IMG/VR virus record: IMGVR_UViG_3300015207_000448
DNA: 64,000 nucleotides
Direction: 5' to 3' (one strand)
DNA from: a virus
Taxonomy: Duplodnaviria > Heunggongvirae > Uroviricota > Caudoviricetes
In this document: one piece after another, positions 1 to 64,000 of the stretch
Numbering within the stretch: position 1 is the first letter of the stretch
Layout of the letters: every line of letters begins with the position of its first letter
The notes under the pieces: generated by a model
Told to the model about the DNA's origin: nothing
Database searches by the model: none
What the model saw: the letters and a program-made list of their open reading frames with translations, nothing else
Made by a program: the position numbers and the translations under genes

Positions 1-566
1 CCAAACTTCACGTCCTCAGCTTCTACAAGAAGAGAATAGCCAAAAATCGGTTTAATTCCCGCTGCATCGCACTCTTTTTGGAAACTGAAACAGGCTGCCA
101 TAGTGTTGTAATCACACACCCCAAGTGCCGAGTGTCCAAGATATTTGGCCTTACGCACCCATTCATCCGGCATGAAACTGCCGTTCAAAAGTTCAAATGG
201 TGTATGCACTCCCAAATTGACAAACTCGATATTATGCTGAAGGGGTACTCTATGGCCTACATATTTGAGTATGTTGAGTTTGAACTCTCGTTTTACATTG
301 TGATAATAGAAATTGTCACCAAACTTGAACACGATATATTCAATACCGTCATTCAGTAATTCTTCAGGGCGAACCAGACTGTTGAAGATTAGGTTGCCAT
401 CTTGATCCTTGCGAAAGATTGAATTGTAGGAAGAGCGTTGGGTGTCTTGGAAGTATGCCTTGCCAAATTCCGGTATGTCAATCACATCGGAATCCACCAC
501 AGAATACTGGATTTTGTTGACCTTCAGCCAATCGTACAACTCTTCTATGCGATTAGATTTTGCCAT
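1..566 (-). CDS. dnaE: DNA polymerase III alpha (DnaE, family C), 5' part with PHP domain; runs off the window edge
   Basis: Hand translation from ATG 566 (overlaps primase stop): MAKSNRIEELYDW...FVNLGVHTPFELLNGS...WVRKAKYLGHSALGVCDYNTMAACFSFQKECDAAGIKPIFGYSL, matching the DnaE PHP pattern FVHLHVHS-LLDG-ALAITDH-GIKPIIG. Confidence 0.82.
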   Translation of the reverse strand, partial: MAKSNRIEELYDWLKVNKIQYSVVDSDVIDIPEFGKAYFQDTQRSSYNSIFRKDQDGNLIFNSLVRPEELLNDGIEYIVFKFGDNFYYHNVKREFKLNILKYVGHRVPLQHNIEFVNLGVHTPFELLNGSFMPDEWVRKAKYLGHSALGVCDYNTMAACFSFQKECDAAGIKPIFGYSLLVEAEDVKF

Positions 567-1596
567 CGACGTTGCTCAGTTTATATTCGATTGGGGTGTA
601 GAGTGATTCTGCAAAGGTGTCGTAGATGTCCCAGAACTCGGCTTCGTCCCAGTCCTTACCTTCTCCTACGAGTTTGGCAATCATTACATTGTCAAAGTAC
701 TCGTTCAATTTATCTGCTGCCACGTTGATGGCATCTGATGCGTCGGTGTCGTAACCGATGATTATATCTTTTACGCCCTTGTTTTGCAATTTGAAAATCT
801 GGGCGTCGCTTATTTTCTTTCCGAATGTGCATACTGGAACAATGCGGTGATTATCGTAAAGGTCCAGTTTGCGAGTCAAGGCAATAACATCAAAAACGCC
901 TTCTACAAGAATGACCGTATCCGTCTCGTCCTCTATTACTGCGTCATAATTATAGAGTAGCTTAACAAAGTCATTCTCAATGCTGTTGTTATATCGACGG
1001 ATTTGGTACTTGCCATTACGTTTAGCAGTATCATTGTATGCGTCAATATCATCTTTGCTCCATGTGTGACGCGATACATACCCGACAATATCGCCAGCAT
1101 CATAAATTGGGAATATCACATAGTCATCAAATTTGAAATTGAGACCACGGGTTGTGCCGACCGGGAAATATTGATAGTCGTCTGTTGTAAATCCGCGAGA
1201 CTTTAAGTATGGGTTCTTAAAGCAGCGCTTCCATGATTCCGGCATTGGTATCACATTAAGATCGTCATCGATTTCATCTTCCTCAATGCCAAAAAACTCT
1301 GGAACCTCAACAGGTGTGAATTTGATGGAGTCGGTAATCTGAAGATCAGAACGGCCAATCTCAGCTACAAACTTATTTATATCTTTGCAGGTACGGCCAC
1401 AAGAAAAACAGTGAGCCATACCAAAGGTCTTGCCATTTTTCTCCGGGCCCACATAGATACCCAGCTTACCGCCTTGCTTACCACACCACACACATTCTGG
1501 TACGATAAGATTTTTGCGACCACCGTCCAATCTGGCGTGAAGCTCTGATTGGAGTTCACGTATCAGAAAATCCTTTTCTTCTCTACTGATATACAT
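553..1596 (-). CDS. dnaG: DNA primase (Zn finger + TOPRIM)
   Basis: CVWC...CFSC zinc ribbon; VILVEGVFDVIAL and IIGYDTD TOPRIM motifs; next to helicase. Confidence 0.88.
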   Translation of the reverse strand: MYISREEKDFLIRELQSELHARLDGGRKNLIVPECVWCGKQGGKLGIYVGPEKNGKTFGMAHCFSCGRTCKDINKFVAEIGRSDLQITDSIKFTPVEVPEFFGIEEDEIDDDLNVIPMPESWKRCFKNPYLKSRGFTTDDYQYFPVGTTRGLNFKFDDYVIFPIYDAGDIVGYVSRHTWSKDDIDAYNDTAKRNGKYQIRRYNNSIENDFVKLLYNYDAVIEDETDTVILVEGVFDVIALTRKLDLYDNHRIVPVCTFGKKISDAQIFKLQNKGVKDIIIGYDTDASDAINVAADKLNEYFDNVMIAKLVGEGKDWDEAEFWDIYDTFAESLYTPIEYKLSNVDGKI

Positions 1597-1607
1597 AACT
1601 GGAGATT

Positions 1608-2954
1608 TTAGAGGTTTGCGGTGCGTTGCCGGTCAAAGAATCGCTCGTGGTCATAATCTGTAGCAATCTTAAATGTATCGCCTTTGGAGAAGAAGCGACT
1701 CTTGGCTACATGCAGACGCATAGTTTTTTCCCTACGTTCATTGGCTGATTGGTTAAGAGAGATAAGGTGAGTCATGGGCTGAGCCACGCCTTTGGCCTCA
1801 GTTGAATAGTATTCAGTAAGCACATTTTTTTCATCGTTAATCCAATCTGGATTTTCAATTCGTGCCTGGTAAGTTACCACCACCCATACTTCTTCCTCAG
1901 TAGCAATATCTTTTAGGTCATTAGCTACTGCAATACGTTTTAATCGTTCTCCACTGTCTCCATATTTTCGACCTGACGAATCTGTCAGGAGGTCCATTGA
2001 ATCGACGATTACAATATCAGGCTTGATATTATAGTTTTTACGAAACTCAGCAATGCCTTCTTTGATATTGATAGTTGAAACATGCTGATTGAATTTGGGG
2101 TAACTGCGCACAAAGAGCTTTCCAGAAATATCTTCCAGTTCCTGAGCAAAAAGGTCCATATCCCGGTCCTTTATAAATCCTTTTTCATAGCTGTAAGCAT
2201 TGCAGGCTACAAGTGCTGCGGAATAGGCATTTTCAACCTCTTCTCTACTGCCTTCCAGCTGGAAGTGCAACACATTAAAGCCATCAAGACAGCCTTGTGA
2301 GCCAATCCATCTTGCAGCATGACTCTTACCAACTCCGGTCGGGGCCAATATACAGGATAACTGCCCGCGAAGATCTCGGTCTTGATTAAGGTTATCCAGT
2401 TCATCAATATAAAATCTGGTAATGGCGCGGACTGAGCCACGAGAATTATTCTTGGCGCGGTTCTGGATATGACGAGTGGTAAATGTATCAATGACATCGG
2501 TGTAAGTCGATTCCGTCAGCGAGAATGTTCTTACCCAGTCAACATATTTGGTTAACACAGCTTGCGCTCCTTCAAGACCTTCTTTGTTATACACTTCCCC
2601 GGTCTTTTTGTAAGCTTTCTGGAACTCGACTCGTTTAAGATACTCTTCAAGCAATCCTAAGCACTCATCGGTGGCAAATGCTTCTCCATTATCGTAAGCA
2701 TCTCTCCAAAAGCGTAGAGCCCCATTCTTACCGGCAAGTTTTTGCTGAATTATGGAATAGTTAGGTACTCGTCTGTATTCTCTATAATAGTCCTTGAAAG
2801 CCTTTAATACCGCTGCGGTATTTCGGTCTGGCAGGTGTTCTTCTTCCAGATGCTCGCATACCATTGACAAGATGTAACTGTCCTCCACGCATGTGACGAA
2901 CAAGTCTTCAAGAAAGGCTTCTGAAAGAACATTGGTTTTATTGCTTGCTGACAT
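1608..2954 (-). CDS. dnaB: DnaB-like replicative helicase
   Basis: Walker A APTGVGKS, FQLEG, Walker B IVIVDSMDLL, late VAKSR motif. Confidence 0.88.
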   Translation of the reverse strand: MSASNKTNVLSEAFLEDLFVTCVEDSYILSMVCEHLEEEHLPDRNTAAVLKAFKDYYREYRRVPNYSIIQQKLAGKNGALRFWRDAYDNGEAFATDECLGLLEEYLKRVEFQKAYKKTGEVYNKEGLEGAQAVLTKYVDWVRTFSLTESTYTDVIDTFTTRHIQNRAKNNSRGSVRAITRFYIDELDNLNQDRDLRGQLSCILAPTGVGKSHAARWIGSQGCLDGFNVLHFQLEGSREEVENAYSAALVACNAYSYEKGFIKDRDMDLFAQELEDISGKLFVRSYPKFNQHVSTINIKEGIAEFRKNYNIKPDIVIVDSMDLLTDSSGRKYGDSGERLKRIAVANDLKDIATEEEVWVVVTYQARIENPDWINDEKNVLTEYYSTEAKGVAQPMTHLISLNQSANERREKTMRLHVAKSRFFSKGDTFKIATDYDHERFFDRQRTANL

Positions 2955-3528
2955 ATTCTGTTCTTAACCGGAAAATTTCCGGATATTTATTTTGAGTTTC
3001 ACGTTTACATTTATCGATATAATTGCACTGAGCACAAGCCTCTGATAATGGAGACCAACCCAATGTAGAGGTCTGGCAGATTACGAACCCGACATCGCGA
3101 TTCAACAATCTAAGTTTGGTGCCTTCTTCGCTCTGCACAAAAATAAATTTGGCTTTAGGGTGCTCGCTCTTATCGACAATTAAGTCCAAGAGTCCGGCTC
3201 TGCTGAGTTCTGCGGATTTCAACCACTTATCCTCAAAGTACACACGTCCTTTATCCGAATTGTAGCGTTCCAATGATTTGGGGCCAAACACTTGATTGAT
3301 TTTCCAATCAGAACCTCGGTCTTTGAAAGCATGAGAAGAGCAAATCACATAATCGACAATACGAGGAGCTGAGAGTACTCCAAATTTCTTCTCTAATCGT
3401 TCAAGCGCATTGCGCATAATCCTCGTCGGCTCCCCACCTTGGGGGAGCCTATAACTTGGATGTATGAGCTTGGTTGCAATCTCATAGAACATCTTCAGTG
3501 TCTGTTTGACGAGGTATTCGTTGACCAT
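2938..3528 (-). CDS. Hypothetical protein with C-terminal Cys cluster
   Basis: 196-aa ORF overlapping both neighbours in the replication operon. Confidence 0.6.
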   Translation of the reverse strand: MVNEYLVKQTLKMFYEIATKLIHPSYRLPQGGEPTRIMRNALERLEKKFGVLSAPRIVDYVICSSHAFKDRGSDWKINQVFGPKSLERYNSDKGRVYFEDKWLKSAELSRAGLLDLIVDKSEHPKAKFIFVQSEEGTKLRLLNRDVGFVICQTSTLGWSPLSEACAQCNYIDKCKRETQNKYPEIFRLRTEYVSKQ

Positions 3529-4132
3529 CTCTTGTTAGATTATCTTTTAAGTGTTTTCGTGCCAATCTCAATCGGCTCTTTATAGTTTCCATATTTGGAG
3601 TCTTGAGCGATCCTTTGGCGTATTCAATCTCCGCGATCTCCTTTAGAGAATAGCCTGCTTCCTGAAGAATCAAGGCATCTCTGTGACGTGGTTTCAACTC
3701 TTCCAGGACTTCGACTATATCAGGACTGTAGTGCTCTCTCCAATTATCCACTCCCAGGACATTGCCACTGACGTGTTCATCGTCGATAAGCTCATCTTCA
3801 TAATCCTCAATATCGTTGTCAAAATCCTTGTTGTTATGTTGTTGACGCCTTTTGTCACAAGCCCAGACCTGACGTTTCGTACAGATATGAATCCATGTGC
3901 GTATTGGTCTGGAAGGATCGTAAGTTTCTACACGTCTGTAGAAGTTAATCATCACATCGGAATAGTTCTCTTGCACATTATTGGTGTCATTGCTATACTC
4001 TGCTACTAACTTGAAAATCATGTTAGAGAAGGGCAAGATGTACTTGTTGAAGAGTGCTGTCCGTCTGGCGATTACTTCAGGGTCACGCTCAATATCAATT
4101 ACTGGTTCTTCTGAGTGTACTTGCGGTCCCAT
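3482..4132 (-). CDS. Sigma-70/ECF-like sigma factor (candidate late sigma)
   Basis: Region-2-like YDPSRPIRTWIHICTKRQV; region-4 HTH DALILQEAGYSLKEIAEIE...TIKSRLRLARKHLK. Confidence 0.82.
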   Translation of the reverse strand: MGPQVHSEEPVIDIERDPEVIARRTALFNKYILPFSNMIFKLVAEYSNDTNNVQENYSDVMINFYRRVETYDPSRPIRTWIHICTKRQVWACDKRRQQHNNKDFDNDIEDYEDELIDDEHVSGNVLGVDNWREHYSPDIVEVLEELKPRHRDALILQEAGYSLKEIAEIEYAKGSLKTPNMETIKSRLRLARKHLKDNLTRDGQRIPRQTDTEDVL

Positions 4133-4365
4133 TCCAATGACACGTTAGCGTTGAACAACTCTGCTAAACGTGCCCCAAGACCGTGCTGAGTGCAATACAG
4201 ACGCCACTCAGCTTCATGTCTTATGAACTCAGATCGAACAGCCTCATTGGAAGGCTTGGGCTTAGAATCCAGTAATGAGAAAAACTCTTTTAGATGTTTG
4301 TCAAGGACTTTTTTGTGCTTCCTTGCTTCTTTTTTAGAAATGCGATTTTGATTGGCGATTGACAT
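4099..4365 (-). CDS. Hypothetical protein (88 aa, MSIANQNR...)
   Basis: Likely start ATG 4365 just after the ruvC stop; track ORF 4099..4443. Confidence 0.5.
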   Translation of the reverse strand: MSIANQNRISKKEARKHKKVLDKHLKEFFSLLDSKPKPSNEAVRSEFIRHEAEWRLYCTQHGLGARLAELFNANVSLEWDRKYTQKNQ

Positions 4366-4369
4366 TTTC

Positions 4370-4852
4370 TTAAAGATTGAAACGCTTGATGTAACAGAAG
4401 AATATGTGTATTGCATCGGCTTCATTGTCATCGCCGGGCTCAATTTGCCATCGGATCTTACAGTACTTTACCATATCCTCTTTAGAGGCGTGTCCATTTC
4501 CTGTCGCGAATTTTTTCAGGGTCATGGGATTGATAAAGTGTGGCTCCGGGAGGTCAAGCGTATCGCAGACCTCGAATAAGATACCTCGGAACTCAGAGAG
4601 TTTACGGGTGTCTGTAAAATGATTATTCACACTTACATCCTCAGCAACAATTTGTTTAATGCCATTACGTTGGATGAAGTCAATCAATGTATCACGGAAA
4701 GCTTTATGCTGTTTATTGTTGTTCCGGCGCATAGATTCCTTAAAATTCCATGTACCGCGTTCATTGAGGCAGTAAAATCCACAATGAGTAGCAATGTCGA
4801 GGGCTGCAACCTGGCTGCGGTCCAGTTTTTCAGTTGGTGTCTTGGTTTGCAT
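4370..4852 (-). CDS. ruvC: RuvC-like Holliday junction resolvase
   Basis: ALDIAT, IVAED, KKFATGNGHASKEDM, DNEADA motifs. Confidence 0.85.
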   Translation of the reverse strand: MQTKTPTEKLDRSQVAALDIATHCGFYCLNERGTWNFKESMRRNNNKQHKAFRDTLIDFIQRNGIKQIVAEDVSVNNHFTDTRKLSEFRGILFEVCDTLDLPEPHFINPMTLKKFATGNGHASKEDMVKYCKIRWQIEPGDDNEADAIHIFFCYIKRFNL

Positions 4853-7166
4853 AAATATAAGAAACCCCATTTTGTTTCACGATTGTGATTTTGTTGGGGT
4901 AGCCTTCGTTGGTCAAACCATGACTAACCACTAATGAAGTGAGCTGTGTCTTGTTGAGGGCCTTGAAAACACTGGCGAGCCCCTGCTCATCAGCACTGTC
5001 AAGAACCTCATCGGCGATAAGAAGGTCAAGACCTTTCCCATCTTCACAGTTCATATTCGTCAATTGATTCATACTGAGGATGCTTGCAAGCTCAACTCGT
5101 ACCCGTTCTCCCGCTGAGAACTTCTCGAATGAACCACAATCCACTCCATCTCTAAGGAGTGAAACAGATATTTTGTCACGCACTTTGCCAGATTTCAGTA
5201 TGGTATAACCTGACAAAGCTACACGAATATCGCTGCCAATAGTTTCAAGAAATTCATTTGTTATCTGAGCTATGGCGTTGATCTTGGTGTTTGCGAGATA
5301 TGTTTTGAACTCAATGAAAGTCTCTTCCTGAGATTTGAGCTCGTTTAATCGGCCCTCGACCTCATTCTTTTTGTCTTCTGCGCATTGAAGCTCTTGGCGA
5401 TACTCTTCTTGACTCTTTTTAAGAGACTGAAGGATGTCCTCCTCAGAAACTTCTTTAGCATCTTTAATGGCTTTTTCATAAGAAGCGATTGAGCCTTTGA
5501 GGGTTTCAATCTCAGTTTCCAAAGATTTAATTTGACCCTCTCGGCGTTTATACGCTTCATCAATTATTTCAAACACTTCATCAAAAATACGCTTTCTGAT
5601 TCGTGCCACTTTGTTTTGGATTTCAGTCAGATGGCAGTTGGCATCTTCAATGTCTCGTTCACACTGCTGAAAATCTCGGCGAACAGCCTGTATTTTCTTT
5701 TCTGCGTCTTCAATATCCTGTTCAATAGCGCGTTGCTTTTGGTTCAGTTCAGCCTCCAACAAACGCTGCTCTTTACCCTCGGCAACTACCTTGTTATATT
5801 CCGTCTCATTAGATTCAATGTCTTTATCGATTTGAGACAGAATTTTTTGTAGAGACTTCAACGTTTGACGGGTCTCCTGAATGTCAATCTGCGCATTGAG
5901 GACAAATTCATGCTTACATTTGGGGCAAACAATTACTCCGGCTAATTGATTTTCAATGTTAGCGATTTCACGCTTCTTGGATTTTTGTTTGGTTTCCAAT
6001 TCATTCTCGGCATGTTGAAGCTCCTTAACTTCGACCGTTAAATCATTAAGGCGTTTGTCACATTGTTCTATTTGATGAGCAGTGTCTGCCTTCTGAGATT
6101 GGAGGTCTTTAGAGGTAATAGAGTAATCATTCTCTGCTGTTTCAAGAGCCTTGCGCAAAGTTGAGATGCTTTGATTCAATGTGCTTACATTCTCTTTAGC
6201 AGACTGAACTTGAGTTTGAAGAACTGTCATCTCTCTACGATAATCCGTTGTGAGAGCGAGATTATTGGATTTGAAACGCTCTTCAATAGTTGTAAGGGCT
6301 TCAAGCGCATCCACATCTGATTTTTCAATCTTCTGCATATCCTCGTCAAGAACATCCAAGCCGTCTAAGCTGACTTCAATGCCGGTTATATTGTCTTTGG
6401 CAAGACGAATATCGGCGCGTTTAGATGCAATCAGATCTTCCCAGTTTTTAATACGGGATTCATTGTTTAGTCGGCGCTCTTCAGATTCATTGATAGCTTT
6501 CTCAATTTCGGTAGCCATAGCATCAACTCGACCGATGCAGGTCGCTACCTGCTTTTCAGCACCATTAAGTTCCTCTTGAACAGGTGCCATGTCAGATTGA
6601 AGTGCCTCGATTGATTGATCTACCAGCACCCCATTGCTGAAGCGATTGATAATCTCCTTCTTCTCTTTGTCAGAACTGGCAAGAAACGATTTGTACTTAC
6701 GAGCCGTCAGGATGAAATTCGCAAAAATATCATCCTTAGACAAGCCAAGTTGATCAAGAATATACTTGTTATAGTCAGCTACAGTTGCTTGCACAATTTC
6801 TTCTACATCCGTATCGTATGGGCCGGTTTGAAGAAGAACTTGAATAGCCTGAGGCTGCTTGCGAGACAGCTTACGATTGATTGTGAGTTGAGACTCCAAA
6901 GCGTCATTGCTGAGTATAGCACAGATTGCAGCTTCATCCTGGGTGTCGTTGATAATCTCATCTACATTAACTTTGCGGAGCGGTTCTCCGGTCAAAGCGA
7001 TGGCAATGGCTTCTATGAGGGCCGATTTCCCAGAACCATTTGAGTTCTGAGAATCATTATCAAGATTGTTGCCAAATATAAGGGTAGCTTCTCCCTGCTT
7101 GGGAGAATAATCCATCTCAAGAAATGAGCATAAATTCTTTGCTCGTATTGATTTCAGATGCCACAT
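4830..7166 (-). CDS. sbcC: SbcC/Rad50-like SMC ATPase
   Basis: NGSGKS Walker A, long coiled coil with CPKC zinc hook, FSAGE signature, LLIADEVLD Walker B. Confidence 0.9.
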   Translation of the reverse strand: MWHLKSIRAKNLCSFLEMDYSPKQGEATLIFGNNLDNDSQNSNGSGKSALIEAIAIALTGEPLRKVNVDEIINDTQDEAAICAILSNDALESQLTINRKLSRKQPQAIQVLLQTGPYDTDVEEIVQATVADYNKYILDQLGLSKDDIFANFILTARKYKSFLASSDKEKKEIINRFSNGVLVDQSIEALQSDMAPVQEELNGAEKQVATCIGRVDAMATEIEKAINESEERRLNNESRIKNWEDLIASKRADIRLAKDNITGIEVSLDGLDVLDEDMQKIEKSDVDALEALTTIEERFKSNNLALTTDYRREMTVLQTQVQSAKENVSTLNQSISTLRKALETAENDYSITSKDLQSQKADTAHQIEQCDKRLNDLTVEVKELQHAENELETKQKSKKREIANIENQLAGVIVCPKCKHEFVLNAQIDIQETRQTLKSLQKILSQIDKDIESNETEYNKVVAEGKEQRLLEAELNQKQRAIEQDIEDAEKKIQAVRRDFQQCERDIEDANCHLTEIQNKVARIRKRIFDEVFEIIDEAYKRREGQIKSLETEIETLKGSIASYEKAIKDAKEVSEEDILQSLKKSQEEYRQELQCAEDKKNEVEGRLNELKSQEETFIEFKTYLANTKINAIAQITNEFLETIGSDIRVALSGYTILKSGKVRDKISVSLLRDGVDCGSFEKFSAGERVRVELASILSMNQLTNMNCEDGKGLDLLIADEVLDSADEQGLASVFKALNKTQLTSLVVSHGLTNEGYPNKITIVKQNGVSYIYANQDTN

Positions 7167-7168
7167 AC

Positions 7169-8209
7169 TTAATTCAGTTTATCAAGGTACTGAAGACCAA
7201 GCTGATTGTCGATAGATTTTTGGGAACAGAAATTCGTGTACTCTTCCTTAATGCCAGACTTGTCAAACTTCGTGGTGATACTTTTATGGTCCGTACTCAT
7301 CACAATGGTTTGTTCGGTCACAAGCTCAATTTTGTTTGCGCCACATTCTGCCAGTTTGTGTTTATCGACAGTTGATGACTGAGACGATTCACATTTGATG
7401 CGGACTTTGACTTTGTAGCGACTGTCAGCTTTGATTTCTGCCAGACGAGCCATAAAGTCATCGTCCATATCTGCGAGTTCAACATCAATTACCATATAGC
7501 GCTGGTTAACCTCATTCTTTACAAATTCGGTTGAACCATCTGAATAAAGTATGGTGTAGCCCTTCTCACTGTCTTCACCAAAATTGTGCTGACGAGAAGC
7601 GCCAATATATTCAATGTTAGTTCCGGGAATCATCTTGCGATCGTGATAGTGTCCTACCAACACTTTGCTAAATTCGTTGAAGATGTGTGCCGGGAGTTCG
7701 TCATCGCTGGGGGTACTGAGACCTCCGCGTATGCCTTCGTGTATATAGAGTATATGGTTAATGTCCGGCTCCAATCCATCTTTCAAAGCATCTAATCGCT
7801 CAATAAATGAACCGTTTTCCGGATAATAGCTCATAACCCAAAGTGTGAGGTTGTCGCCGTAATCGTAGCCGACAAATTCATCCACAACTTCTACGTTTTC
7901 ATAATCTGAAAACACATGGTTATAGCCCTCTATTTTTTCCTGGTCTGTCTTGTCGTGATTGCCATTGGCAAGAATCACGTTCAAATTATATGTTTTGGTA
8001 GCTTTCAGTATCGCACTTCTCACAGCCATAAGAATGGGTAATGTTTGCGAACTTCTGGAAAGCATCATATCACCACCGACGATTAAGTCTGCGATGTTGT
8101 GTTCTTTACATAACTCTAAAGCCTCATCCCAGTTTTTGTGAAATTCGGCAATATTGTCTTTACTGATATGTATGTCGTTAATCAACAACGCACAAGCCTG
8201 ATTTTTCAT
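7169..8209 (-). CDS. sbcD: SbcD/Mre11-like metallophosphoesterase nuclease
   Basis: DIH, GGD, NGNHD, HEG, GHYH motifs; directly upstream of sbcC. Confidence 0.9.
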   Translation of the reverse strand: MKNQACALLINDIHISKDNIAEFHKNWDEALELCKEHNIADLIVGGDMMLSRSSQTLPILMAVRSAILKATKTYNLNVILANGNHDKTDQEKIEGYNHVFSDYENVEVVDEFVGYDYGDNLTLWVMSYYPENGSFIERLDALKDGLEPDINHILYIHEGIRGGLSTPSDDELPAHIFNEFSKVLVGHYHDRKMIPGTNIEYIGASRQHNFGEDSEKGYTILYSDGSTEFVKNEVNQRYMVIDVELADMDDDFMARLAEIKADSRYKVKVRIKCESSQSSTVDKHKLAECGANKIELVTEQTIVMSTDHKSITTKFDKSGIKEEYTNFCSQKSIDNQLGLQYLDKLN

Positions 8210-8229
8210 ATTTCATTGAAGTTAGAAGG

Positions 8230-8263
8230 AAATGCTCACCCAGACTTAACTGGGTGAACATTT
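8230..8263 (-). terminator. Probable intrinsic terminator after SSB gene
   Basis: aaatg-c-tcacccag / ctgggtga-a-cattt inverted repeat. Confidence 0.5.
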
Positions 8264-8280
8264 CAGGTTAGTGCATTGGG

Positions 8281-9663
8281 TTAACGGCGACGAGGAGCGC
8301 GAGTTGTCCTGCGGCTGCTGCGAGCTGCGGGTTCATTGGTATCGTCACTGCGTTCACGTTCACGGCGGCGAGAAGTAGGTGCCGGTTCGGGCTCGTCTTC
8401 GGGTTCATCAGATGGCATTGCAGGTTCCCCGTCGTCTTCCTCATCGTTTACAGGATTCGGAGTCTGGCTGGGGGCTGGTTCATCGTCGGAGTCGTCTGAT
8501 GGATTGGCGTCGGCGGCGTTAAGTTCATCGTCAATTTCGCGAAGGATGTCCTCGTTGGTCATCTTACGGTTGACTTTGACATTCAGCTTATTGGCATCAA
8601 TATACTCCATGATGGAAGTACGAAGTTCCTGACCTTCTGCGGTCTCGTCATCAAGACCTGCGTTATAGATTGCGTCAAGACGCTTCCACAGAGCATCAAG
8701 GTCGTCGGAATCATCGCCCTTGTTGTCTCCATCTTTGCCTCCAAGAGTGAAATGCGACTGATCATCGGCGGGAAGCAGAGTTTTGATCTGGTCAATACAT
8801 TTCTGAACGGCTTCCTGATTCATTACTTCGATGTCAAATTTCTCATCGAGTTGAGTCAGATATGCGATGGTCGCTTCCAGATGATAGCGTGTATAACGAT
8901 AAATCTGTTCAGGCAGACGGGGCGTGTCGAGAAGTCTCTGAAGAACCTCTTCTTCAAGAACATCATGTCCACCTAAAGTGTCGATGTTGAAACTGTAGCT
9001 GGGCTTGTTGTTCTCGGTTTTGCGGATAATCTCAACCGGATATGCCGAATCGATTGACGAGATGGGACATGGGACATTCTTGCCGTTCTTGTTGAGCTTA
9101 GCCCACAAGCTGAGCTTACGCTCTTCGAGATCCTTGTACTGAGAGTACGAAAGCTGAAGAATCTGGATGCCATCGCCGGGGTTGTCCAAGTCGATGATGT
9201 ACATACAACGGCGAGAGTCCCACTTGAGACCACCGGAGAAACTGCCTTCGCGGAGTTTCTTGCAGAGTTTTTCATCATCAGCATACAGTTCACAAGCAGT
9301 ATTGACATAGGTGTCGATAAGGTCTGCTTCGATTTCCTTGAAAGCGTACTTTGCGTTGCATACTGTGACATAGGTGATGGCGGGCTTACCCTTAACCATC
9401 TTCTTGGGATCCTCAATCTTGAGCATGAGGGAACGAAGCGGGTATTCATAACCTTTGCGCTCCAGCGGGAGGAAATTGCCATCCTTATCCTGAACGGGTG
9501 CCAGGGGAAGGATTCGCATCGGGTAAGTGCCATCTTTGGCAACACGGAAAAATGAGGCGCGTTTGCTGCTCTCTTCGCTGCTTTTTTTCTTTGCGTCTTC
9601 AAATGTTTCTTGGGAAGCCGCAAACACGTTAAACAGAGAACGTGGTTTTTCTTGATCCATCAT
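8281..9663 (-). CDS. Probable single-stranded DNA-binding protein (gp32-like) with low-complexity tail
   Basis: RILPLAP...YSQYKDL-type N-terminal domain, long acidic/Pro tail, position in replication operon. Confidence 0.55.
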   Translation of the reverse strand: MMDQEKPRSLFNVFAASQETFEDAKKKSSEESSKRASFFRVAKDGTYPMRILPLAPVQDKDGNFLPLERKGYEYPLRSLMLKIEDPKKMVKGKPAITYVTVCNAKYAFKEIEADLIDTYVNTACELYADDEKLCKKLREGSFSGGLKWDSRRCMYIIDLDNPGDGIQILQLSYSQYKDLEERKLSLWAKLNKNGKNVPCPISSIDSAYPVEIIRKTENNKPSYSFNIDTLGGHDVLEEEVLQRLLDTPRLPEQIYRYTRYHLEATIAYLTQLDEKFDIEVMNQEAVQKCIDQIKTLLPADDQSHFTLGGKDGDNKGDDSDDLDALWKRLDAIYNAGLDDETAEGQELRTSIMEYIDANKLNVKVNRKMTNEDILREIDDELNAADANPSDDSDDEPAPSQTPNPVNDEEDDGEPAMPSDEPEDEPEPAPTSRRRERERSDDTNEPAARSSRRTTRAPRRR

Positions 9664-9677
9664 GGAAAAGTTTCATT

Positions 9678-10151
9678 TTAGACTTTTCTTAGATAATTCT
9701 TCCAAGTATCAGCGTAGGCTCCTGCATAAAGCTCTTGGGCTTCTGCGGCTTTTAACCGCTCACGGGTTAGCAGGTCAATGCCCCACTCATTCTTGGCATG
9801 ATGGATAATATCATTGATGACAGCATCCATCTCAGCTGCTGGTTCATTCTTGAGGTCAAAGTATTCAAACTCTTTTTCCTCTCCTGGGATTTTACAGCGA
9901 TGTATCGGAGCATAAATCTCTTCAAAATAGCTGTATAGTGCTTCCGGTTCGGGGTTCCCTGGCAACTCTTCGCTTAGGGTCTTTAAGACATACCCGAAAA
10001 GAAACTTCAACTGAGGTAGCGATCGGTTTTTCTTTTTGTCGAATATGAGATAACCATACTCTCCATCCGGCAAAATGTCCACAGCCTCCTTAAATTCGCT
10101 TGTGTCGGCATAACCCTCATGGACCTCGATTATGCCCTTGCTTCTAATCAT
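9678..10151 (-). CDS. Hypothetical protein, possibly NinB-like
   Basis: RSLPQLKFLFGYV resembles the RS..QN...w NinB motif. Confidence 0.4.
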   Translation of the reverse strand: MIRSKGIIEVHEGYADTSEFKEAVDILPDGEYGYLIFDKKKNRSLPQLKFLFGYVLKTLSEELPGNPEPEALYSYFEEIYAPIHRCKIPGEEKEFEYFDLKNEPAAEMDAVINDIIHHAKNEWGIDLLTRERLKAAEAQELYAGAYADTWKNYLRKV

Positions 10152-10180
10152 GTCATTGGTTCTCTTGTTTTGTTTCGATG

Positions 10181-10211
10181 CAAAGTTAAGACTAATTTTC
10201 GACTTAACAAA
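10181..10211 (-). promoter_or_regulatory. Bacteroidota housekeeping promoter TTTG-N19-TAACTTTG
   Basis: Minus strand TTTG (10211-10208), 19-nt spacer, TAACTTTG (10188-10181), 30 nt before ATG 10151. Confidence 0.75.
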
Positions 10212-10314
10212 ATATTTTTATTTATTTTTCAACTGGCTAAAAATGAAAATCATCTATTTCGCTATCTATCAATAGTATATAACTTTCATTTATGTTAAAA
10301 GGATTATTAGTGAA

Positions 10315-10365
10315 ACAATCCTACCTAATAACAGATAGAGGCTATCCATAATTAGGTAGGATTGT
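10315..10365 (-). terminator. Long hairpin after nrdJ
   Basis: 15-bp perfect arms acaatcctacctaat / attaggtaggattgt with inner gatag/ctatc. Confidence 0.6.
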
Positions 10366-10367
10366 CA

Positions 10368-12623
10368 TTAGCTACATTTGGAATACCCACATGCAGCGCA
10401 GGTCATACAACCTTCGACCATTTGTATCGGTTCTCCACATTTAGGGCATTTCGGGGCCTCTATCACGGCGTCATTAAAGATTTTCGACTTGAGACCTTCG
10501 ACCTCATTTGCGGCTTGCATAGTATTGTTATGCTTCAATTCGTGTTGAAGTTCATTATACATGTCCATCAACGCATATCCAATGGCAACAGGACAACTGG
10601 AGCCTTTGGATGTGTCTTGCTTAGTTGCCTTACGAACAGCATACGACGGACAGGTTCCAGCGCTCTTTAGTTGATCTACGATGTCTTCGATTGCAATATT
10701 TCCACGAGCGGCAAGTGATACCATTCGAGACAGTCCAACCATAAACAAAGCGCATCCACCTTGAGACCCTTTGCTAAAATAAGTTTCCAGCAACTGTCCG
10801 GTATGACGGTCAAAAAACGCAGTCAAGTGAAGAGTGCCGCAACCGGTAACGAGTGTTCTCTTGCGACCAATACAATCGTCAGAAGCCTTTCGTATTTTTG
10901 TTGGTTCATTATCTGATTTGGGTGTTTCTTCCGACTTTTTGTCAGTGGTAAGAATACCTTGACGCTGACAGCCATCACGCCAAATGGTCACGCCTTTGAG
11001 TCCTTGCCTCCAAGCCTCCATATAGAGGTCGGCAACCTGCTCAACCGTTGTCTCATGGGGGAGATTGACCGTGGAGCTAATTGACGCATCAATATATTTT
11101 TGCAGCATCGCCTGAACCTTGATACGATCGTGGTAGTCGATGTCCGCAGATGCAACAAAGAAGTCAGGTAATTTAGTTGCGCCGGTGACTTTCTTGTATT
11201 CCTGAACAATTTTGGCATCCACCTGATATGTGGTTTCCTCATTGTTCAACGATACGGTACGACGATTGTATGAAAAAGCGAAATTAGGCTCTACACCAGT
11301 GCTTACCTGAAGCATAGTGCCAATGGTTCCAGTTGGAGCACAAGTCAAAAGCTGAGAGTTGTAGAGGCCATATTGTTCGATTTCTTCCAGTACCTTATTG
11401 GACAAATCCACGCTCTTGATAAAATCTGAGTGTATAATGGCTCTTTTTATTTTCTCATCACATTTAGGAAAAGCACCTTTCTCTTTTGCCAGTTCGAGAG
11501 ATGTGGTGATGGCTTTGTAGGCAATGTTCTGATATACTTCCTGAATGACTTTAAGTGATTCAGGAGAACCATACTTTACTCCCAGTTTAATTAGCATATC
11601 TCCAAGACCGAGAGTGCCAAGGCCAATCTGGCGCCAGTCGCGAACTGAATCACGCTGTTCCTGTAGCGGATGTAACGACAACCCTTCAATTAAGACATCA
11701 TTCAAAGCATGGATAGCGATTTTAACTGCTGACATCAGTGCTTCCGCATTGATATATGCGTCTTTAGTGAAAGGGTTAACAACAAACTCGGATAAGTTGA
11801 TGCTGCCAAGCAGACATGAGCCACCAGCAGGCAGAGGCTCTTCTGCACATGGATTCACGCCCGCATATTTGAATCCGGTATTTTGAAGAAGATTATAGTT
11901 GGCTATACGGTCCCAATATAGGATGCCCGGCTCTGCCATCTCCCAGTTGCGTTTAGCAAGCAGCATGAACATTTCTTTGGCGCTGACAACACGACCGATT
12001 TTTGAGCCATCTTCCAAGGTGAACTCAAGGTTGAAATCAGAGTCTGTCTCAACTGCGTGCATGAAAGCATCAGTCATACGAACTGAGATGTTTGCTTTGG
12101 TGCAGACATCCAAGTTGGATTTAAGATTGATGAACTCTTCAAGGTCCGGATGCTCGCATGAAATGCTAAGCATGGTGGCACCTCGACGACCTTCTTGTCC
12201 GATTAGACCGGTTATGTAACTATAAAAGTCCATAAAGCTGGTGGCACCAGATGTGCTTTTGGCTGCATTATTCACATCAGCGCCTTTGGGCCGAAGATTG
12301 CTGACATCAATGCCACATCCACCTCCATAACTGAATGTGCGAGCCATCTTAGCGCCAGCATCAAATATAGACTCAAGGTTATCCTTGGGTGGCGTCACTA
12401 CATAACAGTTGCTGAGTGTTATCTTTCGGTCTTTGATGCCACGATTTGAAAGTATGCGACCGGCGAAGATGAATTTCTTTTCCCGGATCAATTCCTTGAC
12501 AGTTTCATCCTCAGCAGAAATTCTGTTGAGCCATTGCTCAAAGTCTTCACCCTTTTGCTGGTACTTTTTACGCCAAATGGTTACTGGCAGTTCCTCGTGA
12601 TTGAGCCATTCTTCTATAGTCAT
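10368..12623 (-). CDS. nrdJ: Class II (adenosylcobalamin-dependent) ribonucleotide reductase
   Basis: TLSNCYV, NPCAEEPL, APTGTI, GVTIWRDG; C-terminal TSCPD-like domain and CPKC...CAAC ribbon; likely start ATG 12623 overlapping thyX stop (ATGA); track start 12638. Confidence 0.9.
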   Translation of the reverse strand: MTIEEWLNHEELPVTIWRKKYQQKGEDFEQWLNRISAEDETVKELIREKKFIFAGRILSNRGIKDRKITLSNCYVVTPPKDNLESIFDAGAKMARTFSYGGGCGIDVSNLRPKGADVNNAAKSTSGATSFMDFYSYITGLIGQEGRRGATMLSISCEHPDLEEFINLKSNLDVCTKANISVRMTDAFMHAVETDSDFNLEFTLEDGSKIGRVVSAKEMFMLLAKRNWEMAEPGILYWDRIANYNLLQNTGFKYAGVNPCAEEPLPAGGSCLLGSINLSEFVVNPFTKDAYINAEALMSAVKIAIHALNDVLIEGLSLHPLQEQRDSVRDWRQIGLGTLGLGDMLIKLGVKYGSPESLKVIQEVYQNIAYKAITTSLELAKEKGAFPKCDEKIKRAIIHSDFIKSVDLSNKVLEEIEQYGLYNSQLLTCAPTGTIGTMLQVSTGVEPNFAFSYNRRTVSLNNEETTYQVDAKIVQEYKKVTGATKLPDFFVASADIDYHDRIKVQAMLQKYIDASISSTVNLPHETTVEQVADLYMEAWRQGLKGVTIWRDGCQRQGILTTDKKSEETPKSDNEPTKIRKASDDCIGRKRTLVTGCGTLHLTAFFDRHTGQLLETYFSKGSQGGCALFMVGLSRMVSLAARGNIAIEDIVDQLKSAGTCPSYAVRKATKQDTSKGSSCPVAIGYALMDMYNELQHELKHNNTMQAANEVEGLKSKIFNDAVIEAPKCPKCGEPIQMVEGCMTCAACGYSKCS

Positions 12624-13348
12624 TTCTCCTGATTGCATTTACGATTAGTACCTCTTTGCTTCTCAGAGAAATGAGAAACATATTCCTTGAGCTCGGTGTC
12701 AAATGCAGGTGTGGAGTTGAATCCGCAGCAACGCATTTCTCCGCACAGGCCATTACGGTACACGCATTTGCGTACCATCATAGCTGCCAGCTCAGGGTCA
12801 ATTTGTGCGATTTGATACTTGATTTCACGGAAAACAATAACTGTTTCAGCAGCAGCACAACCGGAACATAGCCTTAATTTAGCCATGTCAATCAACGATT
12901 GAGCGTTGACGCAAAGGCTAAGGTTGACCGGAGTCTGCCTATCAGCATTGTTTTTAAGCCACTCAAGCTCTTCAACTATCGCGTTTTCTTCTTGGATGTG
13001 GGGAGCTGTAATCGACCCTCCTTTCTGCCAATCGCTCAACAGAGATTTGATACGATTGGCTACATCGTCAATTTTTGCAGGCATACCAGGATTGCCGCCA
13101 TTGCGATCATCTCGACAAGTAAGTTGGAACGGTACAGAGCCGACATGATGACGGAGCAAATGGGTGCTGACGAACAGAGGGATGTTTTTTAGAGTTATCC
13201 AGAACAATTGTGTTCGGACTGGGGAGTGTTCAGCCTTGTAAAGTTGACTTAACGACGCATGGCTCTCACCAATAAACGTCGATGCGCACGCCTCCCTTAG
13301 AAGCTCAACGTCTGTGAGTTTTCGCACAGACACGGTAAAGTCCTTCAT
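12620..13348 (-). CDS. thyX: Flavin-dependent thymidylate synthase (divergent ThyX)
   Basis: EHSPVR, HLLRHHVG...CRDDR, RLC motifs; coupled to nrdJ. Confidence 0.75.
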   Translation of the reverse strand: MKDFTVSVRKLTDVELLREACASTFIGESHASLSQLYKAEHSPVRTQLFWITLKNIPLFVSTHLLRHHVGSVPFQLTCRDDRNGGNPGMPAKIDDVANRIKSLLSDWQKGGSITAPHIQEENAIVEELEWLKNNADRQTPVNLSLCVNAQSLIDMAKLRLCSGCAAAETVIVFREIKYQIAQIDPELAAMMVRKCVYRNGLCGEMRCCGFNSTPAFDTELKEYVSHFSEKQRGTNRKCNQEK

Positions 13349-13410
13349 TTATAGGAATTTGCATTGTGATTTTGATTAGATTCTGTACGAAGTCAATTTG
13401 AAAAACACCG

Positions 13411-13418
13411 CAAAGTTA
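13411..13418 (-). promoter_or_regulatory. Bacteroidota -7 element TAACTTTG upstream of thyX-nrdJ
   Basis: Plus caaagtta in AT-rich intergenic DNA. Confidence 0.65.
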
Positions 13419-13478
13419 AAGAAATATTTTCAAACAGATGAAAAAAGTGCGAAGATTTTTACTTCATTCGCACCAATT

Positions 13479-13886
13479 TTATTTCTGTCCTTTGATAATA
13501 TTTCTGCGATTTTCGATAGCTCGCTGAATTTGTTTAGAACTTGGAGGTATTTTTGGATGTTCAGCCGTACATCCGTCTTTCCTGTATTTAATTAACTGCA
13601 ATCTAAACAGTTCCGACCTAAAGAATGGATTGTTTGACGCATAACTGATAGCCTCAATTAAGTCTGCATCTGGCACACCATTGGAGCCGACAACTTGCAT
13701 GATTAAGTCGTACTCCAATGGTGTGTTCATCCGGAGGCTATATCCTAAGGGGACTTCATCAAACCGCCTTAGGATTCTTCTTCGACCTGGACTTTTTTGC
13801 TGTCTCTTCGGTTTCGGCTTGGGACCTTGCCTCTTCGACAACTTCTGATTCGGGGGTCGGTGCTGATTGGACTTCTCCATAAACAT
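13479..13886 (-). CDS. Hypothetical protein (start uncertain)
   Basis: 135-aa ORF whose 5' part overlaps 13759..13974 in another frame. Confidence 0.45.
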   Translation of the reverse strand: MFMEKSNQHRPPNQKLSKRQGPKPKPKRQQKSPGRRRILRRFDEVPLGYSLRMNTPLEYDLIMQVVGSNGVPDADLIEAISYASNNPFFRSELFRLQLIKYRKDGCTAEHPKIPPSSKQIQRAIENRRNIIKGQK

Positions 13887-13974
13887 CTTTGATTTGTTCA
13901 GAGACGGGAGTGACAGCTGCTGCTTCGATTTCTCGAAGGCTTCGAGCTTGTGCGGGAGTGTTAAATGTTCTCAT
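13759..13974 (-). CDS. Small hypothetical protein
   Basis: 71 aa; starts 3 nt after the stop of the fibre gene. Confidence 0.45.
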   Translation of the reverse strand: MRTFNTPAQARSLREIEAAAVTPVSEQIKDVYGEVQSAPTPESEVVEEARSQAETEETAKKSRSKKNPKAV

Positions 13975-13977
13975 TGT

Positions 13978-15738
13978 TTATACCATATAAGTGATTGAAA
14001 ATTCTGTTGAGCGATTGCAACTGGAGTCGCAATACACGACTTGACAAGCGCGTTGTCCGGCTGCAATCTTGCAGACCCATGTACGGTTATTTGCAAATCC
14101 TATTGTATGCTTGACGGCATGAGAGGGGGCTGCAATAGTATTAGGGATTGTAAAAACAGTTCCTGAGTGAATTGTTTTTGTAGAGCCTTGTATGCAGACG
14201 ATGTTGCCAATCTGACGTACATACAGCGAATCCTTGATCAACTTCCAGCCGGAGTCAGCCATTTTGGGTTCATAGTCACCGGCACTTGCGGCACCTATAT
14301 TATCTCGAATTTTTTTCTTGTTGGCTTCAGAACCTGCCATATCTGCAAGAAATTGATCAAGTTTTGCATACTTGCTCAAATCATCCGTTCCAACGGCGCC
14401 AATATGTGAACGGCAATCGGATTTGCTAACAGTGGCAGAGACAAACTGAGACAACCCGCCTGCCAACTTTGCAAACTTATCATCAGCTTGCTTGGTTGAG
14501 TAAACATCACTTGTGTTTGCTTTTTTATCAAGTGCTGTGTTCATCGTCGAAATCAGAGCATACCGTTCAGATAAGAAAACGCCATTTTCCTTAATTACCG
14601 GGCCGATATTGACGTAGGTTGCGCCCATAATACGAATATTATTGGATGCACTATTGATATTGAACTCATTGTCCTCGGAGCTGATGAATCCGATTCGTGC
14701 CATTGTCGCATTGGCAGAATCTGTCCAAGCTATTGCATTAGTGAGCGCATTGTTTGTTTTCAGTGCATTTGCTTTCAGGACAAGCCCGTCTGCAACACCC
14801 GAAGCAATAGTAGTCGCTCCAAAAATGCCAACAGTATTGGATGAACCTGTTACACTGATGATGCTTTTGCCCTTACCGTTTCCGATATGAGTATTGCGAA
14901 ATTGGGTATTGCCGCCATTGTAACTGTGATAGTTAATGTATGCGTCTGCTGTACCATTTGCAGTTCCTTGGTAAAGATGGTTGCCTGTAAGCACGAGCCC
15001 ACCAAAAGTGCCTTGTGAAGAAGACAATGGCTTATTGAAGGTGATAGACGAGTGTCCAATGGTTGCAATAAGAGCGTTATTGCAATAGAATCGGATACCT
15101 ACGCCATCAACAACGGATATTTGGTAAGTATTTGAGTTGCCAGTGGACGAAATGCTGAACGTTGAGCCACTGTAGTTAATTCGCGTAGATACAGCTCCAT
15201 CCTTAATCGTAACAGACTTATTGGCAATTAAGTCTCCGTTGGTTTGAATATCCTTCGCAAAATTCACCAGACTGTTTACAATCTGAGAACCATTGGCCGG
15301 GTTAAGCAAAAGCGCATACTTACCAATGAACGCATCTTTCATTCGTAAACCGCCAGTAGATGTAATTGCTAACGATGTGGGTACCTTACCAGTCAGAGGG
15401 TCTGCTGTGACCGGTACAGACTTTCCGATGGTGCAGCCATATATGTTTCTGCCGACTTTAGCTCCACCGCTTTCGTATGGAACACTTTCAGTGGTGTTCA
15501 ACTCATAAATATATTGCGGCCACGAAGTCAAGCCTGTTGCGCCTGAAAAAGAACGCAACTTGCCATTCAAGAATACATAACCGGCACTGATTGCAGAGCC
15601 TGTAACCTCACAACCGCTAACTATGAAGTTGTCACAGTCATCAAAAAGCTCGGCAAAAGCCAACGCTAATTCCTGAAGATTCTCAAGATCATCAGCATAG
15701 GTGTAACGTCCACCTGTTTGTGCGCTAAACTCTTTCAT
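13978..15738 (-). CDS. Tail fibre / baseplate-attached fibre protein
   Basis: Gly/Ser/Asn-rich beta-type body; last gene of the baseplate operon. Confidence 0.6.
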   Translation of the reverse strand: MKEFSAQTGGRYTYADDLENLQELALAFAELFDDCDNFIVSGCEVTGSAISAGYVFLNGKLRSFSGATGLTSWPQYIYELNTTESVPYESGGAKVGRNIYGCTIGKSVPVTADPLTGKVPTSLAITSTGGLRMKDAFIGKYALLLNPANGSQIVNSLVNFAKDIQTNGDLIANKSVTIKDGAVSTRINYSGSTFSISSTGNSNTYQISVVDGVGIRFYCNNALIATIGHSSITFNKPLSSSQGTFGGLVLTGNHLYQGTANGTADAYINYHSYNGGNTQFRNTHIGNGKGKSIISVTGSSNTVGIFGATTIASGVADGLVLKANALKTNNALTNAIAWTDSANATMARIGFISSEDNEFNINSASNNIRIMGATYVNIGPVIKENGVFLSERYALISTMNTALDKKANTSDVYSTKQADDKFAKLAGGLSQFVSATVSKSDCRSHIGAVGTDDLSKYAKLDQFLADMAGSEANKKKIRDNIGAASAGDYEPKMADSGWKLIKDSLYVRQIGNIVCIQGSTKTIHSGTVFTIPNTIAAPSHAVKHTIGFANNRTWVCKIAAGQRACQVVYCDSSCNRSTEFSITYMV

Positions 15739-16268
15739 TAAGATTCGTATTTGATGATATAAGTTTTGTTGGCAAGCCGATACTTGTCAATGACATATTT
15801 CAGCATTGCAATGTATTTTGACTCTGAGATGAGTTTCGTATCAATTCGCGGGGTTGCAACGAAGAAGCTCACACTGCTTTCATCAGTTTGTTCATCGCTA
15901 CGATAAAGAATTAGCTGCCGTGGCTCCGTTGCTTCAGATTCAGTGTGTACAAGCATGTTGTCACTCTGTGTAATATTGGCTGATTCATGCCAAATAGGTG
16001 TACCAGGTTGTTCAGAGTTCTTAATGACAATTCTTCCTCCATTGGCAAAATACTTACTGAACTTGCGATTCAAATACCATTCAAACTTGATAATCTGGGA
16101 GGTCATCGCAGCTTCGATACGAGTCTCCTTTGCATATTCTACAAAGGATTCATTTGCCTGCTGAAGTGGACGAATTAACGCTTGCAGGTACAGAATCAGG
16201 CGACGCCCACCAAGATAGTATGGTACCAGCTGATTTATAGTTTTATCAAAGTTAATTCTGTACCTCAT
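15738..16268 (-). CDS. Baseplate wedge subunit (P2 gpI-like position)
   Basis: Between J-like and fibre genes; ...IIKFEWYLNRKF...YRLANKTYIIKY pattern. Confidence 0.55.
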   Translation of the reverse strand: MRYRINFDKTINQLVPYYLGGRRLILYLQALIRPLQQANESFVEYAKETRIEAAMTSQIIKFEWYLNRKFSKYFANGGRIVIKNSEQPGTPIWHESANITQSDNMLVHTESEATEPRQLILYRSDEQTDESSVSFFVATPRIDTKLISESKYIAMLKYVIDKYRLANKTYIIKYES

Positions 16269-17176
16269 ACGTTGTCTTCCAATTTAAGGATTATAGTATC
16301 TCGCCAAAGGGGAATGTCTTTTTCTACCCCTGATGCTGAACTTTGCTTGATGTAACCAGAGTTAGGCACAAAGTAACGCCCTATCTTAACAAGAGGGTCG
16401 GTAGTACCTTCTTTATATATCAAGTTATTATCATCGTCATAGCTGGCAATAAAAATACCTTGGTGGTCTGTGTCATCCGACGAAACCTGAACGTCGGTGA
16501 CATGTTCCACGTTCTGTATGCTGTCAATGACTTTCTGAGTGTAAACCAACCCATTGAAATCTATGCTGGCAATATACTCATTAAGAGCAGATTCTATGGC
16601 TGCATAAAGATCATCTTCGGGGACAGCTCCATCATAGTAAACCACAACTCTTGGTACAAGTACATCTCCTATACGGCTCACGACTCTCGCGTGCTGACCG
16701 GCAAATAGTATCTGATTCAGAAATGCCCTGATTGCAATCAGTTCGTCATCATCGATTCGAGCGTAAGCACCCGGTTTACCAGTTGCAATTTTGAACCTGA
16801 CAATCTTATCGTGGAACCCAGGCTCGTCTTCTTCGTAATAAGCGACCTTAGTTACAATTCGTTTGGTTGGGTCAACTTGAGGGTATGAAAAAGACGTGCC
16901 GTCTTCGCTGATAACCAAGTCATCTCCCGACTGATATTTCATCAAAGCATTGGCAAAATACGCAGGAGTTCCATTGATTCTGTTTTGGAGGTCTTTGGCA
17001 AGATCTACCTTGAAGACATCCATCACATTTTCAAAAGTCCAGATACATGCAGATGTGACCCATGTAAATGCGTCAAGAATTGACATTTTAGAACTGTTTT
17101 CAAATTCTGTCAACTCCAAATAGTTGTTGCGGCACTCTTTAGCAACCGCATATATTTCACTCAGTGACCGTGCCAT
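16265..17176 (-). CDS. Baseplate wedge protein (J-like)
   Basis: Synteny; C-terminal VIDSIQNVEHVTDV motif. Confidence 0.55.
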   Translation of the reverse strand: MARSLSEIYAVAKECRNNYLELTEFENSSKMSILDAFTWVTSACIWTFENVMDVFKVDLAKDLQNRINGTPAYFANALMKYQSGDDLVISEDGTSFSYPQVDPTKRIVTKVAYYEEDEPGFHDKIVRFKIATGKPGAYARIDDDELIAIRAFLNQILFAGQHARVVSRIGDVLVPRVVVYYDGAVPEDDLYAAIESALNEYIASIDFNGLVYTQKVIDSIQNVEHVTDVQVSSDDTDHQGIFIASYDDDNNLIYKEGTTDPLVKIGRYFVPNSGYIKQSSASGVEKDIPLWRDTIILKLEDNV

Positions 17177-18068
17177 TTTCTATCGTTTTAGGTATGTATA
17201 ATTCATTATTGATGTAGAACTTCCATGTGTCTGAAATATTCCACTCTGGTTCTCTCAATATTGTATCGATCGCTTCAAAGCCTCGTTCAGATGGCGTTGT
17301 AGTTAAATACACTGTACATGGGCGCCGGTCATTGTAATGCTCCTTGACATATACAAGATAATCATCCAATACTTCGTCATTCATGTAATATACATCAGTC
17401 AGATTCAATTCCTGAAGTGACATATTGGCGATTGGCAGTAAGTCAGATATTATTCCATTACTCAAATCTACTTTGTAAGTACCATTCAGTAATGCCAAAC
17501 CAGTCAAGGAGTAACCTCTACCACGACACACGTATTCATCAACAACTACTGGATGACATAAAAGCAATGAGCCACCAAGCCCGGTTGTGTCAAGCTGAGT
17601 GAATTGCAACGTGTTGGTATCTCCATATATCTTGATTCTACGTTTTTCAACTTCACTGTCAAAATAATGTTCGATTTGTTGAACGCTTGGAGTGAGTATA
17701 ATGGATTCAAGATTGGAGTTATCGCCCCAATCTACAAGCATTTCACCCTCTCCGGCAACCTTGATGTGAGTGAGTGCCATATCAGCATTAACGCCAATAA
17801 GAAATATCAAATCTCGGTCAGGCCGTTTGAAATAGACATGACGGGCGCCTGATGATGGCGTAATATTTTGCTTTTGAAATTCATTAACAATAGATGCGTT
17901 GATTATAAACTCTTCGTGATATACAAGTTCCTGACCAAATGATAGCTCCGAAGTCATACTGAGTTCCGGATTGCTTATCATAAGGTCAAAAATGCCCTCA
18001 ATACTGCCATACAAATGCAAGGCAACATCGAAAAGATTCTGATTGGGTTTTACAATATATGTTGCCAT
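17157..18068 (-). CDS. Baseplate protein with N-terminal LysM/gpX-like domain
   Basis: YIVKPNQNLFDVALHLYGSIEGIFDLMISNP; VDWGD PKD-like motif. Confidence 0.6.
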   Translation of the reverse strand: MATYIVKPNQNLFDVALHLYGSIEGIFDLMISNPELSMTSELSFGQELVYHEEFIINASIVNEFQKQNITPSSGARHVYFKRPDRDLIFLIGVNADMALTHIKVAGEGEMLVDWGDNSNLESIILTPSVQQIEHYFDSEVEKRRIKIYGDTNTLQFTQLDTTGLGGSLLLCHPVVVDEYVCRGRGYSLTGLALLNGTYKVDLSNGIISDLLPIANMSLQELNLTDVYYMNDEVLDDYLVYVKEHYNDRRPCTVYLTTTPSERGFEAIDTILREPEWNISDTWKFYINNELYIPKTIENGTVTE

Positions 18069-18069
18069 C

Positions 18070-18771
18070 TTATAAATCTTCGATTACATCAACATCAAGC
18101 TCCATCTGCTTCGTATCATAATTGTATGCAGCAGTTCGGACATTACATCCGTCTGCTGAAAATTCAGCTTGGAGAATCTTAGTTAAATCAGTAGATACCA
18201 CATTCGTAGAGTTGATCCATCGAGCCAGCCCAACTCCAGTCAAAGGGTATCGATAATTGCCACCAGGGAAACATGCCAACATACAATTTGTGTTCTGTCG
18301 ATTAGCTTTTACAATATTGAAATCAGACAGACTACTGGCATATATTCTCGCAATACCATCTTCAAGATTGATAAAGAAGCCACTCTCTGAAATAGTAGGT
18401 AATGTGGACGCAAATACATTTTTTAATGAGCCTCCATAAAGTGCGCTCTTTACCAAATACCATTCCGTACCATCAACTTCATTGATTACATACAAGAAAG
18501 AGCCATCTTCATTAACCCTGCGGATGCGAATCTTGAACTCCTGGTATATGGGGGTGTAAGGGATAACAAAGAATATCCCATGCTGCCTAACGGTACGCTC
18601 GCTGACAGAATACGGTACATCTATCTCACCATAAATATAGCGAGATAGCAATGATGGCTCATTAACCCACCGAAAATCTCTCATACGAGGACTATTCTGA
18701 GGGTCAATAGCTACATCTCCGGTTTCTATATGTAGTTCAATATCTTTACGCATTAGCTGCCTGTAATTCAA
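18070..18771 (-). CDS. Probable gp25-like baseplate protein
   Basis: PGGNYRYPLTGVGL motif in C-terminal half; synteny. Confidence 0.5.
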   Translation of the reverse strand: MNYRQLMRKDIELHIETGDVAIDPQNSPRMRDFRWVNEPSLLSRYIYGEIDVPYSVSERTVRQHGIFFVIPYTPIYQEFKIRIRRVNEDGSFLYVINEVDGTEWYLVKSALYGGSLKNVFASTLPTISESGFFINLEDGIARIYASSLSDFNIVKANRQNTNCMLACFPGGNYRYPLTGVGLARWINSTNVVSTDLTKILQAEFSADGCNVRTAAYNYDTKQMELDVDVIEDL

Positions 18772-19147
18772 GTTCGTTTATCTCATTTCGCATTTGTTGA
18801 CGAGTCTGGTGCAATTCCTCCACATTATAGGGCAATGGCTTATTTAGCAAGGACGCTTCATAACATTTCACAATTTTATAATCGCTGTCTGAAAGTTCCT
18901 GCTTACGGGATTCGATTTCCCGTCTCAGTTTTTGTTTGTCAAATACAGTATTGTAAGAATATGCTATATGATCGCCTGCATCATAGGCAACTACTTTTAC
19001 TCTGCACTGGTTATCTGTACAATGTAGTTTCTCTGGATCAATGGTGTCAACAGGTTTCCATTGAGGATCTAAAGATGGTATCACAGAATCCTCAAACTCT
19101 CTGCTGGTCAGATACCCAGCCTCATTTATGTAACCATATTCTTTCAT
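18746..19147 (-). CDS. Probable tail fibre assembly chaperone
   Basis: LSDSDYKIVKCYE...RQQMRNEINELE pattern directly after a fibre gene. Confidence 0.5.
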   Translation of the reverse strand: MKEYGYINEAGYLTSREFEDSVIPSLDPQWKPVDTIDPEKLHCTDNQCRVKVVAYDAGDHIAYSYNTVFDKQKLRREIESRKQELSDSDYKIVKCYEASLLNKPLPYNVEELHQTRQQMRNEINELELQAANA

Positions 19148-19148
19148 A

Positions 19149-21896
19149 CTAAAATTTGAATTTATTTACAGACCAGACTTCTGTGCGAACCTTATTGATA
19201 TAATAGACCTGAAAGGTAAATATTGCCATCTGTCCAGTAGATACATCATAATATTCATTCTCGGTGTTATCATCGAAAATTGATTGCCCAGACAATGTGT
19301 CAATTCTCAAAGCTCCAGCACCAAGTTGCTTAACTATAATTATCCGGCCTTCCACACCATCCGTAGGCAGATATAGTGTTCGAGTTACACCTGAATTGGT
19401 AATCCCGCAAACATAAGTATAGGAGCTGCCAATCTTAGAGCCATCAGCAGTGCTGTCGCTAACCATAAGCATATTAGCAATCAAGCCACATGCCTTCAAA
19501 TCAACAAAATAACCACCGTATGCTGGAGCTGTACCAGAATTGGAGGCCCGACCATAAATGCCAGCAATAGCGGTCATCTCTCGCCCTAATTCCCATTCTT
19601 CTTTATTCAATTTAGCAAAACCCAAACCAACGATTGCCGCACGATGCGTTAATCCGGTGCTAACCGATATTGCCTGAGTGCCAGCTAAGTTGGCAAAAAT
19701 TCCAGTTGGAGATATATATGCTGTTCCTGTTGAATAATCGGTGTACTTTGCCAAGCTTGCCTCGACCGTACCAGTTGAAGGAACCAAGCTGATCTTTGCT
19801 CCATAATCATCATAACCAGGAAGTACCTGGGAGCCACCAGTTGCAGTTTCGGAAGTTAAATATATCCCTTGTGAGTAATACTTACTGTTTTGAGTATCAT
19901 TAAACCATTTGGAAACTAACATTATGACGCTGTTGTCGCTCCTAATATGGTTTTCCGCAATAGTCCAACCACCGATTACGCCTTTTACAGAATTGACTTC
20001 ACCGGTAAAAACTGTATTACCATCTTTATCCCATGTGATATTACTGGACGCCAAATAGCCTGACCCATCTAAGTTCAATCCCCAATAAGTACCATTTTTA
20101 ATGGCTGCGGTTGATATAGTTCCAGATGTAATATTATTCGCACTAATTTTTGCATCTACTGTCAGATTGCCTTCTGTGTCCCAGTTGATTTTGCCACCCG
20201 CTAACGCCCCCGAACCGTCTGCGTTGAGTTTCCACGCATAGCCAGTGATTCCAGAAGTGGCTAACACCATACTTCCGGGGGTCAGAGTATAACCATCTGG
20301 GGAAAGATTTGAGTTACCGATATAGATTGACTGATGATCAAAGTACCAGTTCCCAATGGTGTGATAACCGTTTGTTTGTAGTGCAAATCCAAGATTTCCG
20401 TTCTTATCATACGCCCTCATTGCTGAATTTGCAGCGTCGGAATACATATAGATTCCACCATTTTTATTGATAGTTTGTTTCAGACTTGAGGCGTCTATAT
20501 CAGTTAAATCAGTAGGAGACACAAACACTCCACACCAAAACGAACTGGATATAAGAGCTGCGTGTTCGGCAGAGAAACGTCCGGCTCTCATCTTCCAGCC
20601 AAACATTTCAGCATCATTCTCATTGAATTGAACTTTACCTCCCACAAATTGAGCGGTTCCATCAGCATCCATATACCATTTAGCGCTTCGTATGCCATTT
20701 GGTGCAAGCGTAAGTTCTCCGTAATTGGTTGCAAAACTGCCCTGTGCAAGATATGGGGATTCGCTTCCCGTCCAAATTGCCTGATGGTTAAAATTCCATC
20801 CAGCAATAAAATTAGTGCTTCCTAACTGAAATATTCTTCCTGTAGTTGAGTACCCCACTAAACCAAAATCAGCTGATGAAGTGTAGTACATGACCACACC
20901 TCCTCCAATTGGTGTTTTTGAAACCGTTATTGTATTAGTGGTAGGGTGCATCTTTAGCAATCCGGCATAAACCCCAATCAAACCTTCAGAAGAGTCTAAA
21001 ATAATCCTGCCATTATTTAATTGAGTGGGGGCTATTCGCCATCCGCCGATATTGCCTGAGGCAGATTCAATATACCCTGCAAATTCTGCACTGCCATCGG
21101 GCATAAACTTTACATTACCGTTAGCAAATGTAGCATGACCATCAGCATATATTCCCCAATATTCAGTTGTTGAATTGAGGTTCTTTGCAAATATAGACCC
21201 CTCAGCAAGTATATTAACAACGCCATTGGAAGACTGAAGACCAGCTTCATTGAATGTCCATCCTCCAATGAATCCCCCATCTGCATTGATGTGAAATATG
21301 TCATTATCTTTTAGATAGCCATAAATGCCTGCGCTGGTTTCCTGGGAAGACAGTATATCCGGGCCAATATAAACCCCAGTTAACGCTCCTTCTTTCCAGA
21401 TTGGAGGCGTTACAGACGAATCTACGATGTCTTCTTTTTTGCCGACAAACATCTTCGGAGTCATAATATATGTTCCTCCGACTTTTGTCTTACTTCCCTC
21501 CCAGTCCTTAATCCAATCAAGCATGGTTGATTCCCGAACTATTGTAAACGCGAACTGCACAGTAGTCTGATAATCAAAACCGTCATCAGTCTTGATGTCA
21601 AAACCAACTGTGCCATTTAACACGTTGCTGGGAAGAGATGTAACCTCAAAGGCAACGATTGAACTTGTTTGATTGGCAAATGCCACAGATCCACCTGTTG
21701 AAATATGCGGAGCTACGACATGAAAAGGCACATCTCTTGTGCCTCGTTTGATAGTGATGGTTCCTTTGGCATTATCAAGTTGAGGATTAGAGCCATCAAA
21801 ATCTGCTTTTATGGTACACGAAGCAGGGGTGATCGATACTGTATAAGCATCGTTCACCGGACTAAGAGTTATTTCGCCTTTTGCTATTGTACCCAT
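19149..21896 (-). CDS. Long tail fibre-like protein (915 aa) with repeated IGGW-type modules
   Basis: Repeats FIGGW, NIGGW, FIAGW, MFGW, TIGNW, VIGGW, each near G-x-A/G-x-L/F units. Confidence 0.6.
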   Translation of the reverse strand: MGTIAKGEITLSPVNDAYTVSITPASCTIKADFDGSNPQLDNAKGTITIKRGTRDVPFHVVAPHISTGGSVAFANQTSSIVAFEVTSLPSNVLNGTVGFDIKTDDGFDYQTTVQFAFTIVRESTMLDWIKDWEGSKTKVGGTYIMTPKMFVGKKEDIVDSSVTPPIWKEGALTGVYIGPDILSSQETSAGIYGYLKDNDIFHINADGGFIGGWTFNEAGLQSSNGVVNILAEGSIFAKNLNSTTEYWGIYADGHATFANGNVKFMPDGSAEFAGYIESASGNIGGWRIAPTQLNNGRIILDSSEGLIGVYAGLLKMHPTTNTITVSKTPIGGGVVMYYTSSADFGLVGYSTTGRIFQLGSTNFIAGWNFNHQAIWTGSESPYLAQGSFATNYGELTLAPNGIRSAKWYMDADGTAQFVGGKVQFNENDAEMFGWKMRAGRFSAEHAALISSSFWCGVFVSPTDLTDIDASSLKQTINKNGGIYMYSDAANSAMRAYDKNGNLGFALQTNGYHTIGNWYFDHQSIYIGNSNLSPDGYTLTPGSMVLATSGITGYAWKLNADGSGALAGGKINWDTEGNLTVDAKISANNITSGTISTAAIKNGTYWGLNLDGSGYLASSNITWDKDGNTVFTGEVNSVKGVIGGWTIAENHIRSDNSVIMLVSKWFNDTQNSKYYSQGIYLTSETATGGSQVLPGYDDYGAKISLVPSTGTVEASLAKYTDYSTGTAYISPTGIFANLAGTQAISVSTGLTHRAAIVGLGFAKLNKEEWELGREMTAIAGIYGRASNSGTAPAYGGYFVDLKACGLIANMLMVSDSTADGSKIGSSYTYVCGITNSGVTRTLYLPTDGVEGRIIIVKQLGAGALRIDTLSGQSIFDDNTENEYYDVSTGQMAIFTFQVYYINKVRTEVWSVNKFKF

Positions 21897-21916
21897 TGTC
21901 TTTTCGGTCTTTATAG

Positions 21917-21923
21917 AGAATAG
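21917..21923 (-). promoter_or_regulatory. CTATTCT candidate late promoter (fibre/baseplate operon)
   Basis: 20 nt before ATG 21896; one of five intergenic copies. Confidence 0.55.
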
Positions 21924-21927
21924 TCAA

Positions 21928-21946
21928 AACCCCTTTAATTGGGGTT
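21928..21946 (-). terminator. Short hairpin after 21958..22608
   Basis: aacccc-tttaatt-ggggtt. Confidence 0.35.
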
Positions 21947-21957
21947 GTGAAACCGAC

Positions 21958-22608
21958 TTATTCTGATATTTTGAACCGAAGCATTTCTGGATAATCGGCT
22001 TCCTTGTTGAAATCTCGGAGTTCCTGAATTGACTGTGAGTCTTCAACGTAAGAGAGATGGGCCGCTGTCACTCCATAGCAATCAAGAGCATAGAGTTCCA
22101 ACGCTTGAAGTAACCCTAATGCTAAATCAACTGGAAGCTGTATGGTGCGACCCTCTACCCATAAGGTTGATATGGCACGACCGGCTCCTTTCTCCATGTT
22201 AAGAGAGTTTACTAAACCTACTCTGGTTGCCTTATCAATCCAAAATGGTATCTGATCTAAAAAGAACTGGTTGACTTTGTTACTTGAATCATATCCTTGA
22301 ATCTGCACTTTAAGCAGTGCTTTCCAGCTTTCTAACTCATCAAGTTCATTGAAATATTTAAGGATTTCGTATATCTCCTCATTTGTCGCTAAGGCAAGAT
22401 GCTGTGGGTCCACCGCATCAACAAATGCTGCGACGGAGAAATCATTGAGAACAAGACGGTCAGTCACACTCTGAAAGGTTTCAGGCTGATTCTCAGTCGG
22501 CTCAATCTCTAATACGCTGAGATTCAACCAAACAATCCATCGACCCTTTTTATAGCCTCCATTGTTAATGGTGGCGGGCTTACCATTAAATTTACATATC
22601 TGTTTCAT
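21958..22608 (-). CDS. DUF4376-like tail-associated protein
   Basis: YDSSNKVN...WIDKATRVGL...LELYALDCYGVTAAH...YPEML pattern recalled from Bacteroides phage proteins. Confidence 0.55.
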   Translation of the reverse strand: MKQICKFNGKPATINNGGYKKGRWIVWLNLSVLEIEPTENQPETFQSVTDRLVLNDFSVAAFVDAVDPQHLALATNEEIYEILKYFNELDELESWKALLKVQIQGYDSSNKVNQFFLDQIPFWIDKATRVGLVNSLNMEKGAGRAISTLWVEGRTIQLPVDLALGLLQALELYALDCYGVTAAHLSYVEDSQSIQELRDFNKEADYPEMLRFKISE

Positions 22609-22620
22609 AACGGAATCCTT

Positions 22621-24102
22621 CTACTTAATAATAGTCCTGTATCTTTTCTTTAGAGTCACTTTTGTGAGATTTCGTGTGATAGAAAAGTAGCGCCGAAACT
22701 CTTTAGAATACACCAATGGTTGCATAATTCGACACCGTAGATTATAAGTCTGGCGATTCTTGCAAAATCCAAGATAAGAGTTCAGTGTAGCCAGTATATG
22801 TTCCAGGTCTGCTGACGTAATCTGATTGGCTGGAGTTTGCATATAGTTGGCAATTTGAGTAACCTTATCAAAGAACCGTCCGGCTGTGCGATTGCTGAGA
22901 TATATTCGACCATTCTTTAAGTATGAGCCTACGAACATTGTATCGTGACTGGTTGGCTGGATGTATCGCTTATCCTTGTGCATGGTTACTTCCATTGCTT
23001 TGATTTTAATCTCGGCAGCTTTAATCAACCATCTCAAAGCCTTCTTATCACTACATATTAAAATGAAATCATCCACAAACCTATGGTATGCACACCTAAC
23101 CCCTTTGGCTCGTAACTCTTTGATGCGGTCCATCATATACGCATCAAAATCTGCCATATAAAAGTTGGCAAATAACTGAGTGGTCAGATTGCCAATCGGA
23201 GCCCCACGGCCTTTGCCGGTACGAAACAGCGATTTGTTATGAGCCAGTCCTGCCCAATCTTTCGGATCAGAGTTAAAAACACAGTTGAGCTCCGGTCGGT
23301 GCATAACCACCACATCGATCAACCAAAGTAAAAGATTCTTAAAGTCTCCGTGATACTGGGATTGAGCAAATTCGATAAGTTGGTCACGCATACGTCGTTG
23401 AGGCAAAGACATAAAGAAACCAACCAAATCTCCACGAAATAAGTACGCATCAACGCCATAATTAAATGTTACATCCTTAATAGCTTGATACACTCCCTCG
23501 ACAGCTGATTTGGTTCCAAATCCAACACGGCAATTGTGAGTGACATTACCAATCTCTTCGTTTAATGCTTCAAAATGAGGGACCAAACGCATACAAATCC
23601 AATGATGGATAATGCGATCCCTGAAAGCAGCAGCAAATACTTCACGAAGTTTTGGAAACCTTACAAGGAAACATGTTGAAGTTGAAGGTTGATAAGTCCC
23701 TTCAATCAACTCTGTGGTAAGTAAATCCAAATCCTCGTTAGCGATGGGCATGTAATCCTGGCATTGCTGACTGGATGTCTTTCCACGACAACAGTCTTCG
23801 TATGCCACCTGAAGACTTGCTCTTAATCGAAGCCAAGCCTTTGTCGGATGAGCAACAGCAGGGCGAACCACGTTAGTGTTGTACTTGTTGTTGTTGTTGC
23901 TATTACCACTGCCAAAGTTGACGTTCCACGAGTTGTTAGCCGAGTTCTCAGTGGACGACCAATGGTTGCCTGTGCTGTTATCTTGAGGCTGTGCAGCTTC
24001 GTAACTCCGAACATAGTTCAAACCATGAAACGGAGTCAGCCTCCCATATCCGAGCAAAGCTCTAAGTTCTCTCCTGATGTTACAGTTATTAGGCTTCTTC
24101 AT
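22621..24102 (-). CDS. DGR reverse transcriptase
   Basis: PKLREVFAAAFRDRIIHH, GDLVGFF, GAPIGNLTTQLFANFY, RFVDDF; adjacent TR, avd and VR. Confidence 0.95.
   Translation of the reverse strand: MKKPNNCNIRRELRALLGYGRLTPFHGLNYVRSYEAAQPQDNSTGNHWSSTENSANNSWNVNFGSGNSNNNNKYNTNVVRPAVAHPTKAWLRLRASLQVAYEDCCRGKTSSQQCQDYMPIANEDLDLLTTELIEGTYQPSTSTCFLVRFPKLREVFAAAFRDRIIHHWICMRLVPHFEALNEEIGNVTHNCRVGFGTKSAVEGVYQAIKDVTFNYGVDAYLFRGDLVGFFMSLPQRRMRDQLIEFAQSQYHGDFKNLLLWLIDVVVMHRPELNCVFNSDPKDWAGLAHNKSLFRTGKGRGAPIGNLTTQLFANFYMADFDAYMMDRIKELRAKGVRCAYHRFVDDFILICSDKKALRWLIKAAEIKIKAMEVTMHKDKRYIQPTSHDTMFVGSYLKNGRIYLSNRTAGRFFDKVTQIANYMQTPANQITSADLEHILATLNSYLGFCKNRQTYNLRCRIMQPLVYSKEFRRYFSITRNLTKVTLKKRYRTIIK
23852..23979 (-). 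repeat. DGR template repeat (TR, 128 bp)
   Basis: 14 AAY codons; identical to 24683..24813 except at TR adenines and one 3-nt indel; ends ...CGCCCTGCTGTTGC then diverges (TCATCC versus CTATCA). Confidence 0.95.
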
Positions 24103-24604
24103 CAGGACCCTGACTTTGTTGTAATGAGCTGCGCCATGCTACGAGTTGACGCATCACGGCGTCCATAGACGCCATCAGCTGCTTGTGCTTCGCATCGCTA
24201 ACGAGGTTGGAAATACAATTAAGCGTAATCTTTACCACGCTCATTAAAGAATTAGCTTCTTCAAGCGCATTTTGTTTAAGAAATGGATCAGGATGGTTAT
24301 AGGCTGCTGCCGCCCATCGAATCAGTTCAGCAAAATTCCCCAATAGAATATCAGAGACTTTCACTGTCTTCTTTGGCATTAACTGTACGATTTCAATGAG
24401 CAATCGCATTGCACTATGTAAAGACCTGTATATCGGGGTGTTTTGGAAACCCGGTGCTTTCTTTTGCGCAGCTCTTTTCTTTCTACGAGCGCGATTTATT
24501 TCATCATTTGATAAGATCACTTCCTGCCCAGGCTCAGTAGGAATACCGCTTTCAAAGACAGCTTTCATCTCATCATAAGACATTTTACTTGCTTTCTGCT
24601 CCAT
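24089..24604 (-). CDS. avd: DGR accessory variability determinant (Avd-like four-helix bundle)
   Basis: 171 aa, helical and basic, NTPIYR...QLVAWRSS; canonical position between VR and TR. Confidence 0.8.
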   Translation of the reverse strand: MEQKASKMSYDEMKAVFESGIPTEPGQEVILSNDEINRARRKKRAAQKKAPGFQNTPIYRSLHSAMRLLIEIVQLMPKKTVKVSDILLGNFAELIRWAAAAYNHPDPFLKQNALEEANSLMSVVKITLNCISNLVSDAKHKQLMASMDAVMRQLVAWRSSLQQSQGPDEEA

Positions 24605-24631
24605 AAAATTTAACTTAGTTTAACAGTTATA

Positions 24632-24656
24632 GGCGAGCTGCCAGAGGCAGCTCGCC
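24632..24656. promoter_or_regulatory. DGR target-recognition hairpin/cruciform downstream of VR
   Basis: Perfect 11-bp stem ggcgagctgcc-aga-ggcagctcgcc, 7 nt after the target stop codon. Confidence 0.8.
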
Positions 24657-24663
24657 AGGAAGA

Positions 24664-27600
24664 TTAAAGAAAAAATTGATAGGCAACAGCAGGGCGAACC
24701 ACGAGAGTGTAGCACTTGCCGTAGTAGTCGCCGCTACCACCACTGCCAAAGTTGACGTTCCACGAGCCGCCAGCCGAGTACTCAGTGGACGACCAATGGC
24801 CGCCTGCGCTGTGCTGGGTGAAGGGTGCAGAGCCATTTGCAACCTGAGCACGCCACAGAATCATTGAATAGATGGGTTTCTCAGCCTCCACTAATGAGTG
24901 GAAATAGCGATTGATTGCGGCCAATTCAACTCCAGTGTAGTTGCTAAACTCCACATGACTGGGTGATACATTTGTCTTAATTTCATTTGGTTCTGATGAG
25001 TTCAAGGCTTCAGTGATCATGTTGTCAATGACAGTACGCGCCGGAACCGTGTTTTGTCCTACCTGATATGTGTCGCCCATACCTCCAGTTCTGGACTTTG
25101 CAAAGAAGCTATATTGACGATATTCTTCACCACAAGCGGGCAGGTACCAGTTACCCTTAGCATACTGAGGATCGAGGGCTTCGCCTTCGTTCACCTTGGG
25201 CTCATAGAGATAACAACCATACGCAGCCGGATATAAGAACTGTTGGTATTTGGTCAGGTTATTGTTTGCCTTATGGAGCACTTCCATTGCATTAGCTAAC
25301 TCTTCAACTGTTGTGGGAATCTCAGCAAATTGATGCTCTACGCCATCTTCATCAGTATAGTATGTGCCAACCGACTCATTAGCATCAGACAACAGATACG
25401 CATTGATAATCTGATTTGCATGACGAATAATGGCTTGAGTTTTTTGCTTACCCTGCCAATCAGTAACAGTACCTGATGCAGTACTCCAATCTTTGAACCC
25501 ATCATCAGAGTTCTCGTCAAGATAATTGCCAGTTGTCAAGTAGTCATTATTTGTACCACCAGACCATCCGCGAGCAGTTATGTTGCTGATACCAGGCAGG
25601 TCAAAAATGCTTGAAATACCGGTTGCGGCCATAATTTCATTTTGGATGGCTGTATGTCCATTGTTATCGTTTGATGGATAAAGACCAAATACTACGCTAC
25701 CTGTATTGATGAAACCATCACTACTATGATAAGGTACGTTTTCTTTGCAATCAACAAGCAGCTGATAACCAACAAGTTTCCTGGTTGTCTTAAAAGCTTC
25801 TGTCGGCTTATTGTAGCCAGTAAAAATTGTGGGCTCCGCTTCATTGTCGCCCTGCCACATTTCGTTGATTTTGAAGACAATACCTACGATGCTCTTGTCT
25901 TTCATATACTGGTCATCAAATGTGCCATCAGCGTATGCGAAGTCACCGATTTTGGGTATGCGACGATAAAAACCAACCTGATAGTCGGCTGTCATTTCTG
26001 CACCACTGGTCTTGACAATGCTACACTGAACGATATATCGCATATCAGTTCCACTCTCATCAAGTTTATTGACTTTCAGCACACCATTGATTGAATCGGT
26101 GAAAGCACCATAGGCTTTAGCGCTATCATCAATACTCCAATTGACATCGGGCTGTCCGTCTTTCAACGCAAAGTCATTACCTGTTGATGGCGAGCAGACG
26201 AGTTTATACTGGAACAAACCAGTTTCTGTGATATACGAGGGGCCCTGAATAGAGATACTGTTTATGGCACGACGAGAGTATGAAATAAACAAGGGATTTT
26301 CGGTATTATCAATATCGCCATAAGTACCAGCGAGAGCAAGTTTGTTGTCAAACGTAAGATTACCTGTCAACGATACAACTCCAGTAATTGAAGCATTAAG
26401 CCGCTGGAGCCACATCATTACATCAACAGCAAATGCAGTCCACGAGACATTCTCAATCTCTACCTTATTCACGTTCATTGCTTGAGAATAAGCAAGTTGA
26501 ACGAGCGATTGTGTCTGGGAGGCAATCTTATGTTTTCCAAGAACACTCAGAGTACGAAGGTTTTCAAGTCCTTCGACCATCAAGCTCTTGAGGTTAGGTT
26601 GACCATCAACCTTAATCTCATTGACAGATGCAGGAAGTTCGACATCTGTCAATGTGGAGGTCTTAGGAAGTGTAACACTGGTATATCCCGAACCTCTCAG
26701 CAATAGAGAACGCAAACGAGGGTAATCCCCAGAGAAAGTACCGGCAAAAGCAGACGCATTTGTCAGATCGATTTCTTCCAGGTTGCGGCAGTTGGAAATA
26801 GCCAGTCCTCTTGGGTGGAACTCAATAGCCGTACCATCCGGAGCCCAGCACTCAAGTTTACGAAGACGCTTGCCGGTGATATTAACGCTACCATCATCTC
26901 CGCAAGGAAGATTTCCAATATTACCAATGCTTTTAGCATAGTGCATCCAACGCATTGTAAACTGCGTGTTGGAGTCAGTATCGCACACCATACGCACAGT
27001 TTCTCCAGGAGCACACAAATATGGTTCACTACCATCTTGTGCTATCCACTCACCATTCTGCTTGGCGTAGATAGTAGCCATCTTGCCACCAATCGCCAAC
27101 TTGGGATAAATATACTGATATGCAGTATATTCAATGTCATAGACTGGTGAAAGACCTGCGTTGTTGTTGATTGAGCGGAAGCTTAGAGTGCCATCTCCTC
27201 CGGTTTCATATTCGCACCACGACATCAGCATAGGGAGTCGGCGATTCATAAACTGCTTCTCACATTCCAGCTGATCTCCGATAGCCTGTGTAATGGGGTC
27301 CTGACTTACATCAATCAGACCGTTCATCAGTTTCACCTGAGCAACCTCATATAGTACGCGGCTTGTCTCATTATACGCTACTGCCGGAAAGTATTCCTGT
27401 ACCCAATAGTAACGCTGCTGATAGTATTCTTCAACACTACCACAAATGAGTGCCATACGCGAAAATATGTCACGCATCATGTTGCGAATCAAGTCAGGAT
27501 AAGCACGCTCTATAAGAGTGTAGAAGATGTTGTTCTCTCCATTCCAATAGTTGCTTCCATTCGCGTCCTTGGTATGCTCCAGCGCATAATACGGTTTGGT

Positions 27601-30600
27601 TTGTCGGCCCTGGTTGTCTGTAGCTTTAATGGTGTCCAGGTCATCCTGTTTCAAGCGCACCAACTTATCCACAGCTGGATTGATCCAGTAATATGTATTT
27701 TTAGTACGGTTGTCGGTAGCAGCCTCTAATTTACAGAAAGCCTGATGGAAGATTACATCCGTTTTATCGATGTAAGCATCCGCGTGAGCCTTAAAATATG
27801 CCACACGCGCCTTTGAGAAGCAATCATTCAGTACATTCATATCAGATGTGCCGAGAGTGTTCATTGCTTCTTCCAAGGTTACGGATTTCTTGCCATCTAC
27901 CGTGTCTATAGTGATGATTGTGCTCGCAAGTTGTTCAGTCAATTTCGGACTGCCATAAGCATAGGCACGATTGTCAGCGCCCCACGCAGTAGGAACCTTA
28001 ATGATTTTCTCAAACTTGGCCGTAGCCGGGTTGTAATAATAGATATTGTATCGATCAGAACCGGAATTGAAAAGCCAATACTGATGATCGCGCACCAGAT
28101 TCGCACTGTCAGCAATCAACTGAGCCTCTGTACCTGCATACGGTTTAAGCAGTGGCGAGCAAGCAAAGATAAAGTTCGCGAACTCAGCAAAATGCGTGAA
28201 GAGTGTGTTCTCTGTACCATCTTTAGCTTCATCCTCAATGCGCTGAACGCCTTTATCGGTTTCGCCACCATCATACTTACTGCCTATCTCAACCTCAAAC
28301 GAGAGTGTGTCGCTGGTGCCTGCTTTATAGCAATAACCATTCTTTATGTCGCCAGTATTGATGGTGACACTTTTGGGATAGATGTTGCCTTCCCATGCAC
28401 CTTGCGCATTTTTATTGACAACCCAAGGCATCTGGAAAAGTGCAGCGATTGCACCATTGTCGGCTCCGGAAACGCACATGTAATCCGGGTGTTTCTTTTT
28501 ATCATAGCCAAAGGTCTGTTTGTCACCCTTGCCGCTCCCCCATGTCTGAAAGCCACAGAAAATGGGGTTGCCATTACCAATCTGGTAAAAGCAAAGGAAT
28601 GGCTTTTCATAACACGTTGCATGTCCCTCAAGAACAGGGCGGTCATTCGCGCCATTATTTACCAGTGCTTGCCACAATTCGTCATAGGCCCATATAGCGC
28701 CCAATTTATGGCTTTGCATTGGAGAGGCATAATTACACTTACCCACAAGTTTTGTAATGCCTCCACGTCCGTCTTCAAGTTCGTATTTGCTGGCATATAC
28801 CTGACTTACTCCATCGAGAGAATTGAAGTAAGAAATTTTCTTAAAGTATTTGCCACCATCTACATAATGTGTGGGGTCAGAAGAATTGTATTCTTCGGCA
28901 GTGATTTCCACATCGTCCTCGAAGCCGTCGGTAATATTCCACCAATAATAGCCTTTCGCACTGGTTCCTTGTCCTTTATCGGTCATACCAGTAAAGGTTC
29001 CGGAATGTTTCATATCCAGACTGTCAGCATTGCCACGCTCCTTGTAGATACGAACATCAACTGTTACATTTTTCTGCTTACTCTGGTTTTCCCTACTGGG
29101 ATAATGACCGCCTTCAGGAATTTTACGCAGAATGGTATTCAGACCCATTGCATTGCAAAGGTCATAGCCAATTTCCGTACCATTGAAAATAGAATTGAAT
29201 CGCTTAAACGCTTTCTTATCCTCAATAGTCGGCATACCGGCCATATAATCATTCTGAATCTGTGTCGAGCCTAATTGCTGATTTTTGTATATACGCACGC
29301 CATATATGTCAATATCAGCCTCATCAGAACCAATTACAATCTCCTGGGCGCCCTTTGCTCCAATAGGAGTAAAGTAATCATCATCGCTGTAAATAAACTC
29401 TCGATTTGCTTTGCCATTTACATATATGCGCACAAGATTCATTCCTTCACCACGAAGGTTGCGGATGATATTGATAGCAATATGCTCACGCATTTCTTCT
29501 TGAAAGTGCGCGTCACAAATATCTTCAGTGAAGTTGTTACGACTAAGGCATACAGCTCTTGTGGGGTAAAATTTCAACCCGGTATAGACTCCGTTAAAAG
29601 GAGCTGAAGCATCAACAACGGTAGATTCTCCAACAATATTCTTAACCTTTAGGTCAAGCTCAACTGTAAGCGAACCCTCTGTGCCACCTTCGTTGTGTCC
29701 AGTGTTGTCTGTGAACAGTTCTTCCGGAAGAGAAAGCCTGTTTCCAGCACCAATACTCAACACTGGGACACTTACCTCTCGACCTGTAGAATCCGTTTCT
29801 TGATTATATTTCCAACCTGTATTAGTATCATCCGGGCTTGACAACAAGTTTTCCAGCTGATACTGAGTTTCATTGATGACAATTGTTTGTTTCTCTGGAG
29901 AAATCACAATATTTGCTCCACGAGTCGGCGCAAAATTTTCAGAGTTGTCAACAACGAAATTGATATTGTTGCCATAGGTTACACCTGACAGGTTTGTGAA
30001 TGTTGCTTGAGCATTGATGGTGCTTGGCTGCTCATCACCGTTATACTCCATTGAGAAGTTCTCATCAAAGGCATAGCTCTCTCCATTGACGCAGATCTGC
30101 TCTTTCTGAATATATATCTGACCGGTATCTCGATCCTGAAGGGTCAATCGCAGGGGAGTTTCATTCCCAACCGGATTGTAAATTGCATACCTAAAGATAG
30201 TTGCACGAGTCCAGTTCTGAAACTCTTCAACTATATCTGTCACAGCAAGAATGGGGGATGAATTTGTGTCTCCCTCAGGTATGTATATAAACTGGAACTC
30301 CAGATGTTCGGTTTCTGCGGAATAGCCTTCACCAAAAGCAATCCAAGCCTCAGCTTTTATTGCTCCACGAAGCAAGTCAAACTCAGCTTGTGTAAGTGAG
30401 GCTCCGTAAGTATTGTCCGTATATGTAGTTGTTCCAAGAGTGAAATTCTTGGTATAGCCATTGATTTTTATACGAAGCTGTTTCTGCACACTGCCGGAGA
30501 TACGAAAGGGGAGCTGAATTGTATTTCCTTTATATGCGGTTGCAATCGACCCCTCATAGTTAGCGGCAACATTTGAATATACAATAGACATCGTAACCGG

Positions 30601-31221
30601 ACTGGCAGATATACCACTTGTTTCACCGGTTGCCACCAATCGTATCTGATAGGTGGCATCAGATGTTAACAGCTTGCTAAGGTCTATCGTTTTTGTCTGG
30701 CCCGATTGGATATTGACAGTAAACTCTTTGCTGGAATCCCAAGAACCCCACGCGCCGTTTGAATTTTGAGTACGACAGGACACCACGATAACAGCATCTT
30801 CATCTTGATCTGTTGTTTCGTGTGTTATAGGATTATATTGCTGCCAGAGATAAGAGACTTCTACACTTGCAACCGGCTTACTGGTCACAAGAGTTGCTGC
30901 TGATTTCCTTGTAAGCGTGACGATGTTGCTGACGCCACCTTGCTCTTCAAGAAGAGGAATAGCAACATTCAGCAATCGTTTAGCCGCCTCGGAATCCGGG
31001 TCTGTCATATAGTCATTGTAGGCTGCTTGATCAGCAAAGCCCCAAATGTGGTAATAGCCATCTGTGTCTTTGTCCTGTGGAATAACAATATATCCAATCT
31101 TAGAGGACAGCTGACTTTTGATGAATTTTTCCACTGCTGCACCACTGTAGGCTTGGGTGCCATCATCCCACGGTATGTCTATCGAAGGGATGTCACTGTT
31201 GATAATGATTCTTTTTGCCAT
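24664..31221 (-). CDS. 2185-aa DGR target, probable receptor-binding/adhesin protein (LamG-like, CotH-like, LRR and C-type lectin domains)
   Basis: C-terminal WYLPACGE...HWSSTE...SWNVNF...VVRPAV CLec signature with VR; LRR segment LEEIDLTNA/LRSLLLRGS; located in tail module. Confidence 0.88.
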   Translation of the reverse strand: MAKRIIINSDIPSIDIPWDDGTQAYSGAAVEKFIKSQLSSKIGYIVIPQDKDTDGYYHIWGFADQAAYNDYMTDPDSEAAKRLLNVAIPLLEEQGGVSNIVTLTRKSAATLVTSKPVASVEVSYLWQQYNPITHETTDQDEDAVIVVSCRTQNSNGAWGSWDSSKEFTVNIQSGQTKTIDLSKLLTSDATYQIRLVATGETSGISASPVTMSIVYSNVAANYEGSIATAYKGNTIQLPFRISGSVQKQLRIKINGYTKNFTLGTTTYTDNTYGASLTQAEFDLLRGAIKAEAWIAFGEGYSAETEHLEFQFIYIPEGDTNSSPILAVTDIVEEFQNWTRATIFRYAIYNPVGNETPLRLTLQDRDTGQIYIQKEQICVNGESYAFDENFSMEYNGDEQPSTINAQATFTNLSGVTYGNNINFVVDNSENFAPTRGANIVISPEKQTIVINETQYQLENLLSSPDDTNTGWKYNQETDSTGREVSVPVLSIGAGNRLSLPEELFTDNTGHNEGGTEGSLTVELDLKVKNIVGESTVVDASAPFNGVYTGLKFYPTRAVCLSRNNFTEDICDAHFQEEMREHIAINIIRNLRGEGMNLVRIYVNGKANREFIYSDDDYFTPIGAKGAQEIVIGSDEADIDIYGVRIYKNQQLGSTQIQNDYMAGMPTIEDKKAFKRFNSIFNGTEIGYDLCNAMGLNTILRKIPEGGHYPSRENQSKQKNVTVDVRIYKERGNADSLDMKHSGTFTGMTDKGQGTSAKGYYWWNITDGFEDDVEITAEEYNSSDPTHYVDGGKYFKKISYFNSLDGVSQVYASKYELEDGRGGITKLVGKCNYASPMQSHKLGAIWAYDELWQALVNNGANDRPVLEGHATCYEKPFLCFYQIGNGNPIFCGFQTWGSGKGDKQTFGYDKKKHPDYMCVSGADNGAIAALFQMPWVVNKNAQGAWEGNIYPKSVTINTGDIKNGYCYKAGTSDTLSFEVEIGSKYDGGETDKGVQRIEDEAKDGTENTLFTHFAEFANFIFACSPLLKPYAGTEAQLIADSANLVRDHQYWLFNSGSDRYNIYYYNPATAKFEKIIKVPTAWGADNRAYAYGSPKLTEQLASTIITIDTVDGKKSVTLEEAMNTLGTSDMNVLNDCFSKARVAYFKAHADAYIDKTDVIFHQAFCKLEAATDNRTKNTYYWINPAVDKLVRLKQDDLDTIKATDNQGRQTKPYYALEHTKDANGSNYWNGENNIFYTLIERAYPDLIRNMMRDIFSRMALICGSVEEYYQQRYYWVQEYFPAVAYNETSRVLYEVAQVKLMNGLIDVSQDPITQAIGDQLECEKQFMNRRLPMLMSWCEYETGGDGTLSFRSINNNAGLSPVYDIEYTAYQYIYPKLAIGGKMATIYAKQNGEWIAQDGSEPYLCAPGETVRMVCDTDSNTQFTMRWMHYAKSIGNIGNLPCGDDGSVNITGKRLRKLECWAPDGTAIEFHPRGLAISNCRNLEEIDLTNASAFAGTFSGDYPRLRSLLLRGSGYTSVTLPKTSTLTDVELPASVNEIKVDGQPNLKSLMVEGLENLRTLSVLGKHKIASQTQSLVQLAYSQAMNVNKVEIENVSWTAFAVDVMMWLQRLNASITGVVSLTGNLTFDNKLALAGTYGDIDNTENPLFISYSRRAINSISIQGPSYITETGLFQYKLVCSPSTGNDFALKDGQPDVNWSIDDSAKAYGAFTDSINGVLKVNKLDESGTDMRYIVQCSIVKTSGAEMTADYQVGFYRRIPKIGDFAYADGTFDDQYMKDKSIVGIVFKINEMWQGDNEAEPTIFTGYNKPTEAFKTTRKLVGYQLLVDCKENVPYHSSDGFINTGSVVFGLYPSNDNNGHTAIQNEIMAATGISSIFDLPGISNITARGWSGGTNNDYLTTGNYLDENSDDGFKDWSTASGTVTDWQGKQKTQAIIRHANQIINAYLLSDANESVGTYYTDEDGVEHQFAEIPTTVEELANAMEVLHKANNNLTKYQQFLYPAAYGCYLYEPKVNEGEALDPQYAKGNWYLPACGEEYRQYSFFAKSRTGGMGDTYQVGQNTVPARTVIDNMITEALNSSEPNEIKTNVSPSHVEFSNYTGVELAAINRYFHSLVEAEKPIYSMILWRAQVANGSAPFTQHSAGGHWSSTEYSAGGSWNVNFGSGGSGDYYGKCYTLVVRPAVAYQFFL
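24683..24813 (-). repeat. DGR variable repeat (VR, 131 bp)
   Basis: Encodes HSAGGHWSSTEYSAGGSWNVNFGSGGSGDYYGKCYTLVVRPAVA at the target C-terminus. Confidence 0.95.
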
Positions 31222-31233
31222 ATTGGATCATTG

Positions 31234-31407
31234 TTAATTGTTTCTCCATGCGTCTGTCTGACTCCACGCTTTCTCTCGAACCCAGTAACCACTGCCGAAG
31301 CAACTGTTTACGGCCTCCCAAATCAATCGGGCGCCACGATAGACAGCAGTAATGGCTTTCGTGCCATAGTATCTGGCAGTTAAGTCAATTCCATTGCGAA
31401 TAATCAT
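31234..31407 (-). CDS. Small 57-aa virion-associated protein (below ORF-track cutoff)
   Basis: MIIRNGIDLTARYYGTKAITAVYRGARLIWEAVNSCFGSGYWVREKAWSQTDAWRNN; ATGA overlap with the upstream gene; exactly fills the gap. Confidence 0.75.
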   Translation of the reverse strand: MIIRNGIDLTARYYGTKAITAVYRGARLIWEAVNSCFGSGYWVREKAWSQTDAWRNN

Positions 31408-31625
31408 TCTTCGTAGATGTTGTATTCAACTTCAGGGTTGAGAACTCCTGCTTGTGCCAAAGCATCATATTCATCCTGAGTGATGTAAACCTTATTATTG
31501 AGAGCGTCAATCATTTCATTGACCTTTGCCGTCAACTGATTAAACTCTACCGCAGTCAATTTGCCGGAGGCATTAACACCCTGGTTGGATGTCTTAGTGC
31601 CTATTTGAAGTTTTGAGATTGCCAT
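31404..31625 (-). CDS. Small tail-associated protein
   Basis: 73 aa with YITQDEYDAL...YNIYEE motif; translationally coupled. Confidence 0.65.
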   Translation of the reverse strand: MAISKLQIGTKTSNQGVNASGKLTAVEFNQLTAKVNEMIDALNNKVYITQDEYDALAQAGVLNPEVEYNIYEE

Positions 31626-31626
31626 A

Positions 31627-34155
31627 TCAGAAAATTATTGGGAATGAATAATCAAAATGATCGGCAAAGCCGAGTTCGCATATAAAGACATCTGTACCAT
31701 CCATCTCATAATTCAAGGTCAGGATGTTGGCACCATCAGTAACATCCAAATCTTCAAAACCTAAGTCTTTTGTGGGATCATCCTTTTTGTATCGATGCCA
31801 AGTAAATGTGAAATTCTCTAATGCGTACTCAGTATTTACCGGCTGACCCTGATAGTACACAGTTGCAGTCAAAACGGTAGAGCAGACTCCATTCTGGAAA
31901 GCAGTTCCTTTAGATGAGGTTACTTGAACTGTATAGCCTTGCACATACTGTTTGTTGATGTTAAATGTGTCGGCATACGTTCTGGAGTCATTTAGTTTGA
32001 TTACGCATCGGAATGTTACACGACTTTCACCATGATATGTGATAGTGTTCCCTTCAGCGTCTGTTTGCGGCGGTGTAGAGACATAACCCAACCAATAACA
32101 AGAGTCAGGAAATACTTCCAGCGTGGGACCATTGGCACCAGGTATCGCAACCCAGTTGTCACCAATCAGCAAATACCATTGGCGTTGGCTGGATGTGGAT
32201 TGAAAGCCAACTTCTTCAAGTTCCAAGACTATTGATGATGGGCTACAAGTTTTGCCGGTAACAGAATCCTCTTGACCAATTATTGTGAACATATCTTGAC
32301 CAACGATACGCATATAGCGGTTTGCCATTTCGTCTTTAGCATCGTCTCCAAGATTATCCCAATTAAGCGTTACATCTTTACCAAATGTAACCTTGCCTTG
32401 TTGGTCCCATTTGATATTCTCATTTGCTAAATATCCAGATCCATCCTGATTAAGTCTGAACGAATTGGAACGAGTGTCAATCGCTCCGGTACCGTCATAA
32501 TTCAATCGGAGTAGTGGATTTTGAATTGTCCCACCAATACCACCACGGGCGAACCAGGCACCGTAATCATCGGTCTCATCCAATATGTCATCCGTAGGCT
32601 GATACTGGGTGCAGTATTCTCCAGGCTCTAATTGTGGCGCTGTGATAAACAATTGCTGCTCATCCGGGTCGATACTACCGGCGACAGACTGATATAATGA
32701 ATTTGAGAAAGAAGGTGTTATGCTAATCAATAAATCTTCCAACTCTTTATCAGGCTTCAGCAAATCAAAAAAGACATGCAATCTGCGCCACTCATGGGTT
32801 TGGTCAGAAGCAATTTGGATAGTACCAATAACTTTCCCATTTTGCTTAATACCTATTTGGCAAGGCTTTTTTGCATACGCCCAAAAAGAGAAACAGTATC
32901 GCTTTGCCAGATGATTGTCCAACCAATCTCGATTTTGGACAAACATTGTAAGCTCACTTACATCCTCGGTCTTGTACACATTACCCATCCCTGTCGGATT
33001 GATAAGAGATGAGTTGTCTATCGTTATAGCTGATAAGAAATTGACATCACATGAATTACGGAAGCAATTCCTATGAATCTTACCAGCATAAAATGTTGAC
33101 GCAAAGCCGTTCTCATCACCGGCTGTAAGGGTACCAGAGATATGTGCAGTTTGCGAAGCGTACAGTTTTTGAATGTAGGCGCCATAGCCAGTCAATGTAC
33201 CGAATACCGGATCAGCCACCCCATCCAATTTACCTATACGCATTGATGTAGCATCTCCAAAATTGGAAATACTATCTAAAAGGATAATGTTGAAATCTGC
33301 AATTTCAACCCAATCGTTTACGCCAAGATTTTGCACGTCCAATTTGAAAGTGCGAAGATGACGGCCTGAATTGATTACATTGACAGCTCTGAAATAGTAT
33401 TGCCAGTCTCCCGTAAACTCTTCGGACCACTCAGCATCGTTAACAGCACCGGTAGAATAAGTAATTGCGGTATTAACAGTTATTGACTTGTTAGCGCGAG
33501 CCTTGTATGAAATAAGCACTCGTTTTTGTGCAGCAACTAATTCATAGAAGTCTTGCGACAATCCACAAAAATCTGAGGATAAAGAATTGCGAGTCAAGCG
33601 AACAATGCGGTTGGCATCAGTATCATGCGACTTATATTGTGCAGAAAGCCCTTTCCCTCTTACAATATATTGTGAGCGAGAATCTTCAAATGCCTCACTC
33701 GCTATATTTTCCGGCCAACACAAACTCTTATTGCGACCCACTCCGTCTATGACATCCATAAACGGTGCCTGTGAATCTGATGCTGTTAAATACAACGCGC
33801 CTGAGCGATCAGCATCAAACAAATTGGTGATTCTGGCAAAATCTAAAAGCTCTTTAGTCTGAGGTGCATCGCCTTCCAGCAGCGCACCGATAAAATATGG
33901 GACATCACGTTCTACATCTTGAGTAATGATTTTGCCATTTGCATCCAAAATTGGCAATCCATCTGAATCGTATTGAGCTTCGGTTGCAAATTTTTTAGTA
34001 GTGCCATACGCAAGTACGCACATAAGCGAATAGATGATATTGGTGCCGTCAAAATACTGTCGGCGCACAATATCACCCGTTCTTAACCCCTGAACCTTCT
34101 TTGAATCAGGGGCTACAAGTATTTGGTATTTCTTCAGATCTACTGGAGCTGCCAT
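31627..34155 (-). CDS. Tail/baseplate structural protein with carbohydrate-binding-like modules
   Basis: Start ATG 34155 in a TAATG overlap; shares the GSGYLA..NI.WD..G module with the 915-aa fibre. Confidence 0.6.
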   Translation of the reverse strand: MAAPVDLKKYQILVAPDSKKVQGLRTGDIVRRQYFDGTNIIYSLMCVLAYGTTKKFATEAQYDSDGLPILDANGKIITQDVERDVPYFIGALLEGDAPQTKELLDFARITNLFDADRSGALYLTASDSQAPFMDVIDGVGRNKSLCWPENIASEAFEDSRSQYIVRGKGLSAQYKSHDTDANRIVRLTRNSLSSDFCGLSQDFYELVAAQKRVLISYKARANKSITVNTAITYSTGAVNDAEWSEEFTGDWQYYFRAVNVINSGRHLRTFKLDVQNLGVNDWVEIADFNIILLDSISNFGDATSMRIGKLDGVADPVFGTLTGYGAYIQKLYASQTAHISGTLTAGDENGFASTFYAGKIHRNCFRNSCDVNFLSAITIDNSSLINPTGMGNVYKTEDVSELTMFVQNRDWLDNHLAKRYCFSFWAYAKKPCQIGIKQNGKVIGTIQIASDQTHEWRRLHVFFDLLKPDKELEDLLISITPSFSNSLYQSVAGSIDPDEQQLFITAPQLEPGEYCTQYQPTDDILDETDDYGAWFARGGIGGTIQNPLLRLNYDGTGAIDTRSNSFRLNQDGSGYLANENIKWDQQGKVTFGKDVTLNWDNLGDDAKDEMANRYMRIVGQDMFTIIGQEDSVTGKTCSPSSIVLELEEVGFQSTSSQRQWYLLIGDNWVAIPGANGPTLEVFPDSCYWLGYVSTPPQTDAEGNTITYHGESRVTFRCVIKLNDSRTYADTFNINKQYVQGYTVQVTSSKGTAFQNGVCSTVLTATVYYQGQPVNTEYALENFTFTWHRYKKDDPTKDLGFEDLDVTDGANILTLNYEMDGTDVFICELGFADHFDYSFPIIF

Positions 34156-35984
34156 TAGTTTAGTGCTATCACTTCGTCTCCAGAGCAAGAATCACTAACC
34201 CATAGAGAGCCATTTGTTACCGAGTTTTTTTGAACTTCAAGCTCATAGACCCTCATCTTCTTTCTCACAGTGAGAGAATCAAAAGTGGCGTGAAAACCTC
34301 CATTTGTCGTTTCATCTTTGACCGCCCAACCATATCCAGCAAAACCACTGGCAAAACTGGGAGATGAGATGTTGCCGTCAAAATAGCCGTTGCCAGCATA
34401 TCGGAGGCCGTCAACAACGCCTTCTATGAACTTTCCGTCATCAAAGAATAGTGCATCTTCTATCAGGCGGGTGTGATACCGGTCGCTTTTTATTGCAAAA
34501 AATTCCGCTTCAACAGGGTTATCAAAGGCAAAAAATTCGCCATCAGTCGCAAAATGAAGTGTTGCAGACCACGGCAAGCTCAAATTTCTGAAAGGAGAAG
34601 TGGTTTGAGCGTAGTATGTATTAAATTGCAGTTGCTCAGTTGGGCTGCCTGTGATTTCAGTGTTGATATATGGAATTTGAATGTTCAGCCCTCCTGTAGC
34701 CGGGTCTCGGTAAATGGCGGGGCCATCTATGGCTCCAAACCGAATCTGATGAGGAAACAAAACTCCGAGATTAGTGCTATCTACACGATACGTTTCCAAT
34801 GCCGTCGCACCATTAACAGCTACGTCTGCTTTTAACCCATTCGGGAAATATCCCGCTCCCTCTTTAGAGACCAAACGAAAATGATTACTATAGTCCCAAA
34901 TATCTGACTGAAGAGAAATTTTTTCTGTACTTTTACCATTGTCGCTATCTCCAAGATTTAATGTCATTCCCGGAGCAGAAAACGATACGACATTACTATT
35001 GCGGACATTGATAACATAGTCGTTGTCAAACTTAATACCATGTCCGTTAATGATATGTAAATCAGATTCGAGAACAGTGTAAGGAATGTTGACTGGATTG
35101 CCATCGTCTCCAATGGTGGTGTCAACTTCGGAATACAGAAACTTTTGGCCTAAGGCACCCAATGCAAAACCTTGTAATGCCTTAAATGCGCCTGATATAT
35201 CAACATCGCCTTTGACTATCAAATCACCATACACATTAGCATCGCGCATTGTCCAATCAACATCAGACTTATTGGAGTTGCCAGAGTGATAGAACTCTTT
35301 TGTTCCCCAAAAAATTCCTTGTTGGTTGATTAACACATCGCCCAGCTTGAAAGTGCCGTCCACAGACACATCACCCTTAATTCCGATTGTCGGGTTCTCA
35401 ATCTTTAGAGTGCCATTGTCGTAATATATAACTTTGTTTTTATCAAAAGTTATACTATCGCCAAGATTGAGGGTTCCGGCAATTTCAGCGTCCTCACTGA
35501 CCTTTAGATTTCCATGTATTATCGCCCATTTCTCATTGTCAGCGTTGATAGTCACTTCAAAAATTTTCTGACCATTATAACCGGCATCAAAACCGTACCA
35601 AGCTGAAAGAGCACCTTTCATTGAGTCACCACCACGAGATACAAAGCCAGTCGTAGTGCTGCCACCGGCGCCGCCTCCGCTCATAACAGACATTATGGCA
35701 TTGGCAAACAGGTACGCAGAGTTCTTCATCAGAATGTCAGAATAGTCTGATGACATTTGCTCGGCCAAGGCTTGTTTGGCAGCATCTAATATAGGATTGC
35801 CATCTGCATCAAATGTTGCATTACCCTCACTATCGAGTACAAGCATATCTTCAGCAGATGGAAATGCCGGTGCATCCACTTCATTAGCGGACACCATTCC
35901 TTGATAAAGCCGATCATAAAGATGAAACAGGTCACTGGTTTTATCGAGTGTAGCCTCATCAAAATTCAATTTTGCCTCTGCCAT
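34155..35984 (-). CDS. Tail structural protein (609 aa)
   Basis: C-terminal FASGFAGYGW...DSLTVRKKMRVYELEVQK pattern; synteny. Confidence 0.55.
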   Translation of the reverse strand: MAEAKLNFDEATLDKTSDLFHLYDRLYQGMVSANEVDAPAFPSAEDMLVLDSEGNATFDADGNPILDAAKQALAEQMSSDYSDILMKNSAYLFANAIMSVMSGGGAGGSTTTGFVSRGGDSMKGALSAWYGFDAGYNGQKIFEVTINADNEKWAIIHGNLKVSEDAEIAGTLNLGDSITFDKNKVIYYDNGTLKIENPTIGIKGDVSVDGTFKLGDVLINQQGIFWGTKEFYHSGNSNKSDVDWTMRDANVYGDLIVKGDVDISGAFKALQGFALGALGQKFLYSEVDTTIGDDGNPVNIPYTVLESDLHIINGHGIKFDNDYVINVRNSNVVSFSAPGMTLNLGDSDNGKSTEKISLQSDIWDYSNHFRLVSKEGAGYFPNGLKADVAVNGATALETYRVDSTNLGVLFPHQIRFGAIDGPAIYRDPATGGLNIQIPYINTEITGSPTEQLQFNTYYAQTTSPFRNLSLPWSATLHFATDGEFFAFDNPVEAEFFAIKSDRYHTRLIEDALFFDDGKFIEGVVDGLRYAGNGYFDGNISSPSFASGFAGYGWAVKDETTNGGFHATFDSLTVRKKMRVYELEVQKNSVTNGSLWVSDSCSGDEVIALN

Positions 35985-35986
35985 AA

Positions 35987-36985
35987 TTATTTCTGAATTT
36001 GAACTTTCTTTGTTAAGAATCCACTATGAGCCGACTTGAACGCAGATATTTTGGCTTTCAAAGAAATGAAGTTAGCCAACATATTTGCCGGAGGCTGCGG
36101 GCCCATCATTGTGGGCGTCATCATTTGTCCGAGATAGCCAACAAGATCTGAAAGGATTGTTGCGAGTTCCTGACCTAAAACAGCATCATCCACACCATTT
36201 TTACTACCAACATAGGTTGTACCATCCTCGACCACTACCTGAGACTGACCCATTTCAAGTTTTGCCTGAGAGTCATCCAGAGTCATGTTGGCCTTATCAT
36301 GTTCCAGCACTATATCATCTGGAGTCATAGTTGAGGCTGACTTTCCACCAACATCATGCTTTGCGACCAGACCATCATCAGTTTTCCCAAGAATTTGGGT
36401 TACAGTAGCTTCATCGTTATCCTTCTCGGTATTAACTGTAGTAACTACAGAATCCTTTGTATATGTTGTGTTGGTCTTAATCCCGGTTAATTCAAGCTCG
36501 TGTATATCTGGAGCCTCATCGTCATCCGGTTTGTACTCCTCACGCTCTCTGACTCCAATCGAAATGTTTTCGTGAGAGTCCAACTGGATAAGATTCACAT
36601 GAGAAAACATTGTCACATACTCATTCCCCGTTTCAGGGTCCTTGCTGACAATGACATCTGAATGAAGTTTCGGGATAATGATATATCCGTTGGTATCATT
36701 CTGAATAGCAGTTAACAACACACCCTCATGGTAGCCTATAGGAGCTTCTTCAGTTTCTTCTACAGCCCAATCGGGATATTCCTGAACATCAATGGTGCCA
36801 TACAACTCATCGCTCTCATCAGTATGTATTTTCGCAACATACCCGGTAACTTTAGAGGTGCCTCGTACAGTCCCGGTTTGTCTGTTGACAAATCCTTTAA
36901 GTGCAATCGCACGGATGGCATCCCGAATCATCTCATTTGATGAATGGTCAGTCAAATGTTTCTTAGGAGTGATCATAGTGCTCAA
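35987..36985 (-). CDS. Probable baseplate spike (gpV/gp5-like)
   Basis: N-terminal OB-like region with IIIPKLHSDVIV; C-terminal AVLGQEL; follows hub gene. Confidence 0.5.
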   Translation of the reverse strand: MSTMITPKKHLTDHSSNEMIRDAIRAIALKGFVNRQTGTVRGTSKVTGYVAKIHTDESDELYGTIDVQEYPDWAVEETEEAPIGYHEGVLLTAIQNDTNGYIIIPKLHSDVIVSKDPETGNEYVTMFSHVNLIQLDSHENISIGVREREEYKPDDDEAPDIHELELTGIKTNTTYTKDSVVTTVNTEKDNDEATVTQILGKTDDGLVAKHDVGGKSASTMTPDDIVLEHDKANMTLDDSQAKLEMGQSQVVVEDGTTYVGSKNGVDDAVLGQELATILSDLVGYLGQMMTPTMMGPQPPANMLANFISLKAKISAFKSAHSGFLTKKVQIQK

Positions 36986-38478
36986 CTTTGAGACGATTGG
37001 CTATTGCCATCACGTTTGATACAGTATGGCAATGTGATTCTTTGACGGAACCCGTCTGTACCGAAAGTTGTGTTAACTTCCTCAACTAAATACACCCCAT
37101 TCTTTCCTGGGTAACGCCGGTCAATCAGCTCTACTTGCTGAGCGGTTCTTATATACAAGTCTCCAAACAAAGTCAGAGAGCCTTCAATACCGGTCATGTT
37201 GTAGCCTTCAAGATACTTAATAGCTTCTTCGGCAAGTTTCTTCATGTCGATGGGAATTGTCTTAGAGACGAAAGCAATCTTGGTATAGAGTTTCATATCA
37301 ACCTTGTCGTTAGGAGCGTCGGTCAAATACCGTTTACCGGCTTTCATCGCTTTCTTTGTCAGCTTTGTCTCATTGACATATCGATATGCCGGATTGCTCT
37401 CCGATTCAGGCTTTGATGAATCAAACTGTGGGTTTCTGAGAATCGTGATGTTGATGAACTTATCATCTGAATCAATACCCTTAGCGCCAACAGCCAAGAA
37501 ATCTTTATCAGAAGATGTTAACCCAAGACCATTGTTAGCAACATGATAGTCAAACTGAATCTGAACTGGACGAGGTGTGGTTGTCGCATTTAGTATCGAA
37601 TCCTTTCCTGGATTGGAAAAATATGCACGTCCAATTTGTATCGCTGGTGTGCCATTGTAGTCACTGACATAGCAGAACAATCCATATTTCGACCATTCTG
37701 TCAGCACGTCCGCGACAGTTAAATCCGTACTAAGTTCTACTGCGCCTAAATCGAAATCCATAGACGCCGTATCTGGATGAAGAATAAGTCCGGTGTCTTT
37801 CAAGAATTTGTATCTACCGTCTTCACCAAGAAAATCTTTGATCTCACACTTTTTCAGTTTAACTTTAGGACAAGTTATCGTTCTCAAAAAGCTTGCAAGG
37901 TTCTCACATTCAAGTTCGATAGGAGTATCAAGACTTACCTTGGTGATATAACCATCAAACATCAAACTCATGTATTTTTTTGAATCTGAACCTGTGTGTT
38001 TGAACTGAGCAAGATAGTCATCGTATGTGGCTGTGTCATTATAAATGGATTTGCCAGTATTGCCGGTCTTGGCCATTTCAGCTACTTGTGGATCTGTAGT
38101 GTAGCCCAAGTAGATTTTAATTCGCTGGCCTACACTAAACGTGCTTGGAGAGGCAACTGATGTCGAAGTACGAGTTTCTTCTACAACACCACTATTAGAC
38201 AGCTGAACACTGACTTTCTTGAAATCTTCCTCTTCTTCGTTTGTTTGATTGGTTATGGTTTTACGAATTATTGTACCACGGGGAAAACGCACAGAGGCAG
38301 TACTGATAAGCTTTTTGAAAGACTCATCAATTTCTATTTCTTCGACTTCACAAATACGCATTATTTCCCCATCAACGTCTCCGTTGGGTTTCTTTTTGTC
38401 CTTGGGTTTCCATATCTCAATTAAAGAAATTAGGATATGGAAACCTGGCTGCTTATTAGTGTCAAATCCTTCTGCCAT
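36982..38478 (-). CDS. Baseplate hub / late control D-like protein
   Basis: FDGYITKV...ELECEN; GSLTLFG...GVYLVEEVNTTFGTDGFRQRITL. Confidence 0.65.
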   Translation of the reverse strand: MAEGFDTNKQPGFHILISLIEIWKPKDKKKPNGDVDGEIMRICEVEEIEIDESFKKLISTASVRFPRGTIIRKTITNQTNEEEEDFKKVSVQLSNSGVVEETRTSTSVASPSTFSVGQRIKIYLGYTTDPQVAEMAKTGNTGKSIYNDTATYDDYLAQFKHTGSDSKKYMSLMFDGYITKVSLDTPIELECENLASFLRTITCPKVKLKKCEIKDFLGEDGRYKFLKDTGLILHPDTASMDFDLGAVELSTDLTVADVLTEWSKYGLFCYVSDYNGTPAIQIGRAYFSNPGKDSILNATTTPRPVQIQFDYHVANNGLGLTSSDKDFLAVGAKGIDSDDKFINITILRNPQFDSSKPESESNPAYRYVNETKLTKKAMKAGKRYLTDAPNDKVDMKLYTKIAFVSKTIPIDMKKLAEEAIKYLEGYNMTGIEGSLTLFGDLYIRTAQQVELIDRRYPGKNGVYLVEEVNTTFGTDGFRQRITLPYCIKRDGNSQSSQS

Positions 38479-38482
38479 AATA

Positions 38483-39607
38483 TCAAATGTTTGAGGTTAA
38501 CTCATCAAGACCGGCACCAGTCAATGAGGTAATAGAACTTGTCGCTGCCCCCAAAGCGGTTTTAGCAGCCATCTCGCCCAGTTTATTTTGAAGAATCTGA
38601 TGATACCAAGCATCCCATTTGGTAGCTTGAAGTTCTTTATTGATTGCGTTAATGGTATCCGCTTGCAAAGTGATGGCATCGTCGGGCTCAACCGCAACAC
38701 ATGTAAAAGAATATGGCTGGATGTTCTTGTATTCAATCTCTCCCAAAGAAAAATCCTTAATGATGATGCGGGTTACGCCAAGCAATCCGAAAGTGATGAA
38801 ATTCACATTGATAATGCCATTGTATTGCATTATTTTGACAAACCGCTTAACAGCTTCACTGGGATATACACCGGCCTGATCGGAGACAATGGACCCGTTC
38901 ACTGTGTATGTCATATCACCACCTGAAACAAGTTCCTTGCGTGTAAAGTCGCGCCCTTGAACAGTTGTAAGGATTACATTTTTTGTGCTACTCATTGAGA
39001 CTCTGGGCGCAAGGTCTATATGAAATACAGTGCGTGAATCAAATGAATCATCCACTACATTTCGTGATGTATGCACTATTTCATTGCCGGGATTCCACAA
39101 TTTTTCAAGAGTGTTCTTATCCTTAATTACATACGATTCTTCACCGGAATACTTAGCATCGGTATAATGTATGCGTTGTTCTGTTTCCGGAAGGTCATAG
39201 TGCAACATAAGGGCTTCAGGAATCGGTGTGCCATAACGGTCCTTGGCAATCAATCGATGACCGCCTTCACAATCAATTGCGCCAAAGCCTTCAGTGGATT
39301 TTTGCCCATTCTCAATTAGAGTGGCACGATTCTCCATCTGTTGAGCACGCATCTCTTTCAAGGACTTATCGCGCACATATTTTTGATACTTTGGAAGGAG
39401 ACTGTTAAGTTCTCCCTCCAAAGTGGACATTGCAAGTTGTTTGGCAACATGAACCAGAACCGATTTATAAGCAGATTGAGACTTATACTCAATATTGCCG
39501 CCCATTTGGTTATTCTGATAGCGCCAGTTCAGACTGCTGACAAATTGTGAAGTTGCATTGCCAGCATTGAACACCAAATTTGACCATACGTCTTTGAAAT
39601 AACTCAT
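38483..39607 (-). CDS. Tail tube initiator-like protein (DUF6046/gpU-like position)
   Basis: KNVILTTVQGRDFTRKELVSGGD motif directly after tape measure. Confidence 0.55.
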   Translation of the reverse strand: MSYFKDVWSNLVFNAGNATSQFVSSLNWRYQNNQMGGNIEYKSQSAYKSVLVHVAKQLAMSTLEGELNSLLPKYQKYVRDKSLKEMRAQQMENRATLIENGQKSTEGFGAIDCEGGHRLIAKDRYGTPIPEALMLHYDLPETEQRIHYTDAKYSGEESYVIKDKNTLEKLWNPGNEIVHTSRNVVDDSFDSRTVFHIDLAPRVSMSSTKNVILTTVQGRDFTRKELVSGGDMTYTVNGSIVSDQAGVYPSEAVKRFVKIMQYNGIINVNFITFGLLGVTRIIIKDFSLGEIEYKNIQPYSFTCVAVEPDDAITLQADTINAINKELQATKWDAWYHQILQNKLGEMAAKTALGAATSSITSLTGAGLDELTSNI

Positions 39608-39609
39608 AA

Positions 39610-42600
39610 TTATCCGTTTTGAGTTGCAAGGCCATTGAGCATCATTACACCGTCACCGGCGGCTTCATAAAGCGCATAGGCTACTTCACGTTTCATTCTG
39701 TCGATTATAGCCACATTATCAGGGTTAGTGAGGTCAATAGAATCGACCTTCATCAAATTTTGGATATTGATATTTATCTGCTTCGGCACAGCACGTTCTT
39801 TCTTGCTGGATTTGTAGTCGGATGTCTTTGTGCCAGTTCTACCGCCGCCTCCATCTGCGGTTCCAGTTGGGTTATTGCCTCCAATGCCTGTTACAGCAGG
39901 AGCCTTGACAACATTACCCATCTGCTGAGGTGTCATTGTTACTCCCGTTGTATTATACTGCATCGCAGGAGTTTGTAATGACTGCCCTTGATTCCAATTC
40001 GGCCACCAGCTATAATTATTGCCGCTTGAAGAGTTGGTCAGAGGGTTCCACAACATAGTGTTAAAATTATATGGGTCTGCCGTAGAGCCACTAACAAAGC
40101 CCCCCCAGTTATACGGGCTTGAATTATCAAAATAAGTAGAGCCTCCTGATTGCCATGTTGTCGGGAACATTACCGGCCATTCAGAGTTTACCGTCTGAAC
40201 AGTTGTCAACAACGTGTTCATGTTGTTCGAGAAATCAATCAAGCCCTGTGAGATTTCAGCCGGTTGATTGTTGTCGTCAATCAATTGCCAAGTCTGAGAA
40301 GCTGAGTTCCATCTCCACTTTTGACCATTTATTGTGCGAATCTCACCTTCAAAAGCTCCTGAAATGGCTTCATTCTGACCGATAAATGACTGCGCCAATG
40401 TCAACAATGTGTTTGCGTATGTTTGCAAACCCTGCGTAGCTGGGTCAGATTCAAGACCAAGTTTCTGAATTGACTCCAACAGACGCTCCATCTGTCCAGC
40501 GGCAGTTTGAGCCATAACCTCAGGGGTTTCACGCCCACTGGGGTCACGCCACACACCATCGCCATAATAACCCATATTGCGGTACCAACCAGAGACATCG
40601 TTGGGGTTGTAATCAGCAAGTGTTTGCCCAAGAATATCATAATCGCCCCAACGTAGAGCTTTTACAACATCAAGTTCAGTGAGGGTACCAGCTTCAAGTT
40701 TGGTTTTGAAATCAGCAATGGCATTTTGCGCCTCTACCAATTGATGCAACGAAGACCATAGAAGTTGAGAACCTATATAAGATTGAGCAATCTCTTCTCC
40801 ATTCCAGTGTTTAGCAACATCGGTATCTTCATTCCACTGATTTGGACGTATTTTATTAGCCCATGATGACGGACCATAAGTAGATTCAAAAGTATCTCGC
40901 CAGTTTTGAGCGTCCAAAGCAGTGGCCTTGCCATAAAGCATTGATGCCAAACGGTGCTGATTCTCATCAATTATTTTAGATCTATATTGACCATGTAGTA
41001 ATTCCATCGCTGCTGCCGCATCATACATCACAGCATCGTTGGTATCACTTGTACCATCAGGATTGGCATAACGGATAACATTGCCGTTACCGTCCTTATA
41101 GAACCACCCGTCCTTGTTATTGTCATAAAATAATTTTAAGCCATACTGCTCACCATAGTTATTAAAGAGTTCTGCGGCTCTGGAGGCAGCCCCATAGCTT
41201 CCCCACATAGAGTCAGCTGCATAAAACCTATCATACATGGTTTTATAGACTTCATTGCCGACATCTTTTGTGGTGGTTTCATTGGGAGTTTCAATCCCCA
41301 ACAATTCCTTCATCAACTCAATACGACGCTGGATGAGGTCATTGATGTCGTAATTCTTACGCCATACGAACTCAAGATATTTTTCAGTCCGAGTGTTGCC
41401 ATTTGTCAAGGCCCCATCAAGTAATTGATGGCTTTGAGTAAACGAATTTACAAAACCTGACAAGGTATTAAGATTTGCATTAAAACTTGCAAATGATGCT
41501 GCCAAACCACCTAAAGCTAAACCGGCAGCGGCAATCCAACCAACGGGACCGCCAACCATTGCAGCCATGCCAGCGGCTGCAAATAAACCGCCAGACCACA
41601 TATCTGCGGTATTAGCGTCTTCTTTGGTCATCTGAGACATGCCAGCCATAGTTAAGCCAGCACCAACTCCCATACCAGCAAAACCTTTGACTCCATTCAA
41701 CGCTTGCATCTTAGCAACACGCCGATTAAAAGTCTTGCGATTTTGACGATATTGACGTAAATTGGCTTTATCCTCAGCCTGACGAGCTGCATATACGCCA
41801 CTGTTCCATGCCTGGAGCTCAGAACGTGGGACGCCTACATTATCTACGTTGTTTAAGTAATAGCCTTGTGTGGATGCGTGAGGACGTTTTAAGTTAAGTC
41901 CTTTGGTCGCCTTTATATATTGCTTATGGGTTAAGCCTGGCAATAGTGGGTTTCCAACTCCAAACATGGGAACACCGGCAACCCCACCAGAGGTTGCACT
42001 TCCAGTACCAACTAAGGCAGCAGTATTTATGTGAGCTGCACGATTAGCTAAAGCATTTAATCCCAGGACACCGCCCAATCGACTTGTGCCAAAATGCGTC
42101 ATCCAAGCTGTTCCAGCACCCCTAATAGCAAATGCAAGACTGCGAAATGCACCTGTCATGCCTGTGATAAAAAACGTAGCTTTACGTAAGCCCAACAGCC
42201 CTAAGAAAACACTCCTTAATGCAGTCACAGCCTTGACAACTGGCCATATCATCAATTGGAACTTAGCCCACATTTTTATTACCGGGCCAAACCAATCAAA
42301 GAATTTTGCGAACCATTTAGACGCATCAATCAGAACCTGCATCAGCTCCATCAAGCTATTTGCAACCTCACGAAATACCTCAGTTGCACGATCGCTTTTC
42401 AGCCATCCTATAGCAGAGTTCATCCAAGCACGCAGCCCTCCTTGAACACCGTTAAAAGCTGTCACGCCCTTATCAGTAAACACGGAAGTCAACTGTGCCC
42501 ACAAGCCTTGTAAAGTATTCTTTTTCTCATCTGCCAAACGAGCAGACATTCCGCTGGATAAGAAATTCTCAAGGTAAATCTTATCCCACTTGTCAACATG

Positions 42601-43899
42601 CGTAGCCAGTGCCACAGCTCCTGAAGCAGCTGTTTTATGGAACAGTTTGTAGAAAGCGTCAACTTCAAGATCTGCGTTATTGAGTTCCTTAAAGATTTGA
42701 AGAATATCTTTTCTGGAACCATCAGCATTAAGACGTTTTATGCCAAGTGAATCCCAAGCAGCCTGTTGCTTTTTTGTAGGATTCACTATATTTGCCATGA
42801 TGGTACGCAATGTGGTACCAGCCTGAGAGCCCTTGATACCAGCGTCACCAAGCACACCAATGGCAGCTGTAGCCTCTTGGAATGGCACATCACCAGCCGA
42901 CAAAAGAGATGCAGCGTATTTGTACGCCTCTGCAATTTCTGTCAAAGTTGTATTTGACATAGTGAACGTGTTCGTCATAATGTCTGCGGCATTACGCATC
43001 TTGCTTGGAGCAATGTTGTACGCAGTCATAATGTTTGTCACCAAATCTGCGGTCTGTCCCAAATCAGTATCACCAACCAATGCAATATCTGCGATGGGCC
43101 GGATTGCTTGTTGAATAGCCTCCAAATCAAGACCTGCCATCGCAAGGAATTTCGCGGCATCAGCAACCTCTGTCACCTTGAACTTGGTTTCCATACCGAC
43201 ATTTCGGACGGTCTGTGTCATGGAAGAGAAGCGGCCTGAGAAATTCTCCTTATCATCGTGAGATTTAAGGATATTCTCAACCGTCTTCATTAAGTTGTCG
43301 TATTCAGCTGCCTGATCAACAATGTTTGATACCATAGTACCCAACCCTGCGATACCATAGGCAATACCCATGCCCTTCAGCATATCAATTGCCATACCTC
43401 CATTATTAGGCAGAGGAGTTGGACCCCACAGTTTATAACCGAGATTTGCAGGTCCCGGTACTCTTGGGGCTGTGTATCTTGGCGTAGATGTGGTGCGAGG
43501 CGTGGTTCTGGTAGCTTGTGTAGTGGCTCGCCTACCAGTAGTTGCAGTTGACGCAGTTGTAGTTGCAGTTCTGGCTGTAGTTCGGCCCTTTTGAGTTGTA
43601 GCGCCAAGGGTTACACCCATAGCGTTGAGCTGTTGTACTTCAGCCTTTGCCATTTGCAAACCTCGAATCAGTTTGCCTATTTTCTGCGTTGCCGGGCGAG
43701 TATCAATCTTTACCGTGTACTTTCCTCGATTGAGCGCACTCATAGTCTCCACAAGTCCTCGAACCTTATTTTGAAGGTCAACAAGAGGTCTTGTAGCTTT
43801 GTCCATTGATGTCAAGGCGGTCTTAAATTGATTGATCGCCGTAAGAGCATTAGTAGCATTGACATCAACTATATAATTGACTTGGTAAGTCTGAGCCAT
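39610..43899 (-). CDS. Tail tape measure protein (TP901-type core)
   Basis: EVADAAKFLAMAG...LGDAGIKGSQAGTTLR; 1429 aa with hydrophobic Ala/Gly segments. Confidence 0.92.
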   Translation of the reverse strand: MAQTYQVNYIVDVNATNALTAINQFKTALTSMDKATRPLVDLQNKVRGLVETMSALNRGKYTVKIDTRPATQKIGKLIRGLQMAKAEVQQLNAMGVTLGATTQKGRTTARTATTTASTATTGRRATTQATRTTPRTTSTPRYTAPRVPGPANLGYKLWGPTPLPNNGGMAIDMLKGMGIAYGIAGLGTMVSNIVDQAAEYDNLMKTVENILKSHDDKENFSGRFSSMTQTVRNVGMETKFKVTEVADAAKFLAMAGLDLEAIQQAIRPIADIALVGDTDLGQTADLVTNIMTAYNIAPSKMRNAADIMTNTFTMSNTTLTEIAEAYKYAASLLSAGDVPFQEATAAIGVLGDAGIKGSQAGTTLRTIMANIVNPTKKQQAAWDSLGIKRLNADGSRKDILQIFKELNNADLEVDAFYKLFHKTAASGAVALATHVDKWDKIYLENFLSSGMSARLADEKKNTLQGLWAQLTSVFTDKGVTAFNGVQGGLRAWMNSAIGWLKSDRATEVFREVANSLMELMQVLIDASKWFAKFFDWFGPVIKMWAKFQLMIWPVVKAVTALRSVFLGLLGLRKATFFITGMTGAFRSLAFAIRGAGTAWMTHFGTSRLGGVLGLNALANRAAHINTAALVGTGSATSGGVAGVPMFGVGNPLLPGLTHKQYIKATKGLNLKRPHASTQGYYLNNVDNVGVPRSELQAWNSGVYAARQAEDKANLRQYRQNRKTFNRRVAKMQALNGVKGFAGMGVGAGLTMAGMSQMTKEDANTADMWSGGLFAAAGMAAMVGGPVGWIAAAGLALGGLAASFASFNANLNTLSGFVNSFTQSHQLLDGALTNGNTRTEKYLEFVWRKNYDINDLIQRRIELMKELLGIETPNETTTKDVGNEVYKTMYDRFYAADSMWGSYGAASRAAELFNNYGEQYGLKLFYDNNKDGWFYKDGNGNVIRYANPDGTSDTNDAVMYDAAAAMELLHGQYRSKIIDENQHRLASMLYGKATALDAQNWRDTFESTYGPSSWANKIRPNQWNEDTDVAKHWNGEEIAQSYIGSQLLWSSLHQLVEAQNAIADFKTKLEAGTLTELDVVKALRWGDYDILGQTLADYNPNDVSGWYRNMGYYGDGVWRDPSGRETPEVMAQTAAGQMERLLESIQKLGLESDPATQGLQTYANTLLTLAQSFIGQNEAISGAFEGEIRTINGQKWRWNSASQTWQLIDDNNQPAEISQGLIDFSNNMNTLLTTVQTVNSEWPVMFPTTWQSGGSTYFDNSSPYNWGGFVSGSTADPYNFNTMLWNPLTNSSSGNNYSWWPNWNQGQSLQTPAMQYNTTGVTMTPQQMGNVVKAPAVTGIGGNNPTGTADGGGGRTGTKTSDYKSSKKERAVPKQININIQNLMKVDSIDLTNPDNVAIIDRMKREVAYALYEAAGDGVMMLNGLATQNG

Positions 43900-43920
43900 A
43901 GTCTGATGAGTCTTTTACAA

Positions 43921-43927
43921 AGAATAG
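43921..43927 (-). promoter_or_regulatory. CTATTCT candidate late promoter (tape measure operon)
   Basis: 21 nt before ATG 43899, just downstream of a terminator hairpin. Confidence 0.55.
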
Positions 43928-43954
43928 AGAATGGAGGAATTTGTCGGTTAAAGA

Positions 43955-43990
43955 ATACCCTCACTGGATGAGAAATCACAGTGAGGGTAT
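43955..43990 (-). terminator. Terminator after the tail chaperone genes
   Basis: 12-bp arms ataccctcactg / cagtgagggtat followed by TCTTT on the minus strand. Confidence 0.65.
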
Positions 43991-44004
43991 CAACGAGTTA
44001 TGGA

Positions 44005-44196
44005 TTATAAACCTAAAGCATTGGCATGTCTTGTTATGACCATCTGATTGTGCATCCACTCGGCATCACAAACGAGCGTCGCAAATGTTTCATCGTCAAG
44101 TTCATTGATATTGACACCCGGAAAGTAATGTCTTAGGAGGATTAACTTATGACGAAAGTAATCATCCTCTTTTACTTCCCAGGCTTCGATAAATTT
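44005..44196 (-). CDS. Frameshift extension (GT-like) of the tail assembly chaperone
   Basis: -1 frame after A AAT TTA reads IEAWEVKEDDYFRHKLILLRHYFPGVNINELDDETFATLVCDAEWMHNQMVITRHANALGL*, with no usable ATG of its own. Confidence 0.8.
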   Translation of the reverse strand, partial: KFIEAWEVKEDDYFRHKLILLRHYFPGVNINELDDETFATLVCDAEWMHNQMVITRHANALGL

Positions 44197-44570
44197 ACAA
44201 GACGACCACCGCGCATCTTGATGAGATGCTGGAGCTGGCCCATCAAGCCAAAGAGGAACAAGTCATCGTCATCGATGAGTTCACGGTCGCCATCAACAAA
44301 ACAGTCGCGGGCGAGCTGGCGCATCGCATTTGCCTGGTCCTTCTGAGAGAGCGACAGATACTTGGAAAAGTTGATGAACGAGGGGCGAGAGAAATAGCCG
44401 ACATAGGCTTCCTTCTCATCAAAATCGGGTTCGCCCTCAACAACGAGGGGGACGATCTTTGCCTTGGGGTTATTTGCTTTCAGGTCAGCTACTTTCTTTT
44501 CGATGGTAGCCAACAGCTTGGGGTCGATATTCTCGACATCCACCATTTCGAGGGCTTCTTTGTCTTCCAT
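44172..44570 (-). CDS. Tail assembly chaperone (G-like)
   Basis: 132 aa between tube and tape measure; slippery heptamer near the 3' end. Confidence 0.8.
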   Translation of the reverse strand: MEDKEALEMVDVENIDPKLLATIEKKVADLKANNPKAKIVPLVVEGEPDFDEKEAYVGYFSRPSFINFSKYLSLSQKDQANAMRQLARDCFVDGDRELIDDDDLFLFGLMGQLQHLIKMRGGRLVNLSKPGK

Positions 44571-44604
44571 ATTGATGAATTTTATTAAAGTTTGTCTTCA
44601 TCAT

Positions 44605-44611
44605 AGAATAG
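44605..44611 (-). promoter_or_regulatory. CTATTCT candidate late promoter (chaperone gene)
   Basis: 34 nt before ATG 44570. Confidence 0.5.
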
Positions 44612-44710
44612 GTCATTTGATATTCAGTCAGGTGAAATTAGAGAAAGAAAATTGCGACACCGGGATTCCGATGCCGCAATCATTCACTCTAATAAACTCT
44701 ATGGAAGAAG

Positions 44711-45160
44711 TTATTTTGTGCTGAGCTCGATCTTGAACACGTTGAGGTCAAACTCGGTGGTAATATTGGTGTCATCCTGTGATACCGACATACCGTCCTT
44801 GTTAAACATACAACCCTTCAAGGTCACGGTCTCTGTGGAGAAGTCCTGAGAATTGAACTCGTTGGCGAAAGAGATTACAAGGTCAAACTCACCAAGAGCC
44901 ATCAGCGAGCCCTTGAGGGCACGGAGCTGAACCTGAGTGTTGTAGTCCATTGTAATTTTTGCCGAGTAGCGTGTGTTGCCAATTCCACGGTTCACAGGCT
45001 CACCGCCAAGTCCGTAATTGACTTCCACCTTCTTCTCACGTTCCCACTCAATAGCAGAGACACCTGCAAGGATGATGGGGTTAGGATTAGCTGACCCGGT
45101 AAGAGCCAGAGAGGTCAGCTGAACCATTGCCCATGAGTAAGCGACGTTGTTAATAATCAT
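44711..45160 (-). CDS. Tail tube protein
   Basis: 149 aa directly after sheath; YSWAMV...YGLGGEPVNRGIGN. Confidence 0.8.
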   Translation of the reverse strand: MIINNVAYSWAMVQLTSLALTGSANPNPIILAGVSAIEWEREKKVEVNYGLGGEPVNRGIGNTRYSAKITMDYNTQVQLRALKGSLMALGEFDLVISFANEFNSQDFSTETVTLKGCMFNKDGMSVSQDDTNITTEFDLNVFKIELSTK

Positions 45161-45176
45161 GGCCGTTGATAATTAG

Positions 45177-46511
45177 TTATTGCTGGCTGACATAGAGACC
45201 TTCCGTAACGTCGATAGACTCGGCACATCCCATCGGCACAATACCATACGAGAGGGTCAGCTTCTTGGTAACAAGGATATTCTGTTCAGCCGGTACCGTT
45301 ACGAAAGCGGTGCCGCTGATTTCCTCTGCGCTCTCCATCTCATTGAGTATGTCTTTGAGAAGATTCTCAAAAACAGTAACCTGAGCTGAAGAGAGATTGC
45401 CGTTAGAGGGATCAACTTTGATAGGTGAGTTCACGTAAGGCAACAACGCCAAACGGATGAGACGACGAGACTTGTTGATGGTTCGATTGCGGGAGATGGT
45501 GCAGAAGTCACCTGAAGAGCAAGTGTGATCATTTGCAAAGTAGGTGTGGCCTTCCAAACCCTCAAACACGCGGATGAAAACATAACCTGCCTCTTCAAGA
45601 GCGTTAAGCTGAGCCTTGCTGAGAGCCGAATAGCTGGAGCCGTTGGCAATGAGACCATCCGTAACAGTTGAATCACCGAAGCCCATTTCGATGGCCGGGA
45701 CATAGTTCACCAGGTCAAACTGACGCACCCAGCCGATTGATTCGCCCACTCCTGCCTGAGTAAGTGTGCCGAGAGCAAGACCGACGCAACCAACCGGAGT
45801 GGTGGATGCCAACGATGCCTGCATACGGCGAACCTGCTCTTCCATTGACTGTGACAAAAGAACTGTCACATAACGAGCGTCAATTACGCAAGAGGGGATC
45901 TGGCTTATCGCGATGGTGTCAGTGGTCTTAGTGCCGACCTTCACCTTAGATGTGTTTGCGCAAAGCAAAATAGACACAGGTGCAAAATATTCATCGGCAA
46001 GTTCGACTGCTACTCGGTTGAGGTCAGCAACAAGACCGATAGAATATGCGGTGGCTGCTTCATCAGGTTTGGTCCACAACTGCTGCTCAGTCCAGACACC
46101 AATCTGGAAAATAGAGCCAGTGGCTGCACGCTGCATCTCGATGAGGGCGTTCCAGTCCTTCGAGCAGTCAGCAAACATAACGAAGAGTCGGTCACTGCCA
46201 CCAGCCATATTGAAGAACTGACGGATGTGATAGTAAGGGATGCCGGAGAGCAAATCATTGCTCTCATTGGTTTCAGAGTCAATTTCACCTGTGTATGCGG
46301 TGATGCCAGCTTCCTCCGCTTCAGCAAGAGTGGTCAATTCTACAACTTTGTCCTTCCAGGTATCGGCAATCTGAGCACCTACACCCTTGGTCCAAAAGTC
46401 AGGCTGACCTGAAATGTCGAAAACAAGGCCACAGACATTCTCAATTGTGTTATTGCGCACAACGGGAATGTTGCCGTCTGTGTCTCGCATGAAAACGTTT
46501 CCTAAAGCCAT
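45177..46511 (-). CDS. Tail sheath protein (DUF2586-like)
   Basis: 444 aa; VGLALG, GESIGWV, RNRTINKSRR motifs. Confidence 0.8.
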   Translation of the reverse strand: MALGNVFMRDTDGNIPVVRNNTIENVCGLVFDISGQPDFWTKGVGAQIADTWKDKVVELTTLAEAEEAGITAYTGEIDSETNESNDLLSGIPYYHIRQFFNMAGGSDRLFVMFADCSKDWNALIEMQRAATGSIFQIGVWTEQQLWTKPDEAATAYSIGLVADLNRVAVELADEYFAPVSILLCANTSKVKVGTKTTDTIAISQIPSCVIDARYVTVLLSQSMEEQVRRMQASLASTTPVGCVGLALGTLTQAGVGESIGWVRQFDLVNYVPAIEMGFGDSTVTDGLIANGSSYSALSKAQLNALEEAGYVFIRVFEGLEGHTYFANDHTCSSGDFCTISRNRTINKSRRLIRLALLPYVNSPIKVDPSNGNLSSAQVTVFENLLKDILNEMESAEEISGTAFVTVPAEQNILVTKKLTLSYGIVPMGCAESIDVTEGLYVSQQ

Positions 46512-46529
46512 ATCTATGAATTGGATTTA

Positions 46530-46913
46530 TTATTTGTAAAAGGGATTCTGGTAGAGGACAGCTTCCTTGACAAATGCCTTAGGTGTGCTTGCGGGGAATA
46601 CACCGCCGAACTTGTCGATATATACTTCCTTATCCTCAGGATGGCGACGTAGATAAGCCAATGCTTTGTCAGGGATTATCGGAGTTGCGGACTCCTCGGC
46701 TGCTACTACCGGCGCCTGTTCAGGAGCCACGTCATCTTTTGGTTCTGTTGCCTCGTTATCGGAGACAGACTCATTTTCATGTTCAGGCTCTGTAGGGTCA
46801 GACTGAACGTTTTCGGCTGCGGGTGCTTCAGGGGTTTCCTCGATAGGAATTTCAACCTTTGTCACTTCAGGTGCTACCGCATCAGCCGGTTCTGTGGATT
46901 TCTTCTTAGCCAT
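46530..46913 (-). CDS. Hypothetical protein with acidic linker
   Basis: 127 aa between capsid and sheath. Confidence 0.55.
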   Translation of the reverse strand: MAKKKSTEPADAVAPEVTKVEIPIEETPEAPAAENVQSDPTEPEHENESVSDNEATEPKDDVAPEQAPVVAAEESATPIIPDKALAYLRRHPEDKEVYIDKFGGVFPASTPKAFVKEAVLYQNPFYK

Positions 46914-46936
46914 AGTTATAAAGTGTCTTTAATTGA

Positions 46937-46973
46937 AAAGAGGAGCGGAGTTTCGCTGCCTCCACTCCTCTTT
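46937..46973 (-). terminator. Terminator after major capsid gene
   Basis: aaagaggag...ctcctcttt inverted repeat. Confidence 0.55.
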
Positions 46974-46997
46974 CCGATGATACTTACTGTGTTCGGG

Positions 46998-48089
46998 TTA
47001 TGCGTTAGCGTATGGAGTCCACACCACCAACTCACCGGGTCGGACAAGGTTGATGTCCATCTTCATGCGCATCTGGAAGAAATACATCTCAGAATTAGCC
47101 TGAAGGCGCTCAACCTTTACGCTCTCTTCATCGGTGCTGTAGTCGATAGCCATCCAGAGGCAGGAGTCCTGATCGGTCGAGAACTTGCCGAAGAAGATGG
47201 TGGACTCAGGCAAACCGTCGATTACGACAATCTGCTTGCCCTTGAAGGTGCGCTTGTTGACGTCGGGGTTCTCAACGTACTTGAAGTCCTTCTGAGTGGT
47301 GAGGTACTGGTCGTACATGTCCCATACATCCCAGCCCATGACAAACTTGAGCTTCTTGGATTTGCGGACGTGTGCCGGGGTCTTCATCCAGATGGCGTAA
47401 AGGGCGTCTTCAACATCCTTACCATCCTTGAACTCAGCAGAACCGGCAAGGGTAACTCGACCGGAAGCAACTTCGTTCTTCTCGTCGTCAGTTGCGGTAC
47501 CGGCATCAAAAGCAGCCTGAGCCTTAAAGTTGGCAAGTACACGAGCAAGAGCACCGTCGAAGTATTTCATCAATCCGGCTGCGGTTGCGCCACCAAGTTG
47601 AGTGCTATTTGCGGGGCCAGTGATGCTGGCCGATACGCCACCCTTCTTGCCGCACCAGATGCAGTCGTTGATATACTGGTCTTTCTTGTCAAGAAGCAAA
47701 CGAAGCATCTTCGACTGTACCTCAGGAGCGAGCTCGCGGAATACAAGAGGACCTTCGGGCTGAGCAAAGCGCCAATATTCCTCAAAATCGCGGGGATTGA
47801 ACTCCAGGTAAACCATGAAGTCCTGGGGGTCGAGGTAACGTTCAGAGAGCTTATACTGGTTAAAACCGGTGTCGTCGTTGGCTGCGCCTTCGGCTGACGT
47901 GGGTGTGGGCTTGTTGTCCTGAATGATGGAGCCCAGCTGGATGTGAGGCAGAACATAGCGTTTCTGAATACCGGGCTTCACATGAACAAGACCAGCCTCG
48001 TAGGTCTCATTCCCCTTCGCGGTATAGACAAGGAGGTCTTCAAGTACCTCACCCGCGTAAGTGTTACCGGCAAAATTGATTGTTGCCAT
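46998..48089 (-). CDS. Major capsid protein
   Basis: 363 aa directly after protease/scaffold; strong codon bias; HK97-like size. Confidence 0.8.
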   Translation of the reverse strand: MATINFAGNTYAGEVLEDLLVYTAKGNETYEAGLVHVKPGIQKRYVLPHIQLGSIIQDNKPTPTSAEGAANDDTGFNQYKLSERYLDPQDFMVYLEFNPRDFEEYWRFAQPEGPLVFRELAPEVQSKMLRLLLDKKDQYINDCIWCGKKGGVSASITGPANSTQLGGATAAGLMKYFDGALARVLANFKAQAAFDAGTATDDEKNEVASGRVTLAGSAEFKDGKDVEDALYAIWMKTPAHVRKSKKLKFVMGWDVWDMYDQYLTTQKDFKYVENPDVNKRTFKGKQIVVIDGLPESTIFFGKFSTDQDSCLWMAIDYSTDEESVKVERLQANSEMYFFQMRMKMDINLVRPGELVVWTPYANA

Positions 48090-48106
48090 ATTGGTTTTGT
48101 TGGGGA

Positions 48107-49375
48107 TTAGTCAAATTTCTCGAATTTCACCTCACCCAGATGATCCTTGATGGCCTGCTTCATCTGCGCATCCACATCTTTCATAGTGTCCTCGATATGA
48201 GACACATTCTCCGGGTCTTTAGCGATTTCCTCTGTGATTTTCTCTCGTGCCTGGATTGATGCAAGAGTGGCTTTTACGGTGTCGAAGTTGCTTTGCGCCA
48301 TCGTCACCCAAGCGTCCTTTGCAGAAGCCTCAATTTTGCCAGCCTCGATAGCGGCGTCAACGACAGCCAGAATCTCAGCCTCGCGAGCTTTTTGCTCGGC
48401 ATCTTTGTACACCTGAAGCGAATCTTTGGTCTCTTTCAGTTCGCTCTGAACATTGGCGAGTTCGGCTTCCTTACCCTTGAGTTTGATCTTGGTTTCAGCA
48501 AGCTCACCCTGTACAGTTTTCAGGGTTGCCTCTGTGTTGATCAACTCGGCAATACGAGCATCAATCGCTGTGGTCGGAGTGTCCTTCGCGAGTCCAAGCT
48601 TCGCACATACGGCGTCGAAATTGAATGTTTCGTGATTTTCCATTTTATGTGGTTCTTGGATTTGTGAATTGTCCTTTCGATTACGAATAGCTTCCAGAGC
48701 TTCCAGAAGTTTATTTTCTTCAATTTCAGCTGAGACAGAAGACATTATATCACGCATTGAGGCGGCATCTTCGACGCCTTCAAGTTGACTCTTAACTTTG
48801 TCCCGGACTTTTTTGGAGGTCTTGATTACATTTTCCGCAGGGAGAAATCCAGCTTTCACAGCCTCTTTTGCACTGAAAAATGTTCCATCAGCGTCTCCCT
48901 CACCGTTCATAATGGCTTCAACTTTTTCTTTTGCCAAGCCGAAACGCTTTGTGTAAATTGTGGCAAGCTGAGAGCGAAACGCTTCTACGGTTTGTTTTAC
49001 CGATGGGTCTGCATCTTCAATTTTGCAATTGAATGGATTGTGAATCATCAGCAACGAATAATCGTGCATAAAGAGATTATCACCAGCAGCCCAAATAATG
49101 CTTCCCATTGAAGCAGCAATGCCTTCAATGACGCAATCGACTTCAATCGGGCAAGATCGTATGATTGAGAATGTACTCATTCCGTACAATACCGACCCGC
49201 CTTCAGAGTTAATCATCACGATAATTTTCGATGGCTTCACATAGTCTTGTAGCCAAAGAAACTCATCGTTAAAACTCTGGACGCTGCGTTCATCCACTGC
49301 TGTAAAGAAGCGGATAATAGCGGGTTGGCCTTGCTCGGCTCGCCCAACTATATATTTCAAATTTTCTACGTCCAT
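48107..49375 (-). CDS. ClpP-family prohead protease fused to scaffold
   Basis: NSEGGSV, GIAASMGS, LMIHNP; C-terminal coiled coil; likely start MDVENLK at 49375. Confidence 0.88.
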   Translation of the reverse strand: MDVENLKYIVGRAEQGQPAIIRFFTAVDERSVQSFNDEFLWLQDYVKPSKIIVMINSEGGSVLYGMSTFSIIRSCPIEVDCVIEGIAASMGSIIWAAGDNLFMHDYSLLMIHNPFNCKIEDADPSVKQTVEAFRSQLATIYTKRFGLAKEKVEAIMNGEGDADGTFFSAKEAVKAGFLPAENVIKTSKKVRDKVKSQLEGVEDAASMRDIMSSVSAEIEENKLLEALEAIRNRKDNSQIQEPHKMENHETFNFDAVCAKLGLAKDTPTTAIDARIAELINTEATLKTVQGELAETKIKLKGKEAELANVQSELKETKDSLQVYKDAEQKAREAEILAVVDAAIEAGKIEASAKDAWVTMAQSNFDTVKATLASIQAREKITEEIAKDPENVSHIEDTMKDVDAQMKQAIKDHLGEVKFEKFD

Positions 49376-49395
49376 TATCAGTTGGTCTTTTCCCA

Positions 49396-49402
49396 AGAAT
49401 AG
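49396..49402 (-). promoter_or_regulatory. CTATTCT candidate late promoter inside a 12-bp inverted repeat (49378-49417)
   Basis: 20 nt before ATG 49375. Confidence 0.55.
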
Positions 49403-49428
49403 AAGAAGACCAACTGATTGGGGGTAAA

Positions 49429-50160
49429 TCACGTTCCTGGTTCAACAAATCCAGCAATATCCTCAAACTTAGGGGTCTCGTGATTTGGCATATTGTCCGG
49501 ATTCGCTATTTCATTCTGATCACTCGGCTGTGTAAACGGAGGCACTGTTGCATAGACGTCAACATAGTTCTTGTATGCGTATGATGTAAAATCTTGAAAC
49601 CATATCTGATAATCAATCCAATATGATTGAAGGGCATCATCAAATGTAAGCGGCTGGTCCCAATATTCCAGTTGAAAGCGTTGTACTAATGCTGGAAACT
49701 GAGCCTTCTGAGATTCAATGGCATCAACAATTCGTTTATATACAGCTAACCCTTCACACTCAACCTCATCATCACTGTTGTTCAGTCGATTAAGAACATA
49801 GTGTATGCGCATCGTGCCTTTTCCCTCAGCAATATTCGATGTACCAACATTGTAATAAATATTGATATAATGAATGAATACCGCAGGGAATAAAATACCG
49901 TATTCTTTATTGGCACTGTTATTCTTGATTCGATTCAGTTGCCCATTATCTAATTTTATAGTTCTGAATAATGGGGGGCTGTTAGGGTCTTTCGGGTCTT
50001 TCTTGATAGACTCTAATATTTTGCGGACAGCTTTGTAAGACTCAATCATAACATTGGTCTCAACAGCCTCTTGAATCTCATCGAGTTCGACAACAGGTGG
50101 CTCAACCGGAACTGTGGGTTCAACCGGTTTTCCTGGTTTCTCTTTTTTATCAACTATCAT
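49429..50160 (-). CDS. Probable tail completion/neck protein
   Basis: FPAVFIHY motif; head-tail joining position. Confidence 0.45.
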   Translation of the reverse strand: MIVDKKEKPGKPVEPTVPVEPPVVELDEIQEAVETNVMIESYKAVRKILESIKKDPKDPNSPPLFRTIKLDNGQLNRIKNNSANKEYGILFPAVFIHYINIYYNVGTSNIAEGKGTMRIHYVLNRLNNSDDEVECEGLAVYKRIVDAIESQKAQFPALVQRFQLEYWDQPLTFDDALQSYWIDYQIWFQDFTSYAYKNYVDVYATVPPFTQPSDQNEIANPDNMPNHETPKFEDIAGFVEPGT

Positions 50161-50690
50161 CGTCTTACACCTGGGAAGCTTCTAAATATCATATTATTCA
50201 ATTCCCTCAGTTTGTCATTCATTACCGAGGAATCATTTTTCTCTGTCGGCATAAATTGGCGCTGTGGCATATTCGCCACCCTTCCAGTTCTTACTGATGG
50301 ATCATCAGAATTGTGTACTGCGGCAAAACAAAATCCACGATGACTATATGTACCACCAAAGGCAGACGGGTCGGTGAAAACTTTTACACGTCCTCTTGCA
50401 CGATTGTAAGATTCTGTCTCGTAAACTATAGAGTTCCGCAAAGAGCGTGATTCCACCAGACCACCAACTGTATATCCTCCCTTATTTCGTTTTGGCCTGT
50501 GGCGCCAAAGCACACTTCCTTTTGAATTGAAGCGTTTCATATCAAATGACTTCTGGAAAATATCCACCGCAGATTGACCGACAGACACTTGAAAATTCCA
50601 GATATTCAAGTCAAATTGATGCGGAAGTGGTTGCCATTGAGCAATCCACTGTTGCGGCGTCAATGGTATTCCTCTATTAACCTTTGGCAT
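50157..50690 (-). CDS. Probable virion morphogenesis/neck protein (Mu gpG-like)
   Basis: LRNSI...AAVHN...MPQRQFMP pattern. Confidence 0.55.
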   Translation of the reverse strand: MPKVNRGIPLTPQQWIAQWQPLPHQFDLNIWNFQVSVGQSAVDIFQKSFDMKRFNSKGSVLWRHRPKRNKGGYTVGGLVESRSLRNSIVYETESYNRARGRVKVFTDPSAFGGTYSHRGFCFAAVHNSDDPSVRTGRVANMPQRQFMPTEKNDSSVMNDKLRELNNMIFRSFPGVRR

Positions 50691-51486
50691 TGTTGAAATA
50701 GTAATCTTTGATCCTTTGTGCTATGGCATTGAGCCGACCGACGTGCCGCTCATCAACTTGAAAATATGGATGCTCATCTGAGAAGATACGTCCACCTAAA
50801 GCGACGCTCTCTTTGAAGGTTCGATTAAACCACTCAGGCATCTCCGGCACGGATGCAGCAGCTTTCATCGAACCAATTACAGATGCAGTGTCTTCCACTA
50901 AATAACATCTGCACTGATGCTCAATAGGAGGTATCAGCCATGCCGGGAAACTTGACTTAGGGGCTGTATAACCCTCATATTGCAAATGCCACGGACGAAC
51001 TCGTTCATCGCCCTGAGTCATATACATCAAGACAGTTTCATTTTTAATTGTAGTAAACCACGCTGCTACAATCATTGCATACTCAGCATCTTGATTCTCA
51101 GTGCGCATATAAGTGTCATTGAATCGCCGAAACACTGGGAGGTATAAATTGAACCAATCTTCCTCGTCCATTTCTTCTACCTCATCTTCACTCAATGAAG
51201 ACCCCAGTTCAGCCATATCATCAGCCATTTGATACTCTTCTGCAACCGAGAAATCCACAAGATTGCTGACTGCTGCCATGATGATGTTACGCTGAACACT
51301 TTGTTCGTTATCAAGATTATCAGCATTGCGTATCAGTTCTATAGCATCATCGTAATCTATCCCAAATCCAGACAGTGCACGCTGAATGGCAATATCAGCC
51401 CTTGCTTTCATCAATTCTTCAAGAGAATCCCATTCTCTATCTTGACCGACCATGCTTAGAACAAAATCGTGAAAGAGAGATAGCAA
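50677..51486 (-). CDS. Mu gpF-like minor head protein
   Basis: YMTQGDERVRPWHLQYEG...IPPIEHQCRC. Confidence 0.8.
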   Translation of the reverse strand: MLSLFHDFVLSMVGQDREWDSLEELMKARADIAIQRALSGFGIDYDDAIELIRNADNLDNEQSVQRNIIMAAVSNLVDFSVAEEYQMADDMAELGSSLSEDEVEEMDEEDWFNLYLPVFRRFNDTYMRTENQDAEYAMIVAAWFTTIKNETVLMYMTQGDERVRPWHLQYEGYTAPKSSFPAWLIPPIEHQCRCYLVEDTASVIGSMKAAASVPEMPEWFNRTFKESVALGGRIFSDEHPYFQVDERHVGRLNAIAQRIKDYYFNNAKG

Positions 51487-51569
51487 TACTGCTACCTCAT
51501 TTTTATGTCGATCCTGGTCATCGTCAGGTTTGCGCCATGCAACGATATTGGAGAGTGGAGCCGGACCTG

Positions 51570-52889
51570 TTACTCCCTCTCCCGAAGAAAATTTGTGGTT
51601 TCACGCGCATGTCCATAACGTCTGTAATACTCTTCATCAGTCAAACGTCTATGTCCATATTCGCCTGATGACCCACCGCTTGATGTGGCGCCAGGAACAC
51701 CTGTCATCACATTAAGCTGTCGTTTGACTTTTACACCAAACTCTTGTTCAATAGTTTCTGGATCCATCTCCCAAGAAGCTGTCAGATTTTGGAAGAGACG
51801 AATACGGTCTTCATCAGACATCTCGATACGTTTCGCATATTTGAACTCCAGTCCAGATGGGAGATAACCAAGTTTCACGAGTCTGGGGATGATTGACTCA
51901 TTCATCACTAACTCAATGTAATCTCGGTAAACTTCAATGCGGTCACGGAAAATATTTTCATGCGCACGTGTTGCTCCCACATAAGATTGGGTGGCACCGG
52001 CCATCGATTCAGAACCAAGAATCAGGTTCGACACATCCTTATCAACAATAGAGATTAGACCGGTAAACACATGCTCGGAGTTGGACATGGTAAACGTCTT
52101 AATATCAACCTCATCATTGAGACCCGTTACAATCACCTTATTTTGTGCAGCCCCGGCAATATCATTTGCCATGCGTTTACGGTCCACTGTATTCTCCGAC
52201 TCTGTTTTACCATGAATGATAGGCTGTCCGTAGGTATGGGAAAAGTTGACATAGTTGGCAAATGTAAACTTCTTTGCCAAAATCAAAGGAGCCACAGCTG
52301 AAAACAAGCCCAGATCGCCACTGTTAATCAGAACATAGTTATCTGCATATTTCGGGTCATCAAAGTTCCAATGAGGCATCCAGATACCTTGGCGTCGAAC
52401 TATACGATTCTGGTCAGCCAGTATATTGCGTCGCTCAACATAATTGACCTTTAGACCGCCATGCTCTTTCTTGGGATCCACATAAAATTCTAATCCAGTA
52501 TAGCCGTAAAGTTTGGATTCAGCTATACCATGAATGATTTTTAAGAACTCTGTAGTTTGTATTTTGCGAGTAGCTGCGATGTCTTTGGCATATTTACCCT
52601 TCTCATTTTGCTTAGCCATCATAAATCGCTCACCAACAATCTGCGAAAAGAGAGTTTCGAGCACACCCCGGAGGTGCGCGTCCTGTTGAACACACGCCTC
52701 ATAAATATCGATAAGACGACTGCGGTCATCTAATATAGTGCCGTTCTGAAGGTGCCGATAGGATGACTGGAAGCGACAACGACGCTCAATCTCTCGGACA
52801 TATTCTTGCACACTCTTCTTACTGGTCGCAAAGGTCGCTTCCAGCTGATGAGTGACAAGTTCTTTATCTGATACTTCTGAATTTGCCAT
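51570..52889 (-). CDS. Portal protein (DUF935 / Mu gp29-like)
   Basis: 439 aa; QDAHLRG, YGYTGLE, YGQPIIHGK, SNLILG, SYVGATRAHE; upstream of gpF-like gene. Confidence 0.8.
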   Translation of the reverse strand: MANSEVSDKELVTHQLEATFATSKKSVQEYVREIERRCRFQSSYRHLQNGTILDDRSRLIDIYEACVQQDAHLRGVLETLFSQIVGERFMMAKQNEKGKYAKDIAATRKIQTTEFLKIIHGIAESKLYGYTGLEFYVDPKKEHGGLKVNYVERRNILADQNRIVRRQGIWMPHWNFDDPKYADNYVLINSGDLGLFSAVAPLILAKKFTFANYVNFSHTYGQPIIHGKTESENTVDRKRMANDIAGAAQNKVIVTGLNDEVDIKTFTMSNSEHVFTGLISIVDKDVSNLILGSESMAGATQSYVGATRAHENIFRDRIEVYRDYIELVMNESIIPRLVKLGYLPSGLEFKYAKRIEMSDEDRIRLFQNLTASWEMDPETIEQEFGVKVKRQLNVMTGVPGATSSGGSSGEYGHRRLTDEEYYRRYGHARETTNFLRERE

Positions 52890-52911
52890 AGTTAGCGAGT
52901 TTTCTTTATGA

Positions 52912-52918
52912 AGAATAG
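52912..52918 (-). promoter_or_regulatory. CTATTCT candidate late promoter (portal operon)
   Basis: 22 nt before ATG 52889. Confidence 0.55.
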
Positions 52919-53091
52919 AGTATCGCCACCTATTTAGTTTTCTGTCAAAGTTCTCAAAAGTCCGAATGTGGTTAGTTGACTAAACTTGCATTGTTAAAAA
53001 TTCCGATTGTAAATATTTGATATTCAGTATAAGCAGAATTATTTTAATACAAAAAGATTATTTTCATTATTGTACTTATGAAAATTTTGAC

Positions 53092-53099
53092 TACCTTTG
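53092..53099 (+). promoter_or_regulatory. Bacteroidota -7 element TACCTTTG
   Basis: 37 nt before ATG 53137 in the divergent AT-rich intergenic region. Confidence 0.7.
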
Positions 53100-53136
53100 C
53101 ATCGACAAATAATTTACTTACCAAATAAAAACCAAT

Positions 53137-53691
53137 ATGGAAGAAAAAACTCAAAGCTATTTCCGCGTAAAAACGGAGTTTCTTGCTGAGACTACTCCAG
53201 GCGGTGCGTTGGAAAGAAAGAAAATCGAGGAGTTGGTTCTTGCAACCTGCTACACTGAGGTTGAAACCTTGGTACACGAGATTATCGATTCTTATAACCG
53301 CACTCAGTTCGGAAGTGTTTCTTACGAAATCATCAAAACCAAGGTGCCGGATGTTCTGTTCAATGACATACTTGCACATTCAGAACGTGATTCGGTGAAA
53401 GGGTTTGTGTGCAATTATTTTGAAGAGGAAGAGACATCAGGCGTTGGCCTGTATGCCGTCAAAGTCATCTTCATTACAATTGATGAAAAGACCGCTAAAG
53501 AGAAACAGACTACCGAAGTGTTCTACACACCGGCAGAATCTAACGCAGATGCAACCAAGCGCATCAGTGACCACCTCAAAAAAACGATGAGCGATTTCGT
53601 CATACGAGACGCTAAATTTGACAAGGCAGAAGCTATTTATTGGCCCCTTGACGTACATAAGGATAAGGTTCGTGATTTCGACCTCAACTAA
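53137..53691 (+). CDS. DUF4494-like Bacteroidota protein
   Basis: YFRVK...LVLATCYTEVE...YAVKVIFITIDEKTAKEK...TMSDFVI pattern. Confidence 0.65.
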   Translation: MEEKTQSYFRVKTEFLAETTPGGALERKKIEELVLATCYTEVETLVHEIIDSYNRTQFGSVSYEIIKTKVPDVLFNDILAHSERDSVKGFVCNYFEEEETSGVGLYAVKVIFITIDEKTAKEKQTTEVFYTPAESNADATKRISDHLKKTMSDFVIRDAKFDKAEAIYWPLDVHKDKVRDFDLN

Positions 53692-54146
53692 TGTTGGGGC
53701 AGTCCGGGAAAGGCGAAATCAAATTAAAGTGTGAAGAGCAGTCCTTTCCTGAGTTCCCAAACCTGCTCTTTGGCCAAAGTGAAGCTGGGCGCTCTTACTT
53801 TGATGCGACACATTATCTGTCGAAGATGACAGATCCAATGCCCATACAGCCATTCTTCACTCAGTATCGCTACCAAATTAAAGCGTTGTGCGATACCTAT
53901 GAAATTGACCCGAATCAAGTCTGCTTAATCAACGAAGAAGGGCACTATCTAATTGATGGAACATTCGTGTTCCTGTTCATAGCATTTGTCGAACCCGACT
54001 TTCTTGCATATATGTGCGACCGGACATTTGAACTATTCGCACATGGGGTAGCTGTTTCAGACACATACCTCTTGTCGGCGGCACGAAGCCGCTTGTCAAG
54101 TAAAGTCTTAACAGCGATAAGTGACTATGAAAAAATCACGCATTAA
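53691..54146 (+). CDS. Hypothetical protein, possibly KilA-N-like DNA-binding
   Basis: YFDATHYL resembles the KilA-N NAT motif; weak. Confidence 0.4.
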   Translation: MLGQSGKGEIKLKCEEQSFPEFPNLLFGQSEAGRSYFDATHYLSKMTDPMPIQPFFTQYRYQIKALCDTYEIDPNQVCLINEEGHYLIDGTFVFLFIAFVEPDFLAYMCDRTFELFAHGVAVSDTYLLSAARSRLSSKVLTAISDYEKITH

Positions 54147-54468
54147 CAAAACCGGTAGTCCGGTACTGGTATTCAATCCCCTAAAACGTTTAGTGGCCTA
54201 CTTCCATTCGTTGACAGCAATGGCATCAGCATTTGGAACCTCAAACTCATCAATCCACCAAGCCTGCGTAGGTCAGTGCATTTCGAGTTGTGGACTCTAT
54301 GTTCGCTTCCTTGCGCCAGACATTGAAATCGAGGACAGCGATTATGGAAATCTTCGACTGGAAGATTATGATGAGATGTGTGGAGTAACCCGAACCTACT
54401 ACCCAACAGCAAATATGTCTCGCAAGGGCATGAAGTACAACAAATCCAATAAAACTCAGAAGAAATGA
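54121..54468 (+). CDS. NUMOD1/IENR1-like HTH protein without a nuclease domain
   Basis: VLVFN...LVAYFHSLTAMASAFG...SIHQACVG...GLYVRF. Confidence 0.55.
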   Translation: MTMKKSRINKTGSPVLVFNPLKRLVAYFHSLTAMASAFGTSNSSIHQACVGQCISSCGLYVRFLAPDIEIEDSDYGNLRLEDYDEMCGVTRTYYPTANMSRKGMKYNKSNKTQKK

Positions 54469-54938
54469 AAATCAAACTGCTCTCATCCGGCGCAAAGATT
54501 CCCACCAAAGGTAGTGATGAAGCCGCCGGTTACGATCTTTACGTGCCAAAAGACACAATCATCTTCCCCGGTCGCAATGTCGTGCCACTTGAATTTGCCA
54601 TGTCGCTTGACAAAGGCAAACACGCACACCTGCGACCGCGATCCGGGTTCTCTGCCAATGGCTTTGAAGGACATGTGCTGATGGCACCCAATAAATTCAG
54701 TCCGGAACCACTCCGCGTGGATGCAGATGTGATACAAGGTACCGTTGACTCTGATTATCGCAACGGAGTAGGTGTTATCGTGTATAGTCGTGAGCCGCGC
54801 CTATTTCTTATCACGCAAGGAGCTCGCATTGCTCAAATGGTGATCCTCCAGCACTCTGAAGAGGAAATCATCGAAGTAGAAGAACTCGATGACACTGAAC
54901 GTGGCACCGGAGGCTTCGGCTCAACCGGCACTCACTAA
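54465..54938 (+). CDS. dut: Trimeric dUTPase
   Basis: AGYDL, PRSG, GTVDSDYR, RIAQMV, RGTGGFGSTG. Confidence 0.93.
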   Translation: MKIKLLSSGAKIPTKGSDEAAGYDLYVPKDTIIFPGRNVVPLEFAMSLDKGKHAHLRPRSGFSANGFEGHVLMAPNKFSPEPLRVDADVIQGTVDSDYRNGVGVIVYSREPRLFLITQGARIAQMVILQHSEEEIIEVEELDDTERGTGGFGSTGTH

Positions 54939-54953
54939 CTATTCACTCTAATC

Positions 54954-54986
54954 GGGCGCATCGCTTCGGTGGTGCGCCCATACTTT
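54954..54986 (+). terminator. UUCG hairpin between dut and ligA
   Basis: gggcgcatcgc-ttcg-gtggtgcgccc followed by atacttt. Confidence 0.45.
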
Positions 54987-54993
54987 AACAAAT

Positions 54994-56958
54994 ATGGATA
55001 AACAAGAATTAGCACAGGAAATCAAACGCCTCAATGCTCTATATCGAGCAGGCACACCCGAAGTGTCCGACGCTGAGTATGATGCGCTACTTGAAAAATG
55101 GCGTCAGCTTGAGCCTGAAGCAGACTGGTTCTCTACAGCAGAACCTGCTCTGGTCGGTAATGGGCGAAAAAGAAAATTGCCTATTCCAATGAAATCCCTC
55201 AACAAAGTAAAAAGTCTTGCGGAAGTAAAGCAATGGCTATCTTCATTGGCAATTCCAGAGACAGCGAAATTAGTCATCACCCCAAAGTACGATGGCGTGT
55301 CATGGTTACACAATGAAAACAGTGGGAAAACGTATTCTCGCGGAGGAGCCGAAAATGAGGGGCAAGATTGTACCATCCATTTCAACAAGGGCAAATTTTT
55401 CAGTGACTTAGGAAGTGCTGGAATCCAATATTCTTATGGTGAACTGGTTTTTCTGACAAGCAACTGGAAAGAAAAATTTGCAGGGCAGCTATCTCCAGAA
55501 GGTCTTCCTTATAAATCCCCCAGAAATACCATCGCAGGGTTGATTAACCGAGATGAACCAACTGAAGCTCTGGAATGTGCGTCCTATGTAGTGTATGGAG
55601 CCGACCAGCACAGTCTTTTTTCCAACTATGTAACGTATGCAGATTTCCTCTACGATGTTGCCGACTTAAATCCATCGCCAACACACAACCCAGATACCGA
55701 CATCGAAGAGCTCCCATTCAAAATTGTAACAGTTGCTGAACTTAATGAAGAATACTTCGCTAAGTTATTCAGCTATTGGAAAGAGCAGGTTTATATTGAT
55801 GGGCTTGTCATATACCTAAACGACCTCAGCCTTTGGCAGGCCATCGGCAGACAGCAGACCACTGGCAATCCTCTTTATGCAATCGCCTATAAACATCCGG
55901 ATTTCACAGATGCCTTCGACACAACAGTGAAAGGCGTTGAATGGAAAGTAAGCAAAGCCGGTGCCTTAAAACCAGTGGTCAATATAGAAGCCGTTGACAC
56001 TGGAGATTGCACAATGGAGAATCCAACAGGCTACAACGCTAAATATATCTTTGAAAACAGCATCGGTAAGGGCGCAACCATATCCGTTACACGTTCAGGG
56101 GGCGTCATTCCCAAAATTCTTAGTGTTATCAAAGAGGCATCAAGTGAAGTCATGTGCGAACAGCGCGACAACCTCCTCTATTGTCCAGACTGCGGTCAAC
56201 CGACCAAGTGGAACGACTCCAAAGTTGAATTGATCTGCACCAATCCCAAATGTCCTGGCATCACCTTGGCTAAGGTCGTGCATTTCTACTCTACTCTTGA
56301 TGCAGAGCAGATGGGCGAAGAAACCCTTGCAAAGCTGTTCCGTGCCGGTTACAATACGTTACGCAGAATCCTCGACATAACATTTGAGGAAATTGTTCGC
56401 ATTGATGGCTTTGGGGATTCAATTGCCAATGTCATTCTCGATGCGAACAAAAAGATTCGTGAGGGGGTCGAAGTTACCCGACTTATGCACGCCAGCGACT
56501 GCTTCCTTGGCATCGGTCAAGTCAAGGCCAAATCCATCCTTTCAGATTTATCCGATAGCGATAGATTTGCTTTCATCAATGGTTGCGTACAAACCGAAGC
56601 TGGATTTGATCAGACTCCAGAGTTCCTTGCTCTGAACAAAACAATGCAATCGTTCCTAAAAGGAATCGTACCTTTCTACGACTTTGTTGCAGAAAACAAA
56701 CTGACAATCCTTCCACCAGAAGAAAAGGCAAAACCTGTTGGAGACAAGTACGCTGGAATGAAAGTGTGCTTTACCGGAGTCCGAGACAAATGTTTGGAAG
56801 ATGAGATCGTATCGCAAGGAGGCGAAGTTGTAAGCGGAGTCTCAAAGAAAACGACCCATCTTATCGTTGGAGACATAAACTCCACTTCCAGCAAGATGTC
56901 AAAGGCCAAATCACTTGGCATACCCATTCTTACTGTTGAGGGATTCAAATCGTTATAA
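54994..56958 (+). CDS. ligA: NAD-dependent DNA ligase
   Basis: PKYDG adenylation motif, GELV, IDGLV, AIAYK, CPDC..C..C zinc finger, HhH repeats, BRCT VCFTG...VSKKTTHLIVG. Confidence 0.95.
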   Translation: MDKQELAQEIKRLNALYRAGTPEVSDAEYDALLEKWRQLEPEADWFSTAEPALVGNGRKRKLPIPMKSLNKVKSLAEVKQWLSSLAIPETAKLVITPKYDGVSWLHNENSGKTYSRGGAENEGQDCTIHFNKGKFFSDLGSAGIQYSYGELVFLTSNWKEKFAGQLSPEGLPYKSPRNTIAGLINRDEPTEALECASYVVYGADQHSLFSNYVTYADFLYDVADLNPSPTHNPDTDIEELPFKIVTVAELNEEYFAKLFSYWKEQVYIDGLVIYLNDLSLWQAIGRQQTTGNPLYAIAYKHPDFTDAFDTTVKGVEWKVSKAGALKPVVNIEAVDTGDCTMENPTGYNAKYIFENSIGKGATISVTRSGGVIPKILSVIKEASSEVMCEQRDNLLYCPDCGQPTKWNDSKVELICTNPKCPGITLAKVVHFYSTLDAEQMGEETLAKLFRAGYNTLRRILDITFEEIVRIDGFGDSIANVILDANKKIREGVEVTRLMHASDCFLGIGQVKAKSILSDLSDSDRFAFINGCVQTEAGFDQTPEFLALNKTMQSFLKGIVPFYDFVAENKLTILPPEEKAKPVGDKYAGMKVCFTGVRDKCLEDEIVSQGGEVVSGVSKKTTHLIVGDINSTSSKMSKAKSLGIPILTVEGFKSL

Positions 56959-56974
56959 TCCATTCTATCATCTG

Positions 56975-57013
56975 AACCACTGGCTGTTAGATTGATTCTC
57001 AGCCAGTGGTTTT
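56975..57013 (+). terminator. Terminator after ligA
   Basis: 12-bp arms aaccactggctg / cagccagtggtt followed by a T run. Confidence 0.7.
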
Positions 57014-57065
57014 CTGTTCACTTGAAAATTATTTTACCTCAAAAGGATATATTTTAATAAAATCT

Positions 57066-57097
57066 TTTGGAGTTATCAATTTCATTTTCTAACTTTG
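57066..57097 (+). promoter_or_regulatory. Bacteroidota promoter TTTG-N20-TAACTTTG
   Basis: Canonical spacing; 26 nt before ATG 57124. Confidence 0.75.
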
Positions 57098-57123
57098 CAT
57101 CACAAAAAAGAAAGTACAACTAT

Positions 57124-57711
57124 ATGGCAAAGAAAAATCAACTCACAACAAGCGACCATCTCCCGTATGAGGAGTTCGTAAGATTGTTGAACTGCCTCCA
57201 CGACAACGGTGAATATCGATGGGAAATGTACGCCCGCCTCTCGTTTTGTACCGCTTGCCGAGCTGGAGATGTTCTCAATTTCAGATGGCGCGACATACTT
57301 GGGGTTTCATCGGTTGTCATAGTCGAGCAGAAAACTAAAAAGACTCGCAAGATACCCTTTAACCCCTCGGTCCAAAAAGATTTTGATAATCTATGGAAGC
57401 TACTTGGATGCCCGGATAAGAATGACTATATAATGCCATCCAGTTCCGGCGACAAGCCTATGACTATTCAATGGGTCAACATGAGACTCAAAGAGTTCAA
57501 GCAGAAGTATCATATCAAAATTGACAACTTCTCTACTCATACATTCCGTAAGACTTTTGGTCGATATGTGTATGACATCAATAATCATAGCGCAGAAAGT
57601 CTGATTCTTCTCAACAAAATTCTCAATCACAGTTCCATTCAAGTCACCAAGACTTACATAGGAATCACTCAAGAAGAAGTCGCTGGGATTTACGCATCTA
57701 TCAGCCTTTAA
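57124..57711 (+). CDS. Small tyrosine recombinase (catalytic domain only, ~195 aa)
   Basis: TACRAGDV (R), KTKK (K), STHTFRKTF (HxxR), LNHSS (H), TKTYIG (Y). Confidence 0.9.
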   Translation: MAKKNQLTTSDHLPYEEFVRLLNCLHDNGEYRWEMYARLSFCTACRAGDVLNFRWRDILGVSSVVIVEQKTKKTRKIPFNPSVQKDFDNLWKLLGCPDKNDYIMPSSSGDKPMTIQWVNMRLKEFKQKYHIKIDNFSTHTFRKTFGRYVYDINNHSAESLILLNKILNHSSIQVTKTYIGITQEEVAGIYASISL

Positions 57712-57800
57712 TCTTCAAGTCAAATTGAAGCACACATCGTGTGCCCTTGCATAATCCATATTCCATCGGTCAGCCGGTCAATCCATAAACCTGCAAGGGC

Positions 57801-58361
57801 ATGGCGCATACTTATATCACTTGTTCTTTTTGTGGGAAACGTGAAGATTTAGAACTCTTCCGCACTATCAGTTCTCCGCTCGTTTCAAAAATGAGAACGG
57901 AGCACTTATGCTTTGACTGTGCCTACTGGAAACAATGGATAAAACATCCAGAACCAGATACAATAATTGTAAGTGGGTGCGTGTACAAACAATCAGGCCC
58001 ATTATTCAAACCTAAACATCAGCAACTACGAGCCAACGCCATAAAATTCCTGATGGATAAGTCAACACGAAATGTGTATGGCTGTCTTGGTTTGGCTTTA
58101 AGAGGACGCATCCCGCATCAATTTTCCAAATTACTTCCAGATCAATTTCAATTCATCGCATCAGACACATATCAACGCATCAATGGATTTGAGGCTGAGA
58201 TGTGTCTATCCAAAGGGTGTTTTGATCGCTATCACTGTATCTGGTACAACGCTTCAGTCGCCGAGCCTGAAGAATCGTGGAATACCATCCCAAAGAATTA
58301 TCAAATCGGCAGTGAAAACTGCCCCAGCTTCGTAAATAAGTATGATCTCGACAATGATTAG
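57801..58361 (+). CDS. Hypothetical Cys-rich protein
   Basis: 186 aa with CSFC, CFDC and C..C....C clusters. Confidence 0.55.
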   Translation: MAHTYITCSFCGKREDLELFRTISSPLVSKMRTEHLCFDCAYWKQWIKHPEPDTIIVSGCVYKQSGPLFKPKHQQLRANAIKFLMDKSTRNVYGCLGLALRGRIPHQFSKLLPDQFQFIASDTYQRINGFEAEMCLSKGCFDRYHCIWYNASVAEPEESWNTIPKNYQIGSENCPSFVNKYDLDND

Positions 58362-58746
58362 TGTGGCAACCCTGATTGCCGTTGCTGCTGTTCTGTGGCA
58401 AACCCATCAAGTGAAGCAGCGTCAGTACCAAATTCTTCAGCTTATCAGCATCATCAATCAATCGATGGAGCAGATAGGGGTATGTATAACCCATAGTAAT
58501 ACTGCTGAGCAAAATACCATCAAAGCTCTCAATGAGATATGCGAGGCTTTGAATCAATACTTCGCAACGGCAACAAATTACATGAATGAATCTGCATTTA
58601 CACTTCAGCATCTCGCCATTTGCATGATGCCTATCATCAATGATGTGATGAATGAAGCTGTAAACAACGAAGATTATGAAAGAGCCAAAGCGTGTGCTGA
58701 ATTACTAAGTAACCTCCAGCGTATAGCAAAACCCATAAGTAAATGA
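58342..58746 (+). CDS. Hypothetical protein with N-terminal hydrophobic helix and C-terminal UVR-like motif
   Basis: VATLIAVAAVLW; AVNNEDYERAK. Confidence 0.5.
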   Translation: MISTMISVATLIAVAAVLWQTHQVKQRQYQILQLISIINQSMEQIGVCITHSNTAEQNTIKALNEICEALNQYFATATNYMNESAFTLQHLAICMMPIINDVMNEAVNNEDYERAKACAELLSNLQRIAKPISK

Positions 58747-60689
58747 TGAAACAATCGACTCAACAGTATGCTGGATATGGGTTGCATTATCATGCGAACA
58801 ATCAACTCATACCAAACACAGCCGACCGGATTCTCTTCCAGTGTCTCATCGATCTGGTGAGGAAACAACTCACTGAATCTCTCGACAACCAAACGATACT
58901 TATATCACAGCGCCGGTTGGGGCAACTGGCGGGTCTAAATGTGTGCAGAACAATCCCCATCTCCCTAAACCGACTGGAAGAGATGGGGCTTATCAAGAAG
59001 TTCAAAAATGGGATTCAGGTTTTCTGCGATGAATATGTTGCACTTGTGCAGCACTACGAATCACTTGACCGTATGGAGAAGGAGACCTTCACCAAAGAAT
59101 TTGCAGACACTGGGATTGCAGTATTGCAGAAGTGCAATATTGAGATCAAACCCATGTGTCGAGCCGAACTTTTGGGGATGTCCGGCAGTTCTATCGCTAA
59201 ATGTTGCACTTCTGCAATACTTTCAGAAAGCGAAGTTCAAAATGTTGCAGAAGTGCAACATTTTCTCCCTGATGGGTCAGTTATGCTTTCCGCTGAAAAT
59301 GTTGCACTTCTGCAACATTCCGTAGATGCGTTAGCCGAAGTGTTGCAGAAGTGCAATACTCTCGACTCCGAAAATCCTGTTATGACAGCGTTGAATGTTG
59401 CAGAAGTGCAACATTGCGAAAAAGAAGTTCTCAAAGAAGCGATTTTAACCGGAAAATTCCCCGAATCCATCAAAAACGACCCTCAAAAGTGTTGCACTTC
59501 TGCAATATTGAGTGTTGCACTTCTGCAACTTTTACCCCCGAAAAGTGTTGCACTTCTGCAATACAGTAATAATATATATAATAATAAAAATAATAAAGGG
59601 AGTGAACCCCTAAAAAACGAGACGGAAGGGAACGAAAACTTCCAGGAAGAACAAAAAAATATTTTTGAAGGTTTTGGAGTGGTTGACGTGGTTGACTTTG
59701 ACAAACTCTCAGAAAAGGAGAAAGAGGAGTTGAGTAAAGAACTGATCGTTGATGAACATTCCCAGCAAGTCATTAAAAGAGCAGACCGGCAATTAAGGGC
59801 CCGGAACTCTTATCGCAATAAACCTTTCATAAAGGTTGAAAGGGTTAAAGAGATTGTGGACTGTCTTGATGAGGTTGTGCAATCCCCAGTAGATTTCTTC
59901 CTGTATCATTTTTGGTGGGGTGTCTTCGACCTTTACTGCGACCACTACCATCCCAGTGAGAAAATCAACGAAGAGGGCGATGCAGATGATGAACCTCAGA
60001 ACTTCGATTGGAAAGAGATGATCGGAGCTCCATTACCTCAAGATGAAATATACCAGCTTGCCAAGAACGTGTATGAAGACTTATGCGGATCCGTAGAGCA
60101 AGGTGAATATGTTTATGGGGACCACAACGAATGGAAGGTAACGTTCAGCTTTGCTTCCTTCGATGATTTCGTCCCTTATGAGATATTCCAGTGGACACCA
60201 TGTACGATGAGAGACAAGTCAGTTCCGGCATTGAGAATATCCATCGACAAGTTCTACGACATATATGCTCCGGATGTGACTGTTCCCAGCAAAGGAGACA
60301 AAAAGCAGAAGAACGCTCAGAATAAAAAATTCATCCAAGAACTTCTTGAGACGAGCATCACTCAGTTGACTCCAGCAGAAAAAGCCATACATGACTTCTA
60401 TGCCACTTTTGTAATCAAAGGTGAGGAAATGGTCATTGATGAGTTTACAGACGCTCAGGGGCGACTCCTTGAGCTTGGAGGAGGACTTCCGGACCATATA
60501 CTCAAACCGTGGTGCTATGGATTGGACTCAATCGGTTACAAAGACTTTACCGGTTTTCTCAATACGAAATACAAACCCATTGACGGAATCCACCGTAAAG
60601 CATACATCTTCTCAGCAGAAGCGGTGGTTGAATGGAATGAGCGTCACGGGTTCACAAATACAGTAGCACATTCTGCCATACAATCATAA
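58743..60689 (+). CDS. Probable replication initiator (N-terminal winged HTH) containing its own origin
   Basis: ISQRRLGQLAGL...ISLNRLEEMGLIKK wHTH; internal iteron array and AT tract. Confidence 0.65.
   Translation: MMKQSTQQYAGYGLHYHANNQLIPNTADRILFQCLIDLVRKQLTESLDNQTILISQRRLGQLAGLNVCRTIPISLNRLEEMGLIKKFKNGIQVFCDEYVALVQHYESLDRMEKETFTKEFADTGIAVLQKCNIEIKPMCRAELLGMSGSSIAKCCTSAILSESEVQNVAEVQHFLPDGSVMLSAENVALLQHSVDALAEVLQKCNTLDSENPVMTALNVAEVQHCEKEVLKEAILTGKFPESIKNDPQKCCTSAILSVALLQLLPPKSVALLQYSNNIYNNKNNKGSEPLKNETEGNENFQEEQKNIFEGFGVVDVVDFDKLSEKEKEELSKELIVDEHSQQVIKRADRQLRARNSYRNKPFIKVERVKEIVDCLDEVVQSPVDFFLYHFWWGVFDLYCDHYHPSEKINEEGDADDEPQNFDWKEMIGAPLPQDEIYQLAKNVYEDLCGSVEQGEYVYGDHNEWKVTFSFASFDDFVPYEIFQWTPCTMRDKSVPALRISIDKFYDIYAPDVTVPSKGDKKQKNAQNKKFIQELLETSITQLTPAEKAIHDFYATFVIKGEEMVIDEFTDAQGRLLELGGGLPDHILKPWCYGLDSIGYKDFTGFLNTKYKPIDGIHRKAYIFSAEAVVEWNERHGFTNTVAHSAIQS
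59036..59563. repeat. Ten 18-bp palindromic iteron-like repeats TGTTGCA-(CTTC/GAAG)-TGCAAYA
   Basis: Copies start at 59036, 59122, 59202, 59243, 59300, 59341, 59396, 59490, 59513 and 59546, in both orientations. Confidence 0.9.
59567..59597. other. 31-bp A/T-only tract (candidate DNA-unwinding element)
   Basis: taataatatatataataataaaaataataaa, 3 nt after the last repeat. Confidence 0.65.
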
Positions 60690-60705
60690 ATTACGAAGCA
60701 AGAGA

Positions 60706-60742
60706 AACGGCTCACTCGACCGGGATGGTTAAGTGAGCCGTT
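60706..60742. terminator. Bidirectional terminator between convergent genes
   Basis: 11-bp arms aacggctcact / agtgagccgtt. Confidence 0.65.
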
Positions 60743-60748
60743 GTTTTG

Positions 60749-61723
60749 TCAGTCTTCGATTTCAGGCCATTTGTCAGAGGCGAGATAATCTCGAATCAGG
60801 TCGTTTATCTTTCCGAGCATTTGGGTCGCTGCCATGTGGGTTGTGAAGTAATTGCCAGCGAGGTATCGGATGTGAGATGTTGGGGTGCCTTTCTCTGTTT
60901 CTGTCACAACCTTCATTTTGTCAGAAATGTAGTAGTATTTGCTTCCGACCTCTTGCTCTACTTTGGCAGGTTCAATGCGGAGCAACTTATCTTTCCAGAC
61001 TTTTCCTACTCGCTCAAGCTCTCTTCCCAGGCGACGGAAACAGCTTGTAGAGTTTCCCAGAGTAGTCGGTATATTTTCCTTGTCGATGTTTTCAAAGATA
61101 ATCGAGCGCAGATTATAGACCGGGTCTTCATTGAGAGAAAATCCGAGATGTTTCTCTTGAGAGTATGTCGGGTAGGTGAAATAACAAAAGAAGATTACAT
61201 TGCCCTCAGGGGTAATTTCTCGAACCACTCCGACTCCCTGAATGTCTTGAGCGTAGTCATAGAATACTACACGGTCTGCGATCTTGGGAATATATTTGGG
61301 GATGAGTTGGAATGTGTTTGGGTCCGGTTGCAGCTCGTTTTCAAACAGAGCGTCCTGAAAAGATTTGATTTCTTCTTCAGAGGCAGACTGGATGAGTGAT
61401 GCCTCAACGGTGAAAGGACTGGTAGAAAGTTCTCCGGATTCTGAGAGTGAAGCGATGATTTCGCACTTGTCAAGAGTGCAGCCACCCAGTAAAACGATAG
61501 AATTTTCGTATCGACCGATTTTAAGCGCCTCTGGGCCGTTTTCAAACCACAAGATGAAAGATTGCACATCTATGGGGCTTGCATCGGAATTTGGGGCAAA
61601 TCTGGGCGTTTTAGGGGTAATCTGGAACCGTTGTACCAAAAACGAATTGATGAACTCGGCATCAAGGTCGGTTTTTGGGGTGTAGTTGGAGAGAAGTGAA
61701 AGGGTCTGAAACTGTGATTTCAT
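60749..61723 (-). CDS. Hypothetical phage protein (324 aa)
   Basis: Own TATCTTTG promoter; C-terminal YYYI...RYLAGNYF motif. Confidence 0.65.
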   Translation of the reverse strand: MKSQFQTLSLLSNYTPKTDLDAEFINSFLVQRFQITPKTPRFAPNSDASPIDVQSFILWFENGPEALKIGRYENSIVLLGGCTLDKCEIIASLSESGELSTSPFTVEASLIQSASEEEIKSFQDALFENELQPDPNTFQLIPKYIPKIADRVVFYDYAQDIQGVGVVREITPEGNVIFFCYFTYPTYSQEKHLGFSLNEDPVYNLRSIIFENIDKENIPTTLGNSTSCFRRLGRELERVGKVWKDKLLRIEPAKVEQEVGSKYYYISDKMKVVTETEKGTPTSHIRYLAGNYFTTHMAATQMLGKINDLIRDYLASDKWPEIED

Positions 61724-61756
61724 TGCCGTCGGATTATGAATTTATCAATTTTAGCG

Positions 61757-61764
61757 CAAAGATA
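61757..61764 (-). promoter_or_regulatory. Bacteroidota -7 element TATCTTTG
   Basis: 33 nt before ATG 61723. Confidence 0.6.
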
Positions 61765-62176
61765 AGGATAATTTTTGAAACTGGGCAGAAATGAGTCGGG
61801 CTTAACGGAAATTAGGGGTGAATTTTCAGAAAAACAAATTTCAAAATTTAGGGCTGGGGAAAATTTGAGAAATCGTATTTAGCGACTTTATATGTAGAGA
61901 CGCAGAATTTTGGGCAACGGAGAAATCTGTGTGGGTATATATAATAAGGTGTACTGGAAGGTTTTCAACTTAACACGAAACGATGGAGTGGAACATTGCC
62001 GAGACACCCAGGAATAATGTTAAGAGAGAATTTCCAGCTTTTGATTGATGCTGGGAGGTTCAGGTTTGTGCGCTCTTTTTGAAAATACGTTCAAAAAACG
62101 GATTTCAAAATTGGGGTCGGAGTATATGTATGGAACCCCTTCACGCGCATACACCCACCCGCGTATTTTTTAACCG

Positions 62177-62520
62177 CGTGGGCGTGCGGGATTGTCTATT
62201 GCGTGCGCATATATGCGTGAGTGTCAACGGCTTACAACTTGACAGCCAACAAGTTAGCTACTTTCACTTTTGTACAAAGTGCAAGTCCTCGTGGGCGTGC
62301 GTGTGGGATTGTCTATCGCGCACGCTCAGATGTGGGCGACCACGTTGAGTTGGCTAAAAGGCTCATTTTCAACGGCTTGATTTTGCGTATGTATGCACTC
62401 CCATCCGTGCGCCCAAGTGCGTGATTGTCAACCACCTGCGTGGGCGGGGTTGTAACATCGCGCCCATCTGCACACGGTTTTAGCATCATGCGGATGGGCG
62501 GGGTTGGTCTATCACGCGCA
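62177..62520 (+). repeat. Four degenerate GC-rich direct repeats (YGTGGGCG...GGRTTG(G)TCTATCRCGC)
   Basis: Copies near 62177, 62290, 62439 and 62494 in non-coding DNA. Confidence 0.55.
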
Positions 62521-62693
62521 AAACTCGGCTCGGCAAATGTTAAAATCCAGTCCGAGCAAATTTTAACATTTACTTTGTAAATGTTTGAGTGTTAACAAAC
62601 GTTAAACTGCCTCGCGTCCACGGTAGTCAACACGTAGTGTTGACCGCGACCCCTTTACCTCCTACGGAGGTAACTCGTTGATTTGCCGTGTTG

Positions 62694-62701
62694 TAACTTT
62701 G
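62694..62701 (+). promoter_or_regulatory. Bacteroidota -7 element TAACTTTG
   Basis: 56 nt before ATG 62758; preceded by two triloop hairpins. Confidence 0.7.
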
Positions 62702-62757
62702 CACCGTCAACCGACAAACGGCTGACCTCGATTTTCAAACTTTCAAATTTTACGACA

Positions 62758-63240
62758 ATGGCACAGACCAACAACACCACCGCACCCCGTAACAACGAAG
62801 TTGTTAACCCTCAGAACGCAACCGCTGACAAGCAGCCTACTACACTTCGTGTAGTAGAGACCCGCGATATGTGGGCTGTGGTCTTCGACCACACTGCGAC
62901 CCTCCTCGCTCGTGCCGCCAATGGCGAAGCCATTGAGCAGACCGACCAAGAGGGCTTTGCCTTCGGCAAACGTGCCGACGAAGAGGGCAAGACTACCCGT
63001 ATTGCTGCGAAGCAGCAACCCAACATCCGACCCTACCTGTGGTCGCTCCTCGCTGGCTTTGCCAGCCGCAAGGGTTACAAACACGCCAAGGGCACAGCCC
63101 TTGCAGACCGTGACCTCGGCTCACTTGCAGAGCAAGTGTTTAGCTCGCTTTTCCCCAAGGGCGATTTTGCCAACAAAGTTGGCAAGGCTGAACCCAAACA
63201 AGCCAAGTCGCTCATCGGTGCCGTTATAGCGAAGCTATAA
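62758..63240 (+). CDS. Hypothetical protein (160 aa, MAQTNNTT...)
   Basis: Own promoter and terminator; strong C-ending codon bias. Confidence 0.75.
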   Translation: MAQTNNTTAPRNNEVVNPQNATADKQPTTLRVVETRDMWAVVFDHTATLLARAANGEAIEQTDQEGFAFGKRADEEGKTTRIAAKQQPNIRPYLWSLLAGFASRKGYKHAKGTALADRDLGSLAEQVFSSLFPKGDFANKVGKAEPKQAKSLIGAVIAKL

Positions 63241-63260
63241 ACCCACCTCATCGCCACTGC

Positions 63261-63302
63261 ACCGCCCCGGCTCCCCAACGGAGTTGGGGCGGTTCGCTTT
63301 TC
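63261..63302 (+). terminator. Terminator after 62758..63240
   Basis: ccccaac-gga-gttgggg (alternative outer stem accgcccc/ggggcggt) followed by cgctttttt-like T run. Confidence 0.6.
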
Positions 63303-63309
63303 CCCTTGC

Positions 63310-64000
63310 GCGTGGGCGCCCATTCGTGTCCACGCTCGCATAATGCACGCCCACAGTTCGCAATGCGCCTCCACACATACCCACATCGCGCCCATCCACC
63401 CACACAACACGTGGCCACTTGAGTGCATGGCCATACGCGACGCAACGTGTATGCGCCTCCACCCAATCACGTGGACTCCCATCAACTTGTCATGGTCGTC
63501 CAGCTAAATGCGTGACTCTCCACATTTTTTCCGTGGCCAGCCACGTTCGTTTCGTGGGAGCCCACCAACAATATGCTGGAGGCCCACATAAATGCGTGAC
63601 AGTCCACACACATTCCCCGGACGCCCACACATAAACGTGGGACTCCGCTCGCATAATCTGGATGCCCACATAACAATATGCGCCTCCACGATTTGCGTAT
63701 GGCTACCCACAACATCTTGTGGACGCTCACATTATTGCGTGATGGTCGCCCAAAGTTCCGTGTGGGCATCCATACAATCACGTGACAGCCCATAACATCT
63801 CGTGGGTATCCACAACAATTTGTGGGTGTCCAAGACGATGCTTCTTGGGCGTCCATAATTCCTCGTGGTCGCCCAAACATTAACGTGAGAGTCCAGCCAC
63901 AAAACGTGGGGCTCCACCGGCAATGATGTGGTGGCCCATAAATGCGTGATGGACTCCCAATTTTTGGGCGTCCAAGGCAACCCGATATTGGGTGCCCACG
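63310..64000 (+). repeat. Degenerate ~21-bp-period tandem array, core (C)GTGGNNNNCCA(C/T)A; truncated by the window end
   Basis: For example cgtgggtatccacaacaat, tgtgggtgtccaagacgat, ttgggcgtccataatt, cgtggtcgcccaaacatt; CCA cores recur about every 20-24 nt over 63780-64000. Confidence 0.7.

Follow-up and report, generated by a model that had tools for sequence, protein, structure and literature searches.

We are highly confident that the 64-kb stretch of phage DNA analyzed here (the window) contains a complete, recently active DGR, situated within the tail-fiber module of a Bacteroides-type tailed phage of ~100 to 110 kb, which is also the genome size of the related phages. The whole set lies on the minus strand in the order target(VR)-hairpin-avd-TR-RT, the canonical order that an initial annotation had read from this DNA. 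Its parts are as follows.

24664..31221, minus strand: cis target gene, an ORF of 2185 aa for a giant protein of the tail module, whose extreme C terminus contains the VR
24683..24813, minus strand: VR, 131 nt, with adenine-only differences from the TR and one extra NNC codon
24657..24682, minus strand: VR 3′ flank, IMH-like, which includes the stop codon and where the VR and TR flanks diverge
24632..24656, minus strand: GC-rich hairpin downstream of the VR (11-bp stem, 3-nt loop), starting 8 nt past the stop codon
24089..24604, minus strand: Avd-like accessory protein, 171 aa, Avd fold by structure model
23980..24102, minus strand: pre-TR leader, within the RT ORF (codons 1 to 41), overlapping the avd stop by 14 nt
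23852..23979, minus strand: TR, 128 nt with 40 adenines, in frame within the RT ORF (codons 42 to 84)
23829..23851, minus strand: nearly invariant block adjoining the TR on its 3′ side (the flank on the side of IMH*, where the spacer RNA may begin), within the RT coding sequence
22621..24102, minus strand: RT ORF, 493 aa, with the RT domain from about residue 85-100

Realignment of the TR with the VR revealed 20 substitutions, every one of them at an adenine of the TR (13 A>G, 5 A>T, and 2 A>C), the same tally that had been claimed before; the count shifts by one according to gap placement (19 to 20). The hypergeometric chance that all 19 to 20 differences would fall on the 40 adenines of the TR is 6e-12 to 1e-12. 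The VR is longer than the TR by 3 nt (one codon), the difference lying inside an (AAC)4 run, and it ends 16 nt ahead of the target stop codon. Across 26 TR/VR pairs from 17 related phages, we counted 385 A-site versus ~6 non-A differences. The VR was also the least conserved stretch among relatives, with an identity of 0.58 to 0.69 versus 0.87 for the TR. An A-masked TR scan of the 64-kb window found no further TR-like copy and no second VR.

Does this element still home, or do the mismatches record ancient mutagenesis in a fossil DGR? A single genome cannot show activity, and such elements can decay, as illustrated by one relative (L076) with an eroded TR that has lost 11 adenines. Against a fossil, 16 of 16 relatives have an intact ORF for RT, for avd, and for the target, with the catalytic motifs in place. 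Moreover, contig OLOX01000164.1, which is 99.2% identical over 4362 nt, carries a wholly different VR. Of its 35 differing columns, 25 fall in the 131-nt VR and 10 in the remaining 4231 nt (odds ratio ~100; P ~1e-31), and a T/A difference in its TR at 23854 has its counterpart at VR position 24685. The VR is different as well in G001, a phage ~97% identical to the window. Because phages that are otherwise near-identical differ hardly anywhere but in the VR, comparison of their genomes indicates that the DGR was very recently active and that unidirectional TR-to-VR transfer is probably ongoing; we regard a fossil element as highly improbable. An alternative source of VR diversity would be recombination among co-circulating phages that swap tail-fiber tips, rather than in situ retrohoming. 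Tail-fiber modules recombine frequently, and the identity of the relatives is mosaic along the target gene. However, outside the adenines each VR agrees with its own TR throughout, lineage-specific changes and TR length included, and where the TRs of two phages differ at a non-A position, the difference recurs in each phage's own VR. A VR acquired from another phage would not follow the resident TR in this way, which argues against import and leaves recombination an explanation to which we give scarcely any weight, slightly less even than to a fossil.

We then asked what kind of protein is being varied. Residues 64 to 1178 of the target match phrog_24896 (function unknown), and its gene has tail, tail-fiber, and tape-measure genes as neighbors. 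Homologues were found in phage BS-TP1 (gp27) and in 13 IMG/VR relatives (2187 to 2203 aa). The C-terminal 260 aa of 14 of the 15 homologues weakly matched Pfam Lcl_C (PF07603), all under the gathering score, and the Pfam search returned no PF07603 match for the window's own target C terminus. The top Atlas cluster was 81% Lcl_C, and a PDB profile search matched Lcl-CTD (8q4e; E = 0.005), a structure described as C-type-lectin-like (PMC11162425). The structure model of the C-terminal 260 aa was poor (pLDDT 49). At the sequence level, these homologue and profile matches place the VR in an Lcl_C/DUF1566-type (C-type-lectin-like) domain at the target C terminus, in line with the C-type lectin fold originally proposed.

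The region downstream of the VR carries the signals expected of a DGR target. TR/VR identity stops after ...GCTGTTGC / ...GCCCTGCTGTTGC, beyond which the flanks differ. The VR 3′ flank block is 0.91 to 0.98 identical among relatives and includes a CTTTAATCTTC-like motif common to the flanks of remote VRs (see below). The GC-rich hairpin has a folding energy of −15.5 kcal/mol (z = −6.4), and none of 200 shuffles folded equally well. Judged from the sequence, the target-side signals are thus all present (a GC-rich repeat end, an IMH versus IMH* flank, and an inverted repeat), each with a putative role.

Both AAC codons of the W-N-V-N-F motif are unchanged in the window's VR, as the initial annotation had noted, but its suggestion that they are under selection as structural Asn residues was refuted by the related VRs. 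The two codons were altered in 21 of 26 and 20 of 26 VRs, respectively, and because of this we assign them to the diversified, nonstructural positions; comparison of these sequences indicates that the retention of both in this VR is incidental.

The protein adjoining the TR had no profile match in Pfam, PHROGs, or NCBIfam, nor any among PDB sequences. Its AlphaFold model had a pLDDT of 79, rising to ~90 over four long helices (residues 57 to 163). The top Foldseek matches were 2gsc, 4dwl (BPP-1 Avd), and the Avd chains of 8ub7 (target TM 0.84 to 0.89; rmsd 1.1 to 1.6 Å); for 4dwl and the 8ub7 Avd chains, the target TM was 0.84 to 0.88, the rmsd ~1.6 Å, and E = 3e-3 to 1e-2. The model therefore identifies the 171-aa protein as a predicted four-helix bundle of the Avd type. 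The RT matches phrog_1423 (E = 5e-52), and its best PDB match is bRT (8ub7_A; E = 3e-12), with query residue 100 aligning to bRT residue 21; its match to Pfam RVT_1 was below the cutoff (25.6 versus 29.6 bits). The motif PIGNLTTQ (PIGNLTTQLFAN) takes the place of PIGSLTSQ (PIGSLTSQLFAN) of bRT, and FVDD occupies residues 342 to 345 in 16 of 16 homologues; the IGxxx(S/T)Q and xVDD motifs are both retained. RT residues R153/I303 align with bRT R74/I181, two residues that PMC7826257 reportedly considers to determine adenine mutagenesis. By these matches, the RT is of the DGR type and its catalytic core appears intact. With the RT nearest to bRT, an Avd fold, and a VR in an Lcl_C/DUF1566-type domain, the core reading of an intact, BPP-1-type DGR acting on a C-type-lectin-like C terminus stands.

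Of broader interest is whether translation of the RT runs through the TR. The frame is open across the pre-TR leader and the TR, and the ATG overlapping the avd stop is kept in 16 of 16 phages. This open frame could be a by-product of nucleotide conservation, with RT initiating at a noncanonical or lineage-specific codon just past the TR (e.g., GTG, codon 99 here), so that it is not translated through the TR. The leader indeed evolves like a nucleic acid: its nucleotide identity is 0.89 to 0.95 among relatives, its variable columns fall about equally on the three codon positions (13/10/16), and its N/S is 2.1 versus 0.41 in the RT domain. From this pattern, the leader appears to be conserved as nucleic acid. 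The avd 3′ end, leader, TR, and a block of about +25 nt are conserved among relatives, and columns 1 to 40 of alignment A5 (TR end) hardly vary among 14 phages, even at third codon positions. Folding of the RNA after the TR gave no covariation support for a structure (RNAalifold, −14.8 kcal/mol; one compensatory pair). A late start is also favored by bRT, which lacks such an extension, by distant relatives (43 to 47% identity) that have an ATG just before the AY..C motif, and by Wu et al. (2018; PMC5758913), according to whom the TR is untranslated. On the other hand, the only in-frame starts conserved before residue 125 in 16 phages are ATG1, which overlaps the avd stop, and TTG16; two phages have no start codon at all between codons 22 and 125; and the frame stays open through the TR even at 43 to 47% identity. 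RTs whose annotated ORF overlaps the TR are, moreover, already a class in DiGReF (PMC3521204). On this evidence we put the chance of a late start at even.

The reading in which RT is made only from the ATG overlapping the avd stop, through the leader and TR, was assessed jointly with a second one, that copying of the (AAC)4 run by the enzyme recurrently yields one extra codon; that both hold is possible but rather doubtful. Of ~36 VRs, 6 were longer by one codon and none was shorter by one. Two phages with an (AAC)3 TR have 3-codon VRs, and in one of them (L002) the cis VR and the remote VR both have 3 codons. That the TR instead lost a codon after the last homing event was ruled out, as the 99.2%-identical phage has the same (AAC)4 TR and a 4-codon VR; it is also contradicted by the recurrence of the +1 state in separate lineages and in one remote target. 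Indels between TR and VR beside AAC repeats have been described previously and ascribed to RT slippage (Wu et al. 2018, PMC5758913). If the enzyme does add codons at this run, loop length would therefore be diversified in addition to sequence. If RT is translated from the upstream ATG, the TR would serve as mutagenesis template, as part of the RT mRNA, and as the coding sequence of an 84-aa N-terminal tail of RT, a tail that would amount to half a lectin domain in unmutated form. RT synthesis could then be coupled to template use by ribosomes passing over the TR or by the tail peptide.

Is the cassette in the window the whole system? It had been called complete, which holds for the cassette as such, all of whose parts are intact, but does not hold for the system: the ~97%-identical phage G001 has two remote VRs, 47 to 53 kb away, that follow the same TR. 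Close relatives have one or two such remote targets, small Lcl_C proteins of 222 to 265 aa located ~50 kb away. Remote VRs with their own hairpins were present in G001, BS-TP1, and 7 IMG/VR genomes; the GC hairpin (GCCGGGCCAG...CTGGCCCGGC) differs from that of the cis target and lies at the same distance from the VR. Nonadjacent targets within ~50 kb are known from phage DGRs (Wu et al. 2018, PMC5758913). Extrapolating from G001, the DGR described here probably rewrites two small remote lectin-fold proteins in addition to the tip of the giant tail protein.

The BPP-1 DGR (mtd-avd-TR-brt) of a Bordetella phage is the prototype of such elements, and by homology with it we infer how this one works. 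The RNA would run from the avd 3′ end through the pre-TR leader and the TR to some tens of bases past the TR, and the RT-Avd complex would bind this TR-spanning RNA. Reverse transcription of the TR RNA, presumably primed from the spacer RNA by the same chemistry as in BPP-1, would misincorporate only opposite adenines. The cDNA would then replace the VR in any gene with the GC-rich repeat 3′ end, the VR-specific flank, and a GC hairpin, so that the same TR could write both the C-terminal Lcl_C/DUF1566 domain of the cis target and the small remote Lcl_C proteins. The purpose is likely to be the variation of ligand or receptor binding.

Similarities to BPP-1 include the target-VR-hairpin-avd-TR-RT order, adenine-only differences, the GC-rich repeat end and hairpin downstream of the VR, the best PDB match of the RT to bRT, and the Avd fold (8ub7, bRT-Avd-RNA; 4dwl, Avd). 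The two differ in their targets, the small Mtd in BPP-1 versus a protein of 2185 aa here, which carries an Lcl_C/DUF1566-type domain. Here, moreover, the TR is contained in frame in the RT ORF and no noncoding spacer separates TR from RT; the Avd has an N-terminal extension of ~55 aa; RT motif C is FVDD instead of YMDD; and the system has additional remote targets. The DGR is a good further instance of a system that is already well known, and it leaves the general picture of how DGRs work unchanged. It does show cleanly a DGR at work in Bacteroides-type phages of the gut, and the ~36 natural TR/VR pairs from one clade show which positions are truly diversified, among them the two Asn codons of W-N-V-N-F, how frequently the VR changes length at AAC runs, and that a TR can itself erode.

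The closest relative with a published DGR is the Bacteroides phage BS-TP1 (PQ571274.1; Gut Microbes 2025, PMC12694917). Its locus is 74% identical to the window in DNA, with the same gene order and the same gene lengths (an RT of 493 aa, a four-helix-bundle protein of 171 aa, and the target gp27 of ~2187 aa). Its TR also lies within the RT ORF, and its cis VR is also one codon longer than the TR. It differs in its TR, at ~13 of 128 positions, in its VR, and in having one remote VR ~50 kb away versus two in G001, the closest relative of the window. The available text of PMC12694917 reports the BS-TP1 DGR, with gp27 among the DGR-target structures, and contains no description of its remote targets, TR/RT overlap, or length mismatch. 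For Quimbyvirus ("Quimbyviridae," Bacteroides phages; Benler et al. 2021, PMC8008677), activity was likewise deduced from near-identical genomes differing at adenines. Compared by description, the genomes of Quimby-like phages are smaller (median ~75 kb versus ~100 to 110 kb), and Quimbyvirus has its RT divided among three overlapping frames (PMC8008677), whereas RT here is one ORF. As in the present target, the VR lies in a DUF1566-like motif in the category "d" CLec2 DGRs, e.g., that of Legionella (Wu et al. 2018, PMC5758913). In the same survey, 3-nt indels belonged mostly to non-phage "Lineage 4" DGRs (PMC5758913), whereas here they are recurrent in a phage clade.

The minus strand carries every gene of the region. 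From 5' to 3', the target with its variable repeat (VR) is followed by a hairpin, a 171-aa ORF and a reverse transcriptase (RT) ORF that contains the template repeat (TR):

31221..24664, minus strand, target ORF, 2185 aa
24813..24683, minus strand, VR, 131 nt, at the 3' end of the target, with 16 coding bases remaining after it
24656..24632, minus strand, GC-rich hairpin, perfect 11-bp stem and 3-nt loop, 8 nt past the target stop codon
24604..24089, minus strand, Avd-like ORF, 171 aa
24102..22621, minus strand, RT ORF, 493 aa
23979..23852, minus strand, TR, 128 nt, codons 42-84 of the RT ORF

On folding, the hairpin gave -15.5 kcal/mol (z = -6.4). A repeat scan of the 64-kb window found no other TR-like copies.

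Realignment of TR and VR revealed 20 substitutions, all 20 at TR adenines (13 to G, 5 to T and 2 to C), exactly the count in the initial annotation, together with a 3-nt length difference within the (AAC)4 run. With 40 adenines in 128 nt, an adenine-only pattern would arise by chance with a probability of ~1e-12. The same bias was observed in 26 TR/VR pairs from relatives, where 385 differences fell at TR adenines versus ~6 elsewhere, leaving out the boundary base. These pairs also contradict the proposal that the AAC codons of W-N-V-N-F are held unchanged as structural Asn residues: the first codon was altered in 21 of the 26 VRs and the second in 20, and both were kept only in the window.

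How recently has the element been active? The cassette was found in 13 close IMG/VR contigs (RT 73-82% identical) and 1 distant one (43%), in 13 close and 3 distant metagenome contigs, and in the species-representative genome G001, whose DNA is ~97% identical at the locus. It is also present in Bacteroides phage BS-TP1 (PQ571274.1), with 74% DNA identity and the same gene order and gene lengths as in the window; a DGR has already been published for this isolate of the same phage clade (PMC12694917). At non-A positions that vary between the TRs of different phages, a VR shares the state of its own TR. The most informative comparison was with contig OLOX01000164.1, which is 99.2% identical to the window over 4362 nt. 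The 131-nt VR accounts for 25 of the 35 differing columns and the other 4231 nt for 10 (odds ratio ~100, p ~1e-31), and the sole TR difference between the two (T/A at 23854) is repeated in the VR at 24685. These data indicate that TR-to-VR transfer took place in the very recent past. Judged from sequence, the window DGR is real, intact and recently active, of the BPP-1 kind and with a DUF1566-type target.

The protein components agree with the initial annotation of an intact BPP-1-type system. The RT matches phrog_1423 (E = 5e-52), and its closest solved structure is Bordetella phage bRT (8ub7_A, E = 3e-12); its motif PIGNLTTQLFAN pairs with bRT PIGSLTSQLFAN, and its FVDD, kept in 16/16 RT homologues, pairs with YMDD. 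The match to Pfam RVT_1 was below threshold. The 171-aa accessory protein had no sequence-profile match in Pfam, PHROGs, NCBIfam or PDB profiles. Its structure was confidently predicted as four long helices, and a fold search with this model returned the Avd/S23 family at the top (2gsc, BPP-1 Avd 4dwl and the Avd chains of the bRT-Avd-RNA complex; target TM 0.84-0.89). Residues 1-55 (24440-24604, minus strand) form an N-terminal extension of ~55 aa, in which a basic helix (residues 33-49) contains the invariant SNDEINRARR. BPP-1 Avd (about 110-120 aa) does not have this helix, and the extension may be an extra RNA-binding element.

The predicted structure of the target C-terminus was poor (pLDDT 49), and the C-type lectin fold that had been claimed for it is suggested by Lcl_C matches. 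Pfam Lcl_C/DUF1566 was weakly matched by 14/15 homologous target C-termini; the profile of the C-terminus matched the Legionella Lcl C-terminal domain 8q4e (E = 0.005), C-type-lectin-like per its authors (PMC11162425); and the nearest Atlas cluster is viral and 81% Lcl_C. These three weaker lines agree on a probable Lcl_C-type C-terminus. With tail, tail-fibre and tape-measure genes as its neighbours, the target most likely encodes a tail fibre or an adhesin. The window also encodes a tape-measure protein of 1429 aa (39610-43899, minus strand) and the large subunit of a ribonucleotide reductase (10368-12638, minus strand; phrog_84, E = 1e-126); both suit a large, long-tailed phage in the ~100-110 kb range of its relatives.

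Is the TR, which lies in frame within the RT ORF, translated? The ATG overlapping the avd stop was kept in 16/16 phages. Before residue 125, TTG16 was the one further in-frame start to be conserved, and in two of these phages codons 22-125 held no in-frame start codon. In relatives at 43-47% identity the frame is still open through the TR, yet an ATG stands directly before the first RT helix. In the 40 pre-TR codons, all three codon positions vary to an even extent (13/10/16) and N/S is 2.1, versus 0.41 in the RT domain, which counts against a protein role for the RT extension. Constraint on the DGR RNA at the nucleotide level would produce such a pattern. Nucleotide identity peaks from ~200 nt before the avd stop to ~25 nt beyond the TR, and 40 nt across the TR end and post-TR start are almost invariant. 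The TR is untranslated according to Wu et al. 2018 (PMC5758913), and DiGReF lists a class in which it overlaps the annotated RT ORF (PMC3521204). We consider the chances that the RT carries a TR-encoded peptide to be close to balanced; possible TR translation is the only thread here with wider reach.

The DGR system probably extends past the coordinates first given (22621-31221). In G001, two Lcl_C-type proteins, 222 and 265 aa long, have an additional VR at their ends; these VRs are separated from the TR by 47 and 53 kb. Both agree with the TR at non-A positions, starting from a TGG TCN TCC motif, and each is followed 28 nt on by a GC hairpin different from the cis hairpin. One remote VR each was found in BS-TP1 and 7 near-complete IMG/VR genomes. 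Phage DGRs commonly have non-adjacent targets within ~50 kb (Wu et al. 2018, PMC5758913), and the Quimbyvirus DGR has the same pairing of a structural and a distant target (PMC8008677).

The window VR exceeds its TR by one codon, an NNC in the AAC run. This state was observed in 6 of roughly 36 distinct VRs (the cis targets of the window, G001, BS-TP1, L076 and L011, and the remote target of L010) and a one-codon loss in none, a bias that is statistically insecure because the lineages are partly non-independent. OLOX01000164.1 has the same TR as the window and a VR with 4 codons, and VR length thus changes from one homing event to the next. The mismatch is a known phenomenon, since Wu et al. 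(2018, PMC5758913) reported that 7% of DGRs contain indels, 74% of which adjoin AAC, and proposed RT slippage. In two relatives (L002 and L086) the TR has (AAC)3 instead of (AAC)4 and the cis VRs have 3 codons, as does the one readable remote VR of the pair (L051, from L002); TR length changes therefore pass on to targets. Lengths can also differ between two targets of one DGR, since the remote VR (L058) of IMG/VR genome G009 has five NNC codons and the TR and cis VR of that phage have four.

L076 (contig ERZ778517 NODE-66, positions 2328-2462) is a relative with 96.6% identity to the window whose TR has itself lost 11 adenines by A-to-T/G changes. These fall on the first two bases of codons that were once AAC or AAT and now read TAC, GGC or TAT, the exact DGR mutation pattern, and the L076 VR follows the altered TR at those positions. 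Together, the losses and the VR agreement suggest that the TR was at some time replaced by a mutagenised copy, either a cDNA or a VR, and the loss of adenines narrows the diversification space of the element.
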